64,000 nt of DNA from a virus (taxonomy: Duplodnaviria; Caudoviricetes). The position numbers and the translations under genes were made by a program. This document shows positions 1 to 64,000 of this stretch, piece after piece. The notes beneath the pieces are model-generated. The model was not told the DNA's origin, ran no database searches, and saw only the letters and a program-made list of their open reading frames with translations. The first letter of the stretch is position 1. Each line of letters starts with the position of its first letter. The stretch lies in the IMG/VR virus record IMGVR_UViG_3300033072_000529. One strand, given 5' to 3'.

Positions 1-770
1 GTTCTAATCCGTTCTGCTTGCTTATCAGTCATAGATACCCCTGATATAGCCACGCCGTTCTTCACAAAGATAGCATCCAATGCCCCCTCAAAAATAAAAA
101 TATATGGATATGAATTGTCTATTTTATGTAGATTGAATACCGGTTTGCTATTGAGCTTCAATAGATATTTTGCCTTGTTATCTGTAGCCAACAACTTTCG
201 AGATATATATGATTCTACTCTCCCACAAGAATCATAATAAGGTATCACTAGTCTATTATTATGCAGGTAATCCTGTATACATACATAATAGGTGCTGGGC
301 GCATTGATAGCACTCAGCAGTCGTCTAGCGGTGCAATATTCCTTTGCAATATTGATGATCTTTTTGGAACCATAATATTGTATTTGCATCTCATCTCGAA
401 TGTCAACTGTTACTCCCGGTAAGACAGGTGGATCAAAGGATGATTCTACTATATCATCCTCTATCTTAATACGACGAAAGTCAGACTGTATAGATTCTCC
501 AGTGTATGCTTCCACATCTTTTATTATTTCTTTGAAAGACATTCCTGTGACGGTTTTCAACCAGAAATACGGCGACCATCCTTGGGCGCAATTATGACAA
601 TATAAATATTGTTCATCGGGAAAATAATATAATCTCTTCTTTTTCCCATAAGAATTTCCTTCATGGCAAATTGGACATGAAGCTACGTAATAACTTCGGG
701 TTTGTTCCGCAAACCCGGCATATTGATAAAATCTGGCAGTGATATACGACTCTGGTATAGTCATCGACAT
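1..770 (-). CDS. 61: T4 gp61-like DNA primase (3' end runs off the window)
   Basis: Manual translation MSMTIPESYITARFYQYAG...ASCPICHEGNSYGKKRRLYY...YCHNC gives an N-terminal Zn finger; the TOPRIM-like IFIFEGALDAIF lies near the window edge. The true start may be the ATG at 764. Confidence 0.9.
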   Translation of the reverse strand, partial: MSMTIPESYITARFYQYAGFAEQTRSYYVASCPICHEGNSYGKKKRLYYFPDEQYLYCHNCAQGWSPYFWLKTVTGMSFKEIIKDVEAYTGESIQSDFRRIKIEDDIVESSFDPPVLPGVTVDIRDEMQIQYYGSKKIINIAKEYCTARRLLSAINAPSTYYVCIQDYLHNNRLVIPYYDSCGRVESYISRKLLATDNKAKYLLKLNSKPVFNLHKIDNSYPYIFIFEGALDAIFVKNGVAISGVSMTDKQAERIR

Positions 771-814
771 ACTATAGTACAGGTTCGCAGTATATCAAGT
801 TATAAATAGAATAT

Positions 815-1297
815 ATGCAAAGTAGGTTTAACGAATATATTCGCAAAGTTTTAGAGGAAATAACTACGCCAAAGAATAAACGGCGCGAACACACATCTCG
901 ATATTTCGGAGATGGACAATATGCAATGGCATCTACCCCTCGTAAAGTACAATCTACTGGTATAAAAACCGCATCTCAAAAGACTAAGCTAGGCTATCAA
1001 CAATACATGGGTGGTCCATTTGCTAAAAAAGGTGTAAGAGGTATAAACCAATCTCAGAAAAATCCTCAAGAAATTGCTATTGCAAAAGGCTTAGGGGGAT
1101 ATATAAAACCCGAAGGTAAAAACCCTAAACAGATTGGTGCACAAGTCAACTCCAAGCAAAATAATATGGAAATCAAATATAATCTAGCTAATGGTGTAGC
1201 TAAAGTAGGGTCTAATATAGACGGTGCACATGAGGACGAAAAAACTGTACGCCAATTCCAAGACGACAGAGAGCAATGGCTAAAGAAACATAGTTAA
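815..1297 (+). CDS. Hypothetical basic protein, probably late
   Basis: 160 aa ORF; TATAAATA at 801-808 just upstream. Confidence 0.6.
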   Translation: MQSRFNEYIRKVLEEITTPKNKRREHTSRYFGDGQYAMASTPRKVQSTGIKTASQKTKLGYQQYMGGPFAKKGVRGINQSQKNPQEIAIAKGLGGYIKPEGKNPKQIGAQVNSKQNNMEIKYNLANGVAKVGSNIDGAHEDEKTVRQFQDDREQWLKKHS

Positions 1298-1305
1298 ATA
1301 TAATC

Positions 1306-2187
1306 ATGAACATTGCTACCAATTGCGGGGTTTTAACACCGTTTACCTTTGAACAGATCAAATTCAAAGATATGCCTAAGGTGACACATTCTCACATACC
1401 GTACTTCCATCGTATGCTATGTAATTGTGCTACGTCTGTGGCTCGCAATTATCTATGGGTGGTTGTATTCTCTGCCCATAACAAGAGTTATCTATTAAAC
1501 AAAATCAAATCAGTATTACCTGATTACGAACCCGAAGGATGGGATACTACATCTGCCGTCGATTCCACCTGGACAGAAGCAACACAAGATGTCATAGGAT
1601 GTGTATTCGCTCAAGCAGTTAATATACCAGGGGAAACATTGAATGTCGATAAGGTAGGAATATCAACCGGGTCAAATAGAGGTTTTATAAATGCTCCCAT
1701 TATAAATGGTAGACAAAATTTAACTCCATTAGATATTTCGTTCTTAGAAACAAATCAATCGTTTGCAGATGGTGTCATACGTCCTTGGAACATCGTAGTG
1801 GGACATGAGGGTCTAATAGCTCGACCAAAACAAGAATCAATAAAATCTGATATATACGTATACCAGTTAGCGCATGTCGGTGAAAAAACACCTAATATAA
1901 TTCGTAAAGCCTGGATATATCGCGACTGTGCCCCAATATCGGTTAGTACAGAATCTTTGGTATACGATAACATATCGGCTAGTAAAAGACAAACTCAATT
2001 CGTTTATAATTCGTATTCCCTAGTCACTACAGATAAATGTGGAGTGTTTGAATCCTCGGAGTCCGGTACTAGTCCTATAGCTAATCAAGTTCCAGTGGCT
2101 AATCAACCAACGATTGGTTCTCCGACTAACAATATTTCTACTACTCCTAATAGCACTTTCTTGCAGGGTAATGGTAATCTAGTGTAA
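1306..2187 (+). CDS. Tail tube / tail-tube initiator-like protein (gp54/gp19 fold)
   Basis: AQAVNIPGE, ISFLET and YRDCAPISV..LVY..TQFVY patterns typical of tube-fold proteins; sits next to baseplate genes. Confidence 0.6.
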   Translation: MNIATNCGVLTPFTFEQIKFKDMPKVTHSHIPYFHRMLCNCATSVARNYLWVVVFSAHNKSYLLNKIKSVLPDYEPEGWDTTSAVDSTWTEATQDVIGCVFAQAVNIPGETLNVDKVGISTGSNRGFINAPIINGRQNLTPLDISFLETNQSFADGVIRPWNIVVGHEGLIARPKQESIKSDIYVYQLAHVGEKTPNIIRKAWIYRDCAPISVSTESLVYDNISASKRQTQFVYNSYSLVTTDKCGVFESSESGTSPIANQVPVANQPTIGSPTNNISTTPNSTFLQGNGNLV

Positions 2188-2195
2188 GTAGTCGC

Positions 2196-3182
2196 ATGAA
2201 TACAATACCCATATGGATTCCTTCTATGCAGGAATCCATTAGATTTAAGGAATTATCCATCACACAATATCGATCCATACTCAAACAATTAAATAGCCCT
2301 GATATAGATTTCACCTACACTCTAAACTCAATAATAGCAGATAATATTATCTCCACCATAGATTGGAAGAATACCTTAACAATACTGGATAGATTTATTA
2401 TATTTGTGGCGTATAAATCTATATGTGTCAGTCCTAAATTGAGCCTCACTAAAAAATGTAATAAGTGTGCAGCATCTACTAATTTCACTGTCGATCTACA
2501 TAAACTCATATTGGACTTGGCTAAAGTTGTAGACAAATCATTTAAATGTACTATGTCTGGTATATATTATAAAGCTGAATGCGATATACCATCCATATAC
2601 ACTGAGGAACAATCTTTATTATACTCTCAAACGTTACCCACTATTAACACCGATTTTACATTAGACAATGAATGGTTATTATATACCAGGTATGTTAAAC
2701 TTAATAATGTTGAATTACCGTTATACAGCATGCCCTATGCAGACAAATTACAGGTTTTGCGGAAACTTCCAGCCCATATCACATCAGATATATCAAATCG
2801 ATATATACGAAATATCAACAATATGGCTAATAGTATAAAAATTATGAATTTAACATGTACTCACATGCTGAACCAGCAAGCGTGTGGCGAAAAATGGGAA
2901 CGCGTATTCGATGTGTATACTATTAATAGTGTTATACGTGATCTGTATACCGATAATACCAATGAGCAAGTGCTTTTAACCATACATACCATTAATAGTG
3001 CTGTTACACAGGAGCGTCTAACTCCTATGGAACTGGAATATATATTTGACTATGAAATGGCGTCCCGAAAAGATGCCAACAATGTGACTAACTCATCCTC
3101 TAATCCACCTAGTAATATATTCGAAGAATATCGTGCGCAAACAGAGAATATGGCAGAATCGCCTAGTTCCTATATAAATTAG
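2196..3182 (+). CDS. Baseplate hub protein (gp26-like)
   Basis: IWIPS..IRFKEL, TILDRFIIF..KS, CxxC and a second Cys pair match the gp26-like layout. Confidence 0.6.
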   Translation: MNTIPIWIPSMQESIRFKELSITQYRSILKQLNSPDIDFTYTLNSIIADNIISTIDWKNTLTILDRFIIFVAYKSICVSPKLSLTKKCNKCAASTNFTVDLHKLILDLAKVVDKSFKCTMSGIYYKAECDIPSIYTEEQSLLYSQTLPTINTDFTLDNEWLLYTRYVKLNNVELPLYSMPYADKLQVLRKLPAHITSDISNRYIRNINNMANSIKIMNLTCTHMLNQQACGEKWERVFDVYTINSVIRDLYTDNTNEQVLLTIHTINSAVTQERLTPMELEYIFDYEMASRKDANNVTNSSSNPPSNIFEEYRAQTENMAESPSSYIN

Positions 3183-3201
3183 GATATAAGTAGGAGTATA
3201 T

Positions 3202-4014
3202 ATGTCAACAACCAGTATTAATGAATTGCTCCATTTGATCGATGTCGAAAATCGTAAGTTAGATACAGGTATTTGGGTCGCATCTCAACCGTCTAATCTT
3301 ATCAATATCAAAACGCTCAATGCAACTCACACAAAGAATATATTGAAATCTGCTATAGAAGGTATATTCGTGCCTAATCAATTCAACATGGTTATGTATC
3401 ATGTATTGACTGATATAGTCGATAGTACGATACCACTGTCCACCTTATCCGTATATGATAAATCTCTTATACTTCTTCAACTTCGGCAATATAATATAGC
3501 TCCTACTATATCTGTTAAATTGACCAACGCTCAAGGTAATACCTTGCAGCACGAAGTCGTATTATCTGATTTGATAGACCGCAATAAAATTAAACCTTAT
3601 CCATCTGAACATACTATAACGGCAGGTAAATTCAGTGTGACGTTGAATCTACCCAGTATAACAACGGAATATATGTTTGATTCACACTTATATGCTAACA
3701 AAATTGCAAATATTTCTGATCAGAACAAGTCAGTTATAAAAGAACTATTCGGGCCTATATTTATATATAATATAGCTCAATATATACAACGAGTACAATT
3801 CGGTGATGTAGATATGGATATATCTACCGTGCCTGTGGATGCAAGGCTTAAAATCGTGGAGAAACTACCTGCTAATATTTTAGATAAAATCATCACCACT
3901 ATCGAAAAACGATATACTGTAGCTATAAATGAAATTACCGCTATAGAATATACCGTTGAAGGTCAATTATATAGCGGTAATATTGAGCTATCTCCTGAAC
4001 TGTTTATTAGTTGA
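3202..4014 (+). CDS. Baseplate hub protein paralog (gp26-like)
   Basis: LSVYDKSLILLQLR, LNLPSI and IVEKLP mirror the upstream ORF. Confidence 0.55.
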   Translation: MSTTSINELLHLIDVENRKLDTGIWVASQPSNLINIKTLNATHTKNILKSAIEGIFVPNQFNMVMYHVLTDIVDSTIPLSTLSVYDKSLILLQLRQYNIAPTISVKLTNAQGNTLQHEVVLSDLIDRNKIKPYPSEHTITAGKFSVTLNLPSITTEYMFDSHLYANKIANISDQNKSVIKELFGPIFIYNIAQYIQRVQFGDVDMDISTVPVDARLKIVEKLPANILDKIITTIEKRYTVAINEITAIEYTVEGQLYSGNIELSPELFIS

Positions 4015-4615
4015 GGCCGGGATTACGTGGCGGGCGATTCAGCGGACGCGCTGGATTGCCTGCTGGTTTAGGGCGAGCCGGTTGAGTGGGAGCAGGTTGT
4101 TGAGGCTGTTGTTGAGCAGGTTGTTGAGCAGGTTGTTGAGGGGCATTCAATCTGCTGGATGCCGCTGTGTTTAGATTTGTGCCCCATTGCGCTAAATATT
4201 TAACCAGGTCGTTTATATTTTGATCATTAGGAAATACGGTTGGCAACACATCTGCCACTTTCAACAACTGTGCTAGTGCTTGATTAACGGCTTTTATAGC
4301 ATTTTGTTGTCTGACTTTACTTGCACCTGCTTTATAATTTTGCGCCATACCCTGGAATGCATTACTGGCTGCATTTTTCACACCGCCAATAAATTCTCCT
4401 AGACCCTCAATCAATACCAATTGGGATTCTGTTAATACGCCTTGAGCTTTCAGTTCCTCAATTTTCTCATATGTCATATTACCATGTAATATTTCATTTT
4501 TTAGTTGTTCATCTGAACGTGCAGATAACGGGGTAACGTCATATCTGTGATATTCTTTCTGTTCTCGGAAAGCATCAAATCCAGCCATGTATAATCCTGT
4601 GTAATTAGTTGACAT
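4007..4615 (-). CDS. Hypothetical protein with Q/P-rich C-terminus (possibly virion)
   Basis: 202 aa ORF with QQPA repeats; TAAATA upstream on the minus strand. Confidence 0.6.
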   Translation of the reverse strand: MSTNYTGLYMAGFDAFREQKEYHRYDVTPLSARSDEQLKNEILHGNMTYEKIEELKAQGVLTESQLVLIEGLGEFIGGVKNAASNAFQGMAQNYKAGASKVRQQNAIKAVNQALAQLLKVADVLPTVFPNDQNINDLVKYLAQWGTNLNTAASSRLNAPQQPAQQPAQQQPQQPAPTQPARPKPAGNPARPLNRPPRNPGLN

Positions 4616-4650
4616 ATATATTTCTTATTTATCGCAAATAAATAAATGTA

Positions 4651-6702
4651 ATGGCTAATACACTGGAAGACTTACTTAACGCAATTGATAGCTACATGAT
4701 AGCTAAAGGAAAAGCCACGGAACCATATATAGCTAAAAAAGTATCAGAGTTATTTGAGTCTGATGAATCCATGTTTAATCCTAAAGCGGGTCCAATAAAA
4801 GTGATGTGGGCCAAATTCAATACCTTTACCAAAGCTATCGAAGATGCCACTAAACAAACTGCCCCTTATGCTAAAAAATTAACTGAGGGATTAACTAAAT
4901 TGAATGAGTTTTATAAAAATATATCAACCGCTTCATCTGATGTTAAAATGTTGATATCTCGATTGGGGGGATTGTCTAATGCTAATAAGCGTCCTCCTGG
5001 TAGACCGGTATCCTACAATCCATATGATAGATTGGGAGAACATATAGTAGTTATCAGATCAACTCTTAGAAGAATATCTAATACATTAGATGATCTGGTA
5101 TATACGACCAGATCAGAACAAAATTTTGAAATAGTGCAAAAAACATTATTATATGATGTGTCTGCTACAGCACTGTATAAATTACACGGTATTATGGAAA
5201 CAGCTTTATGGCGTGTTATGCGTTCAACTGTACTAAGAGATCGCAATTTATCAAATGGTTTATATCGATCACATCAGTCGGATGATGAAGGTGGTATAAT
5301 ATCTAATATAATGGGATGGATGACAACTATCGGGTTGTTTATAGGGGGTGTCTTTGCACTCACTAAGGCGGGAGATTTTTTCACTAATAATAAATTAGGT
5401 ATCTCCATAAAGGAGAGCGTCACGGATTTCATCAGCAAAACAGCAGATAAAATAGGTAAAGCCATAGATGATGGAACAATAGCAGATTCTATAACCAATA
5501 CTATTACATTCATAGGTAATGTTATAAAGAAAACCGTCAAGGGTACTATATCCTTTATACGACAACACTGGGATAATATAGAATCAACTTTGGTACGAAT
5601 AGTTGGAACAATATGGAATGATATTGCTAAACCTATGGGTAGGGGTATAATGAATCATATTATCTATCCCTTATTCGGTGCAATAAAGAAAGATATACAA
5701 GAGAGTGATTGGTCTGGTGCAGCATTAAAGGGTATAGGTGCAGCATTTTTAGCGACTTTTATTCCAGGTATATCATCTGTCTTATCTGGGACTTTCTCGG
5801 GTATAGGTGCGGCTCTTGGACCTATTATAGCAGGAGCCAGAACCCTGTTATTTACTCCCTTAGGTGTTGCCATCACGGCTGCTGCATCCGCAGTGACATT
5901 TGCCGTTGACAGAATCAACGGATTCAATAAAGCCCAAGAAGAAATTGTTAAAACTTTGGAAGAACGTCATACAATAGAAGAAAGAGGTATGAAAACCTAT
6001 TATGATAATCAGAAAAAGAAACGAAATCGTATACAGGAATTAGAGTCCACCCCTAATAGAACATCTAAACAAGATTTAGAAATCAAACTATTGAGGGCTC
6101 AAATGGAATATAATCGTATTCAGGCTAACAAAAATGCTGAATTAAACAGTGCTAATGCTAAATTGGGTACATTATCAGGTGCATTTGCTGAAAATTGGAT
6201 GGGGTCTATTACGAAAGAAATAGACGGTATTCATAAAAAATACGAATCCCAATACAATGAACAGGATTCTTATATAAGACTATTAAACGATAGATTGAAG
6301 AGTGCTGAAAGTTCTGAGAAGGTTCGCCAGAAGAAAAAAGCTGACAGCGATGCAGTAGTTGATCAGATATTATCCAATAGAAAAAGTCCTACTCCTACCA
6401 GTGTAAAAGATGCGATTATAATTCAACCTCATTCTAAGGATCAAATTATAGCGGGTAAAATGGATGGTCCATTTGATAAGGCATTGACCTATGCACTAAA
6501 CGAATTATCCTTGTTGAAAAATATCATGGCGGAAGTAGGCAATCTGATTGCTTCTACTACTGCTACAGGTAATCATGCCCTTGTACAGGCTATCGCTGCG
6601 TCTGCGCAGGCAAGCACATCAGGTGCCAGTGCATTATCTAATAGAGGCGGGTCAGACCCTATCAGAGATTTACGTCAACGCGTTGCTGCTCACACCAAAT
6701 AA
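4651..6702 (+). CDS. Tape-measure / gp29-like tail protein
   Basis: 683 aa, helical, with G/A-rich hydrophobic segments and coiled coil; follows the baseplate hub genes. Confidence 0.5.
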   Translation: MANTLEDLLNAIDSYMIAKGKATEPYIAKKVSELFESDESMFNPKAGPIKVMWAKFNTFTKAIEDATKQTAPYAKKLTEGLTKLNEFYKNISTASSDVKMLISRLGGLSNANKRPPGRPVSYNPYDRLGEHIVVIRSTLRRISNTLDDLVYTTRSEQNFEIVQKTLLYDVSATALYKLHGIMETALWRVMRSTVLRDRNLSNGLYRSHQSDDEGGIISNIMGWMTTIGLFIGGVFALTKAGDFFTNNKLGISIKESVTDFISKTADKIGKAIDDGTIADSITNTITFIGNVIKKTVKGTISFIRQHWDNIESTLVRIVGTIWNDIAKPMGRGIMNHIIYPLFGAIKKDIQESDWSGAALKGIGAAFLATFIPGISSVLSGTFSGIGAALGPIIAGARTLLFTPLGVAITAAASAVTFAVDRINGFNKAQEEIVKTLEERHTIEERGMKTYYDNQKKKRNRIQELESTPNRTSKQDLEIKLLRAQMEYNRIQANKNAELNSANAKLGTLSGAFAENWMGSITKEIDGIHKKYESQYNEQDSYIRLLNDRLKSAESSEKVRQKKKADSDAVVDQILSNRKSPTPTSVKDAIIIQPHSKDQIIAGKMDGPFDKALTYALNELSLLKNIMAEVGNLIASTTATGNHALVQAIAASAQASTSGASALSNRGGSDPIRDLRQRVAAHTK

Positions 6703-6745
6703 TAAAAAAAAAAACCCGGTAGAATTTCTTCTACCGGGTTTTCTA
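6703..6745. terminator. Bidirectional intrinsic terminator
   Basis: A-run + AAACCCGGTAGAA-tttc-TTCTACCGGGTTT + T-run between convergent genes. Confidence 0.85.
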
Positions 6746-6823
6746 ATTTAGGGGATTACTTCTGATGGCGAGATAATCTAGAGCGGCGTCCGTGAACGCA
6801 AATCCAATAAGGGTAGGCATTGG

Positions 6824-9265
6824 CTAGAGCTTTTCGAGTTGAAGCAACCGCTTCTGCAAAGCCTTTCCAGTGATGCGGCTTTGGGGGGATTGCTCAATCT
6901 CAGCAAGGCGCTGTCTCGCGATCTGAGCGTCCAACACATCTTCAGCACCCTCTAACGCTGCCTGCTCAACCTTTGCCGCCCCTATCAATTCGTTGCGCAC
7001 TGCCGTAATTATCTCTGCGCTCTCTGGAAGAAGGAAGGGGGCGACGCGATCTGGAGTGAGCTTGGCCCCGTAATTGAAGCGCCAGCGTTCTCGGCGAATT
7101 ACTGCCGCCGCCACATAAAGCATTTCAGGAGGAACTCCCGGGCGGGGCAATAGAAGCAGGTTGTCGCTGGAGGCACCGCATGGCCACTCTTGAACGTGCG
7201 CCATCCCCATGCTGCCAGTTCTTGGAACCGTGACAAAAGGCGGCTTGATGAGGGAGTCGAAAAGATAGAATCCGTGACAGCCGTTGTCGTCGCCGCTGGA
7301 CGATATGACAGGACTGACACCCTCCCCGAGTCCGTCTTTAGACTCTAGCTCGTTTTGACCGTAAAAAATATCGAAATAAGCACCAATAGTACTCCCTGCG
7401 GTTTTTGGGGTCCGGCGCTTTTGGCCGATATATTCACGGTAGTCTCTCGGCGGGTTGCTGGTCGTTCCCAGCATCGAGGATAGCTCTACAAACTTGGGGG
7501 CGAATTTGGTGGTAAGCGCGGTCTTGCTGCGAATTACAACGCCAACCTCATCTAAAATTTCGTCAAGTGACAACTGCTTGGCTGGGATGTAGGCACCTGG
7601 CCGCCATTCACCGTCCGGCTCGATGGTCGCCCAGCCGCACAATCCATCAACGGATTTATGACCTTGGTACGCTTCCAGCACAGTCTCGATTTGTGATCCC
7701 TGCCGAGGCGTGCGAACGTTTTTCCGCAGGCGAAAACCGTCATTCTCGATTCGAGAAAAGAAAACAGGCTGGCTAAAATTATGGGGTACTCCTTGGGTGA
7801 CTAGAAGAACGTTGGTGGTGGCGCTTGCGTATGGCAGAAACAGCTCTTCCGGCAAGCTGATAATACCGTTGAGAGTGTGGTGTTTGAGAAGCTGACTTCT
7901 CCAATTCCCTTTGGACGCTTTAACCAGCAGTTGCATCGGCACCACCGCGCCTAATTTACCCCTCCGCTTCAGTGCTTCGAGACCGCGATCTATGAAATCC
8001 TCAGCCGGAGTGTCAGTATCCCTGTGAGGGAAGGGCGGGTTTAACAACGCAACATCAGCCTTTCCAAGCGGGTAGCCGTCAGAACTGAAACAGTCATCAT
8101 TAACGATGCCGGTTGAGCCGTCTCCGCGCAGAATCATATTTGCCACGCAAAGCGCGGCAGTAATAGGCTCAGTCTCATACCCGACCAATTGCTTTTTAAC
8201 CACCTTCACGACTTGGGTGCGGGAAAGATGGCCGACCTCCATAATACGGTTCATGCCAGCGATGAGGAACCCTCCGGTTCCACAGGCGGGGTCAATCACA
8301 ATGTCATCCTTGCCGATGCCGCAAAGGTCAGAAATAAACGATGTGATGTGATGAGGGGTGAAATACTGACCGATGGTATTGCCGCCTGTATATCGGAAGA
8401 ACGTCTCGTAAAGCTGGCCCAAATAGTCATGCTCAGCCGTGAGCACGGGGACATTTAGACGATCTAAGATGGAGATGATCCGGCGAATTTTTACAGCCAG
8501 CGTCGCGTTTGCTTCGTCAACATGAAGGCTCTTTGCAAGCGTCGCTTTCCCGGCCTTCCAGAAGGCTTTTTCACACGCTTGATTGATATCGGAAAGGACG
8601 TTGTCAGGTTCGCGCCTGATCTTGCCCTGCGACTGCCATAGAGCCAGCATTATTGCCCCCATGATCGCAGGACGCAGCGCATCTGTGACCTTCGATTCCC
8701 TCAATAGCCGGTTGATTTCGTCGGCATGGCCGGACAGAACCTCAGGAGGCGGAATGGATGGGCGAATCTCTGTGGAATTCGAGGCCCTGATGGCGTCTAT
8801 GTCCAAGCGGTTTGGAATCCACCCGATGGGGTTGCCATCGTAGGTAATCATGGCCCACTTTCTGCCAGTCCACTTTAACACACGCACTGCAAAATTGTCT
8901 TCGCTCGCGCCCGCAACGGCAATGGCCAGGGGTGAATACCCGGCTTCGATGCAGGCCGCCCCGTAGTCTTCAGTTGCCTCTTTGATGGCCAGCATCAAGT
9001 CTGAGGGGGAGGCCTTGGCTTCAATGACGGCGCGGGGTTGAAGGGTGGCCCTGTCTATCAGGACGGCCTCTGGCAGTCCATCGCCTCCACGGCCCGATTT
9101 ACTGCGCCCTTTGAATATCTCCAAAAGGTGATCATGGTCTTTATACTCATGCTGCCTCAAAAGCTCCCCCTGAGGAGGGCGGCGCACATCCCAACCTTGG
9201 TCCACAAGCAACCCTGTGAGTAGGTGCTCGGTTCTGACTTCTGCAAATCGGCGAATGGGTGCCAT
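6824..9265 (-). CDS. Fused restriction endonuclease / N6-adenine MTase / specificity domain (type IIG-like)
   Basis: N-terminal PE..IEAK (PD-(D/E)XK-like), GQYFTP, DPACGTGGFL (motif I), NPPF (motif IV) and a C-terminal HsdS/TRD-like region. Confidence 0.88.
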   Translation of the reverse strand: MAPIRRFAEVRTEHLLTGLLVDQGWDVRRPPQGELLRQHEYKDHDHLLEIFKGRSKSGRGGDGLPEAVLIDRATLQPRAVIEAKASPSDLMLAIKEATEDYGAACIEAGYSPLAIAVAGASEDNFAVRVLKWTGRKWAMITYDGNPIGWIPNRLDIDAIRASNSTEIRPSIPPPEVLSGHADEINRLLRESKVTDALRPAIMGAIMLALWQSQGKIRREPDNVLSDINQACEKAFWKAGKATLAKSLHVDEANATLAVKIRRIISILDRLNVPVLTAEHDYLGQLYETFFRYTGGNTIGQYFTPHHITSFISDLCGIGKDDIVIDPACGTGGFLIAGMNRIMEVGHLSRTQVVKVVKKQLVGYETEPITAALCVANMILRGDGSTGIVNDDCFSSDGYPLGKADVALLNPPFPHRDTDTPAEDFIDRGLEALKRRGKLGAVVPMQLLVKASKGNWRSQLLKHHTLNGIISLPEELFLPYASATTNVLLVTQGVPHNFSQPVFFSRIENDGFRLRKNVRTPRQGSQIETVLEAYQGHKSVDGLCGWATIEPDGEWRPGAYIPAKQLSLDEILDEVGVVIRSKTALTTKFAPKFVELSSMLGTTSNPPRDYREYIGQKRRTPKTAGSTIGAYFDIFYGQNELESKDGLGEGVSPVISSSGDDNGCHGFYLFDSLIKPPFVTVPRTGSMGMAHVQEWPCGASSDNLLLLPRPGVPPEMLYVAAAVIRRERWRFNYGAKLTPDRVAPFLLPESAEIITAVRNELIGAAKVEQAALEGAEDVLDAQIARQRLAEIEQSPQSRITGKALQKRLLQLEKL

Positions 9266-10249
9266 CTACTTGACCCCTCCTTTCGGGCGACGCAGCATAA
9301 GCCTTTTCCCCTCCATCTTGCGGATACCCCCAACGGTGCGCTCTCCATCGCTTTCTCCTCGGGTGTTGTACTTGTAATCCAGTTCCGCAAAATAAAGGGC
9401 CGTGTGCCGCTTGCTGATGTGGTGGTGAGTTCCGTCGAGGGCTCGCTTGGAGTTTCCGAAGAACCCCTCCGCCGAATTTGTCGTGGTCAACTCTCCAGTA
9501 AGACGGTCACGGCGGGCGTACTCTTCCACTGAATGGTTGACGGTTTCGTGGGCCGCAAACACGGTTCCCGCCTTTTTATAAACAGGGGACTCGTCAGTGT
9601 TGAGCGTGGCATCTGTCGCCACATGCCTTTTCAATATTTTAGTGATCTTCTTTCCTGAAACCATTTCTACCACTTGAGAACGCACGCGACCACCGCGCTC
9701 TACCAGCGAAACAACGGCGGTTTTGTTCTTCACGTAGCCACGGCCACGCCCGCGAGCTTTCCCTCCAATGTAGGTTTCATCAGCTTCCACAGTGCCTTTA
9801 AGCAGGTCGGTCGGTTCGGAGTCACGCAAAGCGAACCGAATGCTGTGGCACAAGAACCAAGCTGAGCGGTAAGACCCGATTTCAAGCTGCCTTTGAAGTT
9901 GGAGGGCGGAAATCTGGGTTTTGCTGGCACACATCATGTAGAAGGCGATGATCCACTTGTTGAGGGGAATATGTGAATCCTCCATTACAGTGCCAACTGT
10001 CACCGTAAACCCCTGTCTGCATTCGTTGCACTTGAAGAGTCCATTACGGATTTTCTTTTCAGGGTTAGGGGCTATTTTGTAGATGCTGGCCTGCTCTGCA
10101 TTGCCGCAATGTGGACACACAGGACCGGAGGGCCAGCGCTGCTTCTCGAAGTACTCCCGCGCGGCATCTTCATGCGAAAACCGCTGACAAATCTGCATGA
10201 GTGTCAGTTCTCCTTTTGGGTTTTTGGCGCTAGCAATTTGCGTGTGCAT
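9266..10249 (-). CDS. IS1595 (ISXO2-like) DDE transposase
   Basis: Zn ribbon CPHC..CNEC; VEADETY, TDES..Y, VNHS and TNSAEGFF motifs. Confidence 0.95.
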   Translation of the reverse strand: MHTQIASAKNPKGELTLMQICQRFSHEDAAREYFEKQRWPSGPVCPHCGNAEQASIYKIAPNPEKKIRNGLFKCNECRQGFTVTVGTVMEDSHIPLNKWIIAFYMMCASKTQISALQLQRQLEIGSYRSAWFLCHSIRFALRDSEPTDLLKGTVEADETYIGGKARGRGRGYVKNKTAVVSLVERGGRVRSQVVEMVSGKKITKILKRHVATDATLNTDESPVYKKAGTVFAAHETVNHSVEEYARRDRLTGELTTTNSAEGFFGNSKRALDGTHHHISKRHTALYFAELDYKYNTRGESDGERTVGGIRKMEGKRLMLRRPKGGVK

Positions 10250-10255
10250 GAACGA

Positions 10256-10283
10256 ATTCTAGCAAATTATTTGGATTCGTCAA
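10256..10283 (-). promoter_or_regulatory. Sigma70-like promoter in the IS end
   Basis: TTGACG-N16-TAGAAT with extended TG; transposase ATG 7 nt downstream. Confidence 0.7.
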
Positions 10284-10476
10284 GTGCATAATCGCCCTTC
10301 TGATCCTTGTGATGCTTCACCGCTTCATCCAACATGAAGAATTCATCTTTGGATAAGCGAATTTCTCCACCGAAATCATCCGTTATACGGAACTCTCCGG
10401 TTTCTGCATTTGCATGAATGGTCGGGCAGCATGATCCAGCTTTACATAATCTAATGGTGTTATTTTCTACTATCAT
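10267..10476 (-). CDS. Small Cys-containing hypothetical protein; last 9 aa derive from the IS end
   Basis: LCKAGSCCP motif; the reconstructed empty site ends ...KDQK-TAA. Confidence 0.75.
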   Translation of the reverse strand: MIVENNTIRLCKAGSCCPTIHANAETGEFRITDDFGGEIRLSKDEFFMLDEAVKHHKDQKGDYALDESK

Positions 10477-10488
10477 AATAATAGTTAT

Positions 10489-11181
10489 TTACTTCTTTCC
10501 CATTACTTGTTTCAAGAGATTTTCTGGGATTTCCAAATCTGCTATTTCACTCAGCACGGATTTCTCCGTCTCCATCGCATTACCCGCATCATTGATGTAT
10601 AATTTCATTGTATCAATTCGCTCATTCAGCGAAGCGGGTAATTCGATTATAGGCGGAGTATCTTTCATATCAAAGAAAGCGTCATCCCCATTCCGATATG
10701 CCTGATACAATGCATAGAAAATAGAATCGATTTCTAATTGATAGTCTAAGTCCAATGCACGTTGCTCTTTCGCTGCCATTTGAATAGCAGGATTGATTGG
10801 CACATAGAATATAACATCATATAATTTGATGGTATTGCGCATCAAAAGTAGAGATGTCGTAATAAAATTGTTCACATCAGCAGGGTCTTCTGTGAACTTA
10901 TTTTTCTCTGCCAACCATAAGGAGTAGGCTACATTATCCATAATGGTTCTATCATGGAACATATACTTTTCCTCTGCATTGTTGATTGCTTGATCGCATA
11001 ATGCATCCCGAATTATACGTTGTGCCTCCAACGTCCCATCTTGGTTGATAGGAAGGTTTTTCTCCTTCACTATCTCTCGATAGGTGGTTGATGGAATTTT
11101 ATACATCGGCCAATATTTCAAGGCCGTATCTATAACCGTCGATTTACCAGTGTTTTGACTACCACATAATCCTATACGCAT
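10489..11181 (-). CDS. P-loop ATPase/kinase (AAA_28 / NadR-Ttd14-like)
   Basis: N-terminal GSQNTGKST and HDRTIMDN. Confidence 0.75.
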   Translation of the reverse strand: MRIGLCGSQNTGKSTVIDTALKYWPMYKIPSTTYREIVKEKNLPINQDGTLEAQRIIRDALCDQAINNAEEKYMFHDRTIMDNVAYSLWLAEKNKFTEDPADVNNFITTSLLLMRNTIKLYDVIFYVPINPAIQMAAKEQRALDLDYQLEIDSIFYALYQAYRNGDDAFFDMKDTPPIIELPASLNERIDTMKLYINDAGNAMETEKSVLSEIADLEIPENLLKQVMGKK

Positions 11182-11873
11182 TATAGAGAGGTTAATGTAT
11201 CATCCTGCTTCGCAGTATTGCTGGTATTGGAAGCAGATGTGGTTACTACTGTTGGGATAGTAGCACAGTATCGGGTTTTACGATCAACTGATCGGTCAAT
11301 ACTCTTATACAGGGCATATGTTTCCGAATTATTTTCCCAAAGTTTAGCGACACCCGCACGGGTAGCTTCGAAGTTAGCCGTAGAAGCCTGTGCAATACCT
11401 ATTGCACCACCAGCGGCAAAGGAATCCATATTTGCACCTAGGAACACGAAGTCCCATGCATAAACCTCTTGCTGATGAACAACGGCTTGCTTAAGCTCTT
11501 CTTTAGAGGTTTTACGGGAACAGTTTTCTGCGCCATCGGTAATCACATAAAACAGGACACGATTTGGTCGGTCTTCTTCTGGCAGCGCAGCAAGACGTGC
11601 ACCAGTTTCATCTATAGCCCGTTTAAAGGAGTCTAAAAGAGCAGTTGAACCCCGTGGTTCAATTTTAATTCCCTCTACTTGAGAGATAGGTACTGCCTCT
11701 ATACCTTTTGAATATTCATGGTCAAAATAGATGGTTGATACTACTGTAGTGTCGCCTGATTTTTGCTCAGGAATCAAGAAACTGTGCTTGAATCCTTCCT
11801 CCATCTCGGAGGAAATTGAGGACATCGACCCACTTCGGTCGATTAATAATGTTAGGTCTGTGTAATTCTTCAT
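11181..11873 (-). CDS. vWA domain protein
   Basis: MIDAS DRSGSM, GSTALLD, VITDGAEN, WDFVFLGAN. Confidence 0.9.
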   Translation of the reverse strand: MKNYTDLTLLIDRSGSMSSISSEMEEGFKHSFLIPEQKSGDTTVVSTIYFDHEYSKGIEAVPISQVEGIKIEPRGSTALLDSFKRAIDETGARLAALPEEDRPNRVLFYVITDGAENCSRKTSKEELKQAVVHQQEVYAWDFVFLGANMDSFAAGGAIGIAQASTANFEATRAGVAKLWENNSETYALYKSIDRSVDRKTRYCATIPTVVTTSASNTSNTAKQDDTLTSL

Positions 11874-11915
11874 ACATCATATGTTACACCACTATTACAT
11901 TTATGCAAGAAGATT

Positions 11916-12389
11916 CTACACTTTAAACACATGTTTTTCTCTGGTTAATATATCATCCCAAGATTCCCACTTATGTACGGGACTACTCTTATATGTCTCA
12001 ATCTCATGTTGTTTACGTTGTTCCAGTAGATGTACAAACTTTTTAATATCATTGAATTCTTCATCGACTGTTTCCGGCATATTTAATAGTATACGACATA
12101 GCATTTTATCCAGCGGGTATTTGCGTAGCAATAATTCCCGATATTTACCATCTACATCCTCTTCTGTCACCACGGCTTTTTGTTGGATAAAAGTATCCAC
12201 TAACTTACCAGTTTCCGCATCCCCTTCCCATCGATATCGATTAAGATTGAAATCATCCCGACTTATACCATATTGTTCCAAAATAACTTCTTTGTACAGA
12301 GGGAAAGTGCTCGCTAATTCTTTGTCATCCGTGAAAAACATCGGTACATCCGTCTTAGCGTTAAATATAATATATATAGGTGTATGCAT
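11916..12389 (-). CDS. Hypothetical protein
   Basis: 157 aa ORF co-directional with its neighbours. Confidence 0.6.
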   Translation of the reverse strand: MHTPIYIIFNAKTDVPMFFTDDKELASTFPLYKEVILEQYGISRDDFNLNRYRWEGDAETGKLVDTFIQQKAVVTEEDVDGKYRELLLRKYPLDKMLCRILLNMPETVDEEFNDIKKFVHLLEQRKQHEIETYKSSPVHKWESWDDILTREKHVFKV

Positions 12390-12390
12390 A

Positions 12391-12422
12391 AAGGCCCACC
12401 CGATACTTACCGGGTGGGCCTT
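12391..12422 (-). promoter_or_regulatory. GC-rich hairpin with a late-promoter-like TAAGTA in its loop
   Basis: AAGGCCCACCCG-gtaagtat-CGGGTGGGCCTT ending 2 nt before the ATG at 12389. Confidence 0.65.
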
Positions 12423-12438
12423 ACAGAATCTATGACTA

Positions 12439-14466
12439 TTAGACGTATTCTTTTGTTTCTTTAACCTTCACGACTACACCATCGTGAGTAAATTGGTCAG
12501 ACTTATCTACACCTTCAAACCAACTGTTAGTAGTTATAAGATAGAACTTCATCTGACTTAGTTTGCCCTTAAGTATATCGACTTTATATTCGAGTCCTTT
12601 CAAACCAGACTCCAGGTACGGTATAAAATCCGCACCTAATTGAGCCCGATTATATTCATAGGACTCAAATAGGGGCCATAGAATGGCATCCCCTGGATTT
12701 TGTTTTGGTGGGTTTTTATCATTACGTTTTTCCCATTTAGCATAGGAATCTTTCGCGTTGATCGTACTAGCACCTGCCAAACTAGCAGTGATTTCCAAGA
12801 ATGGAATATAATCATCGTCTTCTTTTCGAGCAGTGCTACCCCGTTTAGGAGCATAGCGTAATTCCTTATCCAGGCCCATCGCATCCAATATAGACATGCC
12901 ATCAAGACCCCAACCTGCCACACGCTTATCAGTAGCAGCGGTAGATGCCTCACCATACTTCTTGAGTAAGAAATTGCAGCAGGACACATGTGCCTTCAAC
13001 TCAATCAACTGTTTATACATCTTGGTGAAGGCACCAATATTCACAGTTTGAGTTGATTCATCAAATATATCGATTTGGGCACTCGGATTACTATATACCG
13101 TCTCAACACCATCCGTTACCAACGTGAATGATTGGAAATTGAAATCCCCATTAGAAATCACCGAGTAATTGCGGAAGGTTGGTGCAGTTATAGGTAATAA
13201 TATTGGAGTAGTTGGATTGGCTTTGTTATAATCATCTACTCTTTTCTGTAATTCAGGGTCTGTGATCTTGGTGATTTTACCAGTTTGAACCGTTAGAAGA
13301 TTGATGTTAGGGCGATTTTCGTTGCCTTCAACTGATATAATCTTAGCAGGACCAGAATCATATTCAAACTTAACAGCAGATATATCTTCTGCTTTCTTAG
13401 TGGTATTGCGATATTTAGACTTGGATAGGTCTAAGTACACCTTACCTAGGTTCTTGGTTATATCCTCCACGAAGGATTCTAGAGGTAGAGCAGGTACTTC
13501 TAAGGTTTGAAGCACTTCTCCGCCCACTAATGCTAGATGTTTCAACTCATTCTCCATCGTACCTTTTTGGGTAACAGTGAATGATTTTTGCACCATCTTG
13601 GCGATATCCTTAGCACCCGCTTTACGTAATAGAGCTACACCCAAATTAGCCTTGTTCTTCTGTGATAACACATATGCCAGAGAATAGTTGAAAGATGCGC
13701 TAGTATCCGACTTGGGATCATATGTCTCCAATTCGGAGTAGTCCACTGCATATAAATTGGCAGTACCATCACTGTCGTACACATCTACGGAATGGTCTGC
13801 ATTCTGTGTTAGAATGTTAATCTCCGTATCAGTTACTTGCCACACTAAATCATATTTCTTGTCGATTTTGATATTAGTCTTAGTCTTTTTACTGGAGACA
13901 AATTGGTTATATGAAACCTTCATCTCTTGAAAATCAGAGATGTGATTCATGTTACCCTGAATACATTCAGCCATATCCAGTAGAATCTTCCGGTTATAAT
14001 AACCGCCAAATCCGCAAATATAGGCAGTACTGAATTTACCTTTTAGTTTACGGCAACTAGCCAGGATATCCTTCTCCGATGACCTATCGTTAGGATAACC
14101 ATCACTCAGGAAGTAGAATGAGAAATTATCATTACCTGTTAAATCTTTAACATCTTGAATAATTGATGGAATGGCATCAAGGGCTTGTGTGTAACACGTA
14201 CATCCTCGGGCACGTATCTTCTTTTTAACTAGGTCTTGTATATTCTTCGATTTCTTCAAGCCTCTAATGAAGAAATCGAAATCGCCCCAACTCGCAAAAT
14301 CGCCCACCGTAATGGTGTCTCGATCAGTCATTAGATCGATTACTGCACTTATCGTATCCTGTAAGTCCGAAATAGCTCCATACATGGAGCCAGATGAATC
14401 GCTTAGTAAGATGTAATTAGTCGGTTTATTTGTAGTATTTTTATTTTTTGGTAGTATTATTTTCAT
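12439..14466 (-). CDS. Large vWA domain protein
   Basis: LLSDSSGSM and FLSDGYP MIDAS motifs; long uncharacterised C-terminus. Confidence 0.85.
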   Translation of the reverse strand: MKIILPKNKNTTNKPTNYILLSDSSGSMYGAISDLQDTISAVIDLMTDRDTITVGDFASWGDFDFFIRGLKKSKNIQDLVKKKIRARGCTCYTQALDAIPSIIQDVKDLTGNDNFSFYFLSDGYPNDRSSEKDILASCRKLKGKFSTAYICGFGGYYNRKILLDMAECIQGNMNHISDFQEMKVSYNQFVSSKKTKTNIKIDKKYDLVWQVTDTEINILTQNADHSVDVYDSDGTANLYAVDYSELETYDPKSDTSASFNYSLAYVLSQKNKANLGVALLRKAGAKDIAKMVQKSFTVTQKGTMENELKHLALVGGEVLQTLEVPALPLESFVEDITKNLGKVYLDLSKSKYRNTTKKAEDISAVKFEYDSGPAKIISVEGNENRPNINLLTVQTGKITKITDPELQKRVDDYNKANPTTPILLPITAPTFRNYSVISNGDFNFQSFTLVTDGVETVYSNPSAQIDIFDESTQTVNIGAFTKMYKQLIELKAHVSCCNFLLKKYGEASTAATDKRVAGWGLDGMSILDAMGLDKELRYAPKRGSTARKEDDDYIPFLEITASLAGASTINAKDSYAKWEKRNDKNPPKQNPGDAILWPLFESYEYNRAQLGADFIPYLESGLKGLEYKVDILKGKLSQMKFYLITTNSWFEGVDKSDQFTHDGVVVKVKETKEYV

Positions 14467-14473
14467 ACGTTAT

Positions 14474-14502
14474 AATATACACTATAGAGGTTATCTTGTC
14501 AA
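14474..14502 (-). promoter_or_regulatory. Sigma70-like early promoter
   Basis: TTGACA-N17-TATATT; ATG 8 nt downstream. Confidence 0.75.
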
Positions 14503-15000
14503 TTACTTTATGTAGACTTTTAAATAATATTCTATGGTGATTTTTGTTGTGGGGCGTTTACCGAATTCAGATATTAACAAATTTGCAAAATCGACTTTAT
14601 CCCTGGCATCAGTCACTTCTCTAACCATAGAGGTAGTGGGCCAATCCGGCAGGTGTGCAAATGCTTTATAAAATGGATACCACCATTTAGCTCTGCGTGC
14701 TGCACACGCATCTCTATAAACATTCTTACTTTTTTCCAGCAGGTCTAAATAACCGGCTTTCTGTGCCTCCACTGCTGCTAATTCTCTATCCAGTTTAGCA
14801 ATAGCCTCTTCATCTCGTTCTTCCCAGGTATTTTTAGTCAGAACCCAATCATATACATTATCTGTATTCATGGCTAAGGAAGCAATATGATCCAATATCT
14901 GCTCCTTGGTGGGTTTCCCTATATCTGGGTTACTCCGATATTCCTCTATCTTTTCAGCAGGAATAGTAAATGTTTTTATTAATTTGGATAGTTTTTTCAT
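14503..15000 (-). CDS. Hypothetical protein
   Basis: 165 aa ORF. Confidence 0.6.
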   Translation of the reverse strand: MKKLSKLIKTFTIPAEKIEEYRSNPDIGKPTKEQILDHIASLAMNTDNVYDWVLTKNTWEERDEEAIAKLDRELAAVEAQKAGYLDLLEKSKNVYRDACAARRAKWWYPFYKAFAHLPDWPTTSMVREVTDARDKVDFANLLISEFGKRPTTKITIEYYLKVYIK

Positions 15001-15002
15001 AA

Positions 15003-15485
15003 TTATTCTGCTACTACTAAGGAGTATCGTAAAAATTTAACTGGATCAACCCAATGCACGGCATCATAAGGAAAATCTATTTTAGTTCCTGCAAGGTCAA
15101 ATATTTTGACTATCTTATTATTTTCCACGCATGTCAATCCGTCAAAATCCGATGAAGTCAGGGTGACTAAATGTAATTTAGTGATATCATATACGTCTCG
15201 GTGGGGTGCTATATAGTCCCCATCCACATACTTTTGTATTTGTATGAAGCTATATACATCTCGTATCACAGGATCAAACTGAGAGTTAGCAAAGATCAAA
15301 TCTATTAATTGATCAGACATATCGCCATTTTTCAGGGTTGAGAATTGGGAATACACACCCGGTAAAATAGATTCGTGGGCATCTTTGCCAACTCTAGGTT
15401 TAAAAAGATGGTCCATGGTTTTAAGAGCAGCCACTATATCCCGGCTGTTCTTAACAAAATTGATCGTTGTTTTGATAGCATTCAT
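15003..15485 (-). CDS. 2OG-Fe(II) oxygenase
   Basis: KYVDGDYIAPHRD (HxD), AVHWVDPV and RYSLV. Confidence 0.85.
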   Translation of the reverse strand: MNAIKTTINFVKNSRDIVAALKTMDHLFKPRVGKDAHESILPGVYSQFSTLKNGDMSDQLIDLIFANSQFDPVIRDVYSFIQIQKYVDGDYIAPHRDVYDITKLHLVTLTSSDFDGLTCVENNKIVKIFDLAGTKIDFPYDAVHWVDPVKFLRYSLVVAE

Positions 15486-15486
15486 A

Positions 15487-16095
15487 TTACGATATACGTA
15501 TAGTCTGTCCCCTCATCGGAGCCTTCGCTTGTAACAAGCGTTTGAATTTATCTTTACCTATTCTATAGTGTTTCATAGCTAGACGTTTACTACCGAACTC
15601 CACCGTTTTTCCTACTTTATATAAGTATTCCCGTGTTGGAGCACATTTGCCGCTATCTATATAATATATAGCGGTTGCCAACGATATATTATATTTCATC
15701 GCATAATCCGTGATTGATTTATACCAGTGTTCAGCACCTGATTTATCAACAGTAATAATGGGAATACTTTTAAATGTGGTAGTGGCATTGTGCACCACTT
15801 CGGATGCAGGTACAGTGTGTTTGGGTATATACATATAATAATGTTTATACCATCGTTTGCCTGCCGTCATGCAGTTTTTTAATGCCCCGTTAAAGGCTAG
15901 ATATTTTAACACTATTTGTTTATTACTCAATCCCTGACTTTGGAAATGATGTCGCACTGCATTGTTTCTATTAGCGAACACTGCTAATCTATTACCAGCA
16001 TCATCGAATTTGGCTATAACATGATTATCATAATCATGTGTAAGACATACTTCCGTGTTGATGCGGGCGGCTTCTTTTGAATTAAAGGTATTCAT
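15487..16095 (-). CDS. Hypothetical basic protein with NUMOD1-like repeats
   Basis: VFANRNNAVRH, WYKSITDYAMKYNIS and EFGSKRLAMKHYRIG resemble NUMOD1 HTH units. Confidence 0.45.
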   Translation of the reverse strand: MNTFNSKEAARINTEVCLTHDYDNHVIAKFDDAGNRLAVFANRNNAVRHHFQSQGLSNKQIVLKYLAFNGALKNCMTAGKRWYKHYYMYIPKHTVPASEVVHNATTTFKSIPIITVDKSGAEHWYKSITDYAMKYNISLATAIYYIDSGKCAPTREYLYKVGKTVEFGSKRLAMKHYRIGKDKFKRLLQAKAPMRGQTIRIS

Positions 16096-16610
16096 AATTT
16101 AATTATATCACAATGTTCAATTCTGAAAATATCATACGTATCCCATAAAAGTGACGGGTTGTATAGGCGACAATCATATATGATATGGGCTTGTCGATTG
16201 GTTAAATATGCCGATTCGTCTACAACTCGTACACCAGAATAAACAACTCGTTTGGATATCACTTGTAATGTTTTCCCTGCAAGATCGGGTTTTTCAATTT
16301 TATGAACGCTTCTAATATTACCACCATATCGCTTAGAATGTTGAATTATTCTAGCCATTGCTCGGATGATTTTGTCCGACTCTTGTTCATATAGGGAACA
16401 AGATATCTCACTCGAACCCAATTCATTCCAGGCATATCTAATACCGTGTTTAGCAAGCCAACCCTCTAAAATGGCTTTATCTTGCTCGTCCATGTGTTCC
16501 CTTATCACGGTTTCCTGTGATAAGGGATACCCCACACGGGTAACTAATAGGGGATTGACTACTTTTACTCGATCCCCCCGTCTAATAACATTATCCGTTT
16601 TTTTGTGCAT
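16092..16610 (-). CDS. Hypothetical protein
   Basis: 172 aa ORF overlapping its neighbours. Confidence 0.6.
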   Translation of the reverse strand: MHKKTDNVIRRGDRVKVVNPLLVTRVGYPLSQETVIREHMDEQDKAILEGWLAKHGIRYAWNELGSSEISCSLYEQESDKIIRAMARIIQHSKRYGGNIRSVHKIEKPDLAGKTLQVISKRVVYSGVRVVDESAYLTNRQAHIIYDCRLYNPSLLWDTYDIFRIEHCDIIKL

Positions 16611-16857
16611 TTGTTATGATGTTTTTTAATTGATCCACCGTCTTCATTCCCTGAGTACGATCTACTTCTTTTCCATTTTTTAGAAAAACGATAGTGGGTA
16701 CGGCTCGAACATTGTATGGATTTTCATTGTCCACATCAATCTCCTGAAACTCTACATCAGGGAATGCTGATTTGACTTGTTCAAATATAGGTTGAAGGGT
16801 TCGACATGGACCGCACCATGTCGCGGAATTTTTGACTACTGTAATTTTGTTAGACAT
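16591..16857 (-). CDS. Thioredoxin
   Basis: WCGPC and VRAVPT; probable start MSNKIT. Confidence 0.95.
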   Translation of the reverse strand: MSNKITVVKNSATWCGPCRTLQPIFEQVKSAFPDVEFQEIDVDNENPYNVRAVPTIVFLKNGKEVDRTQGMKTVDQLKNIITNAQKNG

Positions 16858-16858
16858 A

Positions 16859-16893
16859 TGCATACCTATACCATGACTTGTATAGGTATGCAA
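16859..16893. promoter_or_regulatory. 12-bp inverted repeat overlapping a sigma70-like promoter
   Basis: TGCATACCTATA-N10-TATAGGTATGCA; on the minus strand TTGCAT-N17-TATAGG. Confidence 0.5.
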
Positions 16894-16898
16894 GTCAT

Positions 16899-18203
16899 TT
16901 ATTCCGTGTATACGTGTATAATTTCCCTTAACCCAGTTTTATCTAACACTAAACATGATTGTCTAGCCCTATTATGCCAATTGTTTATATTGGCATGCTC
17001 GTCAGCCGCTAAAATAGTTGAGAACATTATAAATTCAAAGGTGTTAAATTCCAAATGTTCGAAGTGATGTTTATCCCCTTGTAGGAATAGTTTAGTTTTG
17101 ACATCATTTAACAGATGAGTATTACTCAATAATATTGATTGAACATGTCGCTCTAGTTTAGAGCCATCGGGAACGTATACTCTTTCTTTGGAGTCCGCAC
17201 CATGATCAATCATAATCAGAGTATTGTCACACTTAAAGGCAGCAGGACGAGTAGAATGGTGAATAAACTTTGCATGTTTATCATTGCTGAAATATAGGCC
17301 AATAGCTTTGAAAATAGCCATGTCTAATTCATAATGGTGATTGCCACCAACACTGTGAACTTCTATTTCCCCGAAACAATCCCGCATCCGTTGACAGAAT
17401 AATAATAAACTATTCAATGCATATTCAAATTGTTCTTCCTTGATACAGTCATATACTAATTCAGTGCCTCGTTGAGTTTTACCTAATAAAGAATGAATTA
17501 TATCACCCATTCCGATTATCACGCATTTCTTGAATTTATATTTTCTATCTTCGACTTCTCTGACAATGGAATCCGCTAGGTTTTTAACAGCTTCTACTGT
17601 TTGGGGTGTGGACCATCCCTTGTTATTAAACATATATTTGGCATTACTATATGATCCATAATGTAGATCGGATAATGCCACGACAAACACTTTATCAGAT
17701 GTTTTGTCTTGTATCGATGTTTTACTATATACAGGCTTGTATACTGGTGGAACCCATTTTGCTAAGACTGCATCGAAGGGGTCTACGTTTTTTAATTGAA
17801 AATTGCGCCATTTTTCCGCATCCTTGACATTTTGTGCCAATTGTCTTTTCTCGAATTTTATACCAATACTTGATACTTTATCATCTATCAAATCTTGTAC
17901 TATGGCATCTTCCTCCACTGTTTCTATTTTTTCGGGTGATACGGGTAAGGCGGAGCGTGTTATACCTAATGCCTTAACTATTCCTTTGATTATTGTTTCA
18001 GACGTGGAAGTTCGCTGAGCTATTTGTGCCGTAGTAAACCTATTGCTATCATAGTTGGAGTATAGCTTTAAAATGGAATCTACTTTCTTTTTTGGTATAT
18101 TACATTTATCGTTGGAATTAGATATGCCTATAAAAGTATATATCTCTTTCTTCGCATCATAGGTGTAATTGTCTTGCAGTTTGTTGCGTTTTGAGGTTGC
18201 CAT
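16899..18203 (-). CDS. Calcineurin-like metallophosphoesterase with N-terminal HTH-like region
   Basis: DLHYG, GDIIH, GGNHH, DHG and GDKHH motifs. Confidence 0.85.
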   Translation of the reverse strand: MATSKRNKLQDNYTYDAKKEIYTFIGISNSNDKCNIPKKKVDSILKLYSNYDSNRFTTAQIAQRTSTSETIIKGIVKALGITRSALPVSPEKIETVEEDAIVQDLIDDKVSSIGIKFEKRQLAQNVKDAEKWRNFQLKNVDPFDAVLAKWVPPVYKPVYSKTSIQDKTSDKVFVVALSDLHYGSYSNAKYMFNNKGWSTPQTVEAVKNLADSIVREVEDRKYKFKKCVIIGMGDIIHSLLGKTQRGTELVYDCIKEEQFEYALNSLLLFCQRMRDCFGEIEVHSVGGNHHYELDMAIFKAIGLYFSNDKHAKFIHHSTRPAAFKCDNTLIMIDHGADSKERVYVPDGSKLERHVQSILLSNTHLLNDVKTKLFLQGDKHHFEHLEFNTFEFIMFSTILAADEHANINNWHNRARQSCLVLDKTGLREIIHVYTE

Positions 18204-18248
18204 AAAATTGGAAAATTTATCGGATGCTTTTGAGCGTATTACTATGGA

Positions 18249-18779
18249 CTACTTAGTATCGCGGAACAATAGTAAGTGCTCCAGCAGATCATCCTTATAT
18301 AGTACACCGCTACCGAAATTAAACACAGGTATATTAAAATGCTCTGCCATGCGAAGGGCTTGTCCTGTTCCGCCTGACTCTTGTCCATTAGGAGTCCAGC
18401 ATATGATAAATGATACCATGTTATCTAATCGTGTAACATCTGGTCCTAACACTATATTGGTGTTTCGGGCATGCAAGGCTTTCCCGCCTTGTGTAAGGCA
18501 ATTCCAATTTCGATGAAAACGTTGTGCCACTTCATAGGCAGAATCCGTTATGGTATATAATGGGGAGGGATTATCCCTGTACTTTTTCCAGGGTAGATAT
18601 ATCTGCTTGTTGTCTGCATTACTCACTCCACTCTCAAAGTATTCATCTGCCCCCTCGGCTCCACCACTACGCAATATAAACCCGCGTTTCTCTAAAACGC
18701 TTGCTATGTCTTTGAATTGAGCTTGATACGGCTCTATAGGCGTGGATCGTGATCCTATTCCTGCATAATATTGCGGCAT
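18249..18779 (-). CDS. SLOG / DprA-like Rossmann protein
   Basis: YAGIGSR.TP, LRSGGAEGAD, ARN and GGTGQA. Confidence 0.85.
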   Translation of the reverse strand: MPQYYAGIGSRSTPIEPYQAQFKDIASVLEKRGFILRSGGAEGADEYFESGVSNADNKQIYLPWKKYRDNPSPLYTITDSAYEVAQRFHRNWNCLTQGGKALHARNTNIVLGPDVTRLDNMVSFIICWTPNGQESGGTGQALRMAEHFNIPVFNFGSGVLYKDDLLEHLLLFRDTK

Positions 18780-18788
18780 AATGATAGT

Positions 18789-18817
18789 ATTCTACATCGC
18801 CTTTAGATTGAATGCAA
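18789..18817 (-). promoter_or_regulatory. Sigma70-like promoter
   Basis: TTGCAT-N17-TAGAAT. Confidence 0.7.
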
Positions 18818-18827
18818 GCTGAAAAGC

Positions 18828-19505
18828 TTAGAATACGCCAGGAGATCGCAAATCAATGTTGGTCGGGGTTAAACCTCTAGTGTCCCCACCATATTGCTGC
18901 TTCAAGAAATTAAATATCTCATGCAAATTCTGCTCATTGACATCAGATATTACCAGATTCTCCGCTGGAGTGCCATCTAATAGACAATTTAATATGATAC
19001 GAGTCCAGTAAACTCGTTTACCGTTGTCTAATTGTTCATCGCCTTTTGCAACTGCATTAAAGGCTCGAATTTTATCAATTATAGATTTACCTTTTATTTC
19101 TGGTCGTTCTGTCCATTTAGATGCTTTACCTTCATAATGATCCATCAATTTTTCAACGAAGAATAAAACGGGCAACACTATTTTGTGACGCTCGAATTCG
19201 TCTGATATTTTTTCAAATGGTATAACACGACCTTTATATCTTAACTTTTTATCATGTAAATCTTTAGATTCCGCATTAAAATATAATGCTCTAACTGCTA
19301 ATTTTGCTAATTCCAATTCCTCGGGTGCCACTGGTTCTTCGGGAACAGCAGCAACATCAGGTGCAGGGTCTTCTTGGGATACATCTATATCTCCTTCGGC
19401 ATTTGAATCAGCCATAGATGCCGCACCAGGAGGCGCAACAGCAGCTTGTTGATCCTCGTCAGCTTCTTTTATAATTGAACGATATAACCGATTGAAATGA
19501 TACAT
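18828..19505 (-). CDS. Hypothetical protein (acidic N-terminus, likely late/virion)
   Basis: 225 aa; TAAATA upstream. Confidence 0.6.
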   Translation of the reverse strand: MYHFNRLYRSIIKEADEDQQAAVAPPGAASMADSNAEGDIDVSQEDPAPDVAAVPEEPVAPEELELAKLAVRALYFNAESKDLHDKKLRYKGRVIPFEKISDEFERHKIVLPVLFFVEKLMDHYEGKASKWTERPEIKGKSIIDKIRAFNAVAKGDEQLDNGKRVYWTRIILNCLLDGTPAENLVISDVNEQNLHEIFNFLKQQYGGDTRGLTPTNIDLRSPGVF

Positions 19506-19517
19506 ATATATTATTTA

Positions 19518-19931
19518 TTAAACTGCTGGTTTTTGATTTTGTAGTTGTGCCATATATCCCAGGAATCTAGTCATTTTATCAGGATCAGTTTGTATTTTGG
19601 CTACTCCTTGTTGAAATTTCTTAGGATCATTACTTGTTGCTAGTAAATCGTCATATTCTTTTTGTTCCACAGGATCAAGTTGTGCTTGTTGTGATGGTGC
19701 AGCAGTATTACCAGCAGTTTGTATAGGTTGACCGTTTGGACCGTTTACAGCCCCCGTGGCATGTTTCATTTGAGTCTGAGGCTGTACGGACGTACCACTC
19801 CCTTGCGATGCGTTATTTGACGGTACTTGTGCAGGCGCAGCAGTGTTGGCATTTTTAGTTTGCGGTCCAGTTAAAAAAGCTTCCTGTGCTAATAGTGATT
19901 CTAATACTTGATCGAATTTTGTCATATGCAA
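19518..19931 (-). CDS. Hypothetical Q/A-rich protein (likely late/virion)
   Basis: 137 aa; MTKFDQVLESLL start; TAAATA upstream. Confidence 0.6.
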   Translation of the reverse strand: MHMTKFDQVLESLLAQEAFLTGPQTKNANTAAPAQVPSNNASQGSGTSVQPQTQMKHATGAVNGPNGQPIQTAGNTAAPSQQAQLDPVEQKEYDDLLATSNDPKKFQQGVAKIQTDPDKMTRFLGYMAQLQNQKPAV

Positions 19932-19984
19932 TATTTATGTTATATGTACTTGCATACCAGTTCAACCTGTGATTAAGTATCGAC

Positions 19985-20260
19985 GGTGACTACACATACA
20001 AAAACGCTGCGGCACACTAAGGGGCACCGCAGGGCATGGCATCACTCTATCTCCAGTTTTATTAGTTCTGGATATCACCAATAGAGCGGTAAACGATAGA
20101 CGAGACTCATCAAACATCAAGTGTTTATGAAGTTGAAGTTTAAAGTTACATCAGAATATAAACTTACTCCATACAACCTTTGGGGTAAGGGGCATATTTT
20201 GACATGACCTAAACTTCAACCTCATAAACATCAAAATTATAATCTTTTTGATTCATAAAT
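19985..20260 (+). ncRNA. Candidate structured ncRNA or origin element
   Basis: No ORF in the track; promoter-like TTGCAT..TTAAGTA at 19950-19979; several hairpins, including a ~110 nt one at 20121-20231. Confidence 0.4.
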
Positions 20261-20349
20261 ATTCCAAATTTATACATTATTCATAAATTTAAGGGAATTT
20301 TTCGTTTTTGTCTTGTTTTGGGCTAAAAATGTGCTATATTAGCATAATT

Positions 20350-20742
20350 ATGCTGCCTTATTCATATACCACTATGCAACCTTATGCGTTTACGCTGGTA
20401 GAGTCCTCCACTAATCCATTGATAGTTAATCTACTATATTTTGATCCAAACAATATGGCTAAAGATGTATCAGTGTCTATAGATGAGTATCTATCAAAAT
20501 CCGAGTTTTATAACAAAGGTATATATCATGTTAAAGGGAGTTTGATGTATGATATAGATTGTGGCAGAACGTTTATCGGAACCGTTCATAAACGGTGTGC
20601 ATGGCATGAAGCAAAGTGTAAAGGTAATATCCAACATGCTAAGGAAATAGCATATGAGATTTTTGAATACCTGACTCGTAGAGGATGGAAATACATCATA
20701 GATGATGAATTGATAGCAGGAAGAAAGGAAATAATATTTTAA
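20350..20742 (+). CDS. Hypothetical protein
   Basis: ORF from the track; start moved to the ATG at 20350, after a TG-TATATT -10 box. Confidence 0.6.
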   Translation: MLPYSYTTMQPYAFTLVESSTNPLIVNLLYFDPNNMAKDVSVSIDEYLSKSEFYNKGIYHVKGSLMYDIDCGRTFIGTVHKRCAWHEAKCKGNIQHAKEIAYEIFEYLTRRGWKYIIDDELIAGRKEIIF

Positions 20743-20745
20743 TAT

Positions 20746-21210
20746 ATGTGGTACATTTATACTGATGGGGCATGTGATGTCAATGACCGTACTAAAACTA
20801 ATACGGGAGCATATGGCTATATAACCATCAATGACTCAGGTGTTAAAATAGCGGAATTCGTTCATACTGAACATAATACCACTAATAATCGTATGGAATT
20901 GAAAGCAGTTCTCCAAGTTCTGGAAGATTATGCGAATCATAAAGAAGAAATTACCATTATGAGCGATTCCACATACGTTGTTAATGCTATTAACAAAAAA
21001 TGGATTAATAAATGGCAGAAACGAAAGTTTCAAAAACAAGGTAAAGATATTCCCAATAAAGATTTATGGGAAAAATACCTTACATTAGTTAAACCTAATA
21101 TATCTTTTAAATGGGTAAAGGGCCATAGCACTAATATACATAATCAATATGTAGATAAATTGGTGTTTGGGGAAACAGTCAAAAACAAAATTAGAATAAT
21201 CAACAGATAA
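20746..21210 (+). CDS. rnhA: Ribonuclease HI
   Basis: IYTDGAC, TTNNRMEL, SDSTY, NKDLW, WVKGH. Confidence 0.95.
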   Translation: MWYIYTDGACDVNDRTKTNTGAYGYITINDSGVKIAEFVHTEHNTTNNRMELKAVLQVLEDYANHKEEITIMSDSTYVVNAINKKWINKWQKRKFQKQGKDIPNKDLWEKYLTLVKPNISFKWVKGHSTNIHNQYVDKLVFGETVKNKIRIINR

Positions 21211-21211
21211 T

Positions 21212-21679
21212 ATGAAATTACAAGTAAAAAAACTTTCTGATAGCGCAAAATTACCAACTAGAGCACATACAACTGATTTAGGATATGATCTATACACAGA
21301 TCATGATATATTGGTTAGTCATTTATCAAACAATAAACGGTGGGTCGTGGATACTAATATATCTGTTTCCTTTCCAGAGGGATGGGGTGGATTGATTATG
21401 GATCGGTCTTCTCTAGCTAAGGAGGGGTATTCTGTCCATGGTGGAGTAATCGATTCCGGTTATACTGGGCCAATTAGAATCATTTTATCTAAACCTGGAT
21501 TATCGACGAATGTCGCATGGTCTGTAACAGATGAATTTTCACAAACAGTGTTAATCCCTAAAGGATCAAAAATAGCACAATTAGTACCTCAACAGGTCGT
21601 AAATTGGACTGTAGAAGAAACAGATAATTTGGAAACTCGGGATAGAGGCGAAAAAGGATTTGGTTCCTCTGGATTATGA
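21212..21679 (+). CDS. dut: dUTPase
   Basis: GYDL, DRSSLA, GVIDSGYTG, KIAQLV, RGEKGFGSSG. Confidence 0.97.
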   Translation: MKLQVKKLSDSAKLPTRAHTTDLGYDLYTDHDILVSHLSNNKRWVVDTNISVSFPEGWGGLIMDRSSLAKEGYSVHGGVIDSGYTGPIRIILSKPGLSTNVAWSVTDEFSQTVLIPKGSKIAQLVPQQVVNWTVEETDNLETRDRGEKGFGSSGL

Positions 21680-21796
21680 TTCTACTACAACATAATATAT
21701 GGAAAGAATACGCATATGATAGATTGATCAATGCATTTAAACATGCATTAGACTTGACAACTAGGGAATGAATAGTACAGTTATAGTAACGACTAC

Positions 21797-24235
21797 ATGA
21801 CTAATAAAATAGAATTAAACGAGGACCAAACGAGTGCATTGGCTAAATTACAAGATTTTGTCAATGTGAGTAGAAACACGTACTTCTTATTAGAGGGGAT
21901 GGCTGGAAGTGGCAAAGCTCAACCTATTCATTCTAAAATATTGACTCCACATGGGTGGGTTAGGATGGGAGATATCCGAGTCGGGCAGGTGATATATTCT
22001 ACAAACGGTGAATGTACTACTGTTACCGGGGTGTACCCACAGGGTGCAAAACAGGTTTATAAAATATCTTTAACAGATGGGTCTATAGTGGAGTCATGTG
22101 CTGACCATTTGTGGGCAGTGTCAGAATTATCAAGGGCAAAATATAAAAACAAAACTGCACCTTTGAAAGAGTTAATGGATTATAAGATCGTTAGATCAGA
22201 CGGTGAAACACGATATAAATATACATTACCTTATAATAATACACCTATTGAGTTTGCTCCTCAATCATCGAATTTTATTCACCCCTATATATTGGGTTGT
22301 TTATTAGGGGATGGCGGTATAAGTCAAAATGTGGTAGCTCTGCATAATAATGATTTACATATAATAAATCGCGTACGCGATTTATTAATGGACGAGTATC
22401 AACTGACTAAAGAATATATATCCGATTCTGGTTTAGCAGCTAAGAAATGTATGTGCCACCGAATTGTAAATAAACATAAGATTGGACTTAATGCATATGG
22501 AAGAAACATAAATAGTTTGGGATTACGTGTGACTAGTGATTTGAAATTCATACCGGAATCATATATGAGAGCGAGTATATCGGATCGTATAGAATTATTG
22601 CAGGGTATATTTGATACTGATGGAACCGTAGATAAACGAACGGGTGTAGCCTTCATAAATAGTACATCATATAGATTATTAAATGATGTTAAAGAATTAG
22701 TGTATAGTTTGGGCGGTGCCACTACAACTATTACGAAAAGTAAAAAATCTGGATATAGAAATAAACTAGGAGTATTTATCAATACCAAGGATTGTTATAG
22801 TTTGCGTATATATTTCAATAATGGGATATATCCGTTTACGTTGGAACGCAAATTGAGATGGTTTAAACAGGCAAAGGCATATGCTTTTAATAGAAAAATA
22901 GTAGAAATAACACCATCTACTATAGAGCCATGTATATGTATATCGGTTGATCATCCTAGTAAATTATACATCACCGATGATTATATATTAACTCACAATA
23001 CTACCACTACTACTGAATTTATCAAATGGTTAAAAACTAAAACCTTGCATAATAAAATAGTCATGACTGGACCCACGCATAAATCTGTAAAGGTTATGAA
23101 GAAAATGAATACTATTCCAGGTATATCATTTAATACCTTACATTCTCTCCTAGGGCTAAAGCATCGTATTACCGCAGACGGTAGAGAAGTATATGAACGC
23201 GACAAGTATGATAAATCAAAACTACAGGAATATAGTTTCGTAGTATGTGATGAAGTATCCATGTTAAGTGATCAGTTATTCCATGAACTGAATAATCAAA
23301 ACTATACAGGTATAAAAGTTCTATTCGTCGGTGATCGTAATCAAATCAATCCTATTGATCATGTTCACAGTATTCCTATGCTACAAGATAAACGGGATTT
23401 GTATGAAATAGGGTATGCACAATTAACTAAAATAGTTCGACAAGCAGAAAATAATCCTATTATCAAAATATCCCAAAGTGTATTAAATGATAATTTTGAA
23501 TTTAAAGTGGGGGATTCTATGATGGGTGTAGATTCTGGAGTGGAAATAGTAGACTCTAAGAATGCAAAACGCTTGACCCAACTATTACAAGAATATTTCG
23601 TATGTGATGCATTCGATAAAAATGCCGATCATTGTCGAGTAGTAGCATGGAGAAATAAATCAGTCGATTATTTCAATAATATCATTCGCAAAATGAAATA
23701 TGGCAATACCTGTAGAAAAATTGTTGTAGGGGAAAAGCTACTAGCGGATAAACCTATCAAGGATATAATGGTATGTGCAGAAGAAGATGAATCAGAATTC
23801 CAAATTTTATTCAACTCCAATGAGGATTTGATAGTTCGCTCTATCAAAGAGGATGTGAAAACATTATACGGTAAACAATATTACTTTTATGAAGCAGAAG
23901 TGGAAGGGGATACTAAAGAAGGATTGATCCATATTCTAGATGAACGTAGTGAGAAAGATTATGCAACTGCCTTGAAAGCAATGGCAAATGATGCTAAGAC
24001 TGAAAAAGATTCCTACATCCGTGTCCAGAAATGGAAAAAATACTTCGGGTTCATAGATAATTTTGCACAAATCAAATATGCATATTGCTGCACATGTCAC
24101 ACTGCCCAGGGTAGTACATATGAAAATACAATGGTGTTCTACACGGATATCATAGCTAACTGGAATAATGAAGAATGCAAGCGTATATTATATACCGCAG
24201 TAACTCGTCCTCGCCATAAATTATATATTTTCTAA
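21797..24235 (+). CDS. dda: Dda-like SF1B helicase containing an intein
   Basis: GMAGSGK|T, PTHK, DEVSM, GDRNQI, RQ, TCHTAQGST, YTAVTR. Confidence 0.92.
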   Translation: MTNKIELNEDQTSALAKLQDFVNVSRNTYFLLEGMAGSGKAQPIHSKILTPHGWVRMGDIRVGQVIYSTNGECTTVTGVYPQGAKQVYKISLTDGSIVESCADHLWAVSELSRAKYKNKTAPLKELMDYKIVRSDGETRYKYTLPYNNTPIEFAPQSSNFIHPYILGCLLGDGGISQNVVALHNNDLHIINRVRDLLMDEYQLTKEYISDSGLAAKKCMCHRIVNKHKIGLNAYGRNINSLGLRVTSDLKFIPESYMRASISDRIELLQGIFDTDGTVDKRTGVAFINSTSYRLLNDVKELVYSLGGATTTITKSKKSGYRNKLGVFINTKDCYSLRIYFNNGIYPFTLERKLRWFKQAKAYAFNRKIVEITPSTIEPCICISVDHPSKLYITDDYILTHNTTTTTEFIKWLKTKTLHNKIVMTGPTHKSVKVMKKMNTIPGISFNTLHSLLGLKHRITADGREVYERDKYDKSKLQEYSFVVCDEVSMLSDQLFHELNNQNYTGIKVLFVGDRNQINPIDHVHSIPMLQDKRDLYEIGYAQLTKIVRQAENNPIIKISQSVLNDNFEFKVGDSMMGVDSGVEIVDSKNAKRLTQLLQEYFVCDAFDKNADHCRVVAWRNKSVDYFNNIIRKMKYGNTCRKIVVGEKLLADKPIKDIMVCAEEDESEFQILFNSNEDLIVRSIKEDVKTLYGKQYYFYEAEVEGDTKEGLIHILDERSEKDYATALKAMANDAKTEKDSYIRVQKWKKYFGFIDNFAQIKYAYCCTCHTAQGSTYENTMVFYTDIIANWNNEECKRILYTAVTRPRHKLYIF
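21917..22999 (+). mobile_element. Class-3 (Ala1, WCT) intein with LAGLIDADG endonuclease, 361 aa
   Basis: Starts AQP after Walker A GK and ends THN|T; DHLW, CICISV, ILGCLLGDG and LLQGIFDTDG. Confidence 0.92.
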
Positions 24236-24292
24236 GCGAAAAATGGAAAAACCATTGTTTAGAAGGAGAAATGATCATAAGTATCGAATATC

Positions 24293-24934
24293 ATGACAAC
24301 ATTAGATAACACTATAATTGTTCCGGCATTTGACCGGGACTACTGGATTGCCCAATTAAAAAAAGAAGTGGGCCTGCCCCATATACCGTATAATAAATTA
24401 GCGGAATATACCGTTGATTTTGAGTCTCCGTTTGGTTTAGGAAAAACCACCAAAAATGCCAAAGAATATGTAGATGAGCAATTGGCTCTTATTGAGGGAC
24501 AATATAGTGATGCTTCCTCTACCTTACAAGCAGAGTCTAAGGAAGCGGAATCCTGGTTGGGGTCCACTAACGGGTTGCTATCTGGTATAGCAAACGAAGA
24601 TATTCCACAACTCCAACCTATTGTACAGGAAGTGAATAAATTAAATATTCGTTACCTTGATGTCAGAATAGTGGATATGAATTATACCGTCATAATAAAC
24701 GATGACGGTACTAGAGATAAACTAGATCAAATAAACAGTGTTATATATAGTCCTTGGTTTATAAAGGAACGTAAGCACACTGAGCTTACACAATTAGAAA
24801 ACTTTATAAGTTGGTATCAGTATTCCAATGCTGTTCAGCTTGTGCCAAAACCTAAGAAAGATGTTCGGGATTTTGAGGATATTACCAAGTCTATGGATAC
24901 CATATTTGACGGTATTAAGTTGGAGGGTTTTTAA
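24293..24934 (+). CDS. Hypothetical protein (likely late)
   Basis: 213 aa; TAAGTA upstream. Confidence 0.6.
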   Translation: MTTLDNTIIVPAFDRDYWIAQLKKEVGLPHIPYNKLAEYTVDFESPFGLGKTTKNAKEYVDEQLALIEGQYSDASSTLQAESKEAESWLGSTNGLLSGIANEDIPQLQPIVQEVNKLNIRYLDVRIVDMNYTVIINDDGTRDKLDQINSVIYSPWFIKERKHTELTQLENFISWYQYSNAVQLVPKPKKDVRDFEDITKSMDTIFDGIKLEGF

Positions 24935-24940
24935 TATATT

Positions 24941-26509
24941 ATGAATTATACATTAGATGATTTTATACAGGATGCAAAGGCAGTGGGCATTGGGATATAT
25001 AGAAACCCTAAAGGTGAAGTGAACATTATGCGTAGCAGTATAGGATTATTGGTGGATGTAACTGATGATAAATTGAATCCACACATAGCCGTAGAGGCAA
25101 GCACTATTCGATTGGGTTGTAGACTGGAAGAGATTAAAGAATCAATTAAAACTTTAGCTACAATTGGCAGAAATCAAGACTTTTGTATATATAAACTTAT
25201 CTGTGATGTGGATATCTATTGCGAAAATTGTAATCATATGTGGGATGGAAGTGTATTAAAAGCCCCATATACCACTAAGGATATATACCATCATGCTGAT
25301 AGAGTTTATAGTATACGTGGGGCATGGGCACCTAGAGCAAAGAAAATATTGTTTCGTAGAGTACCACATGATTATTATCAGACTGCGTATACCATTGAAA
25401 CCAATAAACTATTAGGTGATGGACAAATAAAAGTCCCGGATAGGGAAACGTTTAAATCTGTTGATTTCAGTATACATGTGTTTATCAGAGATATTAAACA
25501 TCCCAATAGCTATGTGGTAACTTTTGCCGATGGCAAGGGCTATACATCTTCGATAGAAGATTTGCCGGGGACTGCAATCGATCCAGAAGAATTAGTGTTC
25601 GAAAAACACTCACATGATAACCAATCATATATAGTTGTACACTATAAAGATAGCTATAATTATAGGGAGAATCTCACATCGTATAAGGAGTTGATCTATG
25701 AATATGAGGGAATTCCCATCATATATTATGATGACTATTGTCGGAATGTATTGGGAACTATTAAGTGTCACGAAGTTTTTCATAAGCAACCATTTTCTAC
25801 CTATAAGGGGATATGGAGTGATTCTGATATCGTATTAGATAAACCGCTTGAAAAACCTGTTTTCCCTCCTAATAAGCTAATAAGCGAAGCGGCGATGAAA
25901 ATGACTACCACACCTGTTATTCCGATAGAGGAAATCCTTGAAGAGAAGGGTAAAGTTGTAGAGAAGGGTAAAGTTGCAGATATTAAAAAAATTGACGGTA
26001 TAACACTGGATCGGCCTAATAATATTAAACATGTCGATGTTGGGAATATGCCTATTCATGAGGCGCAATCTTTATTAAGACCTCTTGTTCGGACAATGGC
26101 GGATATTCCGGTTAATATAGGAGGTTCCACGTTTATGGTTCCAACCGCCTGTAATTACCCATCAATATCTACCACATATATACCCAGCTTATCTGGTTGT
26201 TGGGTGAATAAGCCCACCGAATCAGTCAAAACAGAACAACAATATCAGGTTATATATGATATGTTGACCCGATTATATATACAAGATTTCCAAAATGGAT
26301 TGATAAGATATACTCCCAATATTTCGAAAGCCATGTCATTCGGTATGCCTAATGATAGGCCAGATATAAACATCACCATTGATGATATATCATCTGAAGT
26401 ATTAACCATACTTAAAGCCATACGGGCAGAGGACTATGTACGGCTACGACATATGCATTTAGTATTCACGAAGGTGGCAACCGTGACCACAGTGGAATAT
26501 ATTACTTGA
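24941..26509 (+). CDS. Hypothetical protein
   Basis: 522 aa ORF. Confidence 0.6.
   Translation: MNYTLDDFIQDAKAVGIGIYRNPKGEVNIMRSSIGLLVDVTDDKLNPHIAVEASTIRLGCRLEEIKESIKTLATIGRNQDFCIYKLICDVDIYCENCNHMWDGSVLKAPYTTKDIYHHADRVYSIRGAWAPRAKKILFRRVPHDYYQTAYTIETNKLLGDGQIKVPDRETFKSVDFSIHVFIRDIKHPNSYVVTFADGKGYTSSIEDLPGTAIDPEELVFEKHSHDNQSYIVVHYKDSYNYRENLTSYKELIYEYEGIPIIYYDDYCRNVLGTIKCHEVFHKQPFSTYKGIWSDSDIVLDKPLEKPVFPPNKLISEAAMKMTTTPVIPIEEILEEKGKVVEKGKVADIKKIDGITLDRPNNIKHVDVGNMPIHEAQSLLRPLVRTMADIPVNIGGSTFMVPTACNYPSISTTYIPSLSGCWVNKPTESVKTEQQYQVIYDMLTRLYIQDFQNGLIRYTPNISKAMSFGMPNDRPDINITIDDISSEVLTILKAIRAEDYVRLRHMHLVFTKVATVTTVEYIT
25942..25976 (+). repeat. 18-bp-period in-frame tandem duplication
   Basis: AGAGAAGGGTAAAGTTG twice (EKGKVV EKGKVA). 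Confidence 0.8.
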
Positions 26510-26541
26510 TATGAGATATACAGGGCACTAGATATAGTATA

Positions 26542-27330
26542 ATGATTAAAAGCGTACAAGTAACAACGGGGTTCATGACTCAATCACCAAATATAGCCGG
26601 GCGTAAATTCGAATTTACGCCCGGTTTAAATATTATATTCGGTGAAAATGGTTCCATGAAGACTTCTTTATTGAAGACTATGGCAGCATATTGCGGTATT
26701 GAGCGGGGAGGATGGAGTAACATATCTGAACCGGGAAAACTAGCTGCTAATAATGTTGGACATTTTCCGTATGTTTGGCGTAAATATGCCCCTGGTAAAT
26801 CGGATGCAACAGTGGAATGGGATGGAACACCGACCTTTTATAATGATTCGGATACTGTTAATAAAAATGATACCTCATTTTTCTATTCCAGTGATTCTCA
26901 ATCTGCTGATGGCTTGACCTCCGAGGCAGAGCAAATGGACATATTGGCAGCTAGACCATCGTCTGGACAATTCCGAATACATAAGATCAATAAGATCATG
27001 CAAGCTATTCAGCACCCGCCTAATCTGCTAGTGGTGCCTCCTACTATACAAGATAAACATCGTGCATTGATGGAGGTCGAATATATCAAATCCTTACCTA
27101 GAAATGGTAAAATAACTCTATTGTTAGATGAACCAGAGAAAGCGCTGTTTTTACCTAAACAATTAGAGTTATTTAATGCTTTACAGCAATTGGCGAAGAA
27201 TTTCCAAGTTATTATTGTAACCCACTCTCCCTTTGTACTGTTTTTAAAGGATGTTAATCTTATAGATTTAACACCTGGGTCGTCTAAACTATGTAGAGAC
27301 TTAATTAAAAAGCAAGTTAAGGGGAAGTAA
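26542..27330 (+). CDS. ABC-type ATPase
   Basis: GENGSMKT, SSGQ signature, LLLDEPE, VTHSP. Confidence 0.88.
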   Translation: MIKSVQVTTGFMTQSPNIAGRKFEFTPGLNIIFGENGSMKTSLLKTMAAYCGIERGGWSNISEPGKLAANNVGHFPYVWRKYAPGKSDATVEWDGTPTFYNDSDTVNKNDTSFFYSSDSQSADGLTSEAEQMDILAARPSSGQFRIHKINKIMQAIQHPPNLLVVPPTIQDKHRALMEVEYIKSLPRNGKITLLLDEPEKALFLPKQLELFNALQQLAKNFQVIIVTHSPFVLFLKDVNLIDLTPGSSKLCRDLIKKQVKGK

Positions 27331-27838
27331 GATTATACTTGGCTCGCAACGATGTATACCAATCGGGTGTCGGACCATGATTCCACACGGCAAAGGGCTT
27401 GTCGAATATATAATACAAGCGATATTTGTCGATGACGGATGCATCATCGAATTCTGGTAGTTCCACACATTTTTTATCATCTGCAATAGCAGCCACAAAG
27501 GGTTGCAATTCGGTATTACGGAAAAATAATAAATGCTTGTTGAAATCCACCCATGTTAAAATGGCATTACATTTGTGATATTTTTTATAACGCCTAGCAT
27601 ATTCCTGAGAAATGGCATGTGTATGCGTCAATAACCAGTCGAAATTTGCTTGTGATTGTCTTGCCCATATGGCACACGGATGATTCCTGTGTGTTAGTTT
27701 ATATGGAGCAGGAATGTTTTGTAGATGGAACACACTGCACAATAATTGGCAGGATTCCAGGTACATTTTGACACAATGTTTGTCACACAGATATTGTGCG
27801 GATAAAACAGGATCAGAGTCGGTGCAGAAGATATTCAT
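27317..27838 (-). CDS. Pyrimidine-dimer DNA glycosylase-like protein (DenV family)
   Basis: MNIF...SAQYLCDKHCVKMYLESCQLL, HPCAIW, YRLYY. Confidence 0.85.
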   Translation of the reverse strand: MNIFCTDSDPVLSAQYLCDKHCVKMYLESCQLLCSVFHLQNIPAPYKLTHRNHPCAIWARQSQANFDWLLTHTHAISQEYARRYKKYHKCNAILTWVDFNKHLLFFRNTELQPFVAAIADDKKCVELPEFDDASVIDKYRLYYIFDKPFAVWNHGPTPDWYTSLRAKYNLTSP

Positions 27839-27886
27839 GTGATATATTAACACATGATTGCGAAGTGTCAACGGGTAAGTATGTAC

Positions 27887-28489
27887 ATGACAGGTGAAGA
27901 ATTCATTGGTAAATGTATATTACAAATGCTGGCAGATGGAATCACTGTTCAATTTAATAAACGAAAAAACAATAGTAAATATGCATTTAATTTTTTCGAT
28001 ATAGATAAAGAAGCAAAAAATAGACTAGTTATAAACTATTTCTATAATCCACAAGAGGGCGATGCATATATATTAGAGACCTTTATTCATGAATATTGTC
28101 ATTATAGGCAGTGGAAGAGTAACCCTGTGAAATGGGATATATTCGACTATCATTATAATTTATTAGATGATTGGCTATGTCACCGTTCTGAGGTTGTGCC
28201 AGAGGAATCCATACGATATATACAAAAAATGGAATCCGACTGTGATAGAAGAGTCGTGAGATTGGTTAAAAAATATCAATTACCTATAAATTTAGAAACA
28301 TATATTAAACAGTCTAATGCATATATACTATCTTATAATATGGTTTTGAAACAGCGCAAATTTTTCAACTTTGCAGCCTATAACCACGAAGATATATTGA
28401 AAAATATAGAACCTAAATGTTATAGTATGCGACAATTAATGGTATTGCCCGTTGGATATGAGGAAGCATTTGTGAAAAATTCTTGGTAG
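27887..28489 (+). CDS. Putative zincin-like protein
   Basis: FIHEYCH (HExxH) with downstream E; TAAGTA upstream. Confidence 0.55.
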   Translation: MTGEEFIGKCILQMLADGITVQFNKRKNNSKYAFNFFDIDKEAKNRLVINYFYNPQEGDAYILETFIHEYCHYRQWKSNPVKWDIFDYHYNLLDDWLCHRSEVVPEESIRYIQKMESDCDRRVVRLVKKYQLPINLETYIKQSNAYILSYNMVLKQRKFFNFAAYNHEDILKNIEPKCYSMRQLMVLPVGYEEAFVKNSW

Positions 28490-28492
28490 ATA

Positions 28493-28720
28493 TTAATCCA
28501 ACAAGTCTCGGACTTTAGATATTTTTGGCAGGTCTTCCGCATTTTTCAGTGCGCGTTTATGTGCGCGTTCCACTTCTGCATCAGATAATAGTAGAGGAAT
28601 CTCTTGGCCTGACTCTAGTTCCACTCTTATATAGTTATAGTGGTCATTAGCTGCCCAATGAGGATTAGTATTCGGCACCCGTTGTAAATCACCCAAACGT
28701 TTTGCTGATATTGTAGACAT
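28493..28720 (-). CDS. Hypothetical protein
   Basis: 75 aa ORF. Confidence 0.6.
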   Translation of the reverse strand: MSTISAKRLGDLQRVPNTNPHWAANDHYNYIRVELESGQEIPLLLSDAEVERAHKRALKNAEDLPKISKVRDLLD

Positions 28721-28730
28721 ATACCTATAT

Positions 28731-29228
28731 TTATATCTTTTTTGATATAGATTTAAATAAATCTGATAAGCTGTATTGGTTTAGGAACTTTTTCAGGGCT
28801 CTTAGATCAGCAGGCTTAGCCTGTAGACACGCCAATTCATCTAATATTTCACCATCTAATAGGGCTATACTTTCAGGTGTGGAAGGAACAGGTGTGGAAG
28901 GAGACAATATAATCAATCTATTAGTGGTCTTTTTTATAGATCGAGCTAATTTATCGAATAGTTTATTTAAAATGATAGTTTTATCACCGTTTATATGTTC
29001 CGTAAAATAGGTATATAATTCTCGATTGGTATCTATACCATTATGATATATTACGACAGATGTATCGCTTAATATCACATTAGTCTCTCTAATCATATAG
29101 TATATTATAAGTTTCTTCACATCGGGTGTGATCTTAGTCAAAAGATTATATGATAGAAGTATATTGATTAGTGGTACTTCTATAGTACCTAATATGGAAT
29201 CCAGCGATATAAAAGATGTATCTCTCAT
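28731..29228 (-). CDS. Hypothetical protein
   Basis: 165 aa ORF. Confidence 0.55.
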   Translation of the reverse strand: MRDTSFISLDSILGTIEVPLINILLSYNLLTKITPDVKKLIIYYMIRETNVILSDTSVVIYHNGIDTNRELYTYFTEHINGDKTIILNKLFDKLARSIKKTTNRLIILSPSTPVPSTPESIALLDGEILDELACLQAKPADLRALKKFLNQYSLSDLFKSISKKI

Positions 29229-29710
29229 GGTATTTCAGGTATAGGGTCGGGAGACTGCGCAGGTACGCCCTTGGACATATTTACCATATGGGCTCTATAC
29301 GACGCAGGTGCCTTGCCTATACGAACATTAACTATACCATTAAAAGATCGCGGATCAAGTAATACACCATATTTTAACTGCCATTGTAATTCAGCATATG
29401 CAGCATGCCATTTACTAGTGGTCATTTCCAATACTTGTCTACTAAAATGTTCAATCCCCCATTTTGCTATTTCTTCCTGTAGTTCTTTAGATGAACCCCA
29501 ATATCTTTGGACATTATTATCTACGAAATCTATACGGTTTCGAGTTTTACCTTTCAGGGGTTTCCTCTTTATACGTTTCAGTAGCTGCTTCTTTCCTATA
29601 TAATATTGTTTAGCATCTGCGGGTAGATCAGGATGATTATTTTTGATTATATATATAAATCCGAAATATGGGGATGTGTCGTCAGGAAGGTTTAACCAAG
29701 GAGGCATCAT
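29225..29710 (-). CDS. GIY-YIG-like nuclease
   Basis: FGFIYII..YYIGKK, YWGSS, FSRQVL, AYAE, FNG. Confidence 0.8.
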   Translation of the reverse strand: MMPPWLNLPDDTSPYFGFIYIIKNNHPDLPADAKQYYIGKKQLLKRIKRKPLKGKTRNRIDFVDNNVQRYWGSSKELQEEIAKWGIEHFSRQVLEMTTSKWHAAYAELQWQLKYGVLLDPRSFNGIVNVRIGKAPASYRAHMVNMSKGVPAQSPDPIPEIP

Positions 29711-29716
29711 ATGGTG

Positions 29717-29874
29717 TTATTTATGACGCTTTTTTGGTTTTTTGAGTATTCTTTTCTGTGTTGGTATCAATATTTTAGGTATTCTAGCATCTCCAGTGGC
29801 ATATGAATCCGTATTGTTGTTTATGGATGCCTCTAATTCCTCTATTAATTTGGTAAATCTACTTGACACTATCA
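29717..29874 (-). CDS. Small basic hypothetical protein
   Basis: MIVSSRFTKLIEE..YATGDARIPKIL; start moved to avoid overlapping uvsY. Confidence 0.45.
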
Positions 29875-29922
29875 TATTTATCTTGCATCGAGAGATCGTA
29901 TAGATTATGATATACAACATAT

Positions 29923-30324
29923 ATGGAACCGTTAGCCTTGTTAGAGCAATATGCAAAAGAAGTAGAGATCGATACATCAATAGACGCAACTAATGTTATG
30001 GATAAGCAGATGTCTGCCCCTAATGTTAAGCATAAATGGTTATATCGATTGATGCAAGCTCGTATGCAGCTTTTAAAATATACGGAAGAAAAAGAAGCAA
30101 TTCTACAAGCAGCTATTGAACATAATCCCGCTAGGCTTAAAATTTCCAATGCTGCCATTAAAGCATCTGTGGAATCCAAGGACGAAGTAAAAGCCCTTAA
30201 TACTAAGATTAATAGATACACCTTACTAGTTGATTATCTAGATGGTGTGGTTAATAAGATATACACTCAAATAGGTTTCGATTTCAAGAACTTAGTAGAG
30301 TTGATGAAGATGGAACAACTATAG
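29923..30324 (+). CDS. uvsY: UvsY recombination mediator
   Basis: Helical 133 aa with PNVKHKW and GFDFKNLVE; directly upstream of uvsW; TTGCAT-N17-TATGAT promoter. Confidence 0.8.
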   Translation: MEPLALLEQYAKEVEIDTSIDATNVMDKQMSAPNVKHKWLYRLMQARMQLLKYTEEKEAILQAAIEHNPARLKISNAAIKASVESKDEVKALNTKINRYTLLVDYLDGVVNKIYTQIGFDFKNLVELMKMEQL

Positions 30325-31763
30325 TGGCTAAGACCGAAACTATAACAGTGGATTTCGAGAAGAAAAGCGGACGAATTCATTGTTCACCCCATTTATTGAA
30401 GAGCATTCGACTGAAATTTTCTATTGAAAATCCAGTATATCAGGCTCGTAGATTTGAATCGCGTAAATATGTCATCACTCCCAGTGGAGCATTTGAGGTA
30501 GGGCTATGGGATGACATCAATAGATATCTATTAAGTCTACAAATACCTCTCAATATAGTACTGACTGATGCGTTCAAAGCGCAACATCGTCCACCAATGG
30601 AGAAGATGGAAATTCAACATATAGACGGATTTGATTACTACGATTATCAAGAAATCACTATAAAAGAGTTCATTCAAAATGGTAGAGGCATTTCTATATT
30701 AGCTACTGGCGCAGGAAAGGCCCTGTGTATAGCAGGTTTATGTAAAACCCTTCTATACTATAAACCAAATAGCAGAATATTGATTATCGTACCTAATGTG
30801 GGGTTGTTGAATCAATTATGGGACTCATTTAACACTGAGTTTAATATGGGTCAATATGTTGAGCGATGGGGCGACAATAATCTCCCTAGTTGGAAGAGTA
30901 ACATTTTGATAGCAAATACTCAGATATTGGTGTCGGATATAAATTTCACATTGTCGAAAGTATACAAGTATGATGCTGTTGTAGTGGATGAAGTTCACAG
31001 ATTGGGAGAGAAGAAGAATCAAATAAACAAAGTGATTCATAACATGGTAACACCCCATAGATTTGGTTTGACTGGCACCCTACCCAATAATCTACTAGCA
31101 GCATGGAATGCTATTGGTAAGATTGGCCGAATTTTATATGAAAAAAGCTCATATGATATTAGACAACAGGGTAATATATCACAGGTTTTAGCACAAGTTG
31201 TATACTGTGTTCATTCCAGTAAACCTGCCAAACCTGATCCTGATGATGTTCGTCCCAATGCTGCATACGAGATGGAAGTGGACCACATAATGTCTCATCC
31301 TGCCAGGAATAAGATCATATGTAAAGTGATACGCAATCTCACAGGGAATGTATTGGTGCTGGTAGATAGAATTGCATATGGCCAACGACTATATGATCTA
31401 CTAAATGATGGCAGCAAGCAAGTATTCTTTATCAGTGGGGACACTGATACTACGGAGCGAACTCGTATACAAAAACTTATGGAATCCCATGACGATGTTG
31501 TATGTGTAGCAATGACAACCATATTCTCCACGGGTATATCTATAAAGAATTTACATTCTGCTATATTCACATATATAGGAAAAAGTAATGTCAAGATAGT
31601 ACAATCTATAGGGAGAACATTACGCAAGCATGCTTCAAAAGATAGAGCAATTATAATAGATGTAGCAGACTCACTGAGATATTCCAGAAAACATTTGAAG
31701 GAAAGAATTAAGTTATATGATGAACAACAGATATCATATAAGATGAAGACAGTTAATATATAA
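30324..31763 (+). CDS. uvsW: UvsW SF2 helicase
   Basis: YQ, ATGAGK, VDEVH, GLTGT, FSTGISIKNLH, QSIGRTLR. Confidence 0.93.
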   Translation: MAKTETITVDFEKKSGRIHCSPHLLKSIRLKFSIENPVYQARRFESRKYVITPSGAFEVGLWDDINRYLLSLQIPLNIVLTDAFKAQHRPPMEKMEIQHIDGFDYYDYQEITIKEFIQNGRGISILATGAGKALCIAGLCKTLLYYKPNSRILIIVPNVGLLNQLWDSFNTEFNMGQYVERWGDNNLPSWKSNILIANTQILVSDINFTLSKVYKYDAVVVDEVHRLGEKKNQINKVIHNMVTPHRFGLTGTLPNNLLAAWNAIGKIGRILYEKSSYDIRQQGNISQVLAQVVYCVHSSKPAKPDPDDVRPNAAYEMEVDHIMSHPARNKIICKVIRNLTGNVLVLVDRIAYGQRLYDLLNDGSKQVFFISGDTDTTERTRIQKLMESHDDVVCVAMTTIFSTGISIKNLHSAIFTYIGKSNVKIVQSIGRTLRKHASKDRAIIIDVADSLRYSRKHLKERIKLYDEQQISYKMKTVNI

Positions 31764-31764
31764 T

Positions 31765-32538
31765 ATGGACGACGACTTAGAATATGAAGATATAGATGAC
31801 ACCATTATCAATACACCGATGGATGATTTAGATGATCCAGTTATGGAGGCAATAGCCCCATTACCACGTAGAGGACGTAGACGCAAGGATGATACCACTC
31901 CTAGAGAAACAACAGACTATGTTGATAAAGATAAATTCTGGGATAACATAAAGACCTATTACGATTCTTTAGGGGATGCATATAATTGGACTACTCAGAA
32001 AGTGGTAGATAAGACTAAATTAGTGAAATTATCTGATGAATTAGCCCTTATGATCGCAGAGATATGCAAAAAATTGGGGAATAGACCTAATTTTATTGGA
32101 TATTCTTATCTAGATGAGTTACGGGGAGATGCCATACATAAATCATTGAAGGCTATCAGGGACGGAAGTTTCAAATGTTATACTACTGCATTAGTGAGAG
32201 ATGTGGTAGATAACGATGATGGCACCAAGACTGTAAGTTATTACGATAAGAAGAATATAGTACATAAGAAGTCATTAGACAGCACCGATGTATTCACTAC
32301 CGAAGGCGGAGACACTTATATAACTTTCAAACAAAATGCTTTTGGATATTTCTCTCGTATAGCATGGCATTCATATCTCAATCGTATAAAAATAGAAAAT
32401 CTGGCGAATGATACTAAGAATGCATATATGGAGCAGAAGTATGAAGAAGTTATGCAGAGTGAGGCATGGAAAAATGTGAAGCGTCAGAAATATTATTCTG
32501 AGGATGACACGGATGATGTAATATATGAACAAGAATAA
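31765..32538 (+). CDS. 55: Late-transcription sigma factor gp55
   Basis: RPNFIGYSYLDELRGDAI and NAFGYFSRIAWHSYLNRIKIE; lies upstream of gp47. Confidence 0.88.
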   Translation: MDDDLEYEDIDDTIINTPMDDLDDPVMEAIAPLPRRGRRRKDDTTPRETTDYVDKDKFWDNIKTYYDSLGDAYNWTTQKVVDKTKLVKLSDELALMIAEICKKLGNRPNFIGYSYLDELRGDAIHKSLKAIRDGSFKCYTTALVRDVVDNDDGTKTVSYYDKKNIVHKKSLDSTDVFTTEGGDTYITFKQNAFGYFSRIAWHSYLNRIKIENLANDTKNAYMEQKYEEVMQSEAWKNVKRQKYYSEDDTDDVIYEQE

Positions 32539-33532
32539 AGCCCTTATTATAGGGGATATACATGCAGGGATATCGAAGAATTCTAAGATATTCCATGAAA
32601 CGCTATTACAATACGGGGATTGGATTAAAAGATTGGCTACTGACAGAAATATAACTCGGCTTATATTTCTAGGGGATATATTTGATAATAGAGTGAATAT
32701 ATCTCTAGATACCCTGAACTGTGTTAGTCAGTTTTTTGAGAAATTAACTGAGTATACTATAGATATAACCCCTGGCAATCACGACTGTCTATTAAATGAT
32801 AATGCATCTATAAATTCTCTGGCACCATTTAAAAATCATCCTAATATACGCGTACATGATAATATTACAATGGATAATGATATAGTGTATGCGGGATGGG
32901 GTGTGAAGTTAGATGATATTCCTAATTGTAGGCTATTTTTCGGACATATAGATGTCGTGGGATATGAATTGACTAAGGGAAAAATATCTCAACACGGTTT
33001 TAGGGGTAAAGATTTGATGGATAAAGTATCAGGTGCAGTATACACTGGACACTATCATCATCCGCAAACCAGGAACTATAATGGTAAACCACTATGTTAT
33101 ACTGGATCAGCATTCGCCCTGAACTTTAATGATGCTGGGGATCAGAAATTCATATATGAACTCGATCTGGATACGCTAGAAGTAGAAAAGATTCCCAATA
33201 CTATATCTCCTAAGTTTTATTATATCACGGATATTAAGGATTATGATAAAATCCAGGGTAATTTCGTGTCTATCAAAGTCCCCGCAGGTGATGAGGGGAT
33301 TAAAATACTGACGGACATACAAACCTATAATCCGCTACATGTGAAGACTGCCATATGTGAGCAACCCCATTTTCAAAGTTCGCCGGAGGTTAATAGCTTC
33401 AAATTAGTTAAAATAGATGACACTATTCGAGAATATATAATGGGTATGGATACTATAGATGATGATCAGAAAAATCAAGTGGTTAGCATGCTGAATGATC
33501 TATACCATAAACACCAAGTGGTACAGGACTAG
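32525..33532 (+). CDS. 47: Recombination nuclease gp47 (Mre11/SbcD)
   Basis: GDIH, LGDIFD, GNHD, GHYH, YTGS. Confidence 0.93.
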   Translation: MNKNKALIIGDIHAGISKNSKIFHETLLQYGDWIKRLATDRNITRLIFLGDIFDNRVNISLDTLNCVSQFFEKLTEYTIDITPGNHDCLLNDNASINSLAPFKNHPNIRVHDNITMDNDIVYAGWGVKLDDIPNCRLFFGHIDVVGYELTKGKISQHGFRGKDLMDKVSGAVYTGHYHHPQTRNYNGKPLCYTGSAFALNFNDAGDQKFIYELDLDTLEVEKIPNTISPKFYYITDIKDYDKIQGNFVSIKVPAGDEGIKILTDIQTYNPLHVKTAICEQPHFQSSPEVNSFKLVKIDDTIREYIMGMDTIDDDQKNQVVSMLNDLYHKHQVVQD

Positions 33533-33587
33533 ATTATACAATAAAACTAGTTGAATCATTATGGATTGTGAGCTAAATTAACAGATA

Positions 33588-34442
33588 ATGTCTGAATCAA
33601 ATTATAAATTTGCCGATAAGATAGTAGTGGGTATAGTCACTTGTAATAGACCTGAATACTATAAACTATGCGTTGACAGTATTGATCGTTCTGCTGTAAG
33701 AGCGATTTTCACTGTCAACGCAGGAGAAAAATATGAGTCTTACCCTGACGATGTACAAGTACACCATTGTAATCATAATCCTACAGTAGTTGGTATAGCT
33801 AAAAATATACTACTACGTAATATGAGAAATGCACATCCTGCTGCGGAATTTTTCTTTGTGATTGAGGATGATGTTAAGATCATAAACAATAAAGTGTTTG
33901 ATCAGTATATCACCACTGGATTGGATTCTGGCTTGATCCATGGGCAATTGAGCTTTGCACTGCACGGTGGTATAGGAGGGGGGAATGTTGTACCAGAGAC
34001 AGGGCTACCTAAGAAGAAATGCTCTGTCAAATACACAAACACTGTTGTGGATTTTTATGAACACTCCTTTGCCGCCTTTACGTTTTTCCACCAATCTACT
34101 TTTGCTAATTATGGACCAAATTTGTTCGATGAACAATATCTAAATGCTGCTGAGCATTTAGATTTACACCAGAAACTATATAAAAGAGGATTAGGCACAC
34201 CGTTCTTTTGGTTCCCCGATATAGCAAACAGTCACGAATATATAGAAGATCAGGATAATGATCATAAGAAATCTGCGATTAGAAATAGTCCAGATTTTTG
34301 GAGCAACTTCAATTATAGTTGGGCATTATTCAAAAAGATTCATGGCGTGTTACCTAATAAATTACCCCAAGTAACAGCCGTGAATCTCATGGCTTGTCTG
34401 GAGCAGTTGGAACACGTGTTCGCACAAAAACAACGTATATAA
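33588..34442 (+). CDS. GT-A (GT2-like) glycosyltransferase
   Basis: VGIVTCNR, IEDD, FDEQY..EH. Confidence 0.8.
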   Translation: MSESNYKFADKIVVGIVTCNRPEYYKLCVDSIDRSAVRAIFTVNAGEKYESYPDDVQVHHCNHNPTVVGIAKNILLRNMRNAHPAAEFFFVIEDDVKIINNKVFDQYITTGLDSGLIHGQLSFALHGGIGGGNVVPETGLPKKKCSVKYTNTVVDFYEHSFAAFTFFHQSTFANYGPNLFDEQYLNAAEHLDLHQKLYKRGLGTPFFWFPDIANSHEYIEDQDNDHKKSAIRNSPDFWSNFNYSWALFKKIHGVLPNKLPQVTAVNLMACLEQLEHVFAQKQRI

Positions 34443-34454
34443 TATATACTATAT

Positions 34455-34643
34455 ATGCCCCTCGTATTAGCCAAGATAACTATGAATGACATTCAATATA
34501 TTAAGTTGCCGAATTTAATAACTCGGGATTTAGCACAGGCTGATAAATTCAGTAACACTACTTTACGGATTGAAGGGTTTCACTACATAACATTGGAACA
34601 GGCTGATGAGGAGATGAAGAATATGATAATGAAGCAGGCATAA
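34455..34643 (+). CDS. Small hypothetical protein
   Basis: 62 aa ORF filling the gap. Confidence 0.45.
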   Translation: MPLVLAKITMNDIQYIKLPNLITRDLAQADKFSNTTLRIEGFHYITLEQADEEMKNMIMKQA

Positions 34644-34644
34644 T

Positions 34645-35436
34645 ATGAGTACAGATAAAAGACGTATAGGGTTAGCAATAACCACTTTTAATAGCGAGTC
34701 GTATTTTAAAGCACTATATGATACCATACCCTTTGATATTGTAGATGAAGTTGTAGTAGTTAATGGCGGAGCACCATATGAAAGACATTATGAGGGCGTA
34801 CATTGGATACAGCATGAAACTATAAAGTATCCATCAGTGGCTAGAAATGATGGATTGAATTATCTTAAAACGCAGAATATAGATTATTTCTTTATATGTG
34901 AAGATGATATGATCATCAAAAATCCGAATATTTTCCAGGCATATATAGATGCCCATGAAAAAACGAACATCCACTATTTCATATATGCATCTAATGCATG
35001 GAACAGTGGGCCTAAAGGAAATAGAACGCCTTTATTACATATTCGATACACTCCCGACACTGCTATAAATTTATATGCAAACATGTGCAACGAATTCACG
35101 TTTCACACTAGACAATTATTGGATATAACACAGGGGTACGACGAGCAATATAAATATCTGTTCGATGTTGACTATACATACAGGGCTAGTACAAGCGGAT
35201 TGTCGGCCCCTTTCTGGTATTTTCCCGATATACCCGATTCAGATGACTATATAGATAACAACCCTGTTGCAGTCTCTAGATTGGACTCCGATGGAAGTCG
35301 GATAACTAAGTTGACACCGGAATACGAGAGGTTTCATAGAAAATATGATAAACCTCTCGTATTCATTGATAAGATACCCGAAGCAGAATTGATAGATATA
35401 CTAAAAAAACAACATGAAACTACTACTAGGCACTAA
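34645..35436 (+). CDS. GT2-like glycosyltransferase (paralog of 33588)
   Basis: LAITTFN, ARNDG, CEDD, YDEQY, PFWYFPDI. Confidence 0.85.
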   Translation: MSTDKRRIGLAITTFNSESYFKALYDTIPFDIVDEVVVVNGGAPYERHYEGVHWIQHETIKYPSVARNDGLNYLKTQNIDYFFICEDDMIIKNPNIFQAYIDAHEKTNIHYFIYASNAWNSGPKGNRTPLLHIRYTPDTAINLYANMCNEFTFHTRQLLDITQGYDEQYKYLFDVDYTYRASTSGLSAPFWYFPDIPDSDDYIDNNPVAVSRLDSDGSRITKLTPEYERFHRKYDKPLVFIDKIPEAELIDILKKQHETTTRH

Positions 35437-36277
35437 TTTATTCGGAAATAATCATAGACAATCTATTGCGATAGATTCTTGGATTAACGTACAAATCCAT
35501 TTTCCTGATACTATACAACTATGCAACATACAGTTAGAGTCTGATCCTTCTCCTACAGAGGATAGTAGATTGGAAACTATTAAGATATCAGGACGATCTG
35601 CTAAAGATGTAATCCCTGGCAGCACTAAGAATATGCCAGTTTTATCTGATTTATTCAATAATTTATATACTATAGCAAAAGAACGAGGAAACGTGACTCA
35701 TTTCGCCTATGTGAATTCGGACTGTTGCTTGACAAATGTGGTTGCCCAATATCTATCCAATACTAAAGTGTCTGCCTTAGCAGTATCTAGGGTGGATGTG
35801 GCGGATAAAACACATCACTTCCATGCTTTTAAGTCCACTTTAGAAATTCTCCGACTGGAACCCGCAGGATATGATCTGTTTATATTCTCCTTGGATTGGT
35901 GGGAGAAGCACGGTAGTTTGTTCGGAGACTATATATTAGGTGCTCCTTTATTTGATCCTATATATGCTGGTATAATACGCCTATACGGTGGATCATTATA
36001 CTATGATCCCGCCAATCCTATGGTGTGCCATATATATCACCCTATCGTATCACATAATAATACACCAGAGAAGGCTTATAATGAAACCGTTATGAAAGCC
36101 AATCCGTTTGATCATTTAGTGTGTAATATGATGTTCTATAATTTACAATATAACTTAGCTAAACGCAAGCCATGGGGAGCTTATTTGCAGCCTTGGGGAG
36201 GGGAGCAAGTGTTTGAAAAAGATTTTTTTGAAACATTTTCTCTTGTTACGGAGAATCAAGTGAAGTATATTCAATGA
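35414..36277 (+). CDS. Putative GT-A glycosyltransferase
   Basis: YVNSD, GYDLF, HIYH. Confidence 0.55.
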   Translation: MKLLLGTNLFGNNHRQSIAIDSWINVQIHFPDTIQLCNIQLESDPSPTEDSRLETIKISGRSAKDVIPGSTKNMPVLSDLFNNLYTIAKERGNVTHFAYVNSDCCLTNVVAQYLSNTKVSALAVSRVDVADKTHHFHAFKSTLEILRLEPAGYDLFIFSLDWWEKHGSLFGDYILGAPLFDPIYAGIIRLYGGSLYYDPANPMVCHIYHPIVSHNNTPEKAYNETVMKANPFDHLVCNMMFYNLQYNLAKRKPWGAYLQPWGGEQVFEKDFFETFSLVTENQVKYIQ

Positions 36278-36278
36278 T

Positions 36279-36941
36279 ATGAAAATAAGATGCTATACTG
36301 TAGTTAGTCCGTCTCATCGAAAGTTATTGGAGAATTACATGCTCCCCAGCTTTCCAAACGAACCTAATATGGAAATGACAATAAAGTATATTGAACAACA
36401 TTGTCCATCATCTGAGTTTGAAAGTCCTGGGTGGCATAAAGTCATGCAGGAAAAAGCTAAGTGTTTCTATGATACTTTACTTGATTTAAAAGATGGGGAA
36501 TTGATGATGTTCATTGACACTGATATTATTCATTTAGATAATTGGTACAATGATATGGTGGAGCATATGAAGAATGTAGACCTAGCAGTACAGAATGATT
36601 ATGGGGGTGGATTAAATTCTGGATTCTTCTGTGTTAGAAAGACTACTGCCACTATAAACTTATTTCGGGCCGTACACGAATTCATTGGCCAATATTCTAA
36701 TGAACAAAAGGCTCTCACTTTTTATACTCTGAATCATGACAAGTATGTAGAATTACGTGATCTTAGGTGGAAATTTCTACCGAGGGAATATTGGACATTT
36801 GGAGAGAATATGACGCATTACGATGGTACGCAGATCATAGTGTTACCACCTAATCCCAAGATCGCGCACTTGAATTGGACGAAGACATTTGCTTTGAAGT
36901 CTGATTTAGGTGATATAGTTAAATCCCTCATCCCAAAGTAA
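36279..36941 (+). CDS. Nucleotide-diphospho-sugar transferase (GT77-like)
   Basis: FIDTDI, NSGFF, EQ, HLNW. Confidence 0.75.
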   Translation: MKIRCYTVVSPSHRKLLENYMLPSFPNEPNMEMTIKYIEQHCPSSEFESPGWHKVMQEKAKCFYDTLLDLKDGELMMFIDTDIIHLDNWYNDMVEHMKNVDLAVQNDYGGGLNSGFFCVRKTTATINLFRAVHEFIGQYSNEQKALTFYTLNHDKYVELRDLRWKFLPREYWTFGENMTHYDGTQIIVLPPNPKIAHLNWTKTFALKSDLGDIVKSLIPK

Positions 36942-36942
36942 T

Positions 36943-37782
36943 ATGGTATATGATTTTCGTAAGCTTCGGCCCCTGCCAACATACCCCACATACCCTAGCT
37001 ATCACACGGGATTGTATTTAGAGGATTACTTTTTTCAGTATTACATTAACAATAAGAGTAAATTCGATGCCAAGGGAACAACGTTAATACCTGTATCGTG
37101 GACTACTTTATATGTGGAAAACACTCCTATACCCATTCAGGAATATTTGAATGCCCTGGATCACACACAGTCGTATTTTACGGTGTCGCAACATGATGAT
37201 GGGATTCGACAGGTTTTACCCCCTAAGACGCGCCATTTTGCGGCAGGTGGGCTAGGCGGAGGCATACCAATACCATTGGTATGTAGTGCATTACCAGAGC
37301 AGTTGAAAGGTGGAGAGGTTGACAAGGATATACTATGCTCGTTTATAGGTTCAATGACGCATCCTATAAGACAAGAGTTATGGACTAGATATAAAGATCA
37401 ATTTGTGTTCAATCCGCCTAGACAGTGGTCACAATCAGTGAATAATACAGAATTACAGAATTTCATAGATATCACTAAACGTTCTAATTTCGCATTAGCG
37501 CCCCGTGGATATGGTTTATCTAGTTTCAGGTTATATGAAATATTACAATTGAATACTATACCTGTATATGTGAGTGATAAATTCTGGCTACCTTTTCAAG
37601 ATGAAATAAATTGGTCTGAGTTTTGTGTACTGGTTCACTCCAGTGCTATAACACATTTACCCGATATACTACGTAGTATATCTCCTGAACAACAACAAAT
37701 AATGCTTGCTAAAGGCAAAGAAGTGTGGCATAATTTCTTTTCTCTTGAAAAGGTTTCGGAGAATATCTTGAAGAGATTATAA
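36943..37782 (+). CDS. Exostosin-family (GT47-like) glycosyltransferase
   Basis: SFIGS, FALAPRGYGLSSFRLYE, IPVYVSD...LPF..INW. Confidence 0.88.
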   Translation: MVYDFRKLRPLPTYPTYPSYHTGLYLEDYFFQYYINNKSKFDAKGTTLIPVSWTTLYVENTPIPIQEYLNALDHTQSYFTVSQHDDGIRQVLPPKTRHFAAGGLGGGIPIPLVCSALPEQLKGGEVDKDILCSFIGSMTHPIRQELWTRYKDQFVFNPPRQWSQSVNNTELQNFIDITKRSNFALAPRGYGLSSFRLYEILQLNTIPVYVSDKFWLPFQDEINWSEFCVLVHSSAITHLPDILRSISPEQQQIMLAKGKEVWHNFFSLEKVSENILKRL

Positions 37783-37787
37783 TATAT

Positions 37788-38546
37788 ATGCGTATACGAA
37801 AATGTAGAGAACATAATGGATGGAGATGGTGGATAAATTTCGGAGATTATGCCAAACGGGGTGATACTGTGCGGATAGAGTTCTATCCTGGTAGACGGGA
37901 ATTAGGCTGTACCTTATCCATGCGGGCACAAGGCGAGAGTACTATATCGTTGATGCTGAAAATTCCGTTTCTATTTTCGTTGTATGTTACATGGGATACC
38001 ATGTGGGGATATAGCACGAAATGGTCCAAATTTCTATGTTTGGATGATGATAGACGATATGATGGTCGAGAATTCGGATTTAGCTGGTATGGAGCAGATG
38101 GGTGTATTAGTGGAGGATCGATTAATTTCTATCTAGGTTCCCATTTAAATGGATGGTCTTCAAAAGACCCTAAATGGTTGAGAACCCATATATATCCACA
38201 GGAGATATTATGTGGTAAGGACACGGTTAAGATGGAGGATTTAGAAACTACGGAGCATTCTGTAACTATCCCTGGTAATAGCACTTATCCTGAAAAGACC
38301 TATACTGTAAAGTGTAAGGAATTTAGAACTACATGGACTTGGCCTAGGTTTAAAAAACCACTAATTATCAATAGATTTGAAGTAGAGTGCGAGGAAGGTG
38401 TACCGCATCCAGGTAAGGGCACTTGCGATTATAATTGCGATGAAAGCAGATTGTATAGTCAGTGTGCGCCTGCCGATAGCAGAGAACACGCCGTTCAAAA
38501 GTTTATAGATTCCTGTGCATGGTACAGGAAGAATTATCCAATGTAA
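37788..38546 (+). CDS. Hypothetical Trp/Cys-rich protein
   Basis: 252 aa ORF. Confidence 0.6.
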   Translation: MRIRKCREHNGWRWWINFGDYAKRGDTVRIEFYPGRRELGCTLSMRAQGESTISLMLKIPFLFSLYVTWDTMWGYSTKWSKFLCLDDDRRYDGREFGFSWYGADGCISGGSINFYLGSHLNGWSSKDPKWLRTHIYPQEILCGKDTVKMEDLETTEHSVTIPGNSTYPEKTYTVKCKEFRTTWTWPRFKKPLIINRFEVECEEGVPHPGKGTCDYNCDESRLYSQCAPADSREHAVQKFIDSCAWYRKNYPM

Positions 38547-38547
38547 T

Positions 38548-39312
38548 ATGAAGTATTTTTTCGTTATAGCACAATATAAAGATGATCGACAACGGATTTT
38601 CGATGAAGTCATTTCACCGAGAAATCAAAAATATTGCGACAAACACGGATATAAATATATCGTTATAGATAATAATTATCCCCTGGCACCCTTTAGAGGG
38701 AGTCTGACTTGGCATAAGATTCTAGTTATACAAAATCTATTGGACGCAGGAACATTGAAAGATGGGGATATCATTACCAACTATGATGCAGACTGTCTAT
38801 TTGTCAAAGATTCCGACGTACTAGAACCACCGGATGGCAAATCCCTAGCACTGGCTGTTGATTCTGGTAATACCTTCTGTTTTGGATGGACCACATGGCG
38901 GATCAATGCCTGGAGTAGACGCCTTATAAAGGATATACTATCAGATGAATTATGGACTCAATATGTCAATCAGTTGACGGTACATGAGGGGTTTCCTAAT
39001 CGACCCCCGTCATCATTTGCATTGGAATTCCGTGAACAAGCCATGTTCTATAAGTTATATGGAATAACTAGACATTCCAGTGTACCCTTTAAACAGAAAC
39101 CTGCCATGGGTGTGAACGAGACAGGAGAACAACGATATGATACAGTAGACTTCCATAAGAATGTCCATGTCTTTGACCAACAATATAATTGTACTATATG
39201 GCCAGGAGAATCGGACACCACTTTCTACATTAATAAGTTATCACATCCTGAGGAAGTATATGTTAGACATTTAACAGGGTGTGATTGGAATAATTATAAA
39301 AATTGGATATGA
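38548..39312 (+). CDS. GT34-like glycosyltransferase
   Basis: KYCDKHGY, WHKI, YDADC, EQA, RHLTG. Confidence 0.75.
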   Translation: MKYFFVIAQYKDDRQRIFDEVISPRNQKYCDKHGYKYIVIDNNYPLAPFRGSLTWHKILVIQNLLDAGTLKDGDIITNYDADCLFVKDSDVLEPPDGKSLALAVDSGNTFCFGWTTWRINAWSRRLIKDILSDELWTQYVNQLTVHEGFPNRPPSSFALEFREQAMFYKLYGITRHSSVPFKQKPAMGVNETGEQRYDTVDFHKNVHVFDQQYNCTIWPGESDTTFYINKLSHPEEVYVRHLTGCDWNNYKNWI

Positions 39313-39596
39313 ATAAACGGAGAAATTTTCTAAAAAATATATTATTTGGTGTAGGTGCCCTGGTTCTTCCGGTTGAAGTACCTAGTGTATTAGCCGTAGA
39401 GCCAGTCGTCCGACCACCAGTTAAAGTAATTTATTCTCTAAACGAATGGATGACTCTGGAGATTCAAAGGGAAATAGATCAAGAAATGATTAGACGTATG
39501 ATGGCATGTGCTTATCCTCAGTCTACCGAACTAGTAACTCTTCCCACCTTGGAAGAAGAAGGATATATACTTTCACCTAATTTCACATGTCGATAG
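39309..39596 (+). CDS. Small protein with twin-arginine-like N-terminus and a gp23-like helix
   Basis: KRRNFLK followed by a hydrophobic stretch; LEIQREIDQEMI. Confidence 0.5.
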   Translation: MNKRRNFLKNILFGVGALVLPVEVPSVLAVEPVVRPPVKVIYSLNEWMTLEIQREIDQEMIRRMMACAYPQSTELVTLPTLEEEGYILSPNFTCR

Positions 39597-40342
39597 ATAC
39601 TTTTACAATCAATTTACACAATGGTGCCCGTCCAGAGTTGGTACAGGAACAGATTCATGCACATGATTCCCTGATTGCCAAATATGATATACAATGGAAT
39701 CTCCGAAGCAAGAGATATCCAAAGGCATATCCGTCATATTCCCAACTAATGAATCATGCCATTGCCACTAGTCCTACAGAATATATGGTATTTGTAAACG
39801 ATAGAACTACCTGTACTGCGGAATATACTGAAAAAATAATCAATCTATTACAGACCGGGTACTCATGCGTTTTCTTATACAATGTGGGTTATATGGGGTT
39901 CACTAAGGAGTTGGTGCGTCGTATAGGATGGTTCGATGAGCGATACCTTTTAGGAGGCAATGAAGATAAGGATTGGGTGTTCAGGCTCAAACATGCCAAT
40001 CTTGCCTTATATGAAAGTCAAGAAGCCGACTACGATTACAGTTGGAAGTCACCTTTACAGGTGATAGGTCATAATTGTAGATTATCACAGCCGCATTGGG
40101 ATGCGAAATGGAATTTACGGTATGATGATGCTATTATAAAGATGCTACCAGAGCAACGATATGAGCACTGGGATTTATTTTTAGGAGATGCTAAACCCGA
40201 TATCGCCCACACATGGGGAACCTGGGATAAATCCACCCTTAATATAGGATATGATAAACCTAATAGTGGGCATTCCGCTAGTTCTATGTTTAGAGGACGA
40301 CCTATAGTACACATCGACCAAGTTAGACATTTAATAAAATGA
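39587..40342 (+). CDS. GT2-like glycosyltransferase
   Basis: IGWFDERY..G.EDKDW..RL. Confidence 0.8.
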   Translation: MSIDTFTINLHNGARPELVQEQIHAHDSLIAKYDIQWNLRSKRYPKAYPSYSQLMNHAIATSPTEYMVFVNDRTTCTAEYTEKIINLLQTGYSCVFLYNVGYMGFTKELVRRIGWFDERYLLGGNEDKDWVFRLKHANLALYESQEADYDYSWKSPLQVIGHNCRLSQPHWDAKWNLRYDDAIIKMLPEQRYEHWDLFLGDAKPDIAHTWGTWDKSTLNIGYDKPNSGHSASSMFRGRPIVHIDQVRHLIK

Positions 40343-40566
40343 AAACAGTAACATATAAAGATTGGCAACATTTTGTGACTAAACGAGGATTTCATATTGT
40401 TCAAGAAAAAGAGGGCATGCGAGATTTGAAATATAAACAGTATGGTAATTCTTTCAATTTTATGCACTATTTTCTAATAGAACATGGTGCTGAATTTCTG
40501 GAATTCAAATTCAAAATGGATGGCAGTGTGGAGGTTACAGATTGGGAGGCGGATGACGATTTATAG
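40339..40566 (+). CDS. Hypothetical protein
   Basis: 75 aa ORF. Confidence 0.5.
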   Translation: MKTVTYKDWQHFVTKRGFHIVQEKEGMRDLKYKQYGNSFNFMHYFLIEHGAEFLEFKFKMDGSVEVTDWEADDDL

Positions 40567-40620
40567 ATATATCATCGTGTAAAGAACCATAAAAGCTGTA
40601 TGGCGCTATACATAAATATA

Positions 40621-41448
40621 CTATGGTATACATCCCAGTATGGCGGTTTTTCGTGATAAACCTATCGGACAAGATAATAAATATTGGCAGAGTATATCTA
40701 TTTTTTTGCGAATAGATATTCTACCTAATTTATACCCTTTCTTTGGATTTATATATCTATAATCAACGAAATCGGATATACCTATATCGATCAACATGTT
40801 CTTCAATGAAGAAAAAGCATATTCATAGGGGCCGGTAAATGATATACTTTTATACCTTTTCTTATGTGAGGGCAAGCGCGGTGTGGATATACTACAATGT
40901 CCATCGCCATCGAAAAACCCCCGCCAGAAGCAATTATGTAGGTTTGTTGGAATATGTTCCAGTATTTTAGTAGGCTCTATGTGAGATTTATCGGGATAGT
41001 CGAAAGAATTTAAGAAATTATAAAGTTCTTTCGAATTAACCTTAAAATTGGTTAATTCGTTTATGGATGTAGGGCGCATCCTGGTGTAAATGTTCCATTG
41101 CCCAATAGCGTTCATTATAGGCATTATATCTTGTGCATCTGAAGATAATATTTCTAATTGAACTATATGGTTGTATCCTGATCTGCAAACTGTGCCATCA
41201 GCCCACAGGAATCCGAGAAACCATGCCACTTCGGTCGAAACTATATCTTTAAACTGATTTAAAGGTATTTTTAATAATGATTCATGTTTCATCTTTTCAT
41301 ATGAACGAAGGCCCATATATCGTGCGCGATTACCGATTCTATCGGAATCGGTTCTGTTTAATATTTTTGCGCAGTAGCCTTGGCCATATAAAGGATAGTT
41401 AATCTTTATGATTTCTAACTCTTGTGGTGTGAAATATTTTGTATGCAT
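40621..41448 (-). CDS. Free-standing LAGLIDADG homing endonuclease
   Basis: AWFLGFLWADG and FWRGFFDGDG; opposite strand to the island. Confidence 0.9.
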   Translation of the reverse strand: MHTKYFTPQELEIIKINYPLYGQGYCAKILNRTDSDRIGNRARYMGLRSYEKMKHESLLKIPLNQFKDIVSTEVAWFLGFLWADGTVCRSGYNHIVQLEILSSDAQDIMPIMNAIGQWNIYTRMRPTSINELTNFKVNSKELYNFLNSFDYPDKSHIEPTKILEHIPTNLHNCFWRGFFDGDGHCSISTPRLPSHKKRYKSISFTGPYEYAFSSLKNMLIDIGISDFVDYRYINPKKGYKLGRISIRKKIDILCQYLLSCPIGLSRKTAILGCIP

Positions 41449-41472
41449 ATCCGTCTATAATAAATATTTATT

Positions 41473-42402
41473 ATGCGTGTGTTATTTTTAACGACTAGGA
41501 AAGACGATAAACAAGGTGATTATGGAGAATTGAGCAACATAATAGGATTTCGACAATTATTAGGCGATAATTTCGTAGAATATCCGAGGAAACATATATT
41601 ATATGGAGATTATTCTAGATCACCTAAAAACACATTACACGGTATGGGATTCACTTACTGTAATAATATTATATTGGATACATCATATAATCGAAGTAAT
41701 TTGAGATTATCTGATTTTGATGTCGTTATACATGGATCGGGTCACATGTATGGTGATTTATGGGAGGTTGACCATCCGGCTCAATATTATACATGTTTCC
41801 ATGATATGTATGGCGATGCGCCTAGAAAGATATTATATAATGGGGAATATATAATAGGGACACAATATACTAGCAAGTGTTTTAAACGAGAATTAGTAGA
41901 GGCGTTTCCAACTGTCTGGCCCGCTGGATTTGGTATTCCAGAACAATATATCATGCCGATTTCGCCTATTAAAGAGAGACTATATCAGTCCACTGCTCCA
42001 GGTGACGCTTGTTTTGCTAATAGCAAAGGGTATAGGTTTGACACTGAATACGACTATTATCGAGACATGAATACTAGTTGGTTTGGGCTGACTTGTAAGA
42101 AAGGAGGGTGGGATTGTTTGCGGCACTATGAAATTCTTGCTTCTGGGGCAGTATTATTATTCAAAGAATATAATAATAAACCGCCATTATGTTCCCCCGT
42201 TGATCTCCCCACTATATCATATTCCACTAAATCCGAATTACATGACATTATGTATAGATTAATTGATAATGGTAAGCCCACGGATGAGTATAATGTATTA
42301 TTAGATAATCAACGCCGATGGCTATATACATACGGTACAACTAAAAAAAGAGCAGAGCATATGTGGAATATCATATTAAACGATATGAGAGATAGCACTT
42401 AA
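41473..42402 (+). CDS. GT-B glycosyltransferase-like protein
   Basis: KKGGWDCLRHYEILASGA, CFKREL. Confidence 0.7.
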   Translation: MRVLFLTTRKDDKQGDYGELSNIIGFRQLLGDNFVEYPRKHILYGDYSRSPKNTLHGMGFTYCNNIILDTSYNRSNLRLSDFDVVIHGSGHMYGDLWEVDHPAQYYTCFHDMYGDAPRKILYNGEYIIGTQYTSKCFKRELVEAFPTVWPAGFGIPEQYIMPISPIKERLYQSTAPGDACFANSKGYRFDTEYDYYRDMNTSWFGLTCKKGGWDCLRHYEILASGAVLLFKEYNNKPPLCSPVDLPTISYSTKSELHDIMYRLIDNGKPTDEYNVLLDNQRRWLYTYGTTKKRAEHMWNIILNDMRDST

Positions 42403-42430
42403 TATTTGGTCGATAAACCGTTTTACCCTG

Positions 42431-42459
42431 TTGCACAAAACAGTTTATTTTGATAAATT
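42431..42459 (+). promoter_or_regulatory. Sigma70-like promoter (leaderless)
   Basis: TTGCAC-N17-TAAATT with extended TG; ATG 7 nt downstream. Confidence 0.65.
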
Positions 42460-42465
42460 GTTAGG

Positions 42466-43449
42466 ATGCATAAAAAGCGAATTTTGATTACTGGTGGACT
42501 AGGATTCATAGGCACACATTGCCTTCAATTGTGGAAGAGCCTAGGATGGGACATAACCATAATCGATAATTTATCATCCAACACCTTGTCACCTAATGAT
42601 CCCTTGGTGCAGGATGTTCAAGTAATAATCGGTGATATCTTAACCTTTGAATGGGATGAGTCTTTACCTCATTTCGATATGATTTTACACCTTGCATCAC
42701 CGGTCGGACCAGTCGGAGTGCTTAAACATTCTGGCAAAATGGCTAGATTGATTATAGATGATATATATTGGGTAGTGGCAGGTGCCAAGAAGAATAAATG
42801 TCCATTGGTGTTTGTGTCTACGTCGGAGATATATGGTCATAGAGAAGAGAAGTCATATCTATCCGAAGAGGATGATAAGGTTCTACATGGTCCGTTCACT
42901 GTTAGAAACGAGTACTCTATGGCAAAATTACTATCGGAAATAGTTCTGGTGAATCAAGCACGTATAGATAAATCATTCCGGTATCAGATTATCCGCCCAT
43001 TTAATGTCACTGGAGAATATCAACTACCAGATGGTGGGTTTGTACTACCACGTTTCGTAGAACAAGCCTTGACAAATAAACCAATCACGGTATACTATAC
43101 AGGACAGCAATTACGTGCCTTTACTTGGGTAAAAGATATAGTGAAGGGAATACAATTGGTATCAGAAGCACCCGATAATCTATGGAATCAAGAATGGAAT
43201 ATAGGTAATGAGCAAAACGAGCGATCAATCTTTTATTTGGCTGATAAAGTCAAAACCTTGACAGCTTCTTCATCCCCCATAAGCCATGTTGATCCGACCA
43301 TATTACATGGTCCGCTTTTTTCAGAAGCACCCGAAAAAATACCTAACAGTGATAAGATAAAAACCTTACTAGGTTGGACCCCTACCAAGGGAGTCGATGA
43401 AGTTATAAAAGAAGTAATAACATTTTACAAAAAACGATTAAATCAATAA
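42466..43449 (+). CDS. NAD-dependent nucleotide-sugar epimerase/dehydratase (UDP-GlcA decarboxylase-like)
   Basis: TGGLGFIG, HLASP, STSEIYG, YSMAK, RPFNV. Confidence 0.9.
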   Translation: MHKKRILITGGLGFIGTHCLQLWKSLGWDITIIDNLSSNTLSPNDPLVQDVQVIIGDILTFEWDESLPHFDMILHLASPVGPVGVLKHSGKMARLIIDDIYWVVAGAKKNKCPLVFVSTSEIYGHREEKSYLSEEDDKVLHGPFTVRNEYSMAKLLSEIVLVNQARIDKSFRYQIIRPFNVTGEYQLPDGGFVLPRFVEQALTNKPITVYYTGQQLRAFTWVKDIVKGIQLVSEAPDNLWNQEWNIGNEQNERSIFYLADKVKTLTASSSPISHVDPTILHGPLFSEAPEKIPNSDKIKTLLGWTPTKGVDEVIKEVITFYKKRLNQ

Positions 43450-43533
43450 TATGAGTGATCAGCAAAATCCTTTCACATGCAAAGCATTATATAGTATTGT
43501 TGGGTTATCAGTACCGAATTTATCAGAAATACC

Positions 43534-44526
43534 ATGAAAATAGCTTTCCATTCATATCAACTAGGAGAACGCGGGACTGAGATATGCCTGTATAAATACG
43601 CCAAGTATAATAAAGAAATACTTGGCAATGAATCCATTATAATATCTACGAGTTCTAGGCCCATACCATCCGCAGAGAGATTCAGGGAATTCCCTACTTT
43701 TTTATACCCCGATATATGGCAAAACGATGGAAAGAATGTGCAGTTGCGTTCTACGCTGGAGAAATTATGTGAACGCGAGAAAGTGGATGCGTTTTATGCT
43801 ATCAAAGGGGGTGAAGATGATGGGTTTATGCCTACTAACACTAGAAGATTGGCCCATTGTATATTTCGATGTGATCAACCCCATGGGGATCGTTGGGCAG
43901 GTGTGTGTAAATATATAGCTGATAAAGGCGGAAAGGGATTTCCATGGGTATATCATATAGTGGAAAAGGAGGCACCGGATTGTCACGATGATTATCGCGA
44001 ACACTTTAATATTCCCAAGGATGCCTTGGTATTAGGGAGGCATGGTGGTTATGATACATTCAGTTTATCATCTATAACTACACCTGCAATAACAACAGCA
44101 TTAAATAACCGATCAGATTTACATTTCGTATTTCTCAACACTAAGAAGTTCATTGATCATCCCCGAGTCCATCACTTACCATGGACCATGAATGAAACAG
44201 AGAAAGCTAAATTTGTCAATACTTGCGATGCAATGATACATGCTCGTTATGACGGAGAAATTTTCTCCCTATCCACCGCTGAATTCTCCGTAAGAAATAA
44301 ACCGATTATAACATGGAAACCTGATAATATACCGGGACATTACGACACAGGGCATTTAGAGGTTTTACAAGGTAGTGCATATTATTATAATAGTGTATCC
44401 AAATTAGCGGATATTATGACTTTTTTGGATAAAAAAGATATTGCGAAACACGATTGGAACGTGTATGGTGATACCTATTCACCATTGAATGTGATGAATC
44501 AGTTCAATGATGTCTTTCTAAAATAA
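43534..44526 (+). CDS. GT-B (GT4-like) glycosyltransferase
   Basis: ERGTE..LYKYA, GRHGG, HARYDGEIF..AEF. Confidence 0.75.
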   Translation: MKIAFHSYQLGERGTEICLYKYAKYNKEILGNESIIISTSSRPIPSAERFREFPTFLYPDIWQNDGKNVQLRSTLEKLCEREKVDAFYAIKGGEDDGFMPTNTRRLAHCIFRCDQPHGDRWAGVCKYIADKGGKGFPWVYHIVEKEAPDCHDDYREHFNIPKDALVLGRHGGYDTFSLSSITTPAITTALNNRSDLHFVFLNTKKFIDHPRVHHLPWTMNETEKAKFVNTCDAMIHARYDGEIFSLSTAEFSVRNKPIITWKPDNIPGHYDTGHLEVLQGSAYYYNSVSKLADIMTFLDKKDIAKHDWNVYGDTYSPLNVMNQFNDVFLK

Positions 44527-44547
44527 TGAGAACAGTATAATTACACA

Positions 44548-45222
44548 ATGGAAATATTAGAACAAACACACGGGGAATCCGTAAACGAAGGACATTTGGG
44601 GGGTTTTGCCATCGGCGGAGACGGCGGAACATATTATCCTATAATGTGGAAATATCTGGTGGAAGAGTATGGGGTGAAATCCGTATTAGATGTAGGTTGC
44701 GGTCGAGGCTATGCAGCCCGTTTCTTTAAAAGCCTGGGATGTGAGATTAGGGGCGTAGATGGGGCACAACGTGCCAAAACTGAATCTTTGATACCCGAAG
44801 ACTTCATACACTTCGACTATACTACTGGACCTTTGGTGATCAATAGAGTATCTCCCAATGGATTGTTGAGTATGGATCAACGGGTTCAACCTAAACAGTT
44901 TGACCTGGGATGGACCTGCGAATTTGTGGAGCACGTGGAAGAAAAGTATATTCCTAATTTTATGGCGACTTTATCTCAATGCAAATATGTCGCCATGACC
45001 TTTGCATCTCCTGGCCAAGGAGGGCATCACCATGTCAATGAGAATACCCAAGATTATTGGATTGGTAAATTTAAGGAGTACGGGTTCAATTGGGATAATA
45101 TAGGAACACAAATTCTGCGGAATTATGCCCTAAAAGATAAGGAAGAACGATTGAAGATACCAAATCATCCATATTTCATCTCCCATTTTATAGATAGAGG
45201 TTTATTATTCCAAAAAGCGTAA
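44548..45222 (+). CDS. Class I SAM-dependent methyltransferase
   Basis: VLDVGCGRG, EFVEHV, PGQGGHHHVN. Confidence 0.9.
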   Translation: MEILEQTHGESVNEGHLGGFAIGGDGGTYYPIMWKYLVEEYGVKSVLDVGCGRGYAARFFKSLGCEIRGVDGAQRAKTESLIPEDFIHFDYTTGPLVINRVSPNGLLSMDQRVQPKQFDLGWTCEFVEHVEEKYIPNFMATLSQCKYVAMTFASPGQGGHHHVNENTQDYWIGKFKEYGFNWDNIGTQILRNYALKDKEERLKIPNHPYFISHFIDRGLLFQKA

Positions 45223-45225
45223 TAT

Positions 45226-46215
45226 ATGATAGTAGCCAGCGTACCATTGCGAATATCCCTAGTGGGAGGATCAACTGATCAACCAGCATTTCTTGCCAAG
45301 TATGGCACTGGAGAGGTTATATCTTTTCCGTGTGATTTAAGGGTATATGCATCAGTTCATCGAGATGTGTTAGGGACTAATGGTAAGCGAAATAAGTGGA
45401 TCATAAATTATTCCAAGAGGGAAGAAGTATCTGATGTAGTTAATATTCATAATGATGTAGTACGGGAAACCCTATTATGTTTCGATGTGGAACCCTGTAC
45501 AATATCCTTGACTTCCGATGTTCCATCCTATGGATCAGGTTTAGCATGTTCCTCTGCATATATCATGGCATTGGTCGCAGCATTGAATCCCCATCTTAAC
45601 GAGGAAGTCATATGTTCAGTGGCATACGAGATAGAACGACGTATAAATCCTAGTGTAGGATTACAGGATTTCTATGGCTCAACAAAAGGTGGACTGCGCC
45701 GGTTGACTTTTTCGTCTATGAAGGATGACACCCCTGCTTGTACCCAAGTCCTGGGATATAATGATTCAATATTTGACACCATGAAGGAATCTAATATCTA
45801 CATGATGTTGGTGCCTACGGGTATTAGTAGGAGTTCTACAGAAGTATTAAAGACTCTAGATGTAGATGCATGCAGAGTTCTACTAGACGATGTACAGCAT
45901 ATGCATTATATATTGACGGGTACACTAGCTACAGGGGTTTCCCGACTAGATGAGGTAGCCACATTGTTGACTACTACGTGGGAACATAAGAAGAATACTT
46001 CTACCATGATAACACAAAATCCAGCAATCAAGGATTTAGATGATGCATTGGGATCGAATCCTCTAGTTAAAGGACGAAAATTGTGTGGGGCAGGCAATGG
46101 TGGGTACTTTTTTGTTCTGCTACATGCACCGTCTGACGCACAACGGCTAGGATTTTCCGCTAAATATGGCGCAGTTCCGATTAAATGCGATCACACTGGT
46201 ATAATTATAAAATAA
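45226..46215 (+). CDS. GHMP sugar kinase (HddA-like heptose-7-P kinase)
   Basis: PLRISLVGGSTD, PSYGSGLACSS, GLQD, KLCGAGNGG. Confidence 0.88.
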   Translation: MIVASVPLRISLVGGSTDQPAFLAKYGTGEVISFPCDLRVYASVHRDVLGTNGKRNKWIINYSKREEVSDVVNIHNDVVRETLLCFDVEPCTISLTSDVPSYGSGLACSSAYIMALVAALNPHLNEEVICSVAYEIERRINPSVGLQDFYGSTKGGLRRLTFSSMKDDTPACTQVLGYNDSIFDTMKESNIYMMLVPTGISRSSTEVLKTLDVDACRVLLDDVQHMHYILTGTLATGVSRLDEVATLLTTTWEHKKNTSTMITQNPAIKDLDDALGSNPLVKGRKLCGAGNGGYFFVLLHAPSDAQRLGFSAKYGAVPIKCDHTGIIIK

Positions 46216-46216
46216 C

Positions 46217-46717
46217 ATGAATATCAAAGACTTACAAAATGCAATTGCATCTATAGATGCAGATAAACTGGTTCAGTTGGAGAAACTGATACATAAGCAT
46301 AAGCATATTATAATACTGGGTAATGGAGGAAGCAATGCGATTGCTCAGCATATAGCACAGGATTATACAAAAGTATTAAAGAAACAAGCAATATGTTTTG
46401 CGGATGCTAGTAGACTAACGTGTTATATAAATGACTACGGTATGGATATGGCATATAGAATCTTCATACAGGATTTTGTACGACCGGATACACTGGTTAT
46501 TCTTATATCGTCCTCTGGAGAGTCTGTGAATATGATTCACGCCGCAGATTATTGTAGATTTCATTCTGTACCGTATATAACATTGACGGGTTTCAGTGGT
46601 ACGAATACTCTCCATACTATTGGTCAAGGTACTGCTGCCTTGACATTTCTAGTGGATTCTTTATCATATGGGGTTGTGGAATTAACACATGAAGCAATAT
46701 TACATACAGTATGTTAG
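46217..46717 (+). CDS. SIS-domain phosphoheptose isomerase (GmhA-like)
   Basis: GNGGSNAIAQH, ISSSGESVN, YGVVE..H. Confidence 0.88.
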   Translation: MNIKDLQNAIASIDADKLVQLEKLIHKHKHIIILGNGGSNAIAQHIAQDYTKVLKKQAICFADASRLTCYINDYGMDMAYRIFIQDFVRPDTLVILISSSGESVNMIHAADYCRFHSVPYITLTGFSGTNTLHTIGQGTAALTFLVDSLSYGVVELTHEAILHTVC

Positions 46718-47334
46718 ATCGTTGCAAAATATTACAATGGTTAATATCTGACCTTCGGGCGTGGGCAGTTCTGTGGGGTATGATATACATAGGTATAATG
46801 AATGCTAATGGAGAGTTGGCATTGCTATCTATTATAACCAATATAGGTCTGATTACTATATTAGCGGCGATATATAGAGATTGGGCTAATTCGTACACCC
46901 CTCAGGTTCCTACGTATGGTATAATAGCTGGTACATTTGATGTTATTCACCCTGGCTATGCGGCATTATTCAAAGAATGTCAATCCAAATGTGACCACTT
47001 AATAGTGGCATTGCATCGTGATCCATCCATGGAACGAGGAAATAAGACTACACCTGTTCTAAGCTTGGCGGATCGACAGCAAATACTGGAATGCCTCAAA
47101 CCGGTATATAAAGTAGAAGTATATTCGACCGAAAAAGAGTTATATAATATACTAGCCCGCTATGCACTATCTGCTGCAAAGCAGGATATACATTTGATTC
47201 GATTTCTAGGCGATGATTATAAGGATAAAAGTATAACAGGACAAGACTTGAACATTCCGATACATTACACCAGCCGAACACATGGCTGGAGTGCGACTAA
47301 ATTTAAACAATTAATATATGATTCCATCAATTAA
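46711..47334 (+). CDS. Cytidylyltransferase-family protein with N-terminal TM segments
   Basis: GTFDVIHPGY, FLGDDY, RTHGWSAT; hydrophobic first ~55 aa. Confidence 0.85.
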   Translation: MLDRCKILQWLISDLRAWAVLWGMIYIGIMNANGELALLSIITNIGLITILAAIYRDWANSYTPQVPTYGIIAGTFDVIHPGYAALFKECQSKCDHLIVALHRDPSMERGNKTTPVLSLADRQQILECLKPVYKVEVYSTEKELYNILARYALSAAKQDIHLIRFLGDDYKDKSITGQDLNIPIHYTSRTHGWSATKFKQLIYDSIN

Positions 47335-48217
47335 AAAAGTTCTAGTTACAGGAGGAGCAGGGTTCATAGGGTCTAATCTAGTGGATGCGCTTATATTACG
47401 GGGATATCAGGTAATATGTGTGGATAATGAATCTGCGGTTTCTAATGAGAAATTCTATTGGAATCCATTAGCAGAAAATCATAAAGTATCGATCTTAGAT
47501 GCAGACACTGGCGATCTATTCCGCGATGTACACTGTGTATTTCATATGGCAGCAGAGTCTCGTATACAGACTGCTATTGCTGATCCTCGATATGCCTATA
47601 CCAATAACATTATAGGCACATACAATGTCGTAGAGTGGTGTAAAAAACATAAAGTGTCCAAATTGGTGTATTCGTCTACCTCATCTGTGTATGGAAATAA
47701 TATATTATCATCTGATACTCATAAAGTGGATTGTTTGAATCCATATTCTGTATCTAAATACGCAGGAGAACAAATCGTATCAACTCATGCCAAAATGGGT
47801 GACTTCCAATCATGTATTTTTCGGTATTTTAATGTATATGGAGAACGATCCCCCACTAAAGGATCATATGCGCCCGTGGTTGGAATATTCTTAAATCAAT
47901 ATAAGAATGATAGACCCTTGACTATAGTCGGTTCAGGATTTAACACACGCGATTTCGTGCATGTGTCCGACATAGTTGAGGCAAATATATTGGCAATGAA
48001 CACCTTCACAGGGATGAGTATTGGTCCCCTGAATATCGGAACAGGGAAATCATATAGTATAAAAGCTATAGCCAATATGATTTGTAAAAATCATATATAT
48101 ATTCCTGCCAGGATAGGAGAAGCAGCATCTACTTGGGCAGATATATATCTTGCCAATAGCATATTAGGCTACACTCCCCGAGTAGATATTGAAACATGGA
48201 TACAATCCCAGCTATGA
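47318..48217 (+). CDS. NAD-dependent epimerase/dehydratase
   Basis: TGGAGFIGS, SSTSSVYG, YSVSK, RYFNVYG, RDFVHV. Confidence 0.93.
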   Translation: MIPSIKKVLVTGGAGFIGSNLVDALILRGYQVICVDNESAVSNEKFYWNPLAENHKVSILDADTGDLFRDVHCVFHMAAESRIQTAIADPRYAYTNNIIGTYNVVEWCKKHKVSKLVYSSTSSVYGNNILSSDTHKVDCLNPYSVSKYAGEQIVSTHAKMGDFQSCIFRYFNVYGERSPTKGSYAPVVGIFLNQYKNDRPLTIVGSGFNTRDFVHVSDIVEANILAMNTFTGMSIGPLNIGTGKSYSIKAIANMICKNHIYIPARIGEAASTWADIYLANSILGYTPRVDIETWIQSQL

Positions 48218-48936
48218 CCAAAACTGCAATATGTATAAGTGGGGAATTACGATCCATAGATACATGCTTTCCGAAATTACAAACCAATGTACTAGATACT
48301 CTAGCAGACTATGATATCTATTACTTTGGTTGGACTGATGACCCCAATATAGATAAATTATCCATATTGGAGAAACACCCAAATATCAAAGATATTGCTA
48401 TAGAATCCAGAAAAAAGTTCAATATAGATTATTACTACCCTATAAAACAGCCTAATATACAGTATTTGAATATACTTCGGCAGTTTTATTGCTTACAAGC
48501 TGTGAATAATCTAAAAAACAGTCATAATATATCATATGATATCAATATACGGGTTCGACCCGATTTGTATATTAGAAACAAATTACAGGAGGATTTATAT
48601 GAATGTGATATGAATAAATTATGGTTACTGGATCATGATAATTGGCATGGGTATTCAGATAGATTGTATATATCTAACACCCCTATTATGGATATTGTAT
48701 CCAATCGTATTGATAACATCCGAGAGTACAACTTGTTGGGTGCTATTGCGGAATATGAGGGATTTTTACAATTCGTGTGTAATTGTCACGATGTTGAGGT
48801 CGATAGATTATCGTTGAAAACGCATTTATTACGCACCAACGGCGATACAGAGGGGGAATTGGTTGCTCTGGAGCGGGGAGAAATAGAATTAAGACCCCGT
48901 GGTATATATCATATTGCACAAAATGCTTACATTTAA
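48214..48936 (+). CDS. Putative glycosyltransferase
   Basis: AICISGELR, YDINIRVRPD, SDR. Confidence 0.6.
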   Translation: MTKTAICISGELRSIDTCFPKLQTNVLDTLADYDIYYFGWTDDPNIDKLSILEKHPNIKDIAIESRKKFNIDYYYPIKQPNIQYLNILRQFYCLQAVNNLKNSHNISYDINIRVRPDLYIRNKLQEDLYECDMNKLWLLDHDNWHGYSDRLYISNTPIMDIVSNRIDNIREYNLLGAIAEYEGFLQFVCNCHDVEVDRLSLKTHLLRTNGDTEGELVALERGEIELRPRGIYHIAQNAYI

Positions 48937-48962
48937 GCATATTGCGATATAAATACGATATT

Positions 48963-49169
48963 ATGGCAATGACAACCTCCAGCGCATTCGGTATATCTAA
49001 CAATCAACGCACTCTAATACAGGGTGAACCATCTCAAGTTCAATCTCCTAGACAAGAACAAGTAGTAGTCGATCAAAAGGCAGTACTTCTCAAAAAAGCA
49101 GTAGACGATTATACTGCGGGCAAGATAACAAAGGAACAGTTTGAAACTATAAGTAAAGCTCTGAAATAA
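48963..49169 (+). CDS. Small protein with SHOCT-like C-terminus
   Basis: AGKITKEQFE; TAAATA upstream. Confidence 0.5.
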   Translation: MAMTTSSAFGISNNQRTLIQGEPSQVQSPRQEQVVVDQKAVLLKKAVDDYTAGKITKEQFETISKALK

Positions 49170-49205
49170 GCCTTTACTTATTGCGATGACGGTGTAACAT
49201 AAGGC

Positions 49206-49904
49206 ATGAATTACACCGTCATCGTACATGAACCCACTTTGGTCCAGTTTATTAACTGGTTGCCTGATAATGAGGCACATGAGCAATATTATATGTCGCT
49301 TTTTGCGCGTAAGAAGTATTATCCCCACTTGAAATGGATCAAGAGTGATAAAAGTCAACTGGCTAGAAAAACTAGCACCAAGCAAAAATTACTATCCAAA
49401 ATTCGCCAATTAGAGTGCCCAATTGGCGCATATGTTCAACACCAGGATAATGCTGCTATTCCTCCCGAAGCATTAGCACTATATATAAATCCTAATCCAA
49501 GGGACTTATATAAAGCCACATTGCACGGCTTAAGCGACTTTGCTAAGTTGATCGAAACACAAGCGAAGAATTACAATCCTCATCAAGAGATATTATCGAC
49601 TATACAGCGAACATCATCTAGAAAAGTGTGGATTGATTTTGATATAGATTGTTTAGATGATAGTGTTCTACCTAAAATCCATTCTATATTAGGAGATAAT
49701 AAAGCTTGTAGACGAATTTTACGCACCCGTGGGGGATACCATGTGTTGGTCAAGCCTGACATGGTGCCCGATTCAGTAGCTCGTACTTGGTATAAGAATC
49801 TAGCATCTATGGCAGATGTCAAAGGTGATAATATGATTCCCGTACCGGGATGTATACAAGGTTATATAGATGGCGAACCCTTTTACCCTCGATTTGTAGA
49901 TTGA
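49206..49904 (+). CDS. AEP/PrimPol-like hypothetical protein
   Basis: IDFDID, RTRGGYH and a later D resemble AEP motifs I-III. Confidence 0.5.
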   Translation: MNYTVIVHEPTLVQFINWLPDNEAHEQYYMSLFARKKYYPHLKWIKSDKSQLARKTSTKQKLLSKIRQLECPIGAYVQHQDNAAIPPEALALYINPNPRDLYKATLHGLSDFAKLIETQAKNYNPHQEILSTIQRTSSRKVWIDFDIDCLDDSVLPKIHSILGDNKACRRILRTRGGYHVLVKPDMVPDSVARTWYKNLASMADVKGDNMIPVPGCIQGYIDGEPFYPRFVD

Positions 49905-49907
49905 TAT

Positions 49908-50486
49908 ATGAACAACTATTACACTAGTGATTGGCATCTAGGCGACCCTAGAATAGGTAACAATGGTAAACCTAATGTATTTTACCGTGATTTTCCTTCC
50001 ATATGGAGACAGAATAATATCATGGTGCAATCATTACAATATGATTTTCAAGATGGTGATACCTTATGGCATTTAGGTGATGTTGTATATGACATTGAAG
50101 CACCTGATGAAGGAGGACAATCAGCAGAATATTATATGGATCGCTTGCGAAACAAATATCCAAAATCTAAATTTAATTTGATTTTAGGTAATTATGATGT
50201 GGGTAAAGAGGATTGGCTACAGAAGTACTTTGATCAGTTGTATACTGATACATCGGTTACGATTAATGGTAGAGAGTACTACATGAATCATTACCCTGTT
50301 AATTGTCTAGACAAAGAATTTTCCTTGACAGGGCATATCCACGGATTATGGAAGGTGCAGCATAATATGATCAATGTAGGAGTGGATGCATGGCATAATA
50401 AGGTGGTATCAGACAATACTATTGATTTTTGTAGAACTGCATGCGAGAAATATTACGATAAAAATGCATTTCCTTATAAACCTTGA
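49908..50486 (+). CDS. Calcineurin-like phosphoesterase
   Basis: TSDWH, HLGD, GNYD, HYP, GHIH, NVGVD. Confidence 0.9.
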   Translation: MNNYYTSDWHLGDPRIGNNGKPNVFYRDFPSIWRQNNIMVQSLQYDFQDGDTLWHLGDVVYDIEAPDEGGQSAEYYMDRLRNKYPKSKFNLILGNYDVGKEDWLQKYFDQLYTDTSVTINGREYYMNHYPVNCLDKEFSLTGHIHGLWKVQHNMINVGVDAWHNKVVSDNTIDFCRTACEKYYDKNAFPYKP

Positions 50487-51052
50487 ACAATATGAAAACA
50501 ATACGATACGAGACAACCCAAGAAGAATTAGAGAAGCTAGATCATTCAAAACCTGTCATATTTCTGGCAGGACCGACTGTTAGAGGCAACCAAACTCATC
50601 TAACATCTTGGAGGTTTGATGCTATCGATGAATTCCAGAAGGCTGGATTTGATGGTACTTTGATAGTACCGGAATTCACCAGCAAGACTGAATCCGATCA
50701 ACATCGATATGATATTCCTCTTTGGGAATACACTGGGCTGTGCAAGGCTGATTGCATCATGTTCTGGATACCTAGAACGCGAGAGTTGATCGGTTTGACC
50801 ACTAATCACGAACTAGGGTATTGGATGGCTAGACAGCGGGAAAAGCTAGTATATGGTCGCCCACCGACGGCATATCGCATGGCATATTGTGATATCATGT
50901 GGCGGATAGATGCCAGTCGATATAATACTGCCACATCCACTACTATATATGATACCCTGCAAGATACCGTATCAGCGGCTAAAACCATGGCAGAAAAAGC
51001 GTTCAAGAATAATTCGACATATTTACTGGATTCTGCACCATCGATGGTGTAA
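50483..51052 (+). CDS. Nucleoside 2-deoxyribosyltransferase-like protein
   Basis: IFLAGP, SWR, WE, ADCIMFWIPR, TTNHELG. Confidence 0.8.
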   Translation: MNNMKTIRYETTQEELEKLDHSKPVIFLAGPTVRGNQTHLTSWRFDAIDEFQKAGFDGTLIVPEFTSKTESDQHRYDIPLWEYTGLCKADCIMFWIPRTRELIGLTTNHELGYWMARQREKLVYGRPPTAYRMAYCDIMWRIDASRYNTATSTTIYDTLQDTVSAAKTMAEKAFKNNSTYLLDSAPSMV

Positions 51053-51060
51053 GATAGTAT

Positions 51061-52818
51061 ATGAAGCAAATTGTTTTCTCTAAGCTCAGAGTTCGAAACT
51101 TTTTAACGTTTGGCGATAACCCGGTTGAATTGACTATTCAACCGGGTTTAAATCTTATCACGGGAGACAATCTAGATGCACCTGATTCTAAAAACGGTGT
51201 GGGTAAAAGTACACTGGTATTAGAATCTATATCATTTTTACTATTTGGGGAGACATTTAGAGATATAAAAAACAGTCTAATACCTCATAATGGTACTAAA
51301 CAAGTTACCTCTGTTGAAGGATGGTTCAAGGTTAATGATGATGAATATGAGATAACTCGTACATTGAATCCATCTAAATTATTTCTTAAAAAGAATGGAA
51401 TAGATATTACGCGCACTATACCAGAAACCAATAAAGATATCGTTCAAATATTGGGTATATCGAAGGATATATTACGGAATACTATAGTCATGACTAATAA
51501 TGACAATATTCCGTTTTTTAAACAGAATACTACTAGTCGCAGCAAATTTATCGAGGGGATATTATCCCTGGATGTTTTTTCCCGAATGTTCGAGGATATT
51601 AAAAGTATACTAAATGAGAAAAATAAGGAACATGCTAGACTAGAGACAAAGCTACAAGAAATGCGTCGAAATATTGATGCAGATAGAAAATATGCAGAGA
51701 CGCATAGGGCGAAACATGATGACAATTTATCCAAATTGCGGACCAAATTAGAAGAATATAAAAATATCGCTTATCCTGATAAAAAAGCAGAGATAGATAG
51801 CAATAATTCACAAATTCAAGAGTTACAGGGTAAGATAGAACGTGCATATACTCAGGAACAGAAAGCAAAAGCTAAATTGACGACTTTAAATGCGTCTTTG
51901 CAACAAATGAATGCGGAGATTCATAAATTGAAGACCAACACAGGAGAATGTCCTACATGTAAGCGTGCATATGCATCCTGTGATGATCGATCTGCCAGTG
52001 AAGATAGATTGAAGGTCTTGACGGTCGAGGTAGATAAGGTATCACAGGATATCAAGAGTATTAGAAGTGTCATAAAGCAAATATCCGATAGAATGGATAT
52101 CTGGCAAACTGCTAAAGATAAATTAGAACAAGCTAATCGCGGATACGGTCAATATAGGGAGCAATACCTACAACAACAGGCACATATCGCACACCTGGAA
52201 CAATCTATATTAGATGGAGCTAATTATACATGTCCTTTTGCGGAAAAAATAATCGATACTGCTAGTAAAATAACCAAATTAGAGCAAGATATATTAATAT
52301 CTTATAATTATATAAAGATATTAGAAGCAGCTAAACACGTGGCATCCCCAACAGGGGTTAAAACATTGGTAACTAATAAGATTATCGATCTTTTCAATGA
52401 TAGATTGAACTATTATCTACAGCTTCTAGATGCACCCTGTAGAATAGTCCTAGATGATATGTTCCAGGAAACATTCATTCACAATAATGGACAGCATCGC
52501 GTATATGGTAATTATAGTGGGGGAGAAGCAAAACGTATAGATTTCGCATTACTGTTTACTTTTAGAGATATTAGACGGTTACAATCTAATATATCTGTAA
52601 ACGTGTCTGTGATGGATGAAATATTTGATGGTAGTCTGGATGCTATAGGAATTCAGAAAATCGTAGAGATTCTGAAAAATGCATCAGAATCGACTGGAGA
52701 CGCATATTATGTCATAAGCCACCGGCAAGATGCCATTGATCAACAAGCATGTAATGTTATTAGATTACAAAAACTGAATGGATCAACCACTATTGTAGAT
52801 AATAGTAGTTTCATGTAG
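51061..52818 (+). CDS. 46: Recombination ATPase gp46 (Rad50/SbcC)
   Basis: NGVGKST, CPTC zinc hook, YSGGE, DEIFD, ISH. Confidence 0.95.
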   Translation: MKQIVFSKLRVRNFLTFGDNPVELTIQPGLNLITGDNLDAPDSKNGVGKSTLVLESISFLLFGETFRDIKNSLIPHNGTKQVTSVEGWFKVNDDEYEITRTLNPSKLFLKKNGIDITRTIPETNKDIVQILGISKDILRNTIVMTNNDNIPFFKQNTTSRSKFIEGILSLDVFSRMFEDIKSILNEKNKEHARLETKLQEMRRNIDADRKYAETHRAKHDDNLSKLRTKLEEYKNIAYPDKKAEIDSNNSQIQELQGKIERAYTQEQKAKAKLTTLNASLQQMNAEIHKLKTNTGECPTCKRAYASCDDRSASEDRLKVLTVEVDKVSQDIKSIRSVIKQISDRMDIWQTAKDKLEQANRGYGQYREQYLQQQAHIAHLEQSILDGANYTCPFAEKIIDTASKITKLEQDILISYNYIKILEAAKHVASPTGVKTLVTNKIIDLFNDRLNYYLQLLDAPCRIVLDDMFQETFIHNNGQHRVYGNYSGGEAKRIDFALLFTFRDIRRLQSNISVNVSVMDEIFDGSLDAIGIQKIVEILKNASESTGDAYYVISHRQDAIDQQACNVIRLQKLNGSTTIVDNSSFM

Positions 52819-52846
52819 AAGATGGCATTTGTAAATATGAATACAA

Positions 52847-54187
52847 ATGCCATCTTTTGTAGATAATACCAGTAGTACTCCAATACCTACAGTTCAGCCC
52901 CTTCAACCTCATAAGGACATGTATATACATAATCCTTTGATTTTTCGATTTGGTAAACCTTTTAGAAATAATTATCATGGGGAAATGCGACCGGTTCAAC
53001 CTCAAATCAAGTTACCTATTCCAGGGGAAGGGCAACCTAGAATTCTACATTATCTAGCAGATCAAGGTGGTTGTGCATTCTGGAGACTTATATGGCCAGG
53101 AGATGAACTGCTTATGCATGATAAAGGTGTAGTCATGTCTATGCATCAAATGATACTGGATGCGCAATTCTATGAGCATATTGATGCTATTCGGATTCAA
53201 CGGCAATGCACCCCTCAACAACTACAATTTATAAAGTTCCTACGCGATGTATCAGAACAATATAAAAAACAGGGTAAGAAAGGATTTAGAATTATATATG
53301 AAGCGGATGACTTAGTTGGTCCGCTAGAATGTCTACCAGAGTATAATGCGTGTAGAGAGGCATTTGCTGACCCTAATCTCATAAACACTGTTAAGGAAAT
53401 AGTCAGTTATTGTGATGAATTCACAGTTCCGAGTGAAGTGATGAAGCAGCACTATAGAAAGTATCTTGATTATGACCGTATTACTATGATACCTAATTAT
53501 GTCCCTAGATCATGGTTGGATAAGGGTGTAACGGAATATGAAAAGATTAAACAATATCGATTGAATAAAAAGAAACCCCGTATATTATATGCTGGTAGCT
53601 CAACACATTTCGATTTATTGAATAAGACAAACCAGAAAGACGATTTCGGGCATGTGGTAGATTACATTATTGATGATATCATGAATAAGAAGAAATATCA
53701 GTGGGTATTCATAGGGGGCGTTCCTCTAAGACTTCACAAATTCATACTTGACAAGACTATTGAATATTATCCATGGTCTAATTTGTCAGAGTATCCGCGA
53801 ACCTTGAAAGATGCAGGGGCTCAATTAATGATTGCGCCTTTAGCTGATAATGTGTTTTCTAGAGCAAAAGCCAATATAAAACTAACAGAAGGCGGAGCAA
53901 TGGGTATACCCGTGATAGCACAAAATCTAGATTGCTATAAGGGGTGGAAGTACTCGTTTAATACGGGTGCACAGATGATGCAAATCATTGCTGATACCTT
54001 AAGTAGTGAAGTTCAATATACTAAAGCTGTGAGATATGCTAAGGAGTATACAGATCAATATTGGCTAGATGAACACTTAGACGAATGGGTTAAAATATAC
54101 ACGACACCATACGGATCAAAGGAACGTCAAGATAATGAATTTCTGGTAGCAAATAATCCTGAACAGTTCTTGACAATTGAAGGATAG
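52847..54187 (+). CDS. GT-B glycosyltransferase
   Basis: GCAFWR, YEADD, IAPL..NVFSRAKANIKLTEG. Confidence 0.8.
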   Translation: MPSFVDNTSSTPIPTVQPLQPHKDMYIHNPLIFRFGKPFRNNYHGEMRPVQPQIKLPIPGEGQPRILHYLADQGGCAFWRLIWPGDELLMHDKGVVMSMHQMILDAQFYEHIDAIRIQRQCTPQQLQFIKFLRDVSEQYKKQGKKGFRIIYEADDLVGPLECLPEYNACREAFADPNLINTVKEIVSYCDEFTVPSEVMKQHYRKYLDYDRITMIPNYVPRSWLDKGVTEYEKIKQYRLNKKKPRILYAGSSTHFDLLNKTNQKDDFGHVVDYIIDDIMNKKKYQWVFIGGVPLRLHKFILDKTIEYYPWSNLSEYPRTLKDAGAQLMIAPLADNVFSRAKANIKLTEGGAMGIPVIAQNLDCYKGWKYSFNTGAQMMQIIADTLSSEVQYTKAVRYAKEYTDQYWLDEHLDEWVKIYTTPYGSKERQDNEFLVANNPEQFLTIEG

Positions 54188-54204
54188 CGTGTATCATATA
54201 TGAT

Positions 54205-56343
54205 ATGAGTTATCGAAATGTTGTATATGACCGCAAGAAATCTGTAATACACCACTACCTTTGGGATGACCAAGGGAACCCCACGGAGAAGCAGGTATAT
54301 TTTGAGCCATATATATACCTGCCTTCTGCGGATAAAACAAAATTTCATGCAACTGGAATCGATGGAATGCCATTGATCAAAAAGTCATTCAAAAATGAAT
54401 GGGAACGACAAAAATATGTAAAAGATTATAAAGGGAAGATATACTTTGATTTACCCGCTACCCAGCAATATCTTCTAGAGAATTATTATTCCTGGGATAT
54501 TCAGGAATTGACCAGACATCCTCTACGTATATATTACTTCGACATCGAAGTAATTGCAGATGAATTTCCTGATGCCAAGCAGGCGAAATACCCTATTAAC
54601 TGTGTTACTATATATGATACCATCCGAAAGAAATATTTCGTATGGGGTGTAAAGCCATATGATCACTGGTCAGCAGCAGACCATCTGAAAGACATCGGTC
54701 CCGAAGATATTGTATACGAATATTGCATATCTGAGACGGCATTGTTGAAGAAATTTCTTCGATTTTGGCGAGCGGATTTTCCTGATTTGATAGTAGGCTG
54801 GAACAGTTCAACTTTCGATATACCATATATTGTCAATAGATTCAACACTGTATTTGGTGATGACAAAGCCAATCAATTATCACCCGTTGACAATGTGTAT
54901 GGTAAAGAGGTAGTGCACCAAAGGTTTAAAACCGTATATACTGAATATACTATAGATGGAGTATCCCATCTAGACTATATGTTTCTATACAAGTATTTCA
55001 CTCCTGGGGAACGCGAAAGCGATGCCCTTGATTTCGTGTGTTATTCTGAAATCAAGATGGGTAAGTTGGATTACGGCAGCATGTCACTCCATGATCTATA
55101 CCATAAAGATTGGAATAGATTCATTAATTATAACATTTGGGACGTTCATCTGATGGTTATGCTGGATGCGCAGAAAAAATATATTGATATTGCCCGATTT
55201 TCTGCATGCTATGGATTTTGTAATATAAACAAGGCTATGGGTAAAACCGCCATCATTACCGGCGTATTAGCCAAAGAATCCATGCAGAAGGGAAAAATAA
55301 TCCCTACTCAAACAAATGGATTGAAGGAGAATATTCCTGGTGGTCACGTGAAACAGCCAAAAGAGGGGATGTATGAATACGTGGTATCGTTTGATGCCGA
55401 CTCTCTATACCCATCAACTATCATAACTCTGAATATCTCACCGGAAACCAAAATTGCTAAGGTGATGAAAACGGAGAATGATATATGCACCATATTTTCA
55501 TTTAAAACTAAGACGTTCTTCCAACACCCTAAAAGTGGAATCAAGCAGTTAGCTAGGGATAATGGCTGGGCATTGTCTGCATCCGGTGTATTTTTCACGC
55601 AACATGAAAAGAGTGTGGCTGCGGACTTCGTAGACACTCTGTATGCAAAACGCAAAAAAGTGAAAGCCGAAGGTATACGAAAATTACAATCATTGGATAA
55701 CATGGTGAAAGATTCCGTGGAATATAATGCCACAAAACAGTTGGCATCCCAGTTGGACACTGAACAATACTTGTATAAGATTCTATTGAACTCTACCTAT
55801 GGGGCATTCGCTAATTCTCACTTTGCACTATATGATATTGATTGCGCAAAAGCGATCACTACCACGGGACAATCAATGATCAAGCAGACCGAGAAAATAG
55901 TGAATGATTATGTCTCCAAAGAATGGAATTTATCTAATGTGGACTGTGTTGCAGCAATGGACACGGATAGCGTCGCGGGCGAGTCTACTATCAGAACCAA
56001 TATTGGTACTATGCCCATAGAACAGTTATTCGATGTATATGATCCGTCTAAAGTCTTCTTATTTAAGGAACATGAAGCTATCGATGTATCCGACAGTTTA
56101 TTAGTAGCAGCATACGATCAAAAAGCTAATGCGGTAAAAATGGATAAAGCTAAGTATTTGATCCGTCATAAAGTCACTAAAAAGCGATATAAAATTAAAT
56201 GTAAAGGTAAGGAGATAATAGTTACAGAAGACCATTCTTGTATGGTTATTCGGGATGGTGCGTTATTAACAGTTAAGCCGCATGAAATGTTATTGACTGA
56301 CCAACTGGTGACGATACAGGCAGGTGTCCATTCCGATAAATAG
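54205..56343 (+). CDS. 43: DNA polymerase B (gp43) N-terminal part plus N-intein
   Basis: Exo FDIE, WNS..FD, YN..D; motif A SFDADSLYPS; motif B KILLNSTYG; DTD then SVAGES..TEDHS (intein from 55969); TTGACA-N16-TATCAT promoter upstream. Confidence 0.95.
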   Translation: MSYRNVVYDRKKSVIHHYLWDDQGNPTEKQVYFEPYIYLPSADKTKFHATGIDGMPLIKKSFKNEWERQKYVKDYKGKIYFDLPATQQYLLENYYSWDIQELTRHPLRIYYFDIEVIADEFPDAKQAKYPINCVTIYDTIRKKYFVWGVKPYDHWSAADHLKDIGPEDIVYEYCISETALLKKFLRFWRADFPDLIVGWNSSTFDIPYIVNRFNTVFGDDKANQLSPVDNVYGKEVVHQRFKTVYTEYTIDGVSHLDYMFLYKYFTPGERESDALDFVCYSEIKMGKLDYGSMSLHDLYHKDWNRFINYNIWDVHLMVMLDAQKKYIDIARFSACYGFCNINKAMGKTAIITGVLAKESMQKGKIIPTQTNGLKENIPGGHVKQPKEGMYEYVVSFDADSLYPSTIITLNISPETKIAKVMKTENDICTIFSFKTKTFFQHPKSGIKQLARDNGWALSASGVFFTQHEKSVAADFVDTLYAKRKKVKAEGIRKLQSLDNMVKDSVEYNATKQLASQLDTEQYLYKILLNSTYGAFANSHFALYDIDCAKAITTTGQSMIKQTEKIVNDYVSKEWNLSNVDCVAAMDTDSVAGESTIRTNIGTMPIEQLFDVYDPSKVFLFKEHEAIDVSDSLLVAAYDQKANAVKMDKAKYLIRHKVTKKRYKIKCKGKEIIVTEDHSCMVIRDGALLTVKPHEMLLTDQLVTIQAGVHSDK

Positions 56344-56347
56344 ATTT

Positions 56348-57391
56348 ATGCGTAATAAATACCATCAAAAGACCCATAAAAAATATTGCGATATAGCTGG
56401 ACTCGAATTTGCTAATAGTATATGTGAATATGCCAAAGGTCTAAAAAAACGAGCGTCTGATATGTATGCAATAGTAGATGATATCCTCAAATATGGCGGT
56501 AGTTTGGATTGGAATGGAGTGTTGCGATTATATATGGAGTATACCAGTATTCGCGCTAAAGTATCTGAACGTAAAATGTTGATTCGATATGGTCAAGTCG
56601 AGGGTGCCATTAGATGGCTACAATATAGAACTAAACAGGCGTACTCCAATTCATTGGAATATAAACAGAGCATACACGGATGGACTGAACAAGACTATAT
56701 ATCTTATAATAAGTCTAGAGCGGTGACTAAGGTTAATTTAGTGAATCGTCATGGTGAATTAGAGGGAACTCGTAAATGGAACGAGTATATTGACAGACAG
56801 GCTTTTGCGGGTTGTAAAAAAGAATACTTTATACAGAAATACGGTACAGATAAAGGGGATCAAATATATAGGGAACTGAGTATCAAAAAGACTATAAAAA
56901 TAGACAATTACATTGCTAAGTATGGTGTAGCCGAGGGAACACGTCGTTATATTCATAGATGGAGTGGATCAGCTATGTCTGAATACGTCCATTCTAATAT
57001 ATCTCAAAAAATGTTTTGGCAATTATTAGAACGTATCCCTGAATCTAAACGATATACGGTGTTTTTTGCAGAGAAGAATTATGAATACTTATTTAATCAT
57101 AAGGATATGCATGGAGTTGTATTTGTGGATTTTTATTGTGCCACCACTAATAAGGTCATAGAGTTTTATGGTGATTATTATCACGGTAATCCACGGAAAT
57201 ATGCCGATGATTATTACAATACTCAAATTGGTAAACATGTGGCAGCTATACACGATTCTGATAATAAACGAATAGATACACTTGATGCGCTGTTTGGGGT
57301 TGAAACTTTAGTGGTGTGGGAGTATGATTGGAGAAAACGCCCCGAGGAGATGATTGATAAATGTTTGAAATTTTTGAATTATGATAATTGA
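56348..57391 (+). CDS. Free-standing endonuclease (Vsr/DUF559-like C-terminus) between the polymerase halves
   Basis: VDFY..KVIEFYGDYYHGNP..D..R...LVVWEYDW; four YG..(E/K)G repeats. Confidence 0.8.
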   Translation: MRNKYHQKTHKKYCDIAGLEFANSICEYAKGLKKRASDMYAIVDDILKYGGSLDWNGVLRLYMEYTSIRAKVSERKMLIRYGQVEGAIRWLQYRTKQAYSNSLEYKQSIHGWTEQDYISYNKSRAVTKVNLVNRHGELEGTRKWNEYIDRQAFAGCKKEYFIQKYGTDKGDQIYRELSIKKTIKIDNYIAKYGVAEGTRRYIHRWSGSAMSEYVHSNISQKMFWQLLERIPESKRYTVFFAEKNYEYLFNHKDMHGVVFVDFYCATTNKVIEFYGDYYHGNPRKYADDYYNTQIGKHVAAIHDSDNKRIDTLDALFGVETLVVWEYDWRKRPEEMIDKCLKFLNYDN

Positions 57392-58337
57392 AATACTACC
57401 TATTGAAAGTATAGAACAACTAGATGATTTCCAAGATGAATATGTATATGATATTCAGATGGAAGATGAGACAGATCACACGTTTTTCGCTAATGATATA
57501 TTAGTACATAATTCGTGCTATATTACTCTTAAACCTATATTTGAGAGTAATAAATGGAATTTAGTTGATAGTAAAGGGGATTTGACTCCCGAATATTTGG
57601 AATTAGAAAACAAGATAGGAAACCATATCAATGTTGAAATTGATAAATGGGCTAGGACTCAGTTGAATTCTAAAGACCCAAGGTTTCACTTCAAACGCGA
57701 ATCAGTCTGTCCTAAAGCTATATGGGCAGGCAAGAAACACTATATATTGTATATTGTCAATAAAGAAGGCAAGAAGATGAATGACCTGAAATATTCAGGA
57801 TTGATGATTACTAAGAGCACGTATTCCAAAGCTGTGACGGATATATCTCGTAGAGTAGTAGAAATCATAATGGGGGTGTTCTCTAAATCGGAAGCGAATG
57901 AGAAGATATTCCAGGCATATGATAATTTCGAGTCTTTAACTTTAGTAGATATAGCTGAAAGAGCATCTATTAAAATACTCAACAAATATGAGGGGTTAAA
58001 TAGAGGTCTGGAAGTGGCTAAGGGTACAACTCGCCCTGCGAAGTTTGTTATATATCATAATGAACTGTTGAAGATGCTGCATTTAGAAAATAAATATAAA
58101 AAAATAACAAATGGCAGCAAAATTAAAATGGTTAATGTCTTGGATAACAGATGGAATATACCGGGTATTGCCTTCCAAGACGAACTCCCCGAAGAGTTTG
58201 GCTTACAAGCCGATTATGAGTCTGCCTTCTTCAAAGGCGTTATCAAAGCCCTTACACCCATCTACGATGCATTGGGCTGGGAAATTCCTAACCCTCGTAT
58301 CCGATATACAGTGGATTTACGAGAGTTATATAAATAA
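57381..58337 (+). CDS. 43: C-intein (44 aa) plus DNA polymerase B C-terminal part
   Basis: YVYDIQM..HTFFANDILVHN|SCYI, followed by FKRE, KKHY and LKYSG. Confidence 0.95.
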   Translation: MIIEILPIESIEQLDDFQDEYVYDIQMEDETDHTFFANDILVHNSCYITLKPIFESNKWNLVDSKGDLTPEYLELENKIGNHINVEIDKWARTQLNSKDPRFHFKRESVCPKAIWAGKKHYILYIVNKEGKKMNDLKYSGLMITKSTYSKAVTDISRRVVEIIMGVFSKSEANEKIFQAYDNFESLTLVDIAERASIKILNKYEGLNRGLEVAKGTTRPAKFVIYHNELLKMLHLENKYKKITNGSKIKMVNVLDNRWNIPGIAFQDELPEEFGLQADYESAFFKGVIKALTPIYDALGWEIPNPRIRYTVDLRELYK

Positions 58338-58347
58338 AGCCAAACGG

Positions 58348-58560
58348 ATGTATACCATCATATGCGAAGATCGAGATATAATCGATATACAAAATGATTA
58401 CCATAATGGATTATGGATTTCTAAAGATGAAGTTATTCGACTTATGGAGTATGAAAAACAGCTATTATTGGCTGAAATGCTGAAATATAGAGAAGAAACA
58501 AGCCTTTTGTTATCTGATTTCAAACTTGCTACTATGCGAAATTACCAACATGTAAGATAA
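58348..58560 (+). CDS. Small hypothetical protein
   Basis: ATG at 58348 after the polymerase stop. Confidence 0.4.
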   Translation: MYTIICEDRDIIDIQNDYHNGLWISKDEVIRLMEYEKQLLLAEMLKYREETSLLLSDFKLATMRNYQHVR

Positions 58561-58609
58561 TGCATTTTTTTAGTTGCATAACGAGATATGTATGGATTAA
58601 TATATACAA

Positions 58610-58990
58610 ATGGAACCAACAACTGTAGTATTTTTTGATAGATTAAACCGATTGATAATAGCGCAAAAAGTTAAGTCAGAGGGCAACTTGTTTTATGTCC
58701 AACATGCGATGATGTTTTGTATTAGAGATGGTGGATTAGCATTGATTCCTCTGGATACTATTAATGAAAAACCCGATGTACGTATTCAACATACGGGAAT
58801 TATGAAAGATAATTCTGTGCTCATCGAATTCCCGTTCAAGGAAGATGAAGTAGCATATGTGGAATGCTCAGATAGAACTCGCGAACAATATATCAATGTG
58901 ATTACCCCTCCAGCCGCCAGACCACCAGTAGTTGCTCAACCTACAAATACTCCAAATGGGACCAATATTGTCAACTTATTTGAAAAATAA
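58610..58990 (+). CDS. Hypothetical protein
   Basis: 126 aa ORF. Confidence 0.6.
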   Translation: MEPTTVVFFDRLNRLIIAQKVKSEGNLFYVQHAMMFCIRDGGLALIPLDTINEKPDVRIQHTGIMKDNSVLIEFPFKEDEVAYVECSDRTREQYINVITPPAARPPVVAQPTNTPNGTNIVNLFEK

Positions 58991-59031
58991 CCCTTGTAGT
59001 ATACAAACACGATAATAAATAATTATTTCTT

Positions 59032-59319
59032 ATGGAAAACACACCACAAAATACCGATGAAACCGTTAAACCAGTGCTAACTGCGCTAGAATTTGCACTA
59101 TCCACCAAGGATGAGTTGCAGGCTAAGCTAGAAGCTAACATTGCTAAGTTCCGCGCAAAGGGTACAGCATCCGCTGTGGCTCGCGCTCGTAAGGCAGCAT
59201 CCGCGTTGGCTAAGCATCTCAAGGTAGTTCGTAAAGAACTACAGTTGGATAAGGTCCGCGTTGTAGCTGAAAAGCGTGCAGCAAAAGCCGCCGCCAAAGC
59301 AGCAGTTGTATCTGAGTAA
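59032..59319 (+). CDS. Hc1 / histone H1-like basic DNA-binding protein
   Basis: AKFRAKGTASAVARARKAASALAKHLKVVRKELQ; K/A-rich; followed by a terminator. Confidence 0.7.
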   Translation: MENTPQNTDETVKPVLTALEFALSTKDELQAKLEANIAKFRAKGTASAVARARKAASALAKHLKVVRKELQLDKVRVVAEKRAAKAAAKAAVVSE

Positions 59320-59342
59320 TAACACTTATCATAATATATGAT

Positions 59343-59376
59343 AAAGGCGAGGATGTATACATCCTCGCCTTTTTTA
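59343..59376 (+). terminator. Intrinsic terminator
   Basis: AAAGGCGAGGATG-tata-CATCCTCGCCTTT followed by a T-run. Confidence 0.85.
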
Positions 59377-59380
59377 TGTC

Positions 59381-59409
59381 TTGCATTGACACGATACATA
59401 TAGTATAGT
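59381..59409 (+). promoter_or_regulatory. Sigma70-like promoter (leaderless uvsX)
   Basis: TTGCAT-N17-TATAGT; ATG 7 nt downstream. Confidence 0.7.
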
Positions 59410-59415
59410 ATAGGG

Positions 59416-60426
59416 ATGTCTAAACTTTTAACCAAAATACGTCAACACACCATAGTAAATGCAGAAATTTTAAAGAATTCAAAATATTTCGATACCGGTG
59501 ATAGAATTCCGACAAGAGTGCCCTTATTGAATTTGGCACTGAGTGGTTCCATACGAAATGGTGGCTTACCTAAAGGTATAATACAAATAGCTGCTCCACC
59601 TAAGCACTTCAAAACCAACTTCATGTTGGAGATGATGAAAGGATTCCAAGATAAACATAAAGGGGAAGACTATTTCATAGTGCTATATGATAGCGAATTA
59701 GGATCAACTCTCGATTATTATGTCAAGATGGGCATTGACACTGAAAGAGTAGACCATCGACCGATTAAATCGGTAGAAGAACTAAAATCCGATATTACTA
59801 ATCTACTCAATGATATTGATGAAGGTGATAAAATTCTAATCTGTATAGATTCTATAGGAATGCTTCGCTCTGATAAAGAGGCAAAAGATGCTCTAGATGG
59901 TAATATTAAAGTGGACATGACCCGAGCAAAAGAAATTAAATCATTGTTCAGAATCATAACTGCCGAAGCAGCAATCAAACAAATCCCTATAATTGTAGTG
60001 AATCACTCATATACCACTATGGATTTATTCCCTAAAGAAGTTGCAGCAGGTGGTCGAGGCGCACAATATGCAGCCCACACCCTATTCTTTATAACTAAAG
60101 CGCAGGAAAAGGAGAAAGAGGATGGCAAAGATGTATTACAAGGATTCCGATTCACATTACGTGCAGGACTATCCCGATATGTTAAGGAAAATGCTACTTT
60201 CCCTATAACCGTTATATTTGGCGAGGGTATTGATCCGTATTCTGGTATTTTCGACCTAGCTTTGGAATTAGGATATATTACATCTGCTAAACAAGGGTGG
60301 TATATACTGAAAGGTAGCGATACACAACAACGTAGAGCAGCTATGGAAAATGATGAAGTACTCATGCAGAAGCTATTAGCAGATGATGGATTCGTTTCCG
60401 CTATTGAAAAGAAATATGCATTATAA
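59416..60426 (+). CDS. uvsX: UvsX RecA-like recombinase
   Basis: LNLALSG, APPKHFKT, YDSE, IDSIG, DMTRAK, VNHSY. Confidence 0.95.
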   Translation: MSKLLTKIRQHTIVNAEILKNSKYFDTGDRIPTRVPLLNLALSGSIRNGGLPKGIIQIAAPPKHFKTNFMLEMMKGFQDKHKGEDYFIVLYDSELGSTLDYYVKMGIDTERVDHRPIKSVEELKSDITNLLNDIDEGDKILICIDSIGMLRSDKEAKDALDGNIKVDMTRAKEIKSLFRIITAEAAIKQIPIIVVNHSYTTMDLFPKEVAAGGRGAQYAAHTLFFITKAQEKEKEDGKDVLQGFRFTLRAGLSRYVKENATFPITVIFGEGIDPYSGIFDLALELGYITSAKQGWYILKGSDTQQRRAAMENDEVLMQKLLADDGFVSAIEKKYAL

Positions 60427-60439
60427 TAAGTAGAATATT

Positions 60440-60742
60440 ATGATAGAAGCAATTATCAAATATAATGGCGTTTTAGTTGACAAACCACGTTTTGCTACGA
60501 TAGTATTCAACGAAAATGATATCGCATTCGAGAGAATGAATGAGACAACAAAGAAGACTGAGAAAATAACAGTTGGGCAGCTATACAATCGCTGGAAGCG
60601 CCCTGGTACATATGTTCAAGATGGTCCTGATCCAGATGATCATATCTCCCCCAATTGGTTTCTGAATTGGTTTTCAGTGAAGTATATACAAGGCAAACCA
60701 ATCCAACACCAAGTTATAGATATGCAGTTTAAAGTGACCTAA
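60440..60742 (+). CDS. Hypothetical protein
   Basis: 100 aa; TAAGTA upstream. Confidence 0.6.
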   Translation: MIEAIIKYNGVLVDKPRFATIVFNENDIAFERMNETTKKTEKITVGQLYNRWKRPGTYVQDGPDPDDHISPNWFLNWFSVKYIQGKPIQHQVIDMQFKVT

Positions 60743-60746
60743 AAAA

Positions 60747-60782
60747 AAGCTGCCCGTATAGAGTTTATACGGGCAGCTTATT
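60747..60782. terminator. Hairpin / terminator
   Basis: AAGCTGCCCGTATA-gagtt-TATACGGGCAGCTT. Confidence 0.75.
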
Positions 60783-60798
60783 GGTCTATACGAATTTT

Positions 60799-62136
60799 AT
60801 GGCAAAAATTGACTTAGATTTATACGAAAAAATAATATTTAGAAATTTATTAAACAAAGACTCTGTTTTTCTGGCTTCCTGTGTGGAATACTTGGATAAA
60901 AGTTTATTCAAAGATAAGGATATTGGGGAAATAGTACACATTATAAAAACATTTTATTTGGAACGGGATGCTATTCCCAATTTGACGGAAATTAAGGGTA
61001 GATTGACATCATCCCAGCTTAAAGCGCATTATAAAGCAGCTATTGAGCATATAAAAGATTTAGATAAAGATTATAACGAAACGGAACTGGTAAAAAATAC
61101 AGAATACTTTCTGAAACAACGTAGCTGTGTCAACCTATTGGATGCAGCAGCCTTATCACATGCTGATAAAAAAGAAGTTGATTACGAGGAAATCCAGCGG
61201 CAAGTTGAACGTATAAACGCTATATCCCTTATAGATAATTTAGGGTTGGATTTCTTTGCAGAAAACCATAGAATCATCGAATATCTACAGAAGAAAGACA
61301 ACCTTATATCAACTGGGTATAAGGGTTTCGATGGTGCATTGGGTGGCATACAACGGGAAGGTAGAGCATTTTACTGTATTGGTGGAGAAACCAATATTGG
61401 TAAGTCAATAGTATTAGGGAATATTGCCACTAATTTTGCTCTACAGGATTTAAACATTATTATATATACCCTAGAAATGTCTGAAATGCGTTATGCTAAA
61501 CGCATTTCAGGTATGTTGACGGGTATAGCGATATCCCAATTGACTGATAAGATTGATGATTACAAGGAGTTTATCCGTGATTTTGTGGAAACACATAAAT
61601 CGAAGATAATCATCAAAGAATTTGCAGCCAAGTCCGTATCTGCCAAGACTTTATATGCCTATACGCGTAATATGATGCGTAAGAAAAAGATAGATAAATT
61701 AGATGGTCTATTTTTTGATTATCATCCTCTGTTAAAAGCGAGCGTAGCTCAGCCTAGTAAGCATGGTGAAATGCAATATATTACACAAGAGTGTCGAGGT
61801 ATGACATATTTGTTGGAAGCCCCAGGATTGAGTGTTGCTCAATTGAATAGAGGTGCCCATAAAAATGAACGACCTGGATTGGATAATGCATCGGGTAGCT
61901 GGGATATGATTTCAGATGTCGATGGTTGGGCAACAATTGCACAAAGTGATGTGGATCGAGAAGCCAATATTATTCGGTATTATGGGGATAAAGTTCGTGA
62001 CGATGGTAAAGGTAAATCAGGACAATTCACTATAGACTACAACACCCTTCGTTTATCAGAACATAACGATGATGACGAGTATTCTCCTGATGATTTACCG
62101 TCGGTAGATTTATCACAAATAGATTTTGCAGAGTGA
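60799..62136 (+). CDS. 41: Replicative helicase gp41 (DnaB-like)
   Basis: GETNIGKS, TLEMSE, IIKEF, DY, AQLNR. Confidence 0.93.
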   Translation: MAKIDLDLYEKIIFRNLLNKDSVFLASCVEYLDKSLFKDKDIGEIVHIIKTFYLERDAIPNLTEIKGRLTSSQLKAHYKAAIEHIKDLDKDYNETELVKNTEYFLKQRSCVNLLDAAALSHADKKEVDYEEIQRQVERINAISLIDNLGLDFFAENHRIIEYLQKKDNLISTGYKGFDGALGGIQREGRAFYCIGGETNIGKSIVLGNIATNFALQDLNIIIYTLEMSEMRYAKRISGMLTGIAISQLTDKIDDYKEFIRDFVETHKSKIIIKEFAAKSVSAKTLYAYTRNMMRKKKIDKLDGLFFDYHPLLKASVAQPSKHGEMQYITQECRGMTYLLEAPGLSVAQLNRGAHKNERPGLDNASGSWDMISDVDGWATIAQSDVDREANIIRYYGDKVRDDGKGKSGQFTIDYNTLRLSEHNDDDEYSPDDLPSVDLSQIDFAE

Positions 62137-62160
62137 TTCCGGCTATATTAAGTAGCATGA

Positions 62161-62427
62161 ATGACTAGTCAACACGAATTCGTATGTCCTGATGCATCGG
62201 AAATAATAAATATGGACGAATTAGATGAGATAATAAACAAATATGGATCATATTTGACTATTATCACTAATAAACCGATATCATCGGTTACTATGTTCAT
62301 GATGACCGCTAAAACACCTGCATTACAGCAAATTTTAGTTGACTTAACAGAATTATCATGGTATTCTATTGTGGAATATTTAGCGTATCGTTACCCGATC
62401 TTGAATAAATCCAAGAAGATCAAATAG
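62161..62427 (+). CDS. Hypothetical protein
   Basis: 88 aa ORF. Confidence 0.55.
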   Translation: MTSQHEFVCPDASEIINMDELDEIINKYGSYLTIITNKPISSVTMFMMTAKTPALQQILVDLTELSWYSIVEYLAYRYPILNKSKKIK

Positions 62428-62439
62428 TTAGGGCGTAGT

Positions 62440-62865
62440 ATGAATTTCAAATATCCTGAGTATAATTTTGATGAATGGTTGTATCAATTCATATGTCTGA
62501 TAGAATACGGCGAGGACACACTTGCCATTCAGGAGGCTCTAATTGAAAGTACAGAGGCGTTCATATGGCAACTACACTCCCATGCGGAAGATGAATATGA
62601 TAAGTGTGACAAATTTCTCGAATATCTTATATTATTCAATAAGTTCAATAAATTGATCGCCTATGATCCTATCGAATTAGCGGATATAGTCGCGTTCTTC
62701 ATAGAACATATCCCGAAATATAAGGGCACGGAGCATATAAAAGGAATAGCAAAATGCATCACCTTGGGCCATATCTACAAGACTCGTAAACACACTTTCA
62801 CACCTGCATTAGTTTATAAAATAACAGAATTCCTAGATATATTACAAATACCTTATAATAGATGA
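62440..62865 (+). CDS. Hypothetical protein
   Basis: 141 aa ORF. Confidence 0.55.
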   Translation: MNFKYPEYNFDEWLYQFICLIEYGEDTLAIQEALIESTEAFIWQLHSHAEDEYDKCDKFLEYLILFNKFNKLIAYDPIELADIVAFFIEHIPKYKGTEHIKGIAKCITLGHIYKTRKHTFTPALVYKITEFLDILQIPYNR

Positions 62866-63539
62866 TAACGGATAAGCAGAAACAAATATATAATTTATAC
62901 ATACGGTCCACTAGAGTTAATAAGGGTAAACCTTTTAAATATAGGAAAAATTGGGATAATTTCAATGATCCTATTATAATTACTAGATTGGCCAAAATAG
63001 AGAAGTTGTTTGAGAAGTATCCGCATTTTTTCTGCGAGGATTTTTTTGATGCGCCCTATAAATTAACCGGTAATACAGATGATACATTCGGGTTAAAATG
63101 GTATACCACCCATGCCGCTATAGCTGCCTTTGTCAACTATGCCAGATTACGGAGAGAACAAAATCCCGATGAACAACTGGAGCATATTAAAAACTCCATA
63201 CGATTTATAGCGGAGTACTGTATCAGTAAGAAAATAACACTGGATAAGTATGCAACATATCAATCCGTTGTACAGCCGGATTGCTTGATACATCTAAAGG
63301 AGCATAAAATATCCTGGTATTTGGTTTTCGATATACCGGGGTTGTATAATACTTTATATTCATTAGCAGCAGATGAATTCGCATTATATTTTGGTGACGT
63401 TAATTTACACGAAATTCAGATCAGACTCAAGTCTAGCACCAAGGCACAAAGGCTTATCAATAAAGCAATACATAAATTAAAAGAGCATTTGTACTTGCAA
63501 AAACAGTCTATGTGTGATACAGTTGAATCTGATAAATAA
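62862..63539 (+). CDS. Hypothetical protein, possibly gp59-like helicase loader
   Basis: Size (225 aa) and position directly upstream of gp32 only. Confidence 0.4.
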   Translation: MITDKQKQIYNLYIRSTRVNKGKPFKYRKNWDNFNDPIIITRLAKIEKLFEKYPHFFCEDFFDAPYKLTGNTDDTFGLKWYTTHAAIAAFVNYARLRREQNPDEQLEHIKNSIRFIAEYCISKKITLDKYATYQSVVQPDCLIHLKEHKISWYLVFDIPGLYNTLYSLAADEFALYFGDVNLHEIQIRLKSSTKAQRLINKAIHKLKEHLYLQKQSMCDTVESDK

Positions 63540-63593
63540 CTTTTAAGCACTCCGCTATTGGAGTGCTTCTACGCAAATAAAAAATAATACTAC

Positions 63594-64000
63594 ATGTCTA
63601 ATATTGATATTGAAAAACTACTAAACCAAAGTGACGACAGCTATAAAGCAAGAACAGAAGCAGAAAATCAACAAAATGACGCACGCATTTTGAAGACCAA
63701 GATAGGTGGAACTTATTGGATTCGATTTGTGCCCAATGCACGTGATCCACTAAATTCCCGAGTTGCATACTCTGAATTCGGTTGGAAATCTCCAATTGAT
63801 GGTTCATATGTGTATGCAGGACGCGATCCATCCGATGAAAAAGATGCGAATGGACGACCAAAGGTAAAAGATGAAATTGTGACCAAGACCAAGTGGGCAG
63901 AATTTAAGAAGGCTAAAGATAATGGTACTGATAAAGCACCGGGTGGATATAAGCTCTTGAATCCTAGACGCAAGGAATTGGTTAATGTGTACCTCCATAA
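63594..64000 (+). CDS. 32: ssDNA-binding protein gp32-like (truncated by window end)
   Basis: Manual translation MSNIDIEKLL...DARILK..GTYWIRFVP...EFGWKS; TTGCAA-N17-TACAGT promoter at 63495-63523. Confidence 0.75.
   Translation, partial: MSNIDIEKLLNQSDDSYKARTEAENQQNDARILKTKIGGTYWIRFVPNARDPLNSRVAYSEFGWKSPIDGSYVYAGRDPSDEKDANGRPKVKDEIVTKTKWAEFKKAKDNGTDKAPGGYKLLNPRRKELVNVYLH

Follow-up and report, generated by a model that had tools for sequence, protein, structure and literature searches.

A fractured DNA polymerase gene with an Aes123 PolB1-type split intein in motif C and a Vsr-like endonuclease gene between its halves in an uncultured Caudoviricetes clade

Introduction

The Aes123 PolB1 locus, found in the Aeromonas phages Aes123, Aes508 and AS-gz (JN377899, JN377894; PDB 9HTH; PMC11923092), shows a Ser1/Ser+1 intein with an NX histidine, inserted in polB at DTD|S and divided into fragments of 120 and 39 aa. 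A gene annotated as a "putative VSR endonuclease" lies in the gap and overlaps the start of the C-intein (IntC), and the polymerase of Aes123 is additionally split into gp43A/B1. The CP21, LCGC14 (120/42 aa) and GOM (120/46 aa) PolB inteins show Ser1/Ser+1, the typical split site, non-conserved cysteines and an NX histidine, and CP21 has a homologous endonuclease gene in the gap and an SCY flank. Trans-splicing in vitro is documented for the inteins of Aes123, CP21, GOM-OPS-1 and LCGC14 (PMC11923092, PMC12707363), and the efficiencies of the four assayed homologues are, in ascending order, about 30%, 40%, 59% and 95%. The split PolB intein of MIJ3/PA5oct (PMC6892783) also interrupts polB at this site and shares the three-gene layout, with a gap gene annotated as HNH (560 aa).

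Fractured genes were described by Dassa 2009 (PMC2677866) as enzymes with a split intein and a free-standing, same-strand Vsr-like endonuclease gene, which typically overlaps IntC by 6-69 bp and has a T4 late promoter element upstream. Those loci contain Cys1 inteins, in gp41, NrdA/J, IMPDH, DnaE, ligase and terminase, and spacers of 27-51 nt with hairpins; a hairpin in the endonuclease 5' region, present in 15 of 16 loci, is common and not universal. The EDxHD enzyme I-Bth0305I (PMC3239194; PDB 3R3P) is intron-encoded and shows a C-terminal Vsr-fold nuclease behind a putative DNA-binding N-terminal part with NUMOD motifs.

Results

Gene distribution of the split polB locus

The locus described here belongs to a 64,000-nucleotide stretch of a Caudoviricetes virus (IMG/VR record IMGVR_UViG_3300033072_000529), hereafter the window, in which no tRNA genes were found. 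It shows three same-strand ORFs with the Dassa 2009 fractured-gene layout, encoding PolB-N fused to the N-intein (IntN), a free-standing endonuclease, and IntC fused to PolB-C, in frames 0, 1 and 2, respectively. The first ORF (54205-56343, +) encodes 712 aa, 588 of PolB-N and 124 of IntN, reads through AMDTD|SVAGES at the extein/IntN junction and ends in TAG. The third ORF (57381-58337, +) encodes 318 aa, 44 of IntC and 274 of PolB-C, with VHN|SCY at the junction. The intein interrupts PolB in motif C, with DTD on one side and Ser+1 on the other. The gp43-like N-extein (54205..55968, +; PF03104 and PF00136) contains the 3'-5' exonuclease domain and polymerase motifs A and B, and ends with the DTD of motif C; PolB motifs lie at residues 111, 198, 309, 397, 525 and 586, and its residues 1-588 are 57-58% identical to intein-free PolB alleles. 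The C-extein (57513..58337, +) starts at Ser+1 (SCY), contains the KKHY and YSG motifs, and is colinear with the intein-free alleles from residue 1, with 54-55% identity. The rejoined exteins (588 + 274) give 862 aa, the length of the intact, intein-free L001 PolB.

An earlier note on this DNA had proposed a polB fractured by a naturally split Ser1/Ser+1 intein in motif C, with a 124-aa IntN at 55969-56340 that carries a TEDH block B and is followed by a stop, an out-of-frame endonuclease ORF between the halves, and a 44-aa IntC at 57381-57512 ending in VHN|SCY. This description holds throughout: the IntN limits are exact to the base, the endonuclease ORF (347 aa) is in the next frame and IntC in the third, the motifs are intact and the exteins colinear. 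The two polymerase pieces are very probably joined post-translationally by the split intein.

Motifs, charge and cysteines of the split intein

IntN with its TAG (55969..56343, +) shows Ser1, an NX motif (Arg66-His67), the N3/block B motif Thr86-x-x-His89 (TEDH at residues 86-89), Cys78 and Cys91, as placed by TIGR01445, PDB 9HTH and a 21-homologue alignment. IntC (57381..57512, +) shows Asp24 and His33 (C2/block F) and His43-Asn44 (C1/block G), as placed by TIGR01443 and PDB 8CPN/8CPO/9HTH. All the motifs of a class 1 Ser1/Ser+1 intein are intact across both fragments, and D24, H43, N44 and S+1 are invariant among 19 homologues. The intein-HMM search suggested in the earlier note gives 30.4 bits for IntN against TIGR01445 and 24.4 bits for IntC against TIGR01443, both above the curated cut-offs (24.5 and 15.6). 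IntN and IntC match the Aes123 intein 9HTH with E values of 1.2e-14 and 0.0074, and tblastn finds the Aes123 intein homology at E 5e-13; together with the homologous gap gene, the 9HTH match bears out the kinship with the split PolB inteins of Aeromonas phages. The NX motif, a feature of Ser1 inteins in the form R/K-His (PMC10189870), aligns with K-H of Aes123, and the fragment lengths are those expected of an intein divided at its endonuclease position, approximately 100-125 aa for IntN and 35-46 aa for IntC.

Judged by sequence identity to Aes123 (31% global to 38% local for IntN, 44% for IntC), the locus is a new allele of the Aes123 PolB1 family. It shares the site, the junction residues, the NX histidine and the charge polarity with Aes123 but differs in fragment length (124/44 aa), in the two Cys of IntN, which Aes IntN lacks, in having the N-extein as a single 588-aa piece, and in its exteins, which belong to a different, uncultured clade. 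Identity with a characterised allele was rejected: the intein is 32%/47% identical to CP21, and the lengths and printed sequences of LCGC14 and GOM are unlike those here. Those three inteins have been assayed.

IntN has 19 K/R and 17 D/E (net +2, pI 8.5) and IntC 0 K/R and 13 D/E (net -13, pI 4.05). The very acidic IntC claimed at the outset is thus real, and the basic IntN holds mainly for the N2 lobe, since residues 51-124 have a net charge of +8 while the whole fragment has only +2. The polarity itself, which had been presented as special, is the family norm: Aes123 shows +8/-11, most family members are alike, and gp41-1 and gp41-8 are also N-positive and C-negative (PMC2677866). MIJ3/PA5oct shows the opposite polarity (N -14, C +5). 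The idea that charge segregation is an adaptation to being split finds no support, since the same pattern is present in contiguous alleles (P0004: N2 +8, C -13).

Cys78 and Cys91, both at variable alignment positions, and a Cys at +2 of the C-extein were absent from the earlier note. With its Ser1/Ser+1 junctions and two IntN cysteines, the intein is therefore cysteine-independent by its junctions and not cysteine-free in the strict sense of both fragments lacking Cys. Comparable Cys could be removed in the PolB16, CP21, LCGC14 and GOM inteins.

Signals and junctions around the endonuclease gene

Only 4 nt separate the IntN stop from the endonuclease ATG, unlike the longer Dassa 2009 spacers, and there is neither a Shine-Dalgarno motif before this ATG nor a significant hairpin in the endonuclease 5' region (z 0.21 against shuffles), which leaves hairpin control of the start unsupported. 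A T4-late-promoter-like TAAATA (56337..56342, +) overlaps the IntN stop and lies 5 nt before the ATG. TAA(A/G)TA is present 5-7 nt upstream of the endonuclease start in 6/6 clade alleles, versus 15 of the 2826 ATGs of the window (0.5%), and also precedes other genes at the same spacing, including the tail-tube-like gene at 1306. TAAATA would probably yield a leaderless late endonuclease transcript. The 3' end of the endonuclease gene overlaps the IntC start by 11 nt (57381..57391, +); in L024, L027, L028 and L030 the two genes overlap by 11-17 nt, again at a K-x-L-x-F-L-N-Y/ATG junction.

The Vsr-like endonuclease

The gap gene (56348..57391, +) encodes a free-standing, Vsr-like (EDxHD-type) putative homing endonuclease of 347 aa, assigned from homologues in the same gap, a structure model and residue conservation; an alternative GTG start at 56324 would give 355 aa. 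It is 29-32% identical to the same-gap genes of Aes123, Aes508 and CP21. The model (pLDDT 90) shows helical repeats of 27-30 aa at approximately residues 70-206, followed by a C-terminal nuclease domain (214-347), an order comparable to that of I-Bth0305I, and matches Vsr 1CW0 (Z 10.9), 3HRL (Z 10.7) and I-Bth0305I 3R3P (Z 9.7; rmsd 3.6 over 95 residues). In profile searches of the PDB, Vsr and 3HRL are the only matches and are weak (E 0.04-0.06); a single-sequence PDB search with the nuclease domain gave no real match, and Foldseek found no match at E <= 0.001, Vsr and I-Bth0305I being among its weak rows.

D261, H279 and D305 correspond to Vsr D51, H69 and D97, and E272 to the Glu at Vsr F62. 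Among 90 homologues, D261 and H279 are invariant, E272 is kept in 88 and D305 in 86. The position of the first EDxHD Glu, placed by the S-x-x-E pattern of the homologues and not by structural overlay, is Ser219 here and S, A or E in 43, 21 and 21 homologues; Ser or Ala (64 of 90) is thus the subfamily norm. This replacement makes nuclease activity less certain, and the protein is therefore described as a Vsr-like enzyme that may work like EDxHD, without matching it strictly.

The protein is intein-associated, and helical repeats take the place of the NUMOD motifs of I-Bth0305I; no NUMOD Pfam domain was found among the 90 homologues. Modelled alone, the repeat region reaches pLDDT 93.5 and shows no clear match to solved structures (best Z 3.6), which does not imply a new fold; in the structure atlas, it matches only hypothetical phage proteins or DUF559 proteins of phages. 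Viral contigs scanned with the single endonuclease sequence gave no match, and no biochemical study of this repeat-bearing subfamily was found in the literature searched.

Distribution of the cassette among relatives

The same layout, split site and a homologous Vsr-like endonuclease gene are present in cultured phages of Aeromonas (Aes123 and Aes508), Campylobacter (CP21) and Tenacibaculum (PTm1), and are annotated accordingly in GenBank. Within its own clade, five alleles (L024, L027, L028, L030 and L032) show the three-gene layout, the split site and a homologous endonuclease gene. The distribution is patchy, and the related alleles span all states, from intein-free and fractured to those that have lost the endonuclease or are contiguous. 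L026 has no endonuclease gene and L029 has a 794-bp deletion in it, the intein being still split in both; the endonuclease is consequently dispensable for the split polymerase. The 99%-identical strain L030 keeps the gene. Between alleles, the spacing downstream of the IntN stop ranges from an overlap to 31 nt. In the extein tree, intein-free L007 is sister to fractured L024 (100/98) and intein-free L001 and L006 are sister to fractured L027 (100/99), the pattern expected if the intein was repeatedly gained or lost. Split alleles are interspersed with contiguous ones, with at least three changes in the intein tree (built without SRB7757 and SCTP-2) and at least five in the extein tree (built without CP21, a frameshifted record), gains and losses being indistinguishable.

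Discussion

The locus is, with high probability, an Aes123 PolB1-type fractured gene of an uncultured T4-like jumbo phage, whose products trans-splice to an 862-aa polymerase and whose late-expressed Vsr-like endonuclease most likely homes the cassette. PolB-N-IntN and IntC-PolB-C would be translated separately, the basic N2 lobe of IntN would capture the acidic IntC, and both would fold into one Hint domain. Class 1 splicing with oxyester chemistry, by Ser1 N-O shift, Ser+1 attack and Asn44 cyclisation aided by the NX histidine, would then join DTD to SCY. The endonuclease, expressed late from its own promoter, would most likely act in co-infected cells, cutting intein-free polB close to the DTD|S codons; recombination repair would then copy the three-part cassette.

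The halves might instead associate through the intein fragments without ligation, as a non-covalent heterodimer comparable to Aeh1 NrdA or gp43A/gp43B. T4-like phages have such split enzymes (PMC2677866), Aes123 itself carries the intein-less gp43A/B split upstream, and both DTD aspartates are on the N-piece; however, all splicing residues are retained here and in the homologues, four of which splice, and from established PolB structure an unspliced intein would occupy motif C, so this arrangement is highly improbable. A single contiguous endonuclease-bearing intein, translated through ribosome bypassing or a pair of programmed +1 frameshifts and then spliced in cis, would suit three touching or overlapping ORFs in successive frames, and bypassing was named as an alternative by Dassa 2009 (PMC2677866). 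It is scarcely credible given the variable gap after IntN, the promoter-like motif of the endonuclease, the own ATG of IntC in all alleles and the persistence of the split in L026 and L029; that no longer, fused endonuclease was found is weak evidence in the same direction. Assembly errors at both frame breaks are a practically negligible prospect, because the layout recurs in cultured phages and five clade alleles, with both breaks identically placed in assemblies made independently (43-58% protein identity) and with conservation of the promoter-like motif and of the overlapping junction.

Whether the endonuclease of this cassette is active is a separate question from splicing. That it is an inactive passenger en route to loss, as the Ser at the first motif Glu and the loss or deletion of the gene in related alleles could suggest, is rather unlikely: the ORF is full-length, the D, E, H and D residues are kept, the promoter-like motif is retained, and Ser219 follows the subfamily norm and is no private decay.

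Elements of this kind have been published before and serve as protein-ligation tools, and one more allele of a large family holds little surprise for a specialist. The earlier suggestion of a new orthogonal ligation tool does not stand as a novelty, since assays exist for four homologues and the family already has a published orthogonal pair; such use of the present allele is plausible. It would have a modest practical value: few split inteins are both efficient and cysteine-independent (CLm and LCGC14, as of PMC12707363), and about 35% identity to Aes123 is the distance at which LCGC14 is orthogonal. A more far-reaching reading combines an active, uncharacterised Vsr-like subfamily, which would read DNA by modular repeats and drive a clade cycle from intein-free through fractured and endonuclease-lost to contiguous mini-intein alleles, with an intein that, once its Cys are removed, would be efficient and orthogonal to CLm/Aes and LCGC14. 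We regard this combination as distinctly unlikely; if true, it would provide a third thiol-independent ligation tool. What the present analysis adds is the late-promoter-like motif before the endonuclease gene, the helical-repeat domain, for which no solved structure is clearly related, and the range of states among related alleles. With its intein-free targets, full cassettes, the 99%-identical strain pair L029/L030 and contiguous mini-inteins, the clade constitutes a testable series for the origin and decay of split inteins.

Organization of the fractured polB locus

The polB locus, on the + strand of the window, shows three ORFs which occupy three different frames. The first ORF (54205-56343) encodes the N-terminal part of a B-family DNA polymerase (PF03104 and PF00136), and runs through the DTD motif into a 124-aa N-intein (IntN) that ends in a stop codon. 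The second ORF, encoding an endonuclease of 347 aa, starts 4 nt past this stop and overlaps by 11 nt the start of the third ORF (57381-58337), which encodes a 44-aa C-intein (IntC) with a His-Asn end, followed by Ser-Cys-Tyr and the remainder of the polymerase. ORFs and intein halves are as the earlier note described them, a split-intein polB with an endonuclease ORF in the gap, and both halves exceed the NCBIfam curated intein cut-offs. Uninterrupted PolB relatives, 54-59% identical to the window PolB, are found in ten viral loci, and in all ten the residue aligned with C-extein residue 1 is directly after that aligned with N-extein residue 588; by this alignment, the split falls at a real insertion site. 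The rejoined exteins (588 + 274) give 862 aa, the length of the intact PolB of viral locus L001, and contain the exonuclease and polymerase motifs.

Frame breaks created during assembly are a very unlikely explanation of this layout, because five independent alleles from its clade (L024, L027, L028, L030 and L032) share this arrangement of three genes, as do phages in culture from Aeromonas (Aes123 and Aes508), Campylobacter (CP21), Tenacibaculum (PTm1), Vibrio (VPALA) and Klebsiella (KP13-7). The IntC-PolB-C proteins of the five clade alleles are 43-58% identical to that of the window, and the junction at which endonuclease and IntC overlap is conserved. The kinship with split PolB inteins of Aeromonas phages, proposed earlier, holds: the Aes123 record is annotated as 'putative N-intein / putative VSR endonuclease / putative C-intein', and its gap endonuclease is homologous to that of the window (E 2e-27).

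Splicing motifs, relatives and charge pattern of the intein

The window intein contains the splicing motifs Ser1, Thr86-x-x-His89, Asp24, His33, His43-Asn44 and Ser+1, as well as an Arg-His NX motif, which is specific to Ser1 inteins (PMC10189870). Its top PDB match is 9HTH, which over the aligned part is identical in sequence to the Aes123 intein (L014). Identity to Aes123 is 31% (global) or 38% (local) for IntN and 44% for IntC, and the closest allele found, that of L030, is 55% identical. Trans-splicing efficiency is about 30% for Aes123, 40% for CP21, 59% for GOM-OPS-1 and 95% for LCGC14; the latter shares 35% identity with Aes and behaves orthogonally to CLm, a derivative of Aes (PMC11923092; PMC12707363). 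The window intein is none of these four characterised alleles, since its sequence matches none of them. The window allele very probably splices in trans. Its IntN contains two cysteines, and a cysteine-free version would therefore require editing.

IntN has a charge of +2 overall and +8 in the N2 lobe, and IntC of -13. Cyanobacterial DnaE split inteins show the opposite polarity. The reversal highlighted in the earlier note is seen as an N-positive/C-negative pattern, but it is not distinctive, as Aes123 (+8/-11) and most family members, contiguous alleles included, share it. The MIJ3 PolB split intein (L018, 3501-5784) is inverted with respect to the rest of the family (IntN -14, IntC about +5), and is a naturally occurring candidate orthogonal partner. 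Both polarities are reported among the split inteins of Dassa 2009 (PMC2677866).

Gap endonuclease and its expression signals

A structure model of the endonuclease was built from 90 homologues (pLDDT 90). The structures closest to its C-terminal domain are those of Vsr (Z 10.9), NGO0050 (Z 10.7) and I-Bth0305I (Z 9.7), the last a homing endonuclease. Residues D261, E272, H279 and D305, kept in 86-90 of the 90 homologues, align with Vsr-like catalytic positions. The first Glu of EDxHD appears replaced by Ser219, a substitution shared by roughly half of the subfamily. The window protein would work like the EDxHD enzymes but without the first motif residue; endonuclease activity is likely, with less certainty than trans-splicing. 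The N-terminal part is modelled as an array of helical repeats with 27-30 aa spacing, for which no clear relative was found among solved structures; given the bipartite endonuclease design, this array is presumably the DNA-binding part.

TAAATA is located 5 nt upstream of the endonuclease ATG. TAA(A/G)TA occurs 5-7 nt upstream of the start in six of six clade alleles, against 0.5% of ATGs across the window; because of their shared ancestry, the six alleles do not count as independent observations. The same geometry, without an SD motif, is found at other window genes, including a tail-tube-like gene. Throughout the window genes lack SD motifs; in ten ORFs TAAATA precedes the ATG by 5-7 nt, and no ORF has it at 0-4 or 8 nt. 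The spacing and the absent SD suggest leaderless late transcripts in the window, and we infer that the endonuclease gene would be expressed in this way. Most Dassa 2009 loci have a hairpin (PMC2677866), whereas no significant one was found at the window endonuclease gene.

Genome context and additional inteins

By motif, and from the Pfam labels of syntenic loci, the polB neighbours are gp46-like, glycosyltransferase-like, UvsX-like and gp41-like genes, and on this basis the window belongs to a T4-like phage. Records place its proteins on a contig of up to 272 kb, and the nearest polymerases of cultured phages share only about 33% identity with the window PolB. A high-GC island (6824-10249, - strand; 48-54% vs about 37%), flanked by phage structural and other genes, encodes an 813-aa N6-adenine methyltransferase and an IS1595 transposase, and may be host DNA acquired by the phage or a chimeric join.

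The glycosyltransferase-like gene directly upstream of polB (52847-54187) is intact in the window and fractured in three relatives (L006, 2-2882; L027, 1-1297; L029/L031, 1-2046). Their split intein shows Cys1/Cys+1, with IntC ending in Lys-Asn before the Cys, and an ORF between the halves, which is GIY-YIG by Pfam in L029 and itself in two pieces in L006. A literature search found no paper on an intein in a glycosyltransferase host gene. The Dda/RecD-like helicase of the window (21797-24235) shows a LAGLIDADG domain and AQP directly after the P-loop GSGK, and probably holds a contiguous Ala-start intein of class 2 or 3. In L036, a PolB-C ORF (P0047, 4501-5838) opens with a C-intein of about 160 aa without block A, 4.4 kb and ten ORFs from a PolB-N fragment; P0047 is probably an atypically split, PolB16-like allele. 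The 788-aa gp41-like helicase of L024 (7220-8728) has a faint Hint match and probably contains another intein.

Mobility and family assignment

The extein tree places intein-free alleles as sisters of fractured alleles, at fully supported nodes, and intermingles split with contiguous inteins. Other alleles show contiguous mini-inteins of 158-165 aa at the same insertion site (P0004 and others), and in L026 the two halves of the split intein are separated by 33 nt, without an endonuclease. L029 and L030 are 99%-identical strains: L030 has an intact glycosyltransferase and a full PolB endonuclease, and L029 carries a fractured glycosyltransferase and an endonuclease lacking 794 bp, deleted at an 8-bp ATGTCAGA repeat (L029 4346-4353 vs L030 3552-4353). 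This pattern is consistent with cyclical homing through gain, loss of the endonuclease and loss of the intein, on trees that show no direction for the individual changes. On every feature that can be tested, the window locus belongs to the fractured-gene family of the Aes123 PolB1, and it would work like its members.
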